From assembly GCF_035084215.1 (NCBI RefSeq), contig NW_027138580.1, forward strand, positions 496,001-560,000: a stretch of DNA of 64,000 nucleotides, given 5' to 3'. Shown one piece after another: positions 1 to 64,000 of the stretch. This DNA is from Heptranchias perlo. Its lineage: Eukaryota. Both the position numbers and the translations under genes were made by a program. The notes beneath the pieces were generated by a model. The model was not told the DNA's origin, searched no databases, and saw nothing but the letters and a program-made list of their open reading frames with translations. Numbering within the stretch: position 1 is the first letter of the stretch; the number at the start of each line of letters is the position of its first letter.

Positions 1-419
1 TTGATGGCACAAACATTTTACTGTCTGCTGAGATTGTTGGGGCGAAGACCTGAAGCTCTGGAGCAAGGGCACGGATGATTTTAATATGTTTCTAAACCCA
101 CGCTTCCTTACAGCTCATTTACACATCATCATTGACGAGAAACAGAAGCAAAAACAATAGTTCAAAACATTTTACAATCAACCCCACCAAAATAAAACTC
201 CCCTTCTCACACCCCCTGTAACTAAAGATAGGGAGACTGGTGAGCCTGAGGATAAAATCTCTCTCCGTCCCTTTTGTGTTTGTCTCTTAAATTCCCTTCC
301 CTTCTCCTTCCCCTTTGTGTTTCACTCTTCCTTCCCTTTGAGTCTCTCTCCCCGTCCATTCATTCGCTCTCTCTCAGCTCCGTCTCCTCTATGCTTTTTA
401 TTTCATCCTTTCCCTTTCC

Positions 420-1340
420 CTCCCTCTTTCTCTACTCAATCCCTTTCTCTCTCTGTGTCTTCCTCTATTCCCCACCCTCCCTCTTTCTCCACTCAATCCC
501 TTTCTCTCTCTGTGTCTTCCTCTATTCCCCACCCTCCCTCTTTCTCCACTCAATCCCTTTCTCTCTCTGTGTCTTCCTCTATTCCCCACCCTCTCTCCCT
601 CTTTCTCCACTCAATCCCTTTCTCTCTCTGTGTCTTCCTCTATTCCCCACCCTCTCTCCCTCTTTCTCCACTCAATCCCTTTCTCTCTCTGTGTCTTCCT
701 CTATTCCCCACCCTCCCTCTTTCTCCACTCAATCCTTTTCTCTCTCTGTGTCTTCCTCTATTCCCCACCCTCTCTCCCTCTCTCTCTCTGTCTTCCTCTA
801 TTCCCCACCCTCCCTCTTTCTCCACTCAATCCCTTTCTCTCTCTGTGTCTTCCTCTATTCCCCATCCTCTCTCCCTCTTTCTCCACTCAATCCTTTTCTC
901 TCTCGGTGTCTTCCTCTATTCCCCACCCTCTCTCCCTCTTTCTCCACTCAATCCCTTTCTCTCTCTGTGTCTTCCTCTATTCCCCACCCTCTCTCCCTCT
1001 TTCTCCACTCAATCCCTTTCTCTCTCTGTGTCTTCCTCTATTCCCCATCCTCTCTCCCTCTTTCTCCACTCAATCCTTTTCTCTCTCTGTGTCTTCCTCT
1101 ATTCCCCATCCTCTCTCCCTCTTTCTCCACTCAATCCCTTTCTCTCTCTGTGTCTTCCTCTATTCCCCATCCTCTCTCCCTCTTTCTCCACTCAATCCCT
1201 TTCTCTCTCTCTGTCTTCCTCTATTCCCCACCCTCTCTCCCTCTTTCTCCACTCAATCCCTTTCTCTCTGTGTGTCTTCCTCTATTCCACACCCTCTCTC
1301 CCTCTTTCTCTACTCAATCCCTTTCTCTGTGTGTCTTGCT
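420..1340. repeat. CT-rich minisatellite, 57/61-bp unit (CTCTTTCTCCACTCAATCCCTTTCTCTCTCTGTGTCTTCCTCTATTCCCCACCCTC[TCTC]C)
   Basis: Unit recurs at 481, 538 and onward, about 15 copies. The stop-free pyrimidine strand explains the Ser/Leu/Pro/Phe ORFs at 274-1472. Confidence 0.93.
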
Positions 1341-1619
1341 CTATTTCATCTTTTCCCCCCTCAGTACCTGATGTGCCCGATCAAGCATAATACGGTCGGT
1401 GATCCAGGTGCTGGAAACATACGGAGGCTGGGGAGCATTGGAACCTGTGGGTTGGCTGGGAACAGTCTCTGAAGACCAGGTGTGGGCCTCAGGACCCGAA
1501 TGATAGACAGGCGAGTCTTGTGGGCTATCAGTTGGGCTCCCTCCCAGTTACGGCCCCGGAGAGCATGGCAGGAATGGTTCAGTGAGGAGCATGGAGCATT
1601 CACAGCTGTCTTGGCACTG

Positions 1620-4139
1620 GAGCAAAGAGTGGGCGGGGCTTCAGGGTCCCAGTGACCGGGAGCAAAGAGTGGGCGGGGCTTCAGGGTCCCTGTGACCAGG
1701 GACGAAGAGTGGGCGGGGCTTCAGGGTCCCAGTGACGGTGAACAAAGAGTGGGCGGGGCTTCAGGGTCCCAGTGACTGTGAACAAAGAGTGGGCGGGGCT
1801 TCAGGGTCCCAGTGACCGGGAACAAAGAGTGGGCGGGGCTTCAGGGTCCCTGTGACCGGGAACAAAGAGTGGGCGGGGCTTCAGGGTCCCAGTGACCAGG
1901 GACACAGAGTGGGCGGGGCTTCAGGGTCCCTGTGACCAGGGACAAAGAGTGGGCGGGGCTTCAGGGTCCCAGTGACCAGGGACAAAGAGTGGGCGGGGCT
2001 TCAGGGTCCCAGTGACCGGGAACAAAGAGTGGGCGGGGCTTCAGGGTCCCAGTGACCAGGAACAAAGAGTGGGCGGGGCTTCAGGGTCCCAGTGACCAGG
2101 GACAAAGAGTGGGCGGGGCTTCAGGGTCCCAGTGACAGGGAACAAAGAGTGGGCGGGGCTTCAGGGTCCCAGTGACCGGGAACAAAGAGTGGGCGGGGCT
2201 TCAGGGTCCCAGTGACCGGGAACAAAGAGTGGGCGGGGCTTCAGGGTCCCAGTGATTGGGAACAAAGAGTGGGCGGGGCTTCAGGGTCCCCGTGACCGGG
2301 AACAAAGAGTGGGCGGGGCTTCAGGGTCCCAGTGACTGTGAACAAAGAGTGGGCGGGGCTTTAGGGTCCCAGTGACTGTGAACAAAGAGTGGGCGGGGCT
2401 TCAGGGTCCCAGTGACCGGGAACAAAGAGTGGGCGGGGCTTCAGGGTCCCTGTGACGGGGAACAAAGAGTGGGCGGGGCTTCAGGGTCCCAGTGACGGGG
2501 AACAAAGAGTGGGCGGGGCTTCAGGGTCCCAGTGACGGGGAACAAAGAGTGGGCGGGGCTTCAGGGTCCCTGTGACGGGGAACAAAGAGTGGGCGGGGCT
2601 TCAGGGTCCCAGTGACCGGGAACAAAGAGTGGGCGGGGCTTCAGGGTCCCTGTGACGGGGAACAAAGAATGGGCGGGGCTTCAGGGTCCCAGTGACGGGG
2701 AACAAAGAGTGGGGCGGGGCTTCAGGGTCCCAGTGACCGGGAACAAAGAGTGGGCGGGGCTTCAGGGTCCCAGTGACGGGGAACAAAGAGTGGGCGGGGC
2801 TTCAGGGTCCCAGTGACTGGGAACAAAGAGTGGGCGGGGCTTCAGCGTCCCTGTGACGGTGAACAAAGAGTGGGCGGGGCTTCAGGGTCCCAGTGACTGG
2901 GAACAAAGAGTGGGCGGGGCTTCAGGGTCCCTGTGACTGTGAACAAAGAGTGGGCGGGGCTTCAGGGTCCCAGTGACAGTGAACAAAGAGTGGGCGGGGC
3001 TTCAGGGTCCCAGTGACTGTGAACAAAGAGTGGGCGGGGCTTCAGGGTCCCAGTGACGGGGAACAAAGAGTGGGCGGGGCTTCAGGGTCCCAGTGACTGG
3101 GAACAAAGAGTGGGCGGGGCTTCAGCGTCCCTGTGACGGTGAACAAAGAGTGGGCGGGGCTTCAGGGTCCCAGTGACTGGGAACAAAGAGTGGGCGGGGC
3201 TTCAGGGTCCCAGTGACTGGGAACAAAGAGTGGGCGGGGCTTCAGGGTCCCAGTGACCGGGAACAAAGAGTGGGCGGGGCTTCAGGGTCCCAGTGACCGG
3301 GAACAAAGAGTGGGCGGGGCTTCAGGGTCCCAGTGACGGGGAACAAAGGGTGGGCGGGGCTTCAGGTTCCCACTGACCGGGAACAAAGAGTGGGCGGGGC
3401 TTCAGGGTCCCAGTGACCGGGAACAAAGAGTGGGCGGGGCTTCAGGGTCCCAGTGACCGGGAACAAAGAGTGGGCGGGGCTTCAGGGTCCCAGTGACGGG
3501 GAACAAAGGGTGGGCGGGGCTTCAGGTTCCCACTGACCGGGAACAAAGAGTGGGCGGGGCTTCAGGGTCCCAGTGACGGGGAACAAAGAGTGGGCGGGGC
3601 TTCAGGGTCCCAGTGACGGGGAACAAAGGGTGGGCGGGGCTTCAGGGTCCCAGTGACTGTGAACAAAGAGTGGGCGTGGCTTCAGGGTCCCAGTGACTGT
3701 GAACAAAGAGTGGGCGGGGCTTCAGGGTCCCAGTGACTGGGAACAAAGAGTGGGCGGGGCTTCAGGGTCCCAGTGACCAGGAACAAAGAGTGGGCGGGGC
3801 TTCAGGGTCCCAGTGACGGTGAACAAAGAGTGGGCGGGGCTTCAGGGTCCCAGTGACGGTGAACAAAGAGTGGGCGGGGCTTCAGGGTCCCAGTGACTGG
3901 GAACAAAGAGTGGGCGGGGCTTCTGGGTCCCATTGACGGGGAACAAAGAGTGGGCGGGGCTTTTGGGTCCCATTGACGGGGAACAAATAGTGGGCGGAGC
4001 TTCTGGGTCCCATTGACGGGGAACAAAGAGTGGGCGGGGCTTCTGGGTCCCATTGACGGGGAACAAAGAGTGGGCGGGGCTTCTGGGTCCCATTGACGGG
4101 GAACAAAGAGTGGGCGGGGCTTCTGGGTCCCATTGACGG
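1620..4139. repeat. 40-bp GC-box minisatellite (AACAAAGAGTGGGCGGGGCTTCAGGGTCCCAGTGACCGGG), about 63 copies
   Basis: Exact 40-bp periodicity visible in the line layout. The last ~6 units switch to a TTCTGGGTCCCATTGACGGGG variant. Confidence 0.97.
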
Positions 4140-4267
4140 ACTATACCTGAAGACGTCAACATTTTTTCTTTACAGATGTTGCCAGACTTGCTGAGTGTTT
4201 CCAGCATGTTTTGGTTTCGTTTAAGATTTCCTGCACAAGCAGCATTTTCTTTTTTGTTACACCCAGA

Positions 4268-5068
4268 AGTGTTTGATGGGACAGCGTAGAGGGAGCTTTA
4301 CTCTGTATCTAACCCGTGCTGTACCTGCCCTGGGAGTGTTTGATGGGACAGCGTAGAGGGAGCTTTACTCTGTATCTAACCCGTGCTGTACCTGCCCCGG
4401 GAGTGTTTGATGGGACAGTGTAGAGGGAGCTTTACTCTGTATCTAACCCGTGCTGTCCCTGCCCTGGGAGTGTTTGATGGGACAGTGTGGAGGGAGCTTT
4501 ACTCTGTATCTAACCCGTGCTGTACCTGCCCTGGGAGTGTTTGATGGGACAGTGTAGAGGGAGCTTTACTCTGTATCTAACCCGTGCTGTACCTGCCCCG
4601 GGAGTGTTTGATGGGACAGTGTAGAGGGAGCTTTACTCTGCATCTAACCCGTGCTGTACCTGTCCTGGGAGTGTTTGATGGGACAGTGTAGAAGGAGCTT
4701 TACTCTGTATCTAACCCGTGCTGTACCTGCCCCGGGAGTGTTTGATGGGACGGTGTGGAGGGAGCTTTACTCTGTATCTAACCCGTGCTGCACCTGCCCC
4801 GGGAGTGTTTGATGGGACGGTGTGGAGGGAGCTTTACTCTGTATCTAACCCGTGCTGTCCCTGCCCCGGGAGTGTTTGATGGGACAGTGTAGAGGGAGCT
4901 TTACTCTGTATCTAACCCGTGCTGTACCTGCCCTGGGAGTGTTTGATGGGACAGTGTAGAGGGAGCTTTACTCTGTATCTAACCCGTGCTGTACCTGCCC
5001 CGGGAGTGTTTGATGGGACAGTGCAGAGGGAGCTTTACTCTGTATCTAACCCGTGCTGTTCCTGCCCC
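4268..5068 (+). repeat. 67-bp minisatellite (GGGAGTGTTTGATGGGACAGTGTAGAGGGAGCTTTACTCTGTATCTAACCCGTGCTGTACCTGCCCT)
   Basis: Unit starts at 4332, 4399 and onward (67-bp spacing), about 12 copies. The same family occurs inverted at 32017-33865. Confidence 0.95.
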
Positions 5069-6605
5069 GGGAGTGTTTGATGGGACAGTGCGGAGGGAGC
5101 TTTACTCTGTCCCTGCCCCGGGAGTGTTTGATGGGACAGTGTAGAGTGAGATTTACTCTGTCCCTGCCCCGGGAGTGTTTGATGGGACAGTGCGGAGGGA
5201 GATTTACTCTGTCCCTGCCCCGGGAGGGTTTGATGGGACAGTGCGGAGGGAGATTTACTCTGTCCCTGCCCCGGGAGGGTTTGATGGGACAGTGCGGAGG
5301 GAGATTTACTCTGTCCCTGCCCCGGGAGGGTTTATGGGACAGTGTGGAGGGAGATTTACTCTGTCCCTGCCCCGGGAGTGTTTGATGGGACAGTGCGGAG
5401 GGAGATTTACTCTGTCCCTGCCCCGGGAGGGTTTGATGGGACAGTGCGGAGGGAGATTTACTCTGTCCCTGCCCCGGGAGGGTTTGATGGGACAGTGTGG
5501 AGGGAGATTTACTCTGTCCCTGCCCTGGGAGTGTTTGATGGGACAGTGCGGAGGGAGATTTACTCTGTCCCTGCCCCGGGAGGGTTTGATGGACAGTGCG
5601 GAGGGAGATTTACTCTGTCCCTGCCCCGGGAGGGTTTATGGGACAGTGTGGAGGGAGATTTACTCTGTCCCTGCCCCGGGAGGGTTTGATGGGACAGTGT
5701 GGAGGGAGATTTACTCTGTCCCTGCCCTGGGAGTGTTTGATGGGACAGTGCGGAGGGAGATTTACTCTGTCCCTGCCCCGGGAGGGTTTGATGGACAGTG
5801 CGGAGGGAGATTTACTCTGTCCCTGCCCCGGGAGGGTTTGATGGGACAGTGTGGAGGGAGATTTACTCTGTCCCTGCCCCGGGAGGGTTTGATGGGACAG
5901 TGCGGAGGGAGATTTACTCTGTCCCTGCCCCGGGAGTGTTTGATGGGACAGTGCGGAGGGAGATTTACTCTGTCCCTGCCCCGGGAGGGTTTGATGGGAC
6001 AGTGAGGAGGGAGATTTACTCTGTCCCTGCCCCGGGAGTGTTTGATGGGACAGTGCGGAGGGAGATTTACTCTGTCCCTGCCCCGGGAGTGTTTGATGGG
6101 ACAGTGCGGAGGGAGATTTACTCTGTCCCTGCCCCGGGAGGGTTTGATGGGACAGTGTGGAGGGAGATTTACTCTGTCCCTGCCCCGGGAGTGTTTGATG
6201 GGACAGTGCGGAGGGAGATTTACTCTGTCCCTGCCCCGGGAGGGTTTGATGGGACAGTGCGGAGGGAGATTTACTCTGTCCCTGCCCCGGGAGTGTTTGA
6301 TGGGACAGTGCGGAGGGAGATTTACTCTGTCCCTGCCCCGGGAGTGTTTGATGGGACAGTGCGGAGGGAGATTTACTCTGTCCCTGCCCCGGGAGTGTTT
6401 GATGGGACAGTGCGGAGGGAGATTTACTCTGTCCCTGCCCCGGGAGGGTTTGATGGGACAGTGCGGAGGGAGATTTACTCTGTCCCTGCCCCGGGAGGGT
6501 TTGATGGGACAGTGCGGAGGGAGATTTACTCTGTCCCTGCCCCGGGAGGGTTTGATGGACAGTGCGGAGGGAGATTTACTCTGTCCCTGCCCCGGGAGGG
6601 TTTGA
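5069..6605 (+). repeat. 51-bp minisatellite derived from the 67-bp unit by a 16-bp deletion
   Basis: Unit GGGAGTGTTTGATGGGACAGTGCGGAGGGAGATTTACTCTGTCCCTGCCCC. It produces the 17-aa repeat ORFs (REIYSVPAPGGFDGTVR). Confidence 0.95.
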
Positions 6606-6759
6606 CACTGGGTGCTCCGAAGTGGTGAGATATTCCATTCCCCAAGCACTGACCTTCGACACATCGTTGAGCATGAACATCAGAAATTGGGCAGGAAAAG
6701 ACCTGCTGCTCCATCAAGCCTGCCCCACGCCGATGACGGCTGAAACATCGTGACTGGAC

Positions 6760-7090
6760 ACTCTGGGACCGGACACTCCCCACTCCCAAGTAATGTCCTC
6801 GGAGAGGCAAAAAAAAAAACGGGGATAAAAACCTCGGCATCAATAAGAGAGAAAATATTCTGGGAACTTGCTCTCCGACCCCCTCAGGCGATCGAAACCG
6901 GTCCAGGAGGTCACATTGGCCATGGGGTACGTTAACTGTTAATCCACTGACCGTCTGTGTGGTGCGATCTCTGCCCCAGTCAGGAACTGGTCCAGCTCCC
7001 TCTTGAAGGCAGAGAGTCGGCACTCACCACAACACCTGGCAACGTATTCCAGAGACTCGGTACCCTCTGGGAAAAGAGGAACCGCCCCAA
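6760..7090 (-). mobile_element. Old CR1 LINE 3' fragment (ORF2 C-terminus plus 3'UTR)
   Basis: Minus frames give FSQRVPSLWNTLPGVVVSADS / AFKRELDQFL, the CR1 ORF2 C-terminal motif. A related 3'UTR lies at about 9430-9690 (+). Confidence 0.7.
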
Positions 7091-7414
7091 CACCCAGAAA
7101 AAAAGAGATTGAACCAAAACAAAATGACGCAGACCCACCGACTTCTCCGCTGGACACAGATCGCCAGGGAGAAACCCAGGTCTGCAACAAGCCACCGACT
7201 CACTCGCATCTTCGAGACGTCAAGGACCGGACACGCCCTGGTTAAAACAGGACCTGCCAGGTGGAGGGCGGGGAGTCACCCCGGGGGCAGGTCAGGTGGT
7301 GCCTCGGCCCACGGTTTTGTCCTGTGAAAGTTCTGGCTGATAACCGGACAAGTACCTTCACCTGCTGAACGACGGCGCTCCCCTCAGTATCGCGTTGGAG
7401 TGAGTGCCTGAATT

Positions 7415-7935
7415 GTGAAAGGACCTCAGGGCGTTTTACAGCCAACGAAAGTGTCGTCACTGTTGTAATGTCGGGAACCGCAGCCAGTTTGTGCACAGCA
7501 AGATCCCACAAACAATGTGATAATAACCGGATAATCTGTTTTTAGTGATGTTCGTTCACCGGGGAGAACTCCCGCTGCTCATCTGCGAAATAGTCCCATG
7601 GGATCTTTCAACATCCACCCGAGAGGGGCAGAAGGGGCCCTCGGTTTAACGTCCCATCCGAAAGACGGCACCTCCGACAGCGCGGCGCTCCCTCGGCGCC
7701 GCCCCTCCGACAGCGCGGCGCTCCCTCGGTACCGACCCTCCGACAGCGCGGCGCTCCCTCAGCGCCGCCCCTCTGACAGCGCGGCGCTCCCTCAGCGCCG
7801 ACCCTCCGACAGCGCGGCGCTCCCTCAGCGCCGACCCTCCGACAGCGCGGCGCTCCCTCAGTACTGGCACCGGGGAGTGTCGGACTGGATTATGGGCTCA
7901 ATTCCCTGGAGTGGGACTTGACCCCATGACCTTCT
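7415..7935 (-). mobile_element. tRNA-derived DeuSINE (SacSINE1/AmnSINE-like) with an internal 33-bp tandem expansion
   Basis: Minus strand has a B-box-like GGTCAAGTCCC head, a Deu-domain-like core (…ATTATCACATTGTTTGTGGGATCTTGCTGTGCACAAACTGGCTGC…ATTACAACAGTGAC) and a tail like that of L2. Six 33-bp units lie at 7671-7860. Confidence 0.75.
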
Positions 7936-8263
7936 GACTCAGAGGCGAGGCTATTACACAGGAACGGTGAATCAAAGCAGATAGCCGTACCAGCTCATCT
8001 TGTGTTTCTTCCCTGAACTTTGTCGTCTGTCTGTGAATCTTTGGAAAAGCCCAGAGACATTAAAAGCCCAACCGTTTCTCCCGTGGACCCAGATTCCAAC
8101 AGGAAGGTGAATCTCCGCAACAAGACATCAAGGACTCGACCCACTGTGTGCTTAAAACAAAGCTGATTTATTCGACATGGATCCAGAATATTAAACTCCA
8201 GCCCAGTTATAGGGGTCATTAACATCAGCAGAAACAAACCCCAACTGTCAGAATGAACATGGT

Positions 8264-9355
8264 TCAGTCCTGGATGTGATTAACAGCAGCGATAACAGCA
8301 GAATCCAACACGTGAACTCGCTGGTGCCTCAGCAGGTAGGACGAGCGGGTGAATCCCTTCCCGCACACGGAGCAGGTGAACGGCCTCTCCCCGGTGTGAA
8401 CCCGCTGGTGAGCCAGCAGGTGTGCCGACATCCTGAAGCTCTTCCCGCACTGGGCGCAGCTGAAGGGCCTCTCCCCGGTGTGAATGCGCTGGTGGGACAG
8501 CAGGTTGGAGGACTGAGTGAATCCCTTCCTGCACACGGGGCAGGTGAAGGGCCTCTCCCCGGTGTGGATGAGCTGGTGGGTCAGCAGGTGGGACGACATC
8601 CTGAAGCCCTTCCCGCACTGGGAGCACCGGAACGGCCGCTCGTCGGTGTGGATCTGCTTGTGCTTCTTCAGCTCCTCGGTGCTCTTGAAACTCTTGCCGC
8701 AGTCGCTGCAGGCGAAGGGCCGCTCCTCAGTGTGCACCCGCTGGTGGGTCAGCAGGTTGGAGGACTGGGTGAACCCCTTCCCACAGAGCGGGCAGACGAA
8801 CGGCCGCTCGCCGGTGTGGACCCGCTGGTGGGTCAGCAGGTGCGAGGGCTTGGTGAACCCCTTCCCGCAGACCGAGCAGATGAACAGCCACTCGCCGCTG
8901 TGGACCCGCTGGTGGGTCAGCAGGCTGGACGACTCGGTGAAGCCCTTCCCGCAGGCGGAGCAGACGAACGGCCGCTCGCCGGTGTGGATGCGCCGGTGGA
9001 TCTCCAGTTTGGACGGGTAGCTGAACCCCTTGCCGCAGTCCCCGCACTTGTAGGGCTGCTCCCTGCCCGCCCCCGGGCCGGCCGGGCGGCCAAAGGCGAG
9101 GCCGCGCAGGCACAGCTTCTCCCCGCTGCGCCTGCTCAGGCCAGGTAACTGGTCAGCCCGCGGGAACCCTCTGCCCCGGGCAGGCCCCTCCGGCTGCTTT
9201 TCCAGCCACACCGCTGTCTCGAGTCTCTTCTCGCACACAAACATTTCCCCCTCCACGCTCATAGGCCGGTAATATTCAGGTCCCGGGGATTCGAGGGGCT
9301 CTGTCACACGGTGACGGGATGTTTCGCTTGAGTTTCCCGTCTGCAAATCGTCCAT
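8264..9355 (-). CDS. C2H2 zinc-finger protein (ZNF-A), 9 fingers, 363 aa from the first exon-internal ATG
   Basis: Nine C-x2-C-x12-H-x3-H fingers with TGERPF-type linkers. Acceptor TTTCTTGTGCAG|G puts the exon start at 9365, ATG at 9355 (MDDLQTGNS…). AATAAA on the minus strand at 8167-8172. An upstream coding exon cannot be excluded. Confidence 0.88.
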
Positions 9356-10189
9356 TTCTGATGCCCTGCACAAGAAATTTACAAAAGTCGTCACTCTAAG
9401 TGCGGGATAGGAATTCAGAGCAGGCAATACAGAACGTTCAAAAGGAAGGAATTATCAGGGCAAGAGTGATGTCCTGGACTAGTTTCGAACGCCGTGGGGA
9501 GGGGGGAGGCGGCCAGAGCGGAATTTCCCAGATTCTCCCCCCTCCAAATCATCCTGGGTTTTTATCTGGTTTTCCCTCTTTCCCAGGGCATCACGTGGTT
9601 TTGGGTGGGGTGGGGACTGTATATATTGTGATACACAATTGTGTGGGACTGGCTGGATGGACCAAAGGGTCTTTTCCTGTCTGTCTACGTCCGTATTCTT
9701 TCCCCTTCTGGCTGCTCCTCCCGCCATCCCCAAGTGTTGAAAACCAAATCCATCAAAGTGTCCGCTATTTCTTCCTCTCCCTCCTCTCTGATTCCGCGAC
9801 CCCGGTGCTGGGGCCAGTTTCCGCAGTCGGCAGCTGCCCTATCCCCAGTAGCCTCCTGATTGCCTAATCTTCATAAGTGAGCGTTGGCAGGCTGACTATC
9901 AGGGGAAAATATCAGTGCTGACCCCCACTCAGTCTATCACCTGATGGCCTACACACGCCCCTTTTCAGTAGATAGTTCCACTCAGTCCCCCCACCCCTCC
10001 TCCCTCAGACAGCCCCCAATTGGTCTCTGTATTTCTAGACTTGGTGCTGTGTGGTTTCCGTTACCCGATCTTGAAAGAAAACACTTACCAGCTAACGACA
10101 AACCGCACCAGCCAGTATGCAACATGCCAAAGAAGCCGCTCTATCTGACTCGCTCAGACTGCGCGTGCTGGGTACGCCTGGTAGCCCGA

Positions 10190-11300
10190 CTGCCATCCCA
10201 GATCTCTGCGCTCCTCCAATTCCGGCCTCTTGCACACCCCCGATTTTAATCGCTCCACCATTGGCGGCCGTGCCTTCAGCTGTCTGGGCCCCAAGCTCTG
10301 GAATTCCCTCCCTAAACCTCTCCGCCTCTCTCTCCTCCTTTAAGACGCTCCTTAAAACCTCCCTCTTTGACCAAGCTTTTACATGCATACGAATTAAGAG
10401 CAGGAGTAGGCCATTCGGCCCCTCGAGCCTGCTCTGCCATTTGATAAGATCATGGCTGATCTGATTGTGACCTCAACCCTACTTTCCTATCTACCTACTA
10501 TAACCTTTGACTCGCTTGTTAATCAGGAATCTATCTAACTCAGCCTTAAAAATATTCAGTGACCCTGCCTCCACCGCTCTCTGGGGAAGGGAGTTCCACA
10601 GACTCACGACCCTCTGAGAGAAAAAATTTCTCCTCATCTCCGTCTTAAATGGGAGACCCCTTATTTTTAAACTGTGGCCCCTAGTTCTAGTCTCTCCCAC
10701 AAGGGGAAACATCCTCTCAGCATCTACCCCTTCTAGTCCCCTCAGGATCTTATGTGTTTCAATAAGATCACCTCTCATCCTTCTGAACTCCAATGTATAC
10801 AGGCCCAACTTGTCCAACCTTTCCTCATAAGATAACCCCCTCATCCCAGGAATCAGTCGAGTGAACCTTCTCTGAACCGCCTCCAAAGCAATTATGCCCT
10901 TTCTTAAATAAGGAGACCAAAACTGCACACAGTATTCCAGATGTGGTCTCACCAATGCCCTGAACAACTGTAGTAAAAACATCTCGACTTTTATATTCCA
11001 TTCCCCTTGCAGTAAATGACAACATTCCATTTGCCTCCCTTGCTGTACCTGCATACCAACTTTCTGTGATTCATGTACTCGGACACCCAGATCCCTCTGT
11101 ACCTCAGAGTTCTGCAATCTCTCTCCATTTAAATAATACACTGCTTTTCTATTCCTCCTGCCAAAGTGGACAAGTTCACATTTTCCCACATTATACCCCA
11201 TCTGTCTATGCCCCTACCTCTCCTTATGTGACTTGATAACCGCTCCTGTGAAGCGCCTCGGGGCGTTTTGCTATGTTAAAGGCGCTATATGAATGCAAGG
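10190..11300 (+). mobile_element. L2 LINE 3' end (10190-10380 and 11202-11300) split by a CR1 insertion
   Basis: The GGCCGTGCCTTCAGCTG…CTCTGGAATTCCCTCCC…CTCTTTGACCAAGCTTT segment resumes after 11201 and ends in the L2-type tail GTGAAGCGCCTCGGG…AAAGGCGCTATATGAATGCAAG. Confidence 0.75.
10385..11201 (-). mobile_element. CR1 LINE, 5'-truncated (ORF2 C-terminus plus 3'UTR)
   Basis: LVRPHLEYCVQFWSP, RRMRGDLIE, RRNFFSQRVVSLWNSLP. The tail reads AGCAGGAGTAGGCCATTCGGCCCCTCGAGCC on the plus strand. Confidence 0.93.
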
Positions 11301-11379
11301 AGTTGCTGCTCCCCACTGGCGGTCAGCCCATGATGGGGAACCACCAAAGGAGCCTCCCTCCATCCAGCCATCAATCAAT

Positions 11380-12450
11380 CAATCAATGTGCGCCTGCGCA
11401 CTGGGCTCCCCCCCCCCCCCACTGATAATAGATAGGGCGTATTCCACCACGCGGGGCATGCTGGGCAGGGCCGCCCGCCATTACAGGGTGAAAAAAAAAT
11501 AACCCCCCCTGAATCGGAATGGGAGTTTATTGTCATCATCGGCTGGCCTTGGAAAACAACGCAATCGCCCGCAGGGCGGAGAGAGAGAGTCGGGGGGGGG
11601 GGGGGGGGGGAGAGGACCGCGTTTGAAGCGGAGGTTTAAAGAGTAAATAAAAGCAAGACAGAGGCCGGGAAGAGCCGGGCTGGGTGAAGGAGGCCACCCC
11701 CGCCTCCCGCCCTGAGGTCTCATTTATAAAAAGATTGTTAACTCCGATTCTGCAATCGGTTGATTAATTCGGCAAAGCCATTTCCCGGCCTTAATTCTGA
11801 GCTAACGGTGGAGAGTGATCGACCTGATAGGATGTCGTTCAGCCCTGGAGAAGGTGGGGGGGGGGGTCGGGCCGTGATTGACGTGAGCTCGGGGCCAAAC
11901 AGGAGTGCGGGAAGCAGCAGCAGGTTCCCGACCAATGGCGGGGTGGCAGAGGCGGGAGTTTTTGCACCGGCGGGTGAGACAGCTCCAAGCTGGCGGCCGT
12001 CTGTCTCCCTCATTGTCTGGAGGAGGGGGGAGAGAGAGAGAGGGAGAGAGAGAGGAATTTCCATCTTTGCTTTTATTTCTACTGAATGCACGGGCAGAGC
12101 CCTCGAGTGGTATTTGCACCGTGCAGAGGCCCCGACAGGACACTTAACTCACTCCAATAATAAAATTTGCAACAAAAATAAGATCTTTTACTCACAAGGT
12201 CGTTTTCTCCAACAATAACAAAACTCAATTCTTTCAAAATCGTTCAGAATTTTACATTAAAAAAAAATCTGCAAAAAGATATCCCCGGCCCGGCTGCTCC
12301 AACGCTTCAGACAAAGAGCTAACTGGAAGGGCCCGGATCCATCCGGGCGGCTGGAGGACGTCCCGCCTCTGGCTGCAGCAGGAGCAGCTTCCGGCTGCTC
12401 AGCACTGGGCCACAGCCCACGTCAATCACCAGGGTTCAGGCATGTGTTGG
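11380..12450. promoter_or_regulatory. CpG island, probable promoter of ZNF-A
   Basis: CpG-dense and about 2 kb upstream of the ZNF-A exon. Contains NRF1-like TGCGCCTGCGCA (~11389), ZNF143-like GCATGCTGGG (11456), CCGCCATT, CCAAT and TGACGT. Confidence 0.6.
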
Positions 12451-12599
12451 AAATTCGCAACAGGCCATCGGGGGCCCCCATCCCTCAGTCGGCCTTTGGT
12501 GCTTGCCCTTCGCACCAGCAGTGTTTGCTAATTCCACATGCCCGCCCCGATCAGTAGTCATCTCTGCTTTTATTGATGAGACCGGGGCGAAAAGGGTTA

Positions 12600-13345
12600 A
12601 ATTACGAGGGCAGGTTGCACAGACCAGACTCGCACTCCCTTGAGTATAGAAGATTAAGGGGCAATCTGATCGAGGTGTTTGAGATGATTAAATGAGTTGA
12701 TAGTTTCTCTCTATCTACCCTATTTCCTCTGGGGGGAGTCCAGAACCTTAAAATTAGAGCCAGGCCGTTCAGGGGTGACGTCAGGAAGCAGTTCTTCACA
12801 CAAAAGGGGAGTGGGAATCTGGAACTCTCCCCCCCCCAAAAAGCTGTTGAGGCTGGGGATAGATATAACATCTCAAAACCGAGATCGATCGATTTTTGTT
12901 AGGCGAGGGAATTAAGGGACAAGAAACCTTACTAGAACTAGGGGGCATAATCTTAGAATAAGGGGCTGCTCTTGCAAAACTGAGATGAGGAGAAACTTCT
13001 TCACTCAGAGGGTAGTAGGTCTGTGGAATTTGCTGCCCCAGGAAGCTGTGGAAGCTACATCATTAAATAAATTTAAAACAGAAATAGACAGTTTCCTAGA
13101 AGTAAAGGGAATTAGGGGTTACGGGGAGCGGGCAGGAAATTGGACATGAATTTATATTTGAGGTTAGGATCAGATCAGCCATGATCTTATTGAATGGCGG
13201 AGCAGGCTCGAGGGGCCGATTGGCCTACTCCTGCTCCTATTTCTTATGTTCTTATGAACCAAGGCAGGTAGATGCAGATCAGCCATGACCTAATTGAATG
13301 GGGGAACAGGCTCGAGGGGCTGAATGGCCTCCTCCACTTCCTATG
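12600..13345 (+). mobile_element. Nested CR1 3' fragments (short CR1 interrupted at ~12926-13255 by a second CR1 3' end)
   Basis: GGGCAATCTGATCGAGGTGTT…TTCTTCACACAAAAGGGGAGTGGGAATCTGGAACTCTC. The inner copy ends in the TTCTTATGTTCTTATG microsatellite tail. Confidence 0.8.
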
Positions 13346-14760
13346 ATTCCATATCCCTTTATCCTTTCCTTCAACCAACCATCTAACCTAATCTTAAACG
13401 TTGACACGGTCTCTGCTTCAGTCACTAAATCCAGTAGTGCTTTCCACTGGGGTTGCCAACACCTCCAGGATTGCCCTGGAGTCTCCAGGAATTGAAGATC
13501 AATCTCCTGGAAGCTGCTGCCAGCAAAAACCATTACAATTTATTTTCTTTGAACACTTTCGTTTATTAGTTATAGAAATATTCGAAATTGGGGCGGGGGG
13601 GGGGGGGAGAAAACGACTGTTTGACCATGCAAGGCTGCTGGAGGTGGGAGGTCATGTGATGAAACCTCCAGGGACACGTCTCACCTGAGTTGGTAACCCT
13701 ACATTCCTCAGCCAATCTGTGTCAGCATGTTTCTCCTGCTCCCTGTCCGAAATCTCCCAAATGTAATCGTAGTTCAACACCCCCGAATCATTGGAAAGTG
13801 TCATTTGATATCAACTCTATCCCTTCCCTTTCTAAATGGTAAACACTTCTATCAAATCACCCCTTAATCTCTCTTCTAATGAAAACAGCCCCAATTTTTA
13901 AAAACTTTTCTTCATATTTCCACATACCAGGCAGTGTCCTAATGAATCTATCACCTCAACATCCTTGCTCTAGTGTGGAGCTACACATAGTATTCCAACT
14001 GTAGCTTTACTAACATTTTATAGATTCACCATTGCATTGTTAAGGGCCAGATCCCCTTGAGGTGCTGCTTTTAATGTCTTGTGAACTCGAACACCCCCAA
14101 ATCCCTCTGCTCTTCCACGTCACCCAGCTTCCCCACCTTCTAAATATAATTTTTTTTAAAAACCAAAATGTACCAGCTCACATTTACTGACATTGAATTC
14201 CATCTGCCAGTTATTTAGTCCTATCCCCCCACCTCGTCATTATCCCCTGCCGCTGTCTTCGGTCCTCAGAATTATTTACTCTGCTTCCCATTTTAGTATC
14301 ATCTGGAAATTTGGACACCGCCCCCTCTAACACTATAGCTAAATCATTGATATACACAGTGAACAGAAACGGTCCCAGAACGGAACCCCGAGTCTCTTGA
14401 GAAACTGCCCGTAGCCCTTACTCTCTCTGTTACTTTCCCTCCCACCAGTTTTTAATCCAATTTCCTAACCTCGTCCTAATTCCATACCCCTTAATCTTCT
14501 CCAATAGTCTCCTGTGTGCTACCTTGTCAAAGGCTTTCTGAGAGTCCATATACACCACATCCACTGCATCCACCCCCCTCCATCGCCTCTTCAAAGAAGT
14601 CAGTCAGGTTTCTCAAGCACAATCTTCCTTTCTGAAATCTGTGTTGGCTTCTTCTAATTATTTTCTGTTCACCAAGATATTTACTAATTTCATCTTTAAT
14701 TAAAGATTCCAAAATGTTCCCTACCACAGATGCTAAGTGGCCTCTAATTACTCGGATTAT
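13346..14760 (-). mobile_element. Highly decayed CR1 LINE ORF2 fragment
   Basis: Minus-frame remnants VGNILESLIKDEISKYL…SQHRFQKGRLCLRNLTDFFEE and FKIRLDGWL, with many frameshifts. Confidence 0.75.
13448..13701. mobile_element. Non-autonomous hAT-type DNA transposon (MITE)
   Basis: Terminal inverted repeats TGGGGTTGCCAAC (13448) / GTTGGTAACCCTA (13689-13701). Degenerate 8-bp TSD CTTTCCAC / CATTCCTC (6 of 8 match). It interrupts an old CR1. Confidence 0.65.
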
Positions 14761-14904
14761 CTCCGATTAAAGGGGTTGATAGTTTCTCTCTATCTACCCT
14801 ATTTCCTCTGATGGTGGGGAGTCCAGAACAAGGGGGCATAACCTTAAAATTGGAGCCAGGCCATTCAGGGGTGATGTCAGGAAACAAAGGGGAGTGGAAA
14901 GAAG

Positions 14905-15597
14905 AACATCATCATCCTGGGGGTCACCATTGACCAGAAACTTAACTGGACCAGCCATATAAATACTGTGGCTACGAGAGCAGGTCAGAGGCTGGGTATT
15001 CTGCGGCGAGTGACTCACCTCCTGACTCCCCAAAGCCTTTCCACCATCTACAAGGCACAAGTCAGGAGTGTGATGGAATACTCTCCACTTGCCTGGATGA
15101 GTGCAGCTCCAACAACACTCAAGAAGCTGGACACCATCCAGGACACCATCCAGGCCCGCTTGATTGGCACCCCATCCACCACCCTAAACATTCACTCCCT
15201 TCACCACCGGCGCACAGTGGCTGCAGTGTGTACCATCCACAGGATGCACTGCAGCAACTCACCAAGGCTTCTTCGACAGCACCTCCCAAACCGGCGACCT
15301 CGACCACCCAGAAGGACAAGGGCAGCAGGCACATGGGAACAACACCACCTGCACGTTCCCCTCCAAGTCACACACACCATCCCGACTTGGAAATATATCG
15401 CCGTTCCTTCATCCTCCCTGGGTCAAAATCCTGGAACTCCCTTCCTAACAGCACTGTGGGAGAACCTTCACCACACGGACTGCAGCGGTTCAAGAAGGCG
15501 GCTCACCACTACCTTCTCAAGGGCAATTAGGGATGGGCAATAAATGCCGGCCTCGCCAGCGACGCCCACATCCCATGAACGAATTTAAAAAAAAGAA
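14905..15597 (+). mobile_element. CR1-group non-LTR retrotransposon (family 'b') 3' fragment
   Basis: IYKAQVRSVMEYSPLAWMSAAPTTLKKLDTIQD. Ends GGGCAATAAATGCCGGCCTCGCCAGCGACGCCCACATCCCATGAACGAA plus poly(A). Same family as 25793-27680. Confidence 0.88.
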
Positions 15598-15943
15598 ATA
15601 GGAGCAGGAGTAGGCCATTCGGCCCCTCGAGCCTGCTCCGCCATTCAATCAGATCATGGCTGATCTTCGATCTCAACTCCACTTTCCCGCCCGATCCCCA
15701 TATCCCTTGATTCCCCTCGAGTCCAAAAATCTATCGATCTCAGTCTTGAATATACTCAATGACTGAGCATCCACAGCCCTCTGGGGTGGAGAATTCCAAT
15801 GATTCTCGCTGGGCCGAAAGCTGAGTACAGTTCTCTGTGCTGTGACCATTCTCTGATTCACAACCCTCTGAGTGAAGAAATTTCTCCTCATCTCAGTCCT
15901 AAATGGCTGACCCCTTATCTTGAGACTGTGATCCCTAGTTCTA
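15598..15943 (-). mobile_element. CR1 LINE 3' end
   Basis: RTEMRRNFFTQRVVN…FKTEIDRFLDSRGIKGYG on the minus strand, with the standard 3'UTR. Confidence 0.88.
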
Positions 15944-16242
15944 GAATCTGGAATTCTCTCCCCCAAAAAGCTGTTGAGGCCAATTGAAAATTTCGAAACT
16001 GAAACTGATAGATTTTTGTTAGGCGAGGGTGTTAAGGGATCTGGATCCAAGGCGGGTAGATGGAGTTAAAATGCAGATCAGCCATGATCTAATTGAATAG
16101 ACTCGAGGGGCTGAATGGCCTCCTCCTGTTCCTACGTTTTCCTTTTTGAAAATGGGTATTCCATTGGCCACTCTCCAGCACACCATCCAACTCTCAACGG
16201 ATTCCTGAAATATAATCTCTAGGCCCTCCGCTACTTCTTAGA

Positions 16243-16920
16243 CCATAAGAGATAGGAGCAGGAGTAGGCCATTCGGCCCCTCGAGCCTGCTCCACCATTA
16301 ATGAGATCATGGCTGATCTGATTTTTACCTCAACTCCACTTTCCCGCCCTTTCCCCGTATCCTTTGACTCCCTCGCTGATCAAAAATTTGTTTAACTCAG
16401 CCTTGAATGTATTCAATGACTCAGCCTCCACAGCTTTTTGGGGTAAAGAATTCCAAAGAATCACGACCCTCTGGGAGAAGAAATTCCTCCTCATTTCCGT
16501 CTTAAACTGGCGACCCCTTATTCTTGGACAATGACCCCAAGTTTTAGATTCCCCCATGAGGGGTAACATCCTCTCAGCATCTACCCTATCGAGTCCCCTC
16601 AGAATCTTGTATGTTTCAATAAGATCTCCTCTCATTTTTCTAAACTCCAAAGAGTATAGACCCAACCTGTTCAATCTTTCCTCATAAGACAACCCTTCCA
16701 TACCCGGAATTAACCTGGTGAACCTGCTCTGAACTGCCTCCAATGCAAGTATGTCCTTCCTTAAATAAGGGCACCAGAACTGTACGCAGTACTCCAGGTG
16801 TGGTCTCACCAGCACCCTGTACAGTTGTAGCATGACTTCCCTGCTCTTATACTCCATCCCCCTAGAAATAAAGGCCAATATTCCGTTTGCCCTCCGGATT
16901 ACCTGCTGCACCCGTATGTT
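16243..16920 (-). mobile_element. CR1 LINE 5'-truncated copy
   Basis: ORF 16330-16911 contains ANGILAFISRG…RPHLEYCVQFW…GDLIETYKI…WNSLP. Confidence 0.93.
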
Positions 16921-17325
16921 TCTTCTCCCATTTCCTTCAGGGTTCTTGGATGTATCTCGAGAGCTCCCGGCACTCCTTCCTCATTCAGCTTCTCTAAATC
17001 TTTCCTTTCATTCATTACATCTCTCAGCTCGCTTTTAACCAGTTCGGGATCGGCCTCCTCTCCAACAGCCTCCTCTTTTGTAAACGCTAATGTATCGAAC
17101 TTGTTAAGTATCCCTGCCCATTTCTGCTTAATCCTTCACAAACTCTCTCTTCTCCTCTTGGGGTTCCCAGTGCACATTTAACACTTGTCTTTTTACTGAT
17201 ATATTTGTAGAATATTTTACTGGTCTTTTTAATATTTTTTGAGATTCTCTCTTCAGTCTCCCTTCCTTATCCCTTTCTTAACCTCTTTCCTTATTGTCTC
17301 ACATTCTTTCTTATTTTTTTAATCA

Positions 17326-17810
17326 TATCTCCAAATTACAAAAAGGATATAGAGGCACTGGAGGAGGTGCAAAAAAGACTCACAAGGATGATAACAGAAC
17401 TGAGAGGTTATAACCAGCAGGAAAGGCTGAACAGGCTGGGGCTCTTTTCTCCAGAAAAGAGACCTGATGGAGGTCTTTAAAATTATGTAAAGGTTCAATA
17501 GGGGAGACCAGAACTAGGGGCCATAAATATAAGACAGTCACTAATAAACCCAATAGGGAATTCAGGAGAAACTTCTTTACTCAGAGAGTGGTGAGAATGT
17601 GGAACTCGCTCCCACAAGGAGTAGTTGAGGCGAATAGTGTAGATGGATTTAAGGGGAAGCTCGATAAACACATGAGGGAGAAAGGATAGAAGGATATGCT
17701 GATGGGATTAGATGAAGGGAGGAGGCTCGTGTGAAGCATAAACACCAGCATGGACCAGTTGGGCCGAATGGCCTGTTTCTGTGCTGTAATTTCTAGTTAA
17801 TTCTATGTTA
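17326..17810 (+). mobile_element. CR1 LINE 3' fragment (decayed)
   Basis: AAAAGGATATAGAGGCACTGGAG…AGGAGAAACTTCTTTACTCAGAGAGTGGTGAGAATGTGGAACTC…GGGCCGAATGGCCTGTTTCTGTGCTGTAA tail. Confidence 0.85.
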
Positions 17811-17889
17811 TATAATATCTAAATGCCCTATACGCCTCCGCCTTTGATTTGAGATTTTTTTTGTCACCTCTATTTAGCCACAACATCCT

Positions 17890-18850
17890 GTCGGTTGAAA
17901 TAATTCGACCGCCCACCCAAGCCCCACGCCATGTTTCTCAGCGAGATATCTTCACTGCTCTCCTCCCTCAGCCTCTGCACCGAGCGACTTCTCATCCTCG
18001 GTGATTTCAACCTCCATCTCAACTCATCGCGCTCTCTCTCTCCTCTGAGTTCACTGCCCTCCTCTCCTCCCTCAATCTCTCCCTCCAGATAAACTCCCCT
18101 ACCCATATTCATGGCCACCCCCTCGACCTCGCCATCTCACGTGGCCTCTCCACTCCCATCATGTCAATCACGGATATGGCCGCCTCTGATCACTTCCTCG
18201 TATCCCTCTCCACTCACATCCCCCTTCCCCCTCCCAACCCCACTTCCTTCCGTGTCCACCCCTGGGAAAAAAAACTCTTCCCAAGTCGCTTACAACGGCA
18301 CTTTCAAATTCCCAACTGTCCAGACTTTGTCCCTCCATTCACCATGACATTTCTGCAGCTACCGATCTGCTCAATCACACCCTCACCTCTATCTTTGATG
18401 CCCTTGTCGCCATTACTCTCTCTTGCCCTGGTCGTTCCCCCTGGTATGGCCCTCATCTCCGTTCCCTCAGGTCCAAATGACACAGACTTGAACGTTTATG
18501 GCGGGCAACTGGTTTAGCCATTCATCGCCAGATCTGGCTGGACCACACAAAGCACCATCGGGTCCTGTCCTCCTCTTCCAAAACTGCTCAGTATTCCGGG
18601 ATTATCCAGGAATGCAAAGATAACCCCTGGCCTCTCTCCTCCGCTGCAAAGCGTCTTCCGAACCCCCCCCCTCTCCTCTGCCCCCTCCATCCTCCCCGAA
18701 AACAACAAGTGCGAGGAGCTCATGGACTTCTTTGTCACTAAGATTGAGATCCACCTCTGCCACTTCCCTCCCTTCCCCGAGTCCACCAAGCTAAAAGACC
18801 CCCAAAGTATCCCCCTGCTCCAGCCCTGAACTCACATCTTTCTCTAGTTT
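17890..18850 (+). mobile_element. L2 LINE internal fragment (AP-endonuclease region of ORF2)
   Basis: Frameshifted APE motifs ILGDFNLH (~17993), THIHGHPLDL (~18101) and SDHFLV. Pyrimidine-rich L2 composition. Confidence 0.75.
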
Positions 18851-19081
18851 CTGGGAAACGATCTTTGGAATTTTCGTGCAGCGGCTGGGAATATTTCCTC
18901 AGCCCAGGTACAAATATCGCAAACTGTTTCCTCCAGAAGTCTTAAGAGCATCAAACTGAAATCCAGCGTGTTCCCCAAGAGTGTTCACGGAATGAATGAG
19001 GGCAGCACATGCTCAGGAGGCTGTGATTCGGTAATTATATAAACAGGGGAATCTCCATTATCCACATTCCCGATTATCCCC

Positions 19082-22000
19082 AACACCAATCCCACAGACA
19101 CCGACACCAATCTCCTCCTGTCTGATATAAACCAATTCCAGTCACTGACACCAATCTCCTCCTGTCTGATATGAACCAATCCCACACTCACTGACACCAA
19201 TCTCCTCCTGTCTGATATAAACCAATCCCACACTCACTGACACCAATCTCCTCCTGTCTGATATAAACCAATCCCAGTCACTGACACCAATCTCCTCCTG
19301 TCTGATATAAACCAATCCCAGTCACTGACACCAATCTCCTCCTGTCTGATATAAACCAATCCCACACTCACTGACACCAATCTCCTCCTGTCTGATATAA
19401 ACCAATCCCACACTCACTGACACCAATCTCCTCCTGTCTGATATAAACCAATCCCAGTCACTGACACCAATCTCCTCCTGTCTGATATAAACCAATCCCA
19501 GTCACTGACACCAATCTCCTCCTGTCTGATATAAACCAATCCCAGTCACTGACACCAATCTCCTCCTGTCTGATATAAACCAATCCCACACTCACTGACA
19601 CCAATCTCCTCCTGTCTGATATAAACCAATCCCACACTCACTGACACCAATCTCCTCCTGTCTGATATAAACCAATCCCAGTCACTGACACCAATCTCCT
19701 CCTGTCTGATATAAACCAATCCCACACTCACTGACACCAATCTCCTCCTGTCTGATATAAACCAATCCCAGTCACTGACACCAATCTCCTCCTGTCTGAT
19801 ATAAACCATTCCCAGTCACTGACACCAATCTCCTCCTGTCTGATATAAACCAATCCCAGTCACTGACACCAATCTCCTCCTGTCTGATATAAACCAATCC
19901 CAGTCACTGACACCAATCTCCTCCTGTCTGATATAAACCAATCCCACACTCACTGACACCAATCTCCTCCTGTCTGATATAAACCAATCCCAGTCACTGA
20001 CACCAATCTCCTCCTGTCTGATATAAACCAATCCCACACTCACCGACACCAATCTCCTCCTGTCTGATATAAACCAATCCCAGTCACTGACACCAATCTC
20101 CTCCTGTCTGATATAAACCAAACCCAGTCACTGACACCAATCTCCTCCTGTCTGATATAAACCAATCCCACACTCACTGACACCAATCTCCTCCTGTCTG
20201 ATATAAACCAATCCCACACTCACTGACACCAATCTCCTCCTGTCTGATATAAACCAATCCCAGTCACTGACACCAATCTCCTCCTGTCTGATATAAACCA
20301 ATCCCAGTCACTGACACCAATCTCCTCCTGTCTGATATAAACCAATCCCAGTCACTGACACCAATCTCCTCCTGTCTGATATAAACCAATCCCACACTCA
20401 CTGACACCAATCTCCTCCTGTCTGATATAAACCAATCCCAGTCACTGACACCAATCTCCTCCTGTCTGATATAAACCAATCCCAATCACCGACACCAATC
20501 TCCTCCTGTCTGATATAAACCAATCCCAGTCACTGACACCAATCTCCTCCTGTCTGATATAAACCAATCCCACACTCACTGACACCAATCTCCTCCTGTC
20601 TGATATAAACCAATCCCACACTCACTGACACCAATCTCCTCCTGTCTGATATAAACCAATCCCAGTCACCGACACCAATCTCCTCCTGTCTGATATAAAC
20701 CAATCCCAGTCACCGACACCAATCTCCTCCTGTCTGATATAAACCAATCCCAATCACCGACACCAATCTCCTCCTGTCTGATATAAACCAATCCCAGTCA
20801 CTGACACCAATCTCCTCCTGTCTGATATAAACCAATCCCACACTCACTGACACCAATCTCCTCCTGTCCGATATAAACCAATCCCACACTCACTGACACC
20901 AATCTCCTCCTGTCTGATATAAACCAATCCCACACTCACTGACACCAATCTCCTCCTGTCTGATATAAACCAATCCCACACTCACTGACACCAATCTCCT
21001 CCTGTCTGATATAAACCAATCCCAGTCACTGACACCAATCTCCTCCTGTCTGATATAAACCAATCCCACACTCACTGACACCAATCTCCTCCTGTCTGAT
21101 ATAAACCAATCCCAGTCACTGACACCAATCTCCTCCTGTCTGATATAAACCAATCCCAGTCACTGACACCAATCTCCTCCTGTCTGATATAAACCAATCC
21201 CACACTCACTGACACCAATCTCCTCCTGTCTGATATAAACCAATCCCACACTCACTGACACCAATCTCCTCCTGTCTGATATAAACCAATCCCACTCACT
21301 GACACCAATCTCCTCCTGTCTGATATAAACCAATCCCAGTCACTGACACCAATCTCCTCCTGTCTGATATAAACCAATCCCACTCACTGACACCAATCTC
21401 CTCCTGTCTGATATAAACCAATCCCACACTCACTGACACCAATCTCCTCCTGTCTGATATAAACCAATCCCAGTCACTGACACCAATCTCCTCCTGTCTG
21501 ATATAAACCAATCCCACTCACTGACACCAATCTCCTCCTGTCTGATATAAACCAATCCCAGTCACTGACACCAATCTCCTCCTGTCTGATATAAACCAAT
21601 CCCACACTCACTGACACCAATCTCCTCCTGTCTGATATAAACCAATCCCAGTCACTGACACCAATCTCCTCCTGTCTGATATAAACCAATCCCAGTCACC
21701 GACACCAATCTCCTCCTGTCTGATATAAACCAATCCCAGTCACTGACACCAATCTCCTCCTGTCTGATATAAACCAATCCCAGTCACTGACACCAATCTC
21801 CTGCTGTCTGATGTAAACCAATCCCAGTCACCGACACCAATCTCCTCCTGTCTGATATAAACCAATCCCACTCACTGACACCAATCTCCTCCTGTCTGAT
21901 ATAAACCAATCCCACACTCACTGACACCAATCTCCTCCTGTCTGATATAAACCAATCCCAGTCACTGACACCAATCTCCTCCTGTCTGATATAAACCAAT

Positions 22001-22348
22001 CCCACTCACTGACACCAATCTCCTCCTGTCTGATATAAACCAATCCCAGTCACTGACACCAATCTCCTCCTGTCTGATATAAACCAATCCCACACTCACT
22101 GACACCAATCTCCTCCTGTCTGATATAAACCAATCCCAGTCACTGACACCAATCTCCTCCTGTCTGATATAAACCAATCCCAGTCACTGACACCAATCTC
22201 CTCCTGTCTGATATAAACCAATCCCAGTCACTGACACCAATCTCCTCCTGTCTGATATAAACCAATCCCAGTCACTGACACCAATCTCCTCCTGTCTGAT
22301 ATAAACCAATCCCACACTCACTGACACCAATCTCCTCCTGTCTGATAT
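19082..22348 (+). repeat. 44/46-bp satellite (CACTGACACCAATCTCCTCCTGTCTGATATAAACCAATCCCA[GT|CACT]), about 70 copies
   Basis: 44-bp spacing (e.g. 19261 to 19305) mixed with 46-bp variants. Very homogeneous. The reverse complement lies at 59844-64000. Confidence 0.97.
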
Positions 22349-22559
22349 GAAAGTGGAATCTTTCAGACACTGAATTATAGATTTTTGTACCAAAGATTAA
22401 TTTGGGATTGTTGTGGGATGTTAATAATTTTATTGTGAAATAATTTCAGCTGAGAGTCCCTGAATTAAGGGGAAAGGTCACAGACAGCAGGTCTTAAAGG
22501 GACACCGCGGACACGACAAATTATCAATCAGCTCTCCTCTTATATTAGAAGGAACGAAC

Positions 22560-22805
22560 TATTTGCATTTATTCGGTGCCTTTCATGACCTCGGGACAGG
22601 CAATTAAGTACTGTGCTATAATGCAGGAAACGCGGCAGCCAATTTGCGCACAGCAGGATCCCACAAACTGCAATGTGATAAATGCCCAGATGATCTGTTT
22701 AAGTGATGTTGGTTGAAGGATTAATATTGGCCCCAGGACACCGGCCACTATTTCAAAGAAATTGGCACCTCCGATAGTGCAGCACTCCCTCAGTACTGGC
22801 ACTGA
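22560..22805 (-). mobile_element. DeuSINE (SacSINE1-like) fragment
   Basis: GAAACGCGGCAGCCAATTTGCGCACAGCAGGATCCCACAAAC…GGCACCTCCGATAGTGCAGCACTCCCTCAGTACTGGCAC matches the 7415-7935 element. Further fragments lie at ~24230-24372 (-) and ~29160-29222 (+). Confidence 0.75.
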
Positions 22806-22962
22806 GCGTCATCAGGGGCTCCACATACCGTGCGTTTAACACAAAGCTGATTTATTTGTCACATACACAGAACATTAAACTCCAGGCCAGTCATAGGGAT
22901 CATTAAATGAACACGGTTCAGTCCTGGACGTGATTAACAGCAGCAGAATCCGACCCCTGCGG

Positions 22963-23772
22963 TCAAGTGTGAACTTGCTGGTGCCTCAGCAGGTAGGAGG
23001 ACCGGGTGAATCCCTTCCCGCACACGGAGCAGGTGAACGGCCTCTCTCCCCTGTGCACTTGCTGGTGGGTCAGCAGGCTGGACGATCGCTTAAACCTCTT
23101 CTCACAGTGAGTGCACCTGAAGGGCCTCTCGTCCGTGTGAATGCGCTGGTGGATCAAAAGCTCTTCCGAGCTGCGGAAGCTCTTCCCGCAGTCAGAGCAG
23201 GTGAAGGGCCTCTCGTCCGTGTGAATGCGCTGGTGTCTCAGCAGGCTGGACGACTGAGTGAATCCCTTCCCGCAGTAAGGGCACCTGAACGGCCTCTCCC
23301 CGGTGTGAATGCGCTGGTGTTTCACCAGCTCCTCAGAGCTTTTAAAGCCCTTCCCACAGTCGGAGCATTTAAAGCGTCTCTCGTCGGTGTGAACCCGCTG
23401 GTGCGTCAGCATGTTGGAGGACTGAGTGAATCCCTTCCCACACACGGAGCAGGTGAACGGCCTCTCCCCGGTGTGGCTGTGCCGATGAGTTTCCAGCTCC
23501 GACGGGTAATTGAATCCCTTCCCGCAGTCCCCACACTGATACGGTTGCTCCCCGGTGTGGCCGCGTCTGTGCCTCAACATGTTGGATGATTGGCTGAAGG
23601 CCCGTCCACACAACGAACAGATGTACGGTATCCTACTCTTGTGATTGGTGCTTTCTCCTTCCGCATTCAAAGGCCGACGATATTCAGGTCCTGATGAATC
23701 GAGGGACTCGGTCAGATCTTGACGTGAGGTTTGGTTTGAGTTTCCCGTCTGCAAATACTCCCCTTCTAACAT
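22963..23772 (-). CDS. C2H2 zinc-finger protein (ZNF-B), 8 fingers, 269 aa
   Basis: Eight intact fingers. Acceptor AAACTCCTTTTTACAG|G is followed immediately by ATG ([16 protein letters not shown]…). AATAAA on the minus strand at 22851-22856. Confidence 0.9.
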
Positions 23773-23879
23773 CCTGTAAAAAGGAGTTTACCAAAATTCA
23801 TCATTGTGAACACAGGATAGAAATTCAGAGCAGACAATTCTAGTTTCTGTGGAACATTCTCTCCTCTCTCATTCCTCCC

Positions 23880-24220
23880 TGTAACTCCAGAACAATTGTA
23901 TCACGTGATTATCAATTAGTGTTAATTGTATTCAGATGGTGCATATCAATTGGGAACTCTCCTGTATCCATTTATAAGAGAGCTGATCAAGGGTGTGGTG
24001 TGGAGCGTTGTGAATAAAGGCTTGGAAGCAACTGAAGACCAGGCTCCAGTATTCCATCCCTCCCCACCGGGCTATCTGACTTTATGCACGGCAGCAGAGG
24101 ATGGCTGACTAAAGGTGGAGGTTGGAAACTACGATGTCTGTTGAAATACCTGCCCCCACGGGTAAGAGGGGACACTGTCCCTTTAAATTCAAACATAATG
24201 GAAAGAGGGGGACTGTAACT
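23880..24220 (+). mobile_element. Small LTR-retrotransposon relic (LTR, tRNA-iMet PBS, short internal region, PPT)
   Basis: TG…CA segment 23880-24088 with TTTATAAG (23971) and AATAAA (24013). Then CGGCAGCAGAGGATGGCT (15 of 18 to the iMet PBS TGGTAGCAGAGGATGGTT), a purine tract GGAAAGAGGGGGA (24200-24212) and TGTAACT (24214). Confidence 0.55.
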
Positions 24221-25090
24221 TTAAAAGAAATACTTGCATTTATACAGTTCCTTTCATGAACTCAGGACGTGCCAAAGCCCTTTACAGCCAACCAAGTACT
24301 TTTGAAGGGTCGTCACTGTTGTAATGTAGGAAACACGGCAGCCAATTTTGGGCACAGCAAGATCCCACAAACATGAAGTACCATAAAAGCAGGTAAAAGT
24401 GAAACAGTATTCCTTTAACTATCACCTATGCTGTATCGTTAAGAGCCTGACCCTCCCAGCAATACAATCTTTGTCAAGTGCCAGAAGTTAATGATGAAAC
24501 CCCAGAAAAAAAAATGGTTTTCCACACAAATATCTGTTGCAGTCACAGAGTTTTAAAAATCTGCTCTTAGCCAGAACAGAGAAGATTCATAAACGGTTCC
24601 TTCTTGCTATGTTGTAAAAATAATACAGCTCTTTGCAAAAAAAAAAATAAAACAAATATTCAGTTTTCCCCAACTCAGAACCTGATAGGGGAGCCCAGGT
24701 CTGGAAACACCGAACTTGATACCGCAAATCCCCACCCCTCCTAAAACACGACAGGTCACAGGAGCACCACTTGCTCCGCCCTCCAACTACTTTTCCCTAT
24801 ACCGATTGGTCCATTGCATCCGTCAATCAAGTCACGCCTGCCATTAGGTTGATCAGTACAAAAGAGGAGGGTCTCCAACTGAAACGTTAACTGTTCTCTC
24901 CACAGATGCTGAAGGTTTCCAGCAGGATCTGTCTTTGTTTCACTAAAAGACACGTGATGAATGTATACCTCAGAATCACAGGCCTCAATCTGCTTGGGAA
25001 AGAATTAGAAAATAGGAACAGAGGAATTGATGGACCAAAAAGGACCAAGGTTCATCGAGTTCGTCTTCTACCATCCTGGTAGTCGCAAGA

Positions 25091-25540
25091 TACAAAGCAG
25101 CCCGCTTGATTGGCACCCCATCCACCACCCTAAACATTCACTCCCTTCACCACCGGCGCACTGTGGCTGCAGTGTGTACCATCCACAGGATGCACTGCAG
25201 CAACTCGCCAAGGCTTCTTCGACAGCACCTCCCAAACCCACGACCTCTACCACCTAGAAGGACAAGTGCAGCAGGTACATGGGAACAACACCATCTGCAC
25301 GTTCCCCTCCAAGTCACACACCATCCCGACTTGGAAATATATCGGCCGTTCCTTCATCGTCGCTGGGTCAAAATCCTGGAACTCCCTTCCTAACAGCACT
25401 GTGTGAGAACCTTCACCACACGGACTGCAGCGTTTCAAGAAGGCAGCTCACCACCACCTTCTCAAGGGCAATTAGGGGTGGGCAATAAATGCCGGCCTCA
25501 CCAGCGACGCCCACATCCCATGAATGAATAAAAAAAAATT
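25091..25540 (+). mobile_element. CR1-group LINE family 'b' 3' fragment
   Basis: Near-identical to 15155-15590 and 27230-27680. Ends CACATCCCATGAATGAATAAAAAAAAA. Confidence 0.88.
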
Positions 25541-25792
25541 GATAAGGTGAGGAAAACCCCCAGTGGTGGAGAGCATTGGGAACCATAGGCCCAAAGTCAC
25601 CTGTTCCTCAGAAGCAATGCTGCACTCACCACAGGTCAAGTCTTAAATTACTCACACACTGTATCCCAAATTATCTTTTTTTTATTCGTTCATGGGAAGT
25701 GGGCGTCGCTGGCAAGGCCAGCATTTGTTGCCCATCCCTAATTGCCCTTGACTGAAAGAAATTTTTATCCAATTTGCATTTGAATGCTTTAT

Positions 25793-27680
25793 AGACAGAG
25801 CTAAGCGATTCCACAACCAACGGATCAGATCAAAGCTCTGCAGTCCTGCCACATCCAGTCGTGAATGGTGGTGGACAATTAAACAACTAACGGGAGGAGG
25901 AGGCACTGCAAACATCCCCATTCTCAATGATGGTGGAGTCCAGCACGTGAGTGCAAAAGACAAGGCTGAAGCATTTGCAACCATCTTCAGCCAGAAGTGC
26001 CGAGTGGATGATCCATCTCGGCCTCCTCCCGATATCCCCACCATCACAGAAGCTAGTCTTCGGCGAATTCGATTCACTCCACGTGATATCAAGAAACGGC
26101 TGAGTGCACTGGATACAGCAAAGGCTATGGGCCCCGACAACATCCCAGCTGTAGTGCTGAAGACTTGTGCTCCAGAACTAGCTGCGCCTCTAGCCAAGCT
26201 ATTCCAGTACAGCTACAACACTGGCATCTACCCGACAATGTGGAAAATTGCCCAGGTATGTCCTGTCCACAAAAAGCAGGACAAATCCAATCCGGCCAAT
26301 TACCGCCCCATCAGTCTACTCTCAATCATCAGCAAAGTGATGGAAGGTGTCGTCGACAGTGCTATCAAGCGGCACTTACTCACCAATAACCTGCTCACCG
26401 ATGCTTAGTTTGGGTTCCGCCAGGACCACTCGGCTCCAGACCTCATTACAGCCTTGGTCCAAACATGGACAAAAGAGTTGAATTCCAGACGTGAGGTGAG
26501 AGTGACTACCCTTGACATCAAGGCAGCATTTGACCGAGTGTGGCACCAAGGAGCCCTCGTAAAATTGAAGTCAATGGGAATCAGGGGGAAAACTCTCCAG
26601 TGGCTGGAGTCATACCTAGCACAAAGGAAGATGGTAGTGGTTGTTGGAGGCCAATCACCTCAGCCCCAGGGCATTGCTGCAGGAGTTCCTCAGGGCAGTG
26701 TCCGAGGCCCAACCATCTTCAGCTGCTTCATCAATGACCTTCCCTCCATCATAAGGTCAGAAATGGGGATGTTCGCTGATGACTGCACAGTGTTCAGTTC
26801 CATTCGCAACCCCTCAAATAATGAAGCAGTCCGAGCCCGCATGCAGCAAGACCTGGACAACATCCAGGCTTGGGCTCATAAGTGGCAAGTAACATTCGCA
26901 CCAGATAAGTGCCAGGCAATGACCATCTCCAACAAGAGAGAGTCGAACCATCTCCCCTTGACATTCAACGGCATTACCATCGCCGAATCCCCCACCATCA
27001 ACATCCTGGGGGTCACCATTGACCAGAAACTGAACTGGACCAGCCATATAAATACTGTGGCTACGAGAGCAGGTCAGAGGCTGGGTATTCTGCGGCGAGT
27101 GACTCACCTCCTGACTCCCCAAAGCCTTTCCACCATCTACAAGGCACAAGTCAGGAGTGTGATGGAATACTCTCCACTTGCTTGGATAAGTGCAGCTCCA
27201 ACATTACTCAAGAAGCTCGACACCATCCAAGATAAAGCAGCCCGCTTGATTGGCACCCCATTCATCACCCTAAACATTCACTCCCTTCACCAACGGCGCA
27301 CTGTGGCTGCAGTGTGCACCATCCACAGGATGCACTGCAGCAACTCGCCAAGGCTTCTTCAACAGCACCTCCCAAACCCGCGACCTCTACCATCGAGAAG
27401 GACAAGAGCAGCAGGTACATGGGAACAACACCACCTGCACGTTCCCCTCCAAGTCACACACCATCCCGACTTGGAAATATATCGCCGTTCCTTCATCGCC
27501 GCTGGGTCAAAATCCTGGAACTCCCTTCCTAACAGCACTGTGGGAGAACCGTCACCACACCGGACTGCAGCGGTTCAAGAAGGCGGCTCACCACCACCTT
27601 CTCGAGGGAAATTAGGGATGGGCAATAAATGCCGGCCTCGCCAGCGACGCCCACATCCCATGAATGAATAAAAAAGAATT
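25793..27680 (+). mobile_element. CR1-group LINE family 'b', 5'-truncated ORF2 (RT) with a premature stop
   Basis: NYRPISLLSIISKVME, DIKAAFDRVWH, GVPQGSV.GP, FADD. An in-frame TAG at 26406-26408 splits ORFs 25947-26408 and 26454-27671. Poly(A)-like tail. Confidence 0.92.
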
Positions 27681-28129
27681 GATAATGGAGTTGTTGACTA
27701 ATCATAACATTCAATCTCTTATCAATTAGTCTCCAACAGACCCAAACATGAGGTGAGGAAAACCCCCAGTGGTGGAGAGCATTGGGAACCACAGGCCCAA
27801 AGTCACCTGTTCCTCAGAAGCAATGCTGCACTCACCACAGGTCAAGTCTTAAATTACTCACACACTGTATCCCAAATTATCTTTTTTTTATTCGTTCATG
27901 GGAAGTGGGCGTCGCTGGCAAGGCCGGCATTTGTTACCCATCCCTAATTGTCCTTTACTGGAAGAAATGTTATCTAATTTGCATTTGAATGCTTTATATA
28001 CTAACTGCTCCCACCGTCTCCCTCGGCAGCCTGTGCCCATAGATTGAGCACTCGCTCCCTGAAATATAATCAGAATATGAAAGTACAACCAGTACCTGCT
28101 TCAATTCGATAACCTGTGTTGGAGATTTC

Positions 28130-28880
28130 CCGCTGCGACGGTGAAAAAGGACAGACTTTGCTCCCATCCCGGGCGTGCGGCGCTTCAATTCGTTTCCATG
28201 GCGGTCATCCTTACCCAGAAACCCCCGCGCCGTAGAAAGCGCCCTATCGGTCTGACGGGAGGCGAGTGCGCAGGCGCAGTCTCTGTCCCGAGCATGCGCA
28301 GTGCGGGCCGTGGCAAGAGAAGCTTCGAGAGGTAGGAGCGGAGCGGCGCGGCGGCCGAGTGCGGGCCTAAGGCCCGGAATGGCCGTGCCCGGGAAAGGGG
28401 AGAGAGCGCGGATCGGTGCAGGCTTCATAAACAACCGAGGGCCGGAACACATCAAACAGTCTCGGGCCCTCGCTCCTCCTCCGCCCGCACCCCGGGGCCC
28501 CGGTGATTCTCCTCACTCGCTCCGGCCGCCGGACTCTCCACAAGCGGCTGGAGCCCAACCCAGCGCACCCCAGGATGCACTGCGGGTCCCCGCCCACGTG
28601 GTGTGTGGTGGGGGAAGGGGCGCATGCGCGCTGAAACTATCGCGGCGGATAGAGCGGTTTCTGGCGCGCTGGGCATTGTGGGTACTAAGGCAGCCATTGA
28701 TGCGGACCGCGGTCAGCGAAATTTTTTTTTCGCACCGGTCGGCTGGAAACGCAGGCAGGTGGATTGGGAGCCGGCGGGCGATCCGGACCCTGCCGAGCTC
28801 CCGGCGTACCCAACGGGTATCCAAATCAAACCGAGAAGAGATTGGGTTAAATACATAGCAACCTCTCCTGGGCGACGTGG
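28130..28880. promoter_or_regulatory. CpG island, probable bidirectional promoter of ZNF-B (-) and ZNF-C (+)
   Basis: Lies between head-to-head genes. NRF1 motifs TGCGCAGGCGCA (28267), GCATGCGCA (28292) and GCGCATGCGC (28620). Outward-facing candidate donors CTGG|GTAAGG (minus, 28214) and GAG|GTAGGA (plus, 28332). Confidence 0.7.
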
Positions 28881-29419
28881 GGCTATCTGAGTCCAGTGGG
28901 GTCCAATAGTCTTCATCTGAAGCTCTCTTATGATTGATACGAATTATTCAGGGTGTATTTGAAATGGTGCACTTGATGGCTAGTTACCATCACCGTGTAT
29001 ATCGGTATAACCTCCTTCAGCGCAACAGCCAGCCTCAAGAGATCCCTGTTCCTCTGACTTCAGCCTCTTTTGCATCCCCTGCTGCCATGCTTGCAGTCAC
29101 CTGCTCCCACTCTCTGGAACAGCCCCCAAACCCTTCCTTTTAGACCCTCTTTATAATTCCAACATCACTAATGACCTGGTCATTATCACATTGCTGTTTA
29201 CGTACAATTTCCTGCAACAGTGATTACGGATTTACAGCTCAGAAGGGACAAGAAAGAAAAGAATGTTCCACGGGAATTGTATGTTTTTGAATTTCTATCC
29301 TGTACTTACAGCGCTGACTTTTGTAAACTCCTTTTGACAGGGTATTAGAAGGGGAGGGTTTGCAGACGGGAAACTCACGTCGGGATCCGACAGAGCCGCT
29401 CGATTCATCGGGACCTGTC

Positions 29420-30373
29420 ATGGAAGAACAAGGCGCCGATCACAGCAGCGACAGACCGTACCCGTGCTCCGTGTGCGGACGAGCCTTCAGCCGATCGTCC
29501 AACCTGGCGAGGCACGAGCGCAGCCACGCCGGGGGGCAACCGTGTGACTGTGCCGACGCCGAGCAGGGATTTCCGTGCCAATCCCAGCCGGGAAAACATT
29601 GCCACAGCCGCACCGGGGAGAGGCCCTACACCTGCTCCGTGTGCGGGAAGGGATTCACTCAGTCCTCCCACCTGCGGACACACCAGCGCATTCACACCGG
29701 GGAGAGGCCCTACACCTGCTCCGTGTGTGGGAAGGGATTCAATTCTTCCTTTCACCTGCTGAGACACCAACTGGTTCACACTGACGAGAGACCTTTCGGA
29801 TGCTCTGACTGCGGGAGCAGCTTTAAAAGTCCCGAGTTGTTGTCCCAGCACCAGCGCGTTCATAGCGAGGAGAGACCGTTCGGTTGCTCGCGATGCACCA
29901 AGAGGTTCAGACGACCGTCCAGCCAGCTGACGCACCGGTGCACTCACGCTGGAGACAGGCTGTTGACCTGCCCTGTGTGCGGGAAGGGATTCACTCGTTC
30001 ATCCCACCTGCTGATGCACCAGCGTATTCACACCGGGGAGAGGCCGTTCACCTGCTCCGTGTGTGGGAAGGGATTCACCCACTCGTCCAACCTGCTGAGA
30101 CACCAGCGGGTCCACACCGGGGAGAGGCCGTTCACCTGCTCCGCGTGCGGGAAGGGATTCACTCAGTCCTCCAACCTGCTGACCCACCAGCGGGTTCACA
30201 CCGGGGAGAGGCCGTTCACCTGCTCCGTGTGCGGGAAGGGGTTCACTTGTTCATCCTACCTGCTGACCCACCAGCACGTTCACACCGGGGAGAGGCCGTT
30301 CACCTGCTCCGTGTGTGGGAAGGGATTCACTCAGTCCTCCCACCTGCTGAGACACCAGCGTACTCACGTTTGA
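29420..30373 (+). CDS. C2H2 zinc-finger protein (ZNF-C), 10 intact plus 1 degenerate finger
   Basis: Acceptor AAACTCCTTTTGACAG|G puts the exon start at 29341. First in-frame ATG at 29420 (MEEQGAD…). The ORF-track start 29360 is TTG. Second finger is degenerate (CDCADAEQGF…HCHSR). Confidence 0.88.
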   Translation: MEEQGADHSSDRPYPCSVCGRAFSRSSNLARHERSHAGGQPCDCADAEQGFPCQSQPGKHCHSRTGERPYTCSVCGKGFTQSSHLRTHQRIHTGERPYTCSVCGKGFNSSFHLLRHQLVHTDERPFGCSDCGSSFKSPELLSQHQRVHSEERPFGCSRCTKRFRRPSSQLTHRCTHAGDRLLTCPVCGKGFTRSSHLLMHQRIHTGERPFTCSVCGKGFTHSSNLLRHQRVHTGERPFTCSACGKGFTQSSNLLTHQRVHTGERPFTCSVCGKGFTCSSYLLTHQHVHTGERPFTCSVCGKGFTQSSHLLRHQRTHV

Positions 30374-30964
30374 CTGCAGGGGTTGGATTCTGCTGTTATT
30401 GCTGCTGTTAATCACATCCAGGACTGAACCATGTTCATTCTGGTAGTTTCTGCTGATGTTAATTACCCCTATCACTGGATTTTATCCTTCTCAATATGTG
30501 GCAAATCAGTCAGCTTTCTTTCAGACTCTGTGTCGAGTCTTTGATGTCTCTAAGAGCTGACTGGTGACTTGTTCTGGACATTCCCAGTCCCTCTGTAGCT
30601 GTGACTGGGTGAGAAGATAGTGGGTTTATCTTACCTTTTGGGTGAATGGATGTCAGTGCTGGGGAATGGGACATTTTATCATTCAGAGCGCCGAGTCTCA
30701 GTGTGATGAAAACAGGTCTTTTTCTGTCTGTGATGAATTTTTTAAACTTATATTTTGTGTTGCTGGAATCAGCACATAAGGTATTTCTCCAAGGAAAACC
30801 CAACAGTTCAGTTCCAGACAAGCTGCCTGCGGTGTCCTTCATCAATGCAAATTGATAAAGCGAAGGACTTTAGTAAGTTCCCCGTATCGATTGGCTGCTG
30901 TTCACGTCTTCAATGACCCCAGTCGAAGATTGAGGAATGACTGTTTGTTCCAATGTGTTCCCTC

Positions 30965-31358
30965 GAGTATAAAAGATCAAGGGGTGATCTGATCGAGGTG
31001 TTTAAGATGATTAAAGGATTTGACCGGGTAGATAGAGAGAAACTATTTCCTCTGGTTGGGGGGAGTCCAGAACAAGGTGAGCAGAACCTTAAAATTCGAG
31101 CCAGGCCGTTAAGGGGGTGATGTCGGGAATCACTTCTTCACACAAACGGGAGTGGGAATCTGGAACTCTCTCCCCCAGAAAAGCTGTTGAGGCCGGGGGA
31201 CAACTGGAAATTTCAAAACTAAGATTGTTGATTTTTGTGAGGCGAGGGTATTAAGGGTTATGGTACCAAGGCGGGGAGATGGAGTTAAGATACAGGTCAG
31301 CCATGATCTAAGTGAATGGCGGAACAGGCTCGAGGGGCCGAATGGCCTCCTCCTGTTC
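30965..31358 (+). mobile_element. Short CR1 3' fragment
   Basis: AGGGGTGATCTGATCGAGGTGTTTAAGATG…GGAACAGGCTCGAGGGGCCGAATGGCCTCCTCCTGTTC. Confidence 0.85.
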
Positions 31359-32016
31359 ATGGGAGATGGAGTCACCTCTTGCTTTTCTTTCAGGGTCAAC
31401 CTGGGCCCGTTTACAAGCTGCCTGGTCACAGAGCAAAGCCTCAGCCTGGGCAGTGCCTTTGACTGACCCGCTGTGTCTCAGAGGTCAGGGACCCTGATCG
31501 GCTGGAGCCCTCTGTGATGGACAGTTGATTGGGTGGGGAATTTGCTCTTGCAGGAATTGAATTGGCAGTCCAATGTCGGTCTTTTCAGTCACAGTCAGGG
31601 CGTCAGTCTCGCAGCCAGGGGGCTGAATGTGTTTCACAACACGTGTCGTCCTGGCAAAGGTAAACGGATCAAGAGTGTGGCTGGAGCAAGTGAACGGTTG
31701 TCTTTAGAGAGAACAACCCTTTGTTATTGTCGTGTGGAGGAACGGAGGGAAATCCATGTGTTACACTGCACACTGTTCGTTACTGCCCACATAATACAAA
31801 TAAACCTACTGGTTGGTTCAAAGCTTGTGCCTCTAGTTAGTATCAGTGTGAGATATATTCCAGGAACCAGTACTAAGAGTATGGGCTTCCTGTTATGATC
31901 ACTCGAAATGTGTGCACTCCAGATCCTAGGGGCCGTGAGGTGCACTTATAAAGTGACCAGTGATGCTGAATCTGATAAAATATCATGGGTATTAACCCAA
32001 CAACAATGACAGTTAG

Positions 32017-33865
32017 CATCAAACACTCCCAGGGCAGGTACAGCATGGGTGACATACAGAGTAAAACCCCCTCTACACTGTTCCATCAAACACGCCGGGG
32101 GCAGGTACAGGGTTGGATACAGAGTAAAGCTCCCTCTACACTGTCCCATCAAACACTCCCAGGGCAGGTACAGCACGGGTTAGATACAGAGTAAAGCTCC
32201 CTCTACGCCGTCCCGTCAAACACTCCCAGTGCAGGTACAGCACGAGTTAGATACGGAGTAAAGCTCCCTCCACGCCGTCCCATCAAACACTACCAGGGCA
32301 GGTACAGCACGGGTTAGATACGGAGTAAAGCTCCCTCTACGCCGTCCCATCAAACACTCCCAGGGCAGGTACAGCACGGGTTAGATACAGAGTAAAGCTC
32401 CCTCTACGCCGTCCCATCAAACACTCCCAGGGCAGGTACAGCACGGGTTAGATACGGAGTAAAGCTCCCTCCACACTGTCCCATCAAACACTCCCAGGGC
32501 AGGTACAGCACGGGTTAGATACAGAGCAAAGCTCCCTCTACGCCGTCCCGTCAAACACTCCCAGTGCAGGTACAGCACGGGTTAGATACAGAGTAAAGCT
32601 CCCTCTACACTGTCCCATCAAACACTCCCAGGGCAAGTACAGCACGGGTTAGATACAGAGTAAAGCTCCCTCTACACTGTCCCATCACACATTGCCAGGG
32701 CAGGTGCAGCATGGGTTAGATACAGAGTGAAAACCCCCTCCACACTCTACAATCAAACACTCCCAGTGCAGGTACAGCACGGGTTAGATACAGAGTAAAG
32801 CTCCCTCTACACTGTCCCATCACACATTGCCAGGGCAGGTGCAGCATGGGTTAGATACAGAGTAAAGCTCCCTCCACACTCTACAATCAAACACTCCCAG
32901 GGCAGGGACAGCACGGGTTAGATACAGAGTAAAGCTCCCTCTACACTGTCCCATCACACATTGCCAGGGCAGGTGCAGCATGGGTTAGATACAGAGTAAA
33001 GCTCCCTCTACACTGTCCCATCAAACACTCCCAGGGCAGGGACAGCACAAGTTAGATACAGAGTAAAGCTCCCTCTACACTGTCCCGTCAAACATTCCCA
33101 GGGCAGGTACAGCACGGGTTAGATACAGATTAAAGCTCCCTCTACACTGTCCAATTAAACACTCCCAGGGCAGGTACAGCACAGGTTAGATACAGAGTAA
33201 AGCTCCCTCGACACTGTCCCATCAAACACTCCCAGGGCAGGTACAGCACGGGTTAGATACAGAGTAAAGCTCCCTCTACACTGTCCCATCAAACACTCCC
33301 AGGGCAAGTACAGCACGGGTTAGATACGGAGTAAAGCTCCCTCCACACTCTACAATCAAACACTCCCAGTGCAGGTACAGCACGGGTTAGATACAGAGTA
33401 AAGCTCCCTCTACACTGTCCCATCAAACACTCCCAGGGCAGGGACAGCACAAGTTAGATACAGAGTAAAGCTCCCTCTACACTGTCCCGTCAAACATTCC
33501 CAGGGCAGGTACAGCACGGGTTAGATACAGATTAAAGCTCCCTCTACACTGTCCAATTAAACACTCCCAGGGCAGGTACAGCACAGGTTAGATACAGAGT
33601 AAAGCTCCCTCGACACTGTCCCATCAAACACTCCCAGGGCAGGTACAGCACGGGTTAGATACAGAGTAAAGCTCCCTCTACACTGTCCCATCAAACACTC
33701 CCAGGGCAGGTACAGCACGGGTTAGATACAGAGTAAAGCTCCCTCAACACTGTCCCATCAAACACTCCCTGGGCAGGTACAGCACGGGTTAGATATGGAG
33801 TAAATCTCCCTTTACACTGTCCCATCAAACACTCCCAGGGCAGGTACAGCACGGGTTAGATACAA
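32017..33865 (-). repeat. 67-bp minisatellite, same family as 4268-5068, inverted
   Basis: Unit CCATCAAACACTCCCAGGGCAGGTACAGCACGGGTTAGATACAGAGTAAAGCTCCCTCTACACTGTC, about 27 copies. Confidence 0.95.
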
Positions 33866-34530
33866 CGTTCATGGGATGTGGGCGTCGCTGGCGGGCCGGC
33901 ATTTTATTGCCCATCCCTAATTGCCCTCGAGAAGGTGGTGGTGAGCCGCCTTCTTGAACCGCTGCAGTCCGTGTGGTGACAGTTCTCCCACAGTGCTGTT
34001 AGGAAGGGAGTTCCAGGATTTTGACCCAGCGACAATGAAGGAACGGCAATATATTTCCAAGTCGGGATGGTGTGTGACTTGGAGGGGAACGTGCAGGTGG
34101 TGTTGTTCCCATGTGTCTGCTGCTCTTGTCCTTCTCGGTGGTCGAAGTCACGGGTTTGGGAGGTGCTGTCGAAGAAGCCTTGGCGACAACTGAGTGGCTT
34201 GTTAGGCCATTTCAGAGGGCAATTAAGAATCAACCACATTGCTGTGGGTCTGGAGTCACATATCGGCCACACCGGGTAAGGACGGCAGGTTTCCTCCCCT
34301 AAAGGACATTAGTGAACCAGATGGGTTTTTACGACAATCCGGTAGTTTCATGGCCATCATTACTGATACTAGTATTTTAATTCCAGATTTTTATTTAATT
34401 AATTGAATTTTTAATTAATTGAATTTAAATTCGCCAGCTGCCGTGGCGGGATTTGAACTCATGACTCTGGATTTTAGTCCAGGCCTCTGGATTACTAGTC
34501 CAGTAACATAACCACTATGCTACCGTACCC
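33866..34530 (-). mobile_element. tRNA-derived SINE with a 3' part from LINE family 'b'
   Basis: The minus strand starts GGGTACGGTAGCATAGTGG (A box) … GAGTTCAAATCC (B box), continues through a core to ~34186, then ~320 bp matching the LINE-b 3' end. Confidence 0.75.
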
Positions 34531-34852
34531 AATGTAGACTAATATATAATGTGTACAGCACTATTACTAGACTAATAATATGTGTACAGTACTGTATTAC
34601 TAGACTAATAATATATAATGTGTGCAGCACAGTATTACTAGACTAATAATATATAATGCGTACAGTACTGTATTACTAGACTGATAATATATAATGTGTA
34701 CAGCACTATTACTAGACTAATAATATGTGTACAGTACTGTATTACTAGACTGATAATATATAATGTGTGCAGCACAGTATTACTAGACTAATAATATATA
34801 ATGCGTACAGTACTGTATTACTAGACTGATAATATATAATGTGTACAGCACA

Positions 34853-36684
34853 GAATCCAAAGAGCTTCTACAAATACATAAAGGGCAAAAGAGTAACTAG
34901 GGAGAGAGTAGGGCCTCTTAAGGATCAACAAGGTCATCTATGTGTGGAACCACAAGGGATGGGTGAGATCCTGAATGAATATTTCACATCGGTATTTACG
35001 GTTGAGAAAGGCATGGATGTTAGGGAACTTGGGGAAATAAATAGTGATGTCTTGAGGAGTGTACATATTACAGAGAGGGAGGTGCTGGAAGTCTGAACGC
35101 TCATCAAGGTAGATAAATCTCCGGGACCTGATGAAATGTATCCCAGGACGTTATGGGAGGTTAGGGAGGAAATTGCGGGTCCCCTAGCAGAGATATTTGA
35201 ATCATCCACCACTACAGGTGAGGTGCCTGAAGATTGGAGGGTAGCAAATGTTGTGCCTTTGTTTAAGAAGGGCGGCAGGGAAAAGCCTGGGAACTACAGA
35301 CCGGTGAGCCTGACATCTGTAGTGGGTAAGTTGTTCGAGGGTATTCTGAGGGACAGGATCTACAGGCATTTGGAGAGGCAGGGACTAATTAGGAACAGTC
35401 AGCATGGTTTTGTGAGAGGAAAATCATGTCTCACGAATTTGATTGAGTTTTTTGAAGGGGTAACCAAGAAGATAGATGAGGGCTGTGCAGTAGACGTGGT
35501 CTACATGGACTTCAGCAAAGCCTTTGACAAGGTGCCGCATGGTAGGTTGTTACATAAGGTTAAATCTCATGGGATCCAAGGTGAGGTAGCTAATTGGATA
35601 CAAAATTGGCTTGACGACAGAAGACAGAGGGTGGTTGTAGAGGGTTGTTTTTCAAACTGGATGCCTGTGTCCAGCGGTGTGCCTCAGGGATCGGTGCTGG
35701 GTCCGCTGTTATTTGTTATTTATATTAATGATTTGGATGAGAATTTAGGAGGCATGGTTAGTAAGTTTGCAGATGACACCAAGATTGGTGGCATTGTGGA
35801 CAGTGAAGAAGGTTATCTAGGATTGCAACGGGATCTTGATAAATTGGGCCACTGGGCCGATGAATGGCAGATGGAGTTTAATTTAGATAAATGTGAGGTG
35901 ATGCATTTTGGTAGATCGAATCGGGCCAGGACCTACTCCGTTAATGGTAGGGCGTTGGGGAGAGTTATAGAACAAAGAGATCTAGGAGTACAGGTTCATA
36001 GCTGCTTGAAAGTGGAGTCACAGGTGGATAGAGTGGTGAAGAAGGCATTCGGCATGCTTGGTTTCATTGGTCAGAACATTGAATGCAGGAGTTGGGATGT
36101 CTTGTTGAAGTTGTACAGGGCATTGGTGAGGCCACACTTGGAGTACTGTGTACAGTTCTGGTCACCCTATTATAGAAAGGATATTATTAAACTAGAAAGA
36201 GTGCAAAAAAGATTTACTAGGATGCTACCGGGACTTGATGGTTTGACTTATAGGGAGAGGTTAGACAGACTGGGACTTTTTTCCCTGGAGAGTAGGAGGT
36301 TAAGGGGTGATCTTATAGAAGTCTATAAAATAATGAGGGGCATAGATAAGGTAGATAGTCAAAATCTTTTCCCAAAGGTAGGGGAGTCTATAACGAGGGG
36401 GCATAGATTTAAGGTGAGAGGGGAGAGATACAAAAGGGTCCAGAGGGGCAATTTTTTCACTCAAAGGGTGGTGAGTGTCTGGAAAGAGCTGCCAGAGGCA
36501 GTAGTAGAGGCGGGTACAATTTTGTCTTTTAAAAAGCATTTGGACAGTTACATGGGTAAGATGGGTATAGAGGGATATGGGCCAAGTGCAGGCAATTGGG
36601 ACTAGCTTAGTCGTATAAACTGGGCGACATGGACATGTTGGGCCGAAGGGCCTGTTTCCATGTTGTAACTTCTATGATTCTATG
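34853..36684 (+). mobile_element. CR1 LINE, 5'-truncated, with an intact RT domain (ORF 35136-36605)
   Basis: NYRPVSLTSVVGK, DFSKAFDKVPH, GVPQGSVLGP, KFADD. One TGA at 35094-35096 and no endonuclease domain. Tail TTCTATGATTCTATG. Inserted into a satellite unit at CAGCACAG|TATTACTAG. Confidence 0.95.
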
Positions 36685-38970
36685 TATTACTAGACTGATA
36701 TATAATGTGTACAGCACTGTATTACTAGACTAATATATAATGTGTACAGTACTGTATTACTAGACTAATATATAATGTGTACAGTACTGTATCACTCGAC
36801 TAATATATAATGTGTACAGCACTATTACTAGACTAATAATATATAATGTGTACAGTACTGTATTACTAGACTAATAATATGTGTACAGTACTGTATTACT
36901 AGACTAATATATAATGTGTACAGTACTGTATTACTAGACTGATAATATATAATGTGTACAGCACTGTATTACTAGACTGATATATAATGTGTACAGCACT
37001 GTATTACTAGACTAATATATAATGTGTACAGTACTGTATCACTCAACTAATAATATATAATGTGTACAGTACTGTATTACTAGACTAATAACATATAATG
37101 TGTACAGTACTGTATTACCAGACTAATGCATACAGTACTGTATTACTGGACGAATATAATGTGTACAGTACTGTATTACGAGACTAATAATACATAATGT
37201 GTACAGCACTGTATTACTAGACTAATAATACATAATGTGTACAGTACTGTATTACTAGACTAATAATATATAATGTGTACAGTACTGTATTACGAGACTA
37301 ATAATGTGTGTACAGCACTGTGTTACTAGACTAATATATAATGTGTACAGTACTGTATTAATCGACGAATAAATAATCTGTACAGTACTGTATTACTAGA
37401 CTAATGCATACAGTACTGTATTACTGGACTAATATGTGTACAGTACTGTATTACGAGACTAATAATATATAATGTGTACAGTACTGTATTACTAGACCAA
37501 TATATAATGTGTACAGTACTCTATTACTAGACTAATATAATGTGTACAGTACTGTATTACTAGACTAATATATAATGTGTACAGTACTGTATTACTAGAC
37601 TAATATATAATGTGTACAGTACTGTATGACTCGACTAATATATAATGTGTACAGCACTGTATTACTAGACTAATAATATAGAATGTGTACAGTACTGTAT
37701 TACTAGACTAATATATAATGTGTACAGCACTGTATTACTAGACTAATAATATATAATGTGTACAGTACTGTATTACTAGACTAATATATAATGTGTACAG
37801 TACTGTATCACTCAACTAATAATATATAATGTGTACAGTACTGTATTACTAGACTAATAACATATAATGTGTACAGTACTGTATTACCAGACTAATAATG
37901 TGTGTACAGCACTGTATAACTAGACTAATATATAATGTGTACAGTACTGTATTAATCGACGAATAAATAATCTGTACAGTACTGTATTACTAGACTAATG
38001 CATACAGTACTGTATTACTGGACTAATGTGTACAGTACTGTATTACGAGACTAATAATATAAAATGTGTACAGTACTGTATTACTAGACTAATATATAAT
38101 GTGTACAGTACTGTATTACGAGACTAATATATAATGTGTACAGCACTGTATTACTAGACCAATAATATATAATGTGTACAGTACTGTATGACTAGACTAA
38201 TAATATATAGTGTGTACAGCACTGTATTACTAGACTAATATATAATGTGTACAGTACTGTATTACTAGACTAATAATATTTAATGTGTACAGTACTGTAT
38301 TACTAGATTAATAATATATAATGTGTACAGTACTGTATTACTAGACTAATAATATATAATGTGTACAACACTATGACTAGACTAATAACATATAATGTGT
38401 ACAGTACTGCATTACTAGACTAATATATAATGTGCACAGCACTATTACTAGACTAATGATATATAATGTGTACAGTACTGTATTACTAGACTAAAATATG
38501 TGTACAGCACTGTATTACTAGACTAATAATATATAATGTGTACAGTACTATTACTAGACTAATAACATATAATGTGTACAGTACTGTATTACTAGACTAA
38601 TAATATATAATGTGTACAGCACTATTACTAGACTAATAACATATAATGTGTACAGTACTGTATTACTAGACGAATAAATAAACTGTACAGTACTATTACT
38701 AGACTAATGTGTACAATACTGTATTACTAGACTAATATATAATGTGTACAGCACTGTATTACAAGACGAATAATATATAATGTGTACAGTACTGTATTAC
38801 TAGACTGATATATAATGTGTACAGCACTATTACTAGACTAATAATATATAATGCGTAAGTACTGTATTACTAGACTAATATATGTGTACAGCACTATTAC
38901 TAGACTAATAATATATAATGTAAACAATTTTACAACACCAAGTTATAGTCCAACAATTTTTATTTGAAAT

Positions 38971-39008
38971 CTACAAGCTTTCGGAGGCTTCCTCCTTCGT
39001 CAGGTAAA
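38971..39008 (-). ncRNA. Minimal type-I hammerhead ribozyme motif (solo Penelope pLTR fragment)
   Basis: Minus strand reads TTTAC-CTGACGA-A-GGAGG-AAG-CCTCC-GAAA-GCTT-GTAGA. It has the CUGANGA and GAAA core, a 5-bp stem II, palindromic AAGCUU at stem III and stem I UAC/GUA. Confidence 0.8.
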
Positions 39009-40654
39009 TGTGTAAGTACTGTATTACTGGACTAATATATGTGTACAGCACTGTATTACTAGACTAATAATATGCACAGTACTGTATTACTAGACTAATA
39101 ATATATAATGTATACAGTACTGTATTACTAGACTAATAATATATAATGTTTACAGCACTATTACTAGACTAATAATATATAATGTGTACAGTACTGTATT
39201 ACTAGACTGATATCTTATGTGCACAGTACTGTATTACTAGATTAATGTGTACAGTACTGTATTGCTAGATTAATAATGTGTACAGTACTGTATTTCTAGA
39301 CTAATATCTAATGTGTACAGTACTGTATTACTAGACTAATAATATATAATGTGTACAGTACTGTATTACTAGACTAATAAGTAATGTGCACAGCACTGTA
39401 TTACTAGACTAATATATAATGTGTACAGTACTGTATTACTAGACTAATAATATGTGTACAGTACTGTACTACTAGACTGATCTAATGTGTACAGTACTGT
39501 ATTACTAGACTAATAATAGAAAATGTGTACAGTACTGTATTACTAGACTAATAATATATAATGTGTACAGCACTATGACTAGACTAATAACATATAATGT
39601 GTACAGCACTGTATTCCTAGACTAATAATATATAATGTGTACAGTACTGTATTACTAGACTGATATATAATGTGTACAGCACTATTACTAGACTAATAAT
39701 ATATAATGTGGACAGTACTGTATTACTAGACTAATAATATATAATGTGTACAGTACTGTATTACTAGACTGATATCTTATGTGCACAGTACTGTATTACT
39801 AGATTAATGTGTACAGTACTGTATTGCTAGATTAATAATGTGTACAGTACTGTATTTCTAGACTAATATCTAATGTGTACAGTACTGTATTACTAGACTA
39901 ATAATATAGTGTACAGCACTATTACTAGACTAATAATATATAATGTGTACAGTACTGTATTACTAGACTGATATATAATGTGTACAGTACTGTATTACTA
40001 GACTAATATATGTGTACAGTACTGTATTACTAGACTAATATATAATGTGTACAGTACTGTATTACTAGACTAATATATAATGTGTACAGCACTGTATTAC
40101 TAGACTAATATATAATGTGTACAGTACTGTATTACTAGACTAATAATATGTGTACAGTACTGTATTACTAGACTAATATATAATGTGTACAGTACTGTAT
40201 TACTAGACTAATATATAATGTGTACAGTACTGTATTACTAGACTAATAATATGTGTACAGTACTGTATTACTAGACTAATATATAATGTGTACAGTACTG
40301 TATTACTAGACTAATATATAATGTGTACAGTACTGTATTACTAGACTAATATATAATGTGTACAGTACTGTATTACTAGACTAATATATAATGTGTACAG
40401 TACTGTATTACTAGACTAATATATAATGTGTACAGTACTGTATTACTAGACTAATATATAATGTGTACAGTACTGTATTACTAGACTAATATATAATAAT
40501 ACCCTGCTCACTGTTTACTCTCTGATTACATTGGAAATATCTCTGTCTTCTTTGTCTGCAGAGAGGAGCTCCCCACCCCTCCACCTCACTCCCTCTCCCC
40601 CCGGGTGAACTGTCGAGGGGATCCCCGTGCCCCCTCCCCGGGTGAACTGTTGGG

Positions 40655-41060
40655 AATCCGAGGCCTGTCGAGGATCTCCCTCAATCCGAGGCCTGTCGAG
40701 GATCTCCCTCAATCCGAGGCCTGTCGAGGGTCTCCCTCAATCCGAGGCCTGTCGAGGATCTCCCTCAATCCGAGGCCTGTCGAGGATCTCCCTCAATCCG
40801 AGGCCTGTCGAGGATCTCCCTCAATCCGAGGCCTGTCGAGGATCTCCCTCAATCCGAGGCCTGTCGAGGATCTCCCTCAATCCGAGGCCTGTCGAGGATC
40901 TCCCTCAATCCGAGGCCTGTCGAGGATCTCCCTCAATCCGAGGCCTGTCGAGGATCTCCCTCAATCCGAGGCCTGTCGAGGATCTCCCTCAATCCGAGGC
41001 CTGTCGAGGGTCTCCCTCAATCCGAGGCCTGTCGAGGGTCTCCCTCAATCCGAGGCCTGT
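40655..41060. repeat. 28-bp CpG-containing VNTR (AATCCGAGGCCTGTCGAGGATCTCCCTC), 14 full copies plus a partial
   Basis: Units start at 40655, 40683 … 41047. Confidence 0.96.
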
Positions 41061-41065
41061 TCAGA

Positions 41066-41490
41066 ATCTCCATGGCAACCGATCCCTTTTCCTCTTCTCT
41101 TTCACCGCCCGCCGTTTGTTGCTCCGCCCCCTCCGTGACGCAATCGCGCGCTCCCGGGCCAATGGGAAGCGCGGGGCGGGTCCTGGAGGACTCGGCGGTC
41201 CTCCAACCAATCAGCGCGCGGGGTTGAGCCCCTCCCCCCTCCCCCCTGGCGGGGTCGACCTGCGGCCTTTGACCTCCCGGTGTTGTCTGATCCGGAGTGA
41301 GGGCCGTCGCCTGGTCTTTGTCGCCCCTCTGATTCCCTTCAATGAGCGGCCCCGCTTCCAGCTTCACCCGCGGGCCCGGGGTCCTCCCCCCTCCCCCGCT
41401 CTGTCCCCGGGCCGATCATCGCTTCTTTCCCCGTCTGTTCGCTTCAAATTGTGATTTCCAGGGAGTGAAGCCGAGGAGGAGCAGCAGGTC
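41066..41490 (+). promoter_or_regulatory. CpG island, probable promoter/first exon of ZNF-D
   Basis: RFX-like ATCTCCATGGCAAC (41066), GTGACGCAAT (41135), CCAAT boxes at 41159 and 41207, GC box GGGGCGGG (41173). The next gene downstream on the plus strand is ZNF-D. Confidence 0.62.
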
Positions 41491-41585
41491 TCCATTACTG
41501 GATGTGGAGATGCCGGTGATGGACTGGGGTTGACAATTGGAAACAATTTTACACCAAGTTATAGTCCAACAAATTTATTTTAAAT

Positions 41586-41624
41586 CCCACAAGTTTTCGG
41601 AGGCTTCCTCCTTCCTCAGGTGAA
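41586..41624 (-). ncRNA. Minimal type-I hammerhead ribozyme motif in the 3' pLTR (stem III palindrome mutated)
   Basis: Minus strand reads TTCAC-CTGAGGA-A-GGAGG-AAG-CCTCC-GAAA-ACTT-GTGGG. Confidence 0.7.
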
Positions 41625-41808
41625 CGGTGTGGAAATGACATTTTCGAATCCTTCGCATTTGAAAATCACAGAACAAAGCCTGGTGATGACTGCCCGTTGC
41701 CAAGGCAATCACAGTGAGCAGACAGAAAGGTGTCACCTAAAAGGCCACCGAATATACAAACCCCCCCAAAAAAAGAGAGAGAAGGAAGACAGTCAATGAC
41801 CCGTTATA

Positions 41809-43410
41809 TTAAAAACAGATAACATTTGTTCGCTGGTGGGGTAACGTGTAGTGTGACATGAACCCAAGATCCCGGTTGAGGCCGTCCTCATGGGTGCGGA
41901 ACTTGGCTATCAATTTCTGCTCGACGATTTTGCGTTGTCGTGTGTCTCGAAGGCCGCCTTGGAGAACGCTTACCCGAAGGTCGGTGGCTGAATGTCCATG
42001 ACTGCTGAAGTGTTCCCCGACTGGGAGGGAACCCTCCTGTTTGGCGATTGTTGCGCGGTGTCCGTTCATCCGTTGTGGCAGCGTCTGCATGGTCTCGCCA
42101 ATGCACCATGCTCCGGGGCATCCTTTCCTGCAACGTATGAGGTAGACAACGTTGGCCGAGTCACAGGAGTATGAACCGTGCACCTGGTGGGTGGTGTCCT
42201 CTCGTGTGATGGTGGTATCTGTGTCGATGATCTGGCATGTCTTGCAGAGGTTACCGTGGCAGGGTTGTGTGGTGTCGTGGACGCTGTTCTCCTGAAAGCT
42301 GGGTAATTTGCTGCGAACGATGGTTTGTTTGAGGTTGGGTGGCTGTTTAAAGGCGAGTCGTGGAGGTGTGGGGATGGCCATAGCGAGGTGTTCGTCATCA
42401 TTGATGACATGTTGAAGGCTGCGGAGAACATGGCGTAGTTTCTCCGCTCCGGGGAAGTACTGGACAACGAAGGGTACTCTGTTGGTTGCGTCCCGTGTTA
42501 GTCTTCTGAGGAGGTCTACGCGATTTTTCGCTGTGGCCCGTCGGAACTGTCGATCGATGAGTCGAGCGTCATATCCCGTTCTTACTAGGGCGTCTTTCAG
42601 CGTCTGTAGGTGTCCATCGCGTTCCTCCTCGTCTGAGCAGACCCTGTGCATTCGCAGGGCCTGTCCAAAGGGGATGGCCTCTTTGACGTGGTTAGGGTGG
42701 AAGCTGGAAAAGTGGAGCATCGTGAGGTTGTCCGTGGGCTTGCGGTAGAGTGAGGTGCTGAGGTGCCCGTCTTTGATGGAGATTCGTGTGTCCAAGAAAG
42801 AAACTGATTCTGAGGAGTAGTCCATGGTGAGCTTGATGGTGGGATGGAACTTGTTGATGTTATCGTGTAGTCTCTTTAGTGATTCCTCGCCGTGGGTCCA
42901 TGGAAAGAAAATGTCGTCGATGTATCTGGTGGATAGTGTTGGTTGGAGGTCCTGTGCAGTGAAGAAGTCCTGCTCGAACTTGTGCATGAAAATGTTGGCG
43001 TATTGGGGTGCGCATTTGGTCCCCATGGCTGTTCCGTGTGTTTGGGTAAAGAACTGGTTATTGAAGGTGAAGACATTGTGATCCAGGACGAAGCGGATGA
43101 GTTGTAGGATGGCGTCTGGAGATTGGCTGTTGTTGGTGTTGAGTATTGATGCTGTCGCAGCGATGCCGTCATCGTGGGGGATACTGGTGTAGAGTGCCGA
43201 GACGTCCATCGTGGTGAGAAGTGTTCCTGGTTCAACAGGTCCGTGGGTACTGAGTTTTTGTAAAAAGTCTGTAGTGTCGCGATAGAAGCTGGGGGTTCCC
43301 TGCACGATGGGTTTCAGGATGCCCTCGAAGTATCCAGAGAGGTTCTCACACAGGGTTCTGTTGCCTGATACGATAGGACGTCCGGGTGTGTTGGCTTTGT
43401 GTATCTTCGG
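41809..43410 (-). pseudogene. Penelope RT plus GIY-YIG endonuclease reading frame (N-terminally truncated)
   Basis: Uninterrupted frame from PKIHK (43410) to the stop at 41809. The 28 N-terminal codons of the 561-aa ORF come from the inverted repeat. The YIG motif reads CIG. Confidence 0.85.
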
Positions 43411-43762
43411 GTAAGCATACTCCAAGGCGGCCTTCGAGACACACGACAACGCAAAATCGTCGAGCAGAAATTGATAGCCAAGTTCCGCACCCATGAGGAC
43501 GGCCTCAACCGGGATCTTGGGTTCATGTCACACTACACGTAACCCCACCAGCGAACAAATGTTATCTGTTTTTAATATAACGGGTCATTGACTGTCTTCC
43601 TTCTCTCTCTCTTTTTTTTGGGGGGGTTTGTATATTCGGTGGCCTTTTAGGTGACACCTTTCTGTCTGCTCACTGTGATTGCCTTGGCAACGGGCAGCAA
43701 TCACCAGGCTTTGTTCCGTGATTTTCAAATGCAAAGGATTCGAAAATGTCATTTCCATACCG

Positions 43763-43801
43763 TTCACCTGAGGAAGGAGGAAGCCTCCGAAAGCTTGTGG
43801 A
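43763..43801 (+). ncRNA. Minimal type-I hammerhead ribozyme motif in the inverted pLTR
   Basis: TTCAC-CTGAGGA(43768)-A-GGAGG-AAG-CCTCC-GAAA(43789)-GCTT-GTGGA. Confidence 0.8.
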
Positions 43802-43833
43802 ATTTAAAATAAATCCATTACTGGAGGAAGAGA

Positions 43834-46800
43834 GATAATAATCCATACAGTGTCTATAGGATGGTGATATAGTCCATACAGTGTCTATAGGGTGGTGATA
43901 ATAATCCATACAGTGTCTATAGGGTGGTGATAATAATCCATACAGCGTCTATAGGATGGTGATAATAATCCATACAGTGTCTATAGGATGGTGTTAATAA
44001 TCCATACAGTGTCTATAGGGTGGTGATAATAATCCATACAGTGTCTATAGGATGGTGATATAGTCCATACAGTGTCTACAGGATGATGATAATAGTCCAT
44101 ACAGTGTCGATAGGATGGTGATATAGTCCATACAGTGTCTATAGGATGGTGATAATAGTCCATACAGTGTCTATAGGATGGTGATATAGTCCATACAGTG
44201 TCTATAGGATGGTGATATAGTCCATACAGTGTCTATAGGATGGTGATATAGTCCATACAGTGTCTAGAGGATGGTGATAATAGTCCATACAGTGTCTATA
44301 GGATGGTGATAATAGTCCGTACAGTGTCTATAGGATGGTGATATAGTCCATACAGTGTTTATAGGATGGTGATAATAATCCACACAGTGTCTATAGGATG
44401 GTGATAATAATCCATACAGTGTCTATAGGATGGTGATATAATCCATACAGTGTCTATAGGATGGTGATAATAGTCCATACAATGTCGATAGGATGGTGAT
44501 ATAGTCCATACAGTGTCTATAGGATGGTGATAATAATCCATACAGTGTCTATAGGATGGTGATAATAGTCCATACAGTGTCTATGGGATGGTGATATAAT
44601 CCATACAGTGTCTATAGGATGGTGATAATAATCCATACAATGTCTATAGGATGGTGATATAATCCATACAGTGTCTATAGGATGGTGATAATAATCCATA
44701 CAGTGTCTATAGGATGGTGATAATAATCCATACAGTGTCTATAGGATGGTGATATAGTCCATACAGTGTCGATTGGATGGTGATAATAATCCATACAATG
44801 TCTATAGGATGGTGATAATAATCCATACAGTGTCTATAGGATGGTGATAATAATCCATACAGTGTCTATAGGATGGTGATAATAATCCATACAGTGTCTA
44901 TAGGATGGTGATAATAATCCATACAATGTCTATAGGATGGTGATAATAATCCATACAGTGTCTATAGGATGGTGATAATAATCTATACAGTGTCTATAGG
45001 ATGGTGATATAATCCATACAGTGTCTATAGGATGGTGATAATAGTCCATACAATGTCGATAGGATGGTGATATAGTCCATACAGTGTCTATAGGATGGAG
45101 ATAATAATCCATACAGTGTCTATAGGATGGTGATAATAATCCATACAGTGTCTATAGGATGGTGATAATAGTCCGTACAGTGTCTATAGGATGGTGATAA
45201 TAGTCCATACAATGTCGATAGGATGGTGATATAGTCCATACAGTGTCTATAGGATGGTGATAATAATCCATACAGTGTCTATAGGATGGTGATAATAGTC
45301 CATACAGTGTCTATAGGATGGTGATATAATCCATACAGTGTCTATAGGATGGTGATAATAATCCATACAATGTCTATAGGATGGTGATATAATCCATACA
45401 GTGTCTATAGGATGGTGATAATAATCCATACAGTGTCTATAGGATGGTGATAATAATCCATACAGTGTCTATAGGATGGTGATATAGTCCATACAGTGTC
45501 GATTGGATGGTGATAATAATCCATACAATGTCTATAGGATGGTGATAATAATCCATACAGTGTCTATAGGATGGTGATAATAATCCATACAGTGTCTATA
45601 GGATGGTGATAATAATCCATACAGTGTCTATAGGATGGTGATAATAATCCATACAATGTCGATAGGATGGTGATAATAATCCATACAGTGTCTATAGGAT
45701 GGTGATAATAATCTATACAGTGTCTATAGGATGGTGATATAATCCATACAGTGTCTATAGGATGGTGATAATAGTCCATACAATGTCGATAGGATGGTGA
45801 TATAGTCCATACAGTGTCTATAGGATGGAGATAATAATCCATACAGTGTCTATAGGATGGTGATAATAATCCATACAGTGTCTATAGGATGGTGATAATA
45901 GCCCATACCGTGTCTATAGGATGGTGATATAATCCATACAGTGTCTATAGGATGGTGATAATAGTCCATACAATGTCTATAGGATGGTGATATAATCCAT
46001 ACAGTGTCTATAGGATGGTGATAATAATCCATGCAGTGTCTATAGGATGGTGATAATAATCCATACAGTGTCTATAGGATGGTGATAATAGTCCATACAG
46101 TGTCTATGGGATGGTGATAATAATCCATACAGTGTCTATAGGATGGTGATAATAGTCCATACAATGTCTATAGGATGGTGATATAATCCATACAGTGTCT
46201 ATAGGATGGTGATAATAATCCATACAGTGTCTATAGGATGGTGATAATAATCCATACAGTGTCTATAGGATGGTGATAATAATCCACACGGTGTCTATAG
46301 GATGGTGATAATAATCCATACAATGTCTATAGGATGGTGATAATAATCCACACGGTGTCTATAGGATGGTGATAATAATCCATACAATGTCTATAGGATG
46401 GTGATAATAATCCACACGGTGTCTATAGGATGGTGATAATAATCCATACAATGTCTATAGGATGGTGATAATAATCCATACAGTGTCTATAGGATGGTGA
46501 TATAATCCATACAGTGTCTATAGGATGGTGATAATAATCCATACAATGTCTATAGGATGGTGATAATAATCCATACAGTGTCTATAGGATGGTGATAATA
46601 ATCCATACAGTGTCTATAGGATGGTGATAATAATCCACACGGTGTCTATAGGATGGTGATAATAGTCCATACAGTGTCTATAGGATGGTGATATAATCCA
46701 TACAGTGTCTATAGGATGGTGATAATAGTCCATACAGTGTCTATAGGCTAGTGATATAGTCCATACAGTGTCTATAGGATGGTGATATAGTCCATACAGT

Positions 46801-64000: not shown

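Follow-up and report, generated by a model that had tools for sequence, protein, structure and literature searches.

A short Penelope-like terminal-repeat insert in an AT-rich satellite of Heptranchias perlo, and relatives whose 5' ends follow the leader sequence

The window, i.e., the whole stretch of 64,000 nucleotides analysed (positions 496,001 to 560,000 of contig NW_027138580.1 of Heptranchias perlo), holds an AT-rich satellite that is interrupted by a short insert. The following features define the insertion, with all positions counted from the first letter of the window:

36683..40497, no strand: AT-rich satellite with a 35-38-bp repeat, the insertion target.
38919..39011, minus strand: short Penelope-like insert at its widest extent, of which 85 bp (38922-39006) are certain.
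38919..38968, minus strand: 3' part of the insert unit, which stops at the closer of the two 3' end points that are common among copies and is without the 35-40-nt tail.
38917..38921, plus strand: 5-nt overlap of satellite and element (AATGT) at the 3' junction, a short duplication or microhomology; the target is ATT on the minus strand.
39007..39011, plus strand: 5 nt (AATGT) at the 5' junction that fit the satellite as well as the element, microhomology.

An earlier note, made from the sequence of the window, had described the satellite as broken by a piece of about 90 bp resembling the end of a Penelope terminal repeat (pLTR), and this was borne out. The interruption consists of 85-93 bp of non-satellite DNA on the minus strand and is 86.8% identical, over 91 alignment columns, to 41538-41624 of a longer Penelope-like copy in the same window, and 90.2% identical over 51 to 43763-43813 in the inverted arm of that copy. 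Its length is given as a range because the 5 nt at each junction fit both the satellite and the element, and its 5' edge may lie anywhere from -3 to -8 relative to C3 of the hammerhead described below. The 5-bp repeat at its borders was rejected as a clean target site duplication (TSD) since both copies overlap element sequence. The insert itself has no tail and no inverted arm, and any duplication is at most 5 bp. Contig C413 has it three times with identical flanks (99.3% and 93.5% across some 600 bp), and this therefore represents one insertion that was duplicated afterwards. The insert is almost certainly a terminal-repeat stub of a Penelope-like element (PLE), and on its own it is ordinary, a real stub of a known kind. 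The alternative filing in the same note, as a heavily truncated Penelope copy, was the right one, to which it can be added that the truncation point is specific.

The longer copy is a separate element of another subfamily and comprises:

41501..43404, minus strand: 5'-truncated Penelope-like copy with reverse transcriptase (RT), linker C-x4-C-x2-C, GIY-YIG-type end, pLTR with hammerhead, and tail.
43405..43814, plus strand: inverted 410-bp arm, 96.8% identical to 41573-41979, with a second hammerhead.
41492-41500 and 43815-43823: 9-bp target duplication.

It had been taken for a full element, and this did not hold, as it is not full length and its open reading frame (ORF) begins within the RT.

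The insert contains a minimal type-I hammerhead, numbered here by comparison with published PLE hammerheads (PMC4209133):

38969..39009, minus strand: the hammerhead as a whole.
39009-39004 paired with 38974-38969, minus strand: stem I.
39003-38997, minus strand: core CUGACGA.
38996, minus strand: bulged A.
38995-38983, minus strand: stem II, 5 bp.
38982-38979, minus strand: GAAA.
Positions 15.2/16.2 of the hammerhead, minus strand: palindromic GC.
Between 38975 and 38974, minus strand: predicted cut.

The CUGACGA core, the bulged A, the 5-bp stem II, the GAAA, the GCUU and the predicted cut site are all intact. With a CUGANGA and GAAA core, U16.1 and H17 the motif belongs to the minimal type-I hammerheads of PLEs, and its bulged nucleotide between 9 and 10.1, its G10.1-C11.1 pair and its loopless palindromic 15.2-16.2 agree with what is described for this group, namely the lack of a helix III loop, the palindrome at 15.2-16.2, a bulge before stem II, G10.1-C11.1 and a short helix I (PMC4209133). 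Alignment confirmed the intact core and the differences reported earlier: stem I reads UAC/GUA and N7 is C in the insert, against CAC/GUG and G in both hammerheads of the longer element. The palindromic stem III that had been ascribed to these ribozymes is present in the insert and absent from one hammerhead of the longer element (GAAAACUU at 41619). A search of Rfam left the hammerhead families unmatched and returned four weak unrelated matches. In a 53-nt piece with the hammerhead both stems I and II appear in the minimum-energy fold (z -2.0, 7 of 200 shuffles being as good), and in the whole 92-nt unit stem I is absent from that fold (z -0.03). A palindrome duplex has a predicted energy of -5.7 kcal/mol, and cleavage would probably need a second copy or a protein.

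Copies were collected from the 3.25-Gb genome by exact-pattern searches. A 40-mer across the hammerhead of the insert has 393 exact matches, a 41-mer of its 3' part 6,549 and a 35-nt hammerhead pattern 27,765, with no match to any of the three in the control. The sister subfamily that had been postulated exists, and besides the 393 exact 40-mers it has short, long and full-length members. In one full-length copy of the insert's own subfamily (L251) a distance of 3,062 bp separates two hammerheads, between which lies an ORF split across two frames, of 269 and 706 aa, with a match to RVT_1 (E = 6e-11); a GIY-YIG-like stretch with two cysteines was recognized by eye, Pfam giving no match for it. 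After the first hammerhead of L251 follow the 3' part, the tail and then, directly, the ATG of the ORF. The sequence of the insert therefore plays two parts, closing the 3' pLTR and serving the ORF that follows as its leader, and in full-length tandem copies it corresponds to the stretch of leader that runs from the predicted RNA start as far as the nearer 3' end site. The family has the traits of EN+ PLEs: L251 carries an ORF with RT and C-terminal GIY-YIG-type domain between pLTRs, and sister copies show a tail, inverted 5' arms and a variable TSD. The C-x4-C-x2-C linker of L251 and of the longer copy in the window corresponds, by motif and not by RT tree, to the CX2-5CxxC before the endonuclease that is found in Neptune and Nematis and not in Penelope or Poseidon according to the portion of PMC8557442 covered. 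The 3' ends fall at two sites, as 92 of 167 copies match 0-9 nt of the tail and 71 match 37-42 nt. Among solo copies 15 of 32 rows have a target duplication of their own of 8-14 bp. The hammerhead and 3' haplotype do not differ between short and long copies, and the short ones are without a TATA-like box.

Samples for the 5' ends were the first listed matches on the first contigs, and the two arms of one insertion were counted as two copies unless stated otherwise. For subfamily A, to which the insert belongs, 97 of the first 100 listed copies were used, with 96 scored and the 97th as reference. The tabulation of endpoints that the earlier note had proposed gave, in this sample, a distribution far from random: 47 of the 96 copies end 1-9 nt before the core (-1 to -9 from C3) with a mode at -9 (17 copies), three end at -10 or -11, none at -12 to -17 and nine in a second pile at -18 to -22, and 30 extend at least 60 nt upstream. 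Position -9 lies 30 nt past the first T of a TATAAAT box, and TATA boxes are typically spaced about 30 nt from the start of transcription. The second pile lies about 19 nt after the TATA, and four of its nine ends come from two fold-backs at a palindrome; neither this pile nor L251, which starts at -22, fits a start 30 nt from the TATA box. For subfamily C, 60 regions followed in list order yielded 76 copies, found with a pattern that was anchored at -6; 38 copies end at -6 to -20, among them 23 at -15 to -20 around an Inr-like TCATTT with a mode at -16, and none at -21 to -38; a degenerate TATA-like box is found at -44. When ends at -6 to -11 are set against ends at -12 to -20 the counts are 33 and 8 in subfamily A versus 12 and 26 in subfamily C (p = 1.3e-5, or p = 0.0016 with one arm per locus), and the pile, judged by its modes at -9 and -16, moves by 7 nt. 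Upstream of the pile the rate of ends per nt falls from 0.084 to 0.006 in subfamily A and from 0.054 to 0.003 in subfamily C. The stop, about 28-31 nt after the TATA-like box, moves with the leader and not with the ribozyme. The suggestion that the fragment stops almost exactly at the 5' edge of the hammerhead holds within the ambiguity of -3 to -8 from C3, but this edge does not set the stop.

Further classes of copies give a more graded picture. In subfamily D (79 copies), for which the prediction was fixed beforehand, 12 copies end at -6 to -17, nine of these at -6 to -10 and one at -17, and these ends fit a start-site and a ribozyme-edge model alike. A model in which ends are set by an ATTT motif was ruled out by the same copies (9 of 12 at -6 to -10). 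Short copies are much rarer in subfamily D (12 of 75) than in subfamily C (38 of 76; p = 1.2e-5) despite an identical hammerhead, and the TATA box is perfect in D, where the pile is weak, and degenerate in C, where it is strong. Another 31 copies with a U-G pair in stem I, a second subfamily with mostly an A-type leader, have their mode again at -9, and 31 copies with C-G and N7 = C form a group at -14 to -19, about five rows of which are long copies misread without a reference. A first pooled test of end position against distance to the TATA-like box over 413 copies, in which a filter removed the shortest ends, gave rho = 0.13 (p = 0.13). Repeated with classes assigned from hammerhead-side sequence only, which left 52 of the 413 copies unclassifiable, the test gave rho = 0.36 (p = 7e-6, n = 146) with a slope of 0.58 ± 0.13 rather than 1. 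Five of six classes have their ends 27.5-31 nt from the TATA-like box. In the class at -41, seven values of -8 look like misassigned leaders.

Few copies end at the ribozyme itself. Among 98 tail-anchored copies, chosen without requiring an intact hammerhead, only 11 end within or 3' of it: seven have their start at +30 to +38, shortly 3' of the predicted cut, four inside the hammerhead and none exactly at the cut, and in several of the seven the partner arm crosses the cut. As starts at the cut site are rare, cut RNA is seldom the template. Many copies are arranged head to head, and the two arms of such pairs are not independent. Of 98 pairs within the retrieved loci, both arms are short in 55 and long in 38, and 5 pairs are mixed, whereas independent arms would give 47.5 mixed pairs (p = 3e-21), and exactly one arm carries the tail in 90 of the 98. 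The symmetry of arms in long pairs was left unused, arm length there being limited to half of the span. This coupling argues that stopping is a property of the template and not a per-enzyme accident at a structure.

It is likely that the insert is a short terminal-repeat copy made by run-off of reverse transcription at the predicted transcription start of the RNA. The endonuclease would have nicked the AT-rich satellite at ATT, and the RT would have primed internally, as reported for the anole element in vitro, some 85 nt into an RNA that starts just upstream of the hammerhead. Reverse transcription would then have run off the 5' end of the RNA, and the 5' end of the copy would have been joined through the 5-nt microhomology. 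The resulting stub, without a promoter of its own, would be dead, and the hammerhead would usually be uncut in the RNA that is copied. For head-to-head pairs both target ends may prime on one RNA region, and where this region lies near the RNA start both would run off; the insert in the window may represent a one-armed version of the same product. A PLE protein has been found in vitro to cut both strands of the target and extend them, to prime at a pair of adjacent internal sites and to use uncut RNA as its main template (PMC11167929), and together with the coupling of arms this makes two-ended priming and run-off the simplest reading. The RNA could be the leader of a full-length mRNA or, equally, a transcript from the promoter of a truncated copy. 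Some results lend no help to run-off at a capped start. In LINE-1 a cap-derived extra G is expected at the 5' end, and of 14 solos whose target duplication is clean and at least 8 bp long, 1 showed such a G. Run-on into the beginning of the ORF was not enriched in short copies (9 of 83 versus 6 of 67 long copies, p = 0.79). Contigs from four presumed-RNA runs of one sample have loose ends at L251:4459, where subfamilies differ, and contigs of this kind cannot show starts.

The best surviving alternative, still an unlikely one, is that the RT stalls or releases as soon as it has unwound the hammerhead (or a protein that binds there), and ends then pile up at the front edge of the ribozyme. This would account for the fact that all subfamilies have ends 20 nt or less from the core, for a slope on TATA distance well below 1, for the ends near stem I in subfamily D and for the missing cap signature. 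It does not explain the shift of the pile by 7 nt between subfamilies A and C, nor the much weaker pile that D shows with the same hammerhead. The five mixed pairs among 98 also count against a stall that acts independently on each arm because mixed pairs would then be common. Random 5' truncation, its ends attracted by short AT-rich microhomologies in the target, is already largely refuted and has very little probability left. Such truncation is typical of PLEs (PMC8557442), and a junction microhomology of 2-5 nt is present in this insert and in several solos, but the rate of ends falls 14- to 20-fold upstream of the pile although the sequence there is AT-rich as well, ends inside or 3' of the hammerhead are as few as stated above, and the ATTT prediction failed in subfamily D. 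We assign a similarly small chance to a fixed RNA 5' end that results from processing, by splicing or a nuclease, and not from the start of transcription. [quoted passage not shown] Least probable of all is the discrete, retrozyme-like mini-element of the earlier note, spreading as a unit of its own, for even though many solos have their own target duplications, one head-to-head junction recurs exactly (four of the 17 ends at -9; five pairs of equal spacing), a head-to-tail junction of the unit occurs in one contig of run X1 and a preprint derives animal retrozymes from pLTRs (10.64898/2026.07.22.740005), the subfamily includes long copies and the full-length L251, no variant turned up that is private to short copies and long ones share their hammerhead haplotype, 5' ends spread across 9 nt and 3' ends over two sites, the recurring junction occurs in two subfamilies with different hammerheads, the stubs are without a TATA-like box and their core decays, and a monomer spanning both sides of the cut is unlike the product of a circular retrozyme template.

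Much of what surrounds run-off at the transcription start is already in print, namely dispersed minimal hammerheads of truncated PLEs, opposite-strand pairs, tails and inverted arms (PMC4209133; PMC3846280; PMC8557442). The motif architecture and the compensatory families are those of metazoan PLE hammerheads (Cervera and De la Pena, 2014; PMC4209133), most of which are, as here, dispersed singly or as opposite-strand pairs and ascribed to truncated PLEs. In the portion of that article covered, the 5' ends of solos are neither mapped nor tied to a start site, and self-cleavage and circular templates are proposed, whereas starts at the cut are rare here. The insertion unit, with head-to-head arms, a 30-40-bp tail on one arm and TSDs of 8-14 bp, is that of EN+ PLEs, and a TATA-like and an Inr-like motif in the pLTR are shared with Pen2a_Av (PMC3846280; PMC8557442). 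In the parts of these two sources covered, head-to-head junctions are attributed to self-priming on an antisense template or left open, with no mention of a coupling of arm lengths. A promoter has been demonstrated in the pLTR of D. virilis Penelope, and it is TATA-less (PMC2377424).

The closest biochemical parallel is Poseidon PAc of the green anole, with two adjacent internal priming sites that bound the tail and, in vitro, cutting and extension of both target strands, an ATT preference, an uncut template and a protein-assisted hammerhead (Frangieh et al., 2024; PMC11167929). The two differ in that the ORF of PAc begins inside the hammerhead and contains the priming sites, whereas here the hammerhead and both end sites precede the ATG, and in that the protein here has a linker zinc-finger motif of Neptune/Nematis type. 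The main-text portion of PMC11167929 covered does not describe run-off at the RNA start for PAc. Non-LTR retrozymes are likewise short, non-coding, related to pLTRs, presumably dependent on PLE proteins and equipped with type-I hammerheads (PMC7761336; 10.64898/2026.07.22.740005). They consist, however, of tandem repeats of about 150-300 bp, each with a hammerhead, that yield circular RNA. Here a lone piece of 85-93 bp is continuous with an autonomous element, its sisters occur solo, head to head or in long elements, and by haplotype comparison, not by tree, it forms no sequence family of its own. In LTR elements minus-strand strong-stop DNA is a short cDNA that extends from an internal primer to the RNA 5' end; the short cDNA proposed here differs in being target-primed and integrated. 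In LINE-1 twin priming both target ends prime and an inversion results, with arms that copy different stretches, unlike the arms here, both of which copy one same stretch. No prior statement of start-site run-off, two-ended priming or arm coupling in PLEs was found in the open-access literature covered.

It is tempting to extend run-off to the population of stubs. The chances appear about even that some half of the insertions in most subfamilies are integrated strong-stop-like cDNAs, produced by two-ended priming and run-off at a capped start, and that tens of thousands of stubs map the start of each subfamily, explain head-to-head pLTRs and show a hammerhead that is almost always uncut in the RNA copied, pointing to a role outside template processing. 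If stubs are run-off products, each subfamily's start sites and the state of its template RNA could be read from genome sequence alone, and sharp predictions would follow for CAGE as well as for the in vitro system that exists. The stub population bears on how inverted and tandem ends of PLEs are formed as well as on the in vivo role of the minimal hammerhead.

The stem I change noted in the insert is a subfamily trait. Among 27,765 copies the pair concerned is U-G in 4,144 and C-A in 95, and a count by eye of the first 100 matches listed gave 78 C-G, 16 U-G, 6 U-A and no C-A. The route from C-G to U-A thus appears to lead through the wobble pair U-G, with C-A at the level of background decay. 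Across 17 recurring haplotypes this pair is C-G in 12, U-A in three, U-G in two and never unpaired, and three of 11 pairs are altered on both sides, so that helices I and II are kept by compensatory changes between families, as described for PLE hammerheads (PMC4209133); the haplotypes are related and the events therefore few, and the outer two pairs of stem I are often broken. The claim of selection on ribozyme structure stands for these changes between subfamilies and fails for the stub copies, in which the core is substituted at least as often as the loops. Private substitutions in 86 copies of the tail-anchored set number nine in the 12 core positions, seven in 17 stem positions and five in 11 loop or flank positions. 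As private changes hit the core freely, selection probably keeps the hammerhead by acting on the source elements rather than on stubs once inserted. The invariant core of alignment A2 was discarded as evidence since its copies were collected with an intact-core pattern. In the tail-anchored set the recurring changes fall in stems and at N7, with one CpG-type decay in addition.

Five unrelated loci, between them representing two of the Penelope-like subfamilies, carry the same head-to-head junction, in which one arm starts at -9 and the other at -5 (5' ends counted from C3 of the hammerhead core, minus being upstream) and the arms overlap by 2 nt (L016, L118, L123, L157, and L312). With this spacing, five pairs were present among the first 100 matches listed in a genome-wide search for a hammerhead pattern. 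In two further head-to-head pairs (L041 and L096) the arms start just 3' of the predicted hammerhead cut (+32/+36 in L041), and these pairs are candidates for copies of cleaved RNA.

A second pile of 5' ends was found at -20, at a short palindrome in the A-type leader, the type found in the insert's subfamily (L003, L007, L020, L111, L155, and L293), and may correspond to an additional start site or to a point of fold-back. In subfamily D (L221-L290) short copies, i.e., those with a 5' end near the hammerhead, are about one third as numerous as in the sister subfamilies even though its hammerhead is identical; its leader lacks the TCATTT stretch. In a single contig of a presumed RNA sequencing run (X1), the 131-nt leader unit of the full-length subfamily A copy (L251:4329-4459) appears to be joined head to tail, its end to its own start, which may reflect a tandem copy or a circle.

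The satellite carrying the insert occurs three times on one contig (G000:C413:534991, 611755, and 896780; L351-L353), with flanks that are 99.3% and 93.5% alike.

Other features of the window are as follows.

41501-43814, Penelope-like copy truncated at its 5' end, with an inverted arm of 410 bp and a 9-bp target duplication
8312-9038, 22967-23586, 29611-30360, and 53845-54401, arrays with an 84-bp period
19085-22348 and 59846-64000, 44-bp minisatellite, in opposite orientations
4268-5110 and 32017-33864, 67-bp minisatellite, in opposite orientations
58426-58905, 480 N (unreadable letters)

The inverted arm of the truncated copy ends before the usual 3' end point, and the hammerhead of its pLTR has lost the palindrome (GAAAACUU). 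Judged from their repeat consensus, the 84-bp-period arrays look like C2H2 zinc-finger exons; many minisatellites alternate with them. As the 44-bp and 67-bp minisatellites are each found twice in opposite orientation, an inverted duplication of cluster units is suggested.

What the first reader, a model, noticed from the sequence alone, without database searches (positions are those of the whole stretch)
41503..43813. Penelope element with hammerheads in both arms of an inverted pLTR, one intact and one mutated
Seen: hammerhead motifs at 43763-43801 (+) and 41586-41624 (-). The plus copy keeps the stem III palindrome AAGCUU. The minus copy has AAACUU, which breaks the pairing needed for the dimer conformation. 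Because the copies are on opposite strands, no single transcript carries both in sense. A plus-strand host transcript from the 41.1-kb CpG island would carry the intact one. Inference: a potentially self-cleaving RNA motif has been placed in the 5' region of a zinc-finger gene transcript.
Basis: partly seen in the sequence, partly recalled or inferred. Interest (0 to 1): 0.7.

Follow-up and report, generated by a model that had tools for sequence, protein, structure and literature searches.

The report
Decayed Penelope transposon with masked hammerheads
This is an ordinary broken copy of a shark jumping gene whose small self-cutting RNA motifs are real but almost certainly idle here, because each needs a partner copy and is zipped up by the element's own mirror-image arm in any RNA that reads through it.

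Summary
41503-43813 is a 5'-truncated, decaying Penelope-like element (probably Neptune clade; 93% identical to a shark protein) with a 12-bp target duplication, 410-bp inverted arms and a 70-nt tail on one end. Papers describe this layout as typical. Both arms carry a minimal type I hammerhead, and the minus copy has a derived G>A in the stem III palindrome.

Five results argue against a self-cleaving host RNA. (1) The plus copy cannot close stem III alone. (2) A transcript from the CpG island makes the antisense arm first; in the predicted fold 398 of 410 arm bases pair, and freeing the hammerhead costs about 67 kcal/mol. (3) Published minimal hammerheads do not cleave as monomers, and the Anolis one needs element protein. 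(4) Both arms carry derived changes, and a hit inside the motif is expected by chance (p about 0.3-0.6).

The island plausibly drives the zinc-finger gene, but transcription and exon structure were not testable. Any host effect more likely comes from the hairpin, the AATAAA or a pLTR promoter.

The parts
41050..41500 (.). CpG-rich promoter-like host region (two CCAAT boxes, three GC boxes, one TGACG); probable promoter of the plus-strand zinc-finger exon
   Evidence: GC 0.66, CpG o/e 0.84 against 0.45 for the window; motif positions and the 488-bp residual distance to the acceptor; promoter role and direction are inferred
41491..41502 (+). Left target-site duplication, 12 bp, near-palindromic (both strands end in the same 4 bases)
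   Evidence: identical to 43814-43825
41503..41572 (-). 70-nt 3' tail of the element, present at this end only
   Evidence: arm alignment stops at 41573; the third copy carries roughly the first half of it
41573..41979 (-). Left arm: true 3' end of the element (endonuclease C-terminus, 3' UTR/pLTR)
41586..41624 (-). Minimal type I hammerhead with the stem III palindrome broken (41594) and a U-A to U-G change in stem I (41586)
41812..43410 (-). 5'-truncated RT / linker zinc finger / GIY-YIG ORF remnant; no frameshift, 15 residues seen in no shark relative, natural stop lost at 41843
   Evidence: RVT_1 E 1.8e-9; 93% identity over 98% of the query to a Heptranchias perlo protein
43405..43410 (.). 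Inversion junction with at least 6 nt shared between the RT sequence and the inverted arm
   Evidence: relatives match from the P of PKIHK (43410) and the arm alignment starts at 43405
43405..43814 (+). Right arm: inverted duplicate of the element's 3' end without the tail; keeps the natural stop codon
43763..43801 (+). Minimal type I hammerhead with intact AGCU palindrome; would-be cut after 43796
43808..43813 (+). AATAAA just downstream of the would-be cut, facing the same way as a host transcript
   Evidence: also present in the other two copies
43814..43825 (+). Right target-site duplication
38919..39008 (-). Separate ~90-bp 3' remnant of a related element inside a 35-bp satellite; third hammerhead (core 39003-38975), intact palindrome, one compensatory stem I change
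   Evidence: 87% to the right arm over 91 bp
43834..51282 (.). 7.4-kb 32-bp tandem array starting 8 bp after the right duplication
53458..54408 (+). C2H2 zinc-finger exon: acceptor AG ends at 53457; upstream part frameshifted, stop at 53779-53781; open 7-finger frame from ATG 53818

Best explanation
A dead-on-arrival insertion of an abundant shark Penelope-like retrotransposon (most likely Neptune clade) just inside or downstream of a zinc-finger gene's CpG-island promoter. Inferred mechanism: the endonuclease made two nicks 12 bp apart, and both 3' ends primed reverse transcription. One started at the end of the tail and copied about 1.9 kb; the other started 70 nt further in (after AATAAA) and copied about 410 nt. 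The two copies joined through a 6-nt microhomology. This gives inverted arms, a tail on one side and a hammerhead in each arm as by-products. Since then both arms have decayed neutrally by about 1% each, and one random change hit the minus copy's palindrome. The hammerheads are family equipment that works, if at all, as a dimer in tandem element RNA with protein help. Here neither should cleave: each read-through RNA has one sense copy from this element, locked in a ~400-bp hairpin with the other arm. Shown: anatomy, homology, lesions, predicted folds. Inferred: the priming mechanism, neutrality, and lack of cleavage in vivo.
For: Anatomy. Abundant shark family: best hit 93% identical, cluster of 54 sequences; named hits from five shark genera (Heptranchias, Scyliorhinus, Mustelus, Hemiscyllium, Chiloscyllium) among the 120 listed. 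Truncation: the first genuine residue aligns to residue 360 of an 881-aa relative. Decay: 15 of 522 positions carry a residue seen in none of up to 6 shark relatives, including the YIG tyrosine; Y17A abolishes DNA cleavage in the Anolis protein (PMC11167929; equating the two tyrosines is my inference). Roughly 1.3% per base from the ORF agrees with about 1.2% per arm (my arithmetic). Both arms have derived changes: left 4, right 3, 3 not polarised of 10. Chance that 10 differences hit the 15 critical sites is 0.32, the 39-nt motif 0.64. Masking. Literature: an inverted 5'-truncated copy and a tail at one end are common (PMC8557442); dual minimal hammerheads on opposite strands were already seen, single motifs gave no cleavage and dimers little (PMC4209133); the Anolis protein nicks and extends both strands, starts at two sites that define the tail, its hammerhead needs protein, and no RNA-seq ends were found at the cut site (PMC11167929).
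Against: Differences cluster toward the outer end of the arms (7 of 10 within 104 bp, p=0.06), which could mean two template copies or gene conversion rather than plain decay. The chance of hitting the 4 stem III bases specifically is only 0.10. The element keeps a high CpG ratio (0.84) and an open frame, so it is young or unmethylated and time for selection has been short. Folding energies ignore proteins, helicases, editing and kinetics. No expression data and no orthologous loci were available. The two-primer model has not been shown for this family.
Confidence: 0.85

Rival explanations
1. One reading: the host CpG-island transcript carries the intact hammerhead and is cut at 43796, by trans-dimerising with another family RNA or with help from element protein, which regulates or silences the zinc-finger gene.
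For: Core, stems I and II and palindrome are intact in the plus copy; the island is a plausible promoter in the right direction; the family is abundant, so partner RNAs may exist; protein-assisted cleavage is shown for the Anolis element (PMC11167929); intronic and 3' UTR hammerheads are conserved in amniote genes (PMC6155905).
Against: The motif is paired to the earlier-made antisense arm, 66.6 kcal/mol to free; a monomer needs a 2-nt loop; even the plus x plus active dimer (-21.3) is less stable than two folded monomers (-23.8) or the best co-fold (-30.1), and plus x third-copy has a stem I mismatch (-14.9); single minimal motifs showed no cleavage (PMC4209133); eight donor-like sites lie upstream on the plus strand, so the motif is probably intronic.
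Confidence: 0.03
2. The insertion does affect the zinc-finger gene, but not by catalysis: the ~400-bp hairpin (editing, retention, small RNAs), the AATAAA at 43808 (early polyadenylation) or cryptic donors in the antisense element alter the transcript. This can coexist with the best explanation.
For: 398 of 410 right-arm bases pair with the left arm; AATAAA at 43808 and ATTAAA at 41808 are the only such hexamers on the plus strand between 41050 and 53460; donor-like sites at 41620 and 43411, among others.
Against: No expression data; the AATAAA is itself inside the hairpin; splice sites were scored only by a crude consensus count; the exon's upstream half is already disrupted compared with three paralogues in the window, so the gene may be weak or dead anyway.
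Confidence: 0.25
3. The right arm acts as an outward-facing pLTR promoter and starts a new transcript toward the zinc-finger exon. That RNA lacks the left arm, so its hammerhead is unmasked, though still single.
For: In Drosophila virilis the 3' pLTR holds all sequences needed for carcass transcription, and the authors say it could drive downstream genes (PMC2377424); both arms keep an X-box-like palindrome (the RFX label is recalled, not tested).
Against: Promoter activity is unshown for this family; the tail region that controls tissue expression in Penelope is absent from this arm; stem I probability is 0.04 or less even in such short RNAs; AATAAA follows at once and 7.4 kb of satellite lies downstream.
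Confidence: 0.1
4. The G>A at 41594, or the arm differences generally, are assembly errors or were present in the source templates rather than arising after insertion.
For: Reads were not available; differences are somewhat clustered (p=0.06); minimal hammerheads are reported to be highly variable within genomes (PMC4209133).
Against: Three of the 10 differences are CpG transitions, falling on both arms; ORF decay gives a matching rate; two other copies have G.
Confidence: 0.1

Closest known systems
EN+ Penelope-like elements, Neptune clade (Craig et al. 2021, PMC8557442)
   Same: [quoted passage not shown]
   Different: Tail is 70 nt rather than the 30-40 bp quoted; no tandem partial copy; not in a (TA)n microsatellite; this copy has lost the first ~360 residues and the YIG tyrosine
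Minimal hammerheads (min-HHR) of metazoan PLEs (Cervera and De la Pena 2014, PMC4209133)
   Same: Type I core, extra base between positions 9 and 10.1, G10.1-C11.1 pair, 5-bp helix I, no helix III, palindromic 15.2/16.2; dual motifs on opposite strands already reported
   Different: Helix II is 5 bp (7-8 bp in the Schistosoma families); the opposite-strand pair is 2.1 kb apart (about 100-700 bp reported); sharks are not named in the parts I read
PAc, Poseidon element of Anolis carolinensis (Frangieh et al. 2024, PMC11167929)
   Same: Hammerhead in the pLTR followed by a tail; two different 3' ends; insertion consistent with both strands being nicked and extended
   Different: Different clade (Penelope/Poseidon lacks the linker finger per PMC8557442); PAc is active in vitro, this copy is broken; the target here is not AT-rich, although it contains ATT
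Conserved host-gene hammerheads (RECK and other intronic amniote motifs; Clec2 3' UTR), as reviewed in PMC6155905
   Same: A type I hammerhead motif lying in or near a host transcription unit
   Different: Those are conserved across species as isolated motifs. This one is minimal, still inside a young transposon copy, masked by its own antisense arm, and has no evidence of conservation
L1 twin priming (recalled from my own knowledge, not checked in a call)
   Same: Two nicks, two primers, head-to-head inversion joined at a microhomology, flanked by a target duplication
   Different: In L1 the inverted part is the upstream part of the same RNA; here it duplicates the 3' end

Membership tests
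EN+ Penelope-like element | Single ORF with RT then C-terminal GIY-YIG endonuclease | tested here: met
   RVT_1 E 1.8e-9. Local Pfam gave no GIY-YIG hit for the window protein, but it aligns end to end with relatives such as P0026 that carry PF01541; VVY..WCIGE motif visible with Y>C
EN+ Penelope-like element | CCHH zinc motif with two cysteines between GIY and YIG | tested here: met
   C-RKG-C between the motifs and two downstream histidines, read from alignment A1; definition from PMC8557442
EN+ Penelope-like element | pLTR repeats, direct or inverted, with a tail at one end | tested here: met
   410-bp inverted arms, 70-nt tail at the left end only
EN+ Penelope-like element | RT phylogeny sister to telomerase RTs | not tested
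   no tree built; no labelled reference RTs were among the fetched sequences
Neptune clade | CX2-5CxxC linker between RT and EN (shared with Nematis, absent in Penelope/Poseidon) | tested here: met
   C-x4-C-x2-C in A1; definition
Neptune clade | RT groups with Neptune rather than Nematis | tested here: inconclusive
   by elimination only: a preprint found Neptune and Poseidon in vertebrates and does not list Nematis (10.64898/2026.07.22.740005); no tree
PLE minimal hammerhead (min-HHR) | CUGANGA and GAAA..UH core with helices I and II | tested here: met
   all three copies; one compensatory stem I change among 3 sequences, not significant (159 of 500 shuffles reach it)
PLE minimal hammerhead (min-HHR) | Extra nucleotide between 9 and 10.1, and G10.1-C11.1 pair | tested here: met
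   features from PMC4209133
PLE minimal hammerhead (min-HHR) | Palindromic 15.2/16.2 allowing a dimer | tested here: met
   met for the plus and third copies; NOT met for the minus copy, where 2 of 4 pairs are lost
Rfam hammerhead families | Scores against an Rfam covariance model | tested here: not met
   0 matches at gathering score and at E<=10
Active self-cleaving ribozyme in a host transcript | Can fold into the active form in the RNA that carries it | tested here: not met
   by prediction only: masked by the other arm, 66.6 kcal/mol; 2-nt loop as monomer; stem I probability 0.04 or less without the arm
Active self-cleaving ribozyme in a host transcript | Measured cleavage; transcription through the site | not testable with these tools
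   needs bench assay and RNA data
Domesticated host-gene hammerhead | Conserved at the orthologous position across species | not testable with these tools
Non-LTR retrozyme | Tandem repeat with a hammerhead in at least two consecutive units | tested here: not met
   no tandem array in 36000-56000 has the motif in its unit; definition from the preprint

The most novel reading that the evidence does not exclude
The right arm works as an outward pLTR promoter for the zinc-finger gene, giving an RNA with one unmasked minimal hammerhead near its 5' end. That RNA is cut only when family RNA or family protein is present, so the zinc-finger gene's output becomes a sensor of Penelope activity in the germ line: a host gene switched by a trans-activated half-ribozyme.
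Probability: 0.02. Interest if true: 0.75.

Novelty: new member of a known kind. Interest (0 to 1): 0.15.

Why it matters
As it stands it matters little: one more decayed copy of an abundant family with a published layout. Its modest value is as a clean genomic example (clear 12-bp duplication, two different 3' ends, short microhomology at the inversion) that fits the both-strand priming and two start sites reported in vitro for the Anolis element, here in a different clade. It also carries a practical warning for genome scans: in inverted-arm copies any read-through RNA pairs the hammerhead with its own complement, so an intact-looking motif is no sign of activity. If the novel case were true it would show a host gene regulated by a ribozyme half that needs a transposon partner, for which I found no precedent in the papers read.

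Tried and rejected
Rfam scans found nothing; I take this as the models' need for helix III (inference), not as evidence against the motif.

PDB sequence search with the ORF: 0 matches.

Gene model from paralogues: the 41040-41510 flank has no real homologue upstream of the three other zinc-finger exons in the window. A protein search with residues 1-45 of a paralogous exon returned 1 protein from 3 candidates, and by eye its upstream part does not match the insertion flank. Exon or intron status is therefore unresolved. My crude acceptor rule missed a candidate AG at 41461 that I noticed by eye, so it is not sensitive.

Selective retention of the plus copy: rejected because both arms carry derived changes and the hit rate is as expected.

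A minus RNA spanning both arms also masks 38 of 39 motif bases.

Different templates for the two arms: clustering p=0.06-0.07, neither shown nor excluded.

Covariation among the three copies: too few sequences.

Lunse et al. 2016 is not held; I know it only through a review's summary.

Searches for a printed description of this shark family: Penelope+Neptune+inverted+shark gave 0 papers; Penelope+shark+hammerhead ribozyme gave 1 general review; Penelope-like+twin priming+inverted gave 2 unrelated titles. The library lacks most subscription papers and Repbase/Dfam, so this does not show the family is undescribed.

Full report
OBSERVATION. The region 41503-43813 lies between two identical 12-bp direct repeats, 41491-41502 and 43814-43825. 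It has inverted arms at 41573-41979 and 43405-43814 that differ by 10 substitutions and one 3-nt indel in 410 columns. Each arm holds a hammerhead-like motif: 5-bp stem I, CUGAGGA, one extra A, 5-bp stem II, GAAA, two bases, then U and the cleavable U (43796 on plus, 41591 on minus). The plus copy reads AGCU across stem III and the minus copy AACU. A descriptor for this minimal motif, written after seeing it, finds 3 sites in the window and none in 100 of 100 shuffles (the three are copies of one family, and shuffle lengths were not checked). Rfam gives no match at either threshold. It has AGCU, which makes the A at 41594 the derived state, and one compensatory change in stem I (not significant with three sequences).

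WHAT THE ELEMENT IS. The minus strand carries an open frame whose genuine part runs from 43410 to about 41842. It matches RVT_1. Its best relatives are annotated proteins of sharks: 93% identity over 98% of the query to a Heptranchias perlo protein in a 54-member cluster; 4039 of 8000 scored candidates passed E 0.001. The alignment shows RT motifs, a C-x4-C-x2-C linker and a GIY-YIG domain with the two cysteines and two histidines described for Penelope-like endonucleases (definitions in PMC8557442). The linker excludes Penelope/Poseidon and points to Neptune or Nematis; a preprint lists only Neptune and Poseidon for vertebrates. I built no tree. The copy is dead: it starts at residue 360 of an 881-aa relative, and 15 of 522 compared positions carry a residue found in none of up to six shark relatives, including the tyrosine of YIG (two frameshifted relatives were used only up to column 700, and a few of the 15 may be family variants). 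The natural stop survives in the right arm and is lost in the left. The first 39 codons of the listed ORF are simply the antisense of the right arm.

HOW IT WAS MADE (inferred). The two arms end at different places: the left runs 70 nt past AATAAA, the right stops at AATAAA. They meet the RT sequence at a junction sharing at least 6 nt. Each arm's 3' end faces outward at one copy of the duplication. This is what results if two nicks 12 bp apart each prime reverse transcription, at two preferred start sites, and the products join by microhomology. The Anolis PAc protein nicks and extends both strands and starts at two sites that define the tail (PMC11167929). An inverted 5'-truncated copy and a one-sided tail are described as frequent in PLE insertions (PMC8557442), inverted terminal repeats flank the commonest Drosophila virilis form (PMC2377424), and pairs of minimal hammerheads on opposite strands were reported in 2014 (PMC4209133). 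A hammerhead in each arm is therefore the default outcome.

IS THE ASYMMETRY MEANINGFUL? Probably not. Of 10 arm differences I could polarise 7: four derived on the left (41843, 41670, 41594, 41586) and three on the right (43417, 43419, 43733), using relatives, the third copy and CpG loss. The chance that 10 differences include one of 15 critical sites is 0.32, one of the 39 motif sites 0.64, one of the 4 stem III sites 0.10. ORF decay (about 1.3% per base) matches arm decay (about 1.2% per arm) by my arithmetic. Against this reading: both in-motif changes fall in the minus arm (chance 1/4), and the differences lean toward the outer end (p=0.06), so separate templates or gene conversion are not excluded.

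CAN THE PLUS COPY CUT A HOST RNA? The host side is plausible but untested. 41050-41500 is CpG-rich with CCAAT and GC boxes. A C2H2 exon starts at 53458 on the plus strand, and only 488 bp separate it from the insertion site once the element and two tandem arrays are subtracted; the three paralogous exons in the window also have CpG-rich stretches 0.5-5 kb upstream. But a plus RNA from the island makes the left arm first. In the minimum-energy fold of 41462-43833, 398 of 410 right-arm bases pair with the left arm, including 38 of 39 motif bases; the mutated position even pairs as G-U. Forcing the hammerhead stems in 41200-43840 costs 66.6 kcal/mol. A monomer would need a 2-nt loop, and in four shorter RNAs lacking the left arm stem I has probability 0.00-0.04. 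These are nearest-neighbour estimates without tertiary contacts or proteins. Published tests agree: a single minimal motif gave no cleavage and dimers little (PMC4209133); the Anolis motif cleaved only with protein, was not needed for insertion, and left no RNA-seq ends (PMC11167929). Eight donor-like sites lie on the plus strand upstream of the motif, and no acceptor-like site was found between 42501 and it, so it is more likely intronic or in a prematurely ended RNA than in a mature 5' UTR; the scoring was crude. The zinc-finger exon itself has a frameshift and a stop ahead of a 7-finger frame, unlike its three paralogues.

RIVALS. Non-catalytic effects on the host (hairpin, AATAAA at 43808, cryptic donors) are more likely, 0.25, and can coexist with the main reading. 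An outward promoter in the right arm, as suggested for the Drosophila 3' pLTR (PMC2377424), gets 0.1 and is the only route to an unmasked motif. Error or pre-existing variation as the source of the G>A gets 0.1.

WHAT I READ. PMC4209133 and PMC11167929: parts 1-2 of 4 of the text (results, discussion, start of methods). PMC8557442: Introduction and passages. PMC2377424: passages and Discussion. bioRxiv 10.64898/2026.07.22.740005: part 1 of 5 and passages. PMC6765202 and PMC6155905: passages. PMC13725137: abstract and outline only, not used as evidence. Lunse 2016: not held. No supplements were read; the supplementary alignments of PMC4209133 and the preprint's closed tables may already include a cartilaginous-fish motif like this one. 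L1 twin priming and the RFX X-box label are recalled, not checked.

VERDICT. A real feature, correctly described, but an ordinary new member of a known kind. The inference of a self-cleaving motif in a zinc-finger transcript is unlikely on structural grounds. Interest 0.15.

Noticed in passing
window 38919-39008 (-): A ~90-bp 3' remnant of a related Penelope-like element with an intact minimal hammerhead inside a 35-bp satellite; it ends about halfway along the tail, a third 3' end position.
   Followed up: yes
window 41696-41709 and 43678-43691: A near-palindromic X-box-like motif in both arms, the only two sites in the window for the pattern used (they are copies of one site, and the RFX label is recalled). 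Could be part of the pLTR promoter.
   Followed up: partly
window 41491-41502 / 43814-43825: The target duplication is an interrupted palindrome, so both inferred primer ends finish in the same four bases.
   Followed up: partly
window 41610-41625 (+): The antisense of the hammerhead core reads as both an acceptor-like site (AG ending 41619) and a donor-like site (41620), so antisense copies of this family may supply cryptic splice sites to host RNAs.
   Followed up: no
window 8264-9451 (-), 22963-23787 (-), 29327-30373 (+), 53458-54408 (+): Four paralogous single-coding-exon C2H2 genes share the same acceptor and N-terminal leader; two are divergent around the CpG island at 28.1-28.9 kb. Only the 53-kb one has a frameshift and stop in its upstream half.
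   Followed up: partly
window 36683-40497, 40655-41071, 43834-51282, 51367-53064: The promoter-like region and the element are hemmed in by four tandem arrays (35, 28, 32 and 36/47 bp units); the 7.4-kb array starts 8 bp after the right duplication, and several AT-rich units resemble each other.
   Followed up: no
window 41503-43813: The element keeps a CpG observed/expected of 0.84, as high as the adjacent island and about twice the window average; it may be young or unmethylated.
   Followed up: no
window 25752-27671 (+), 35097-36605 (+), 55680-58099 (-): Long open frames that read like LINE reverse transcriptases (two kinds by eye); not scanned against a library.
   Followed up: no
window about 58400-58930: A run of N (assembly gap).
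   Followed up: no
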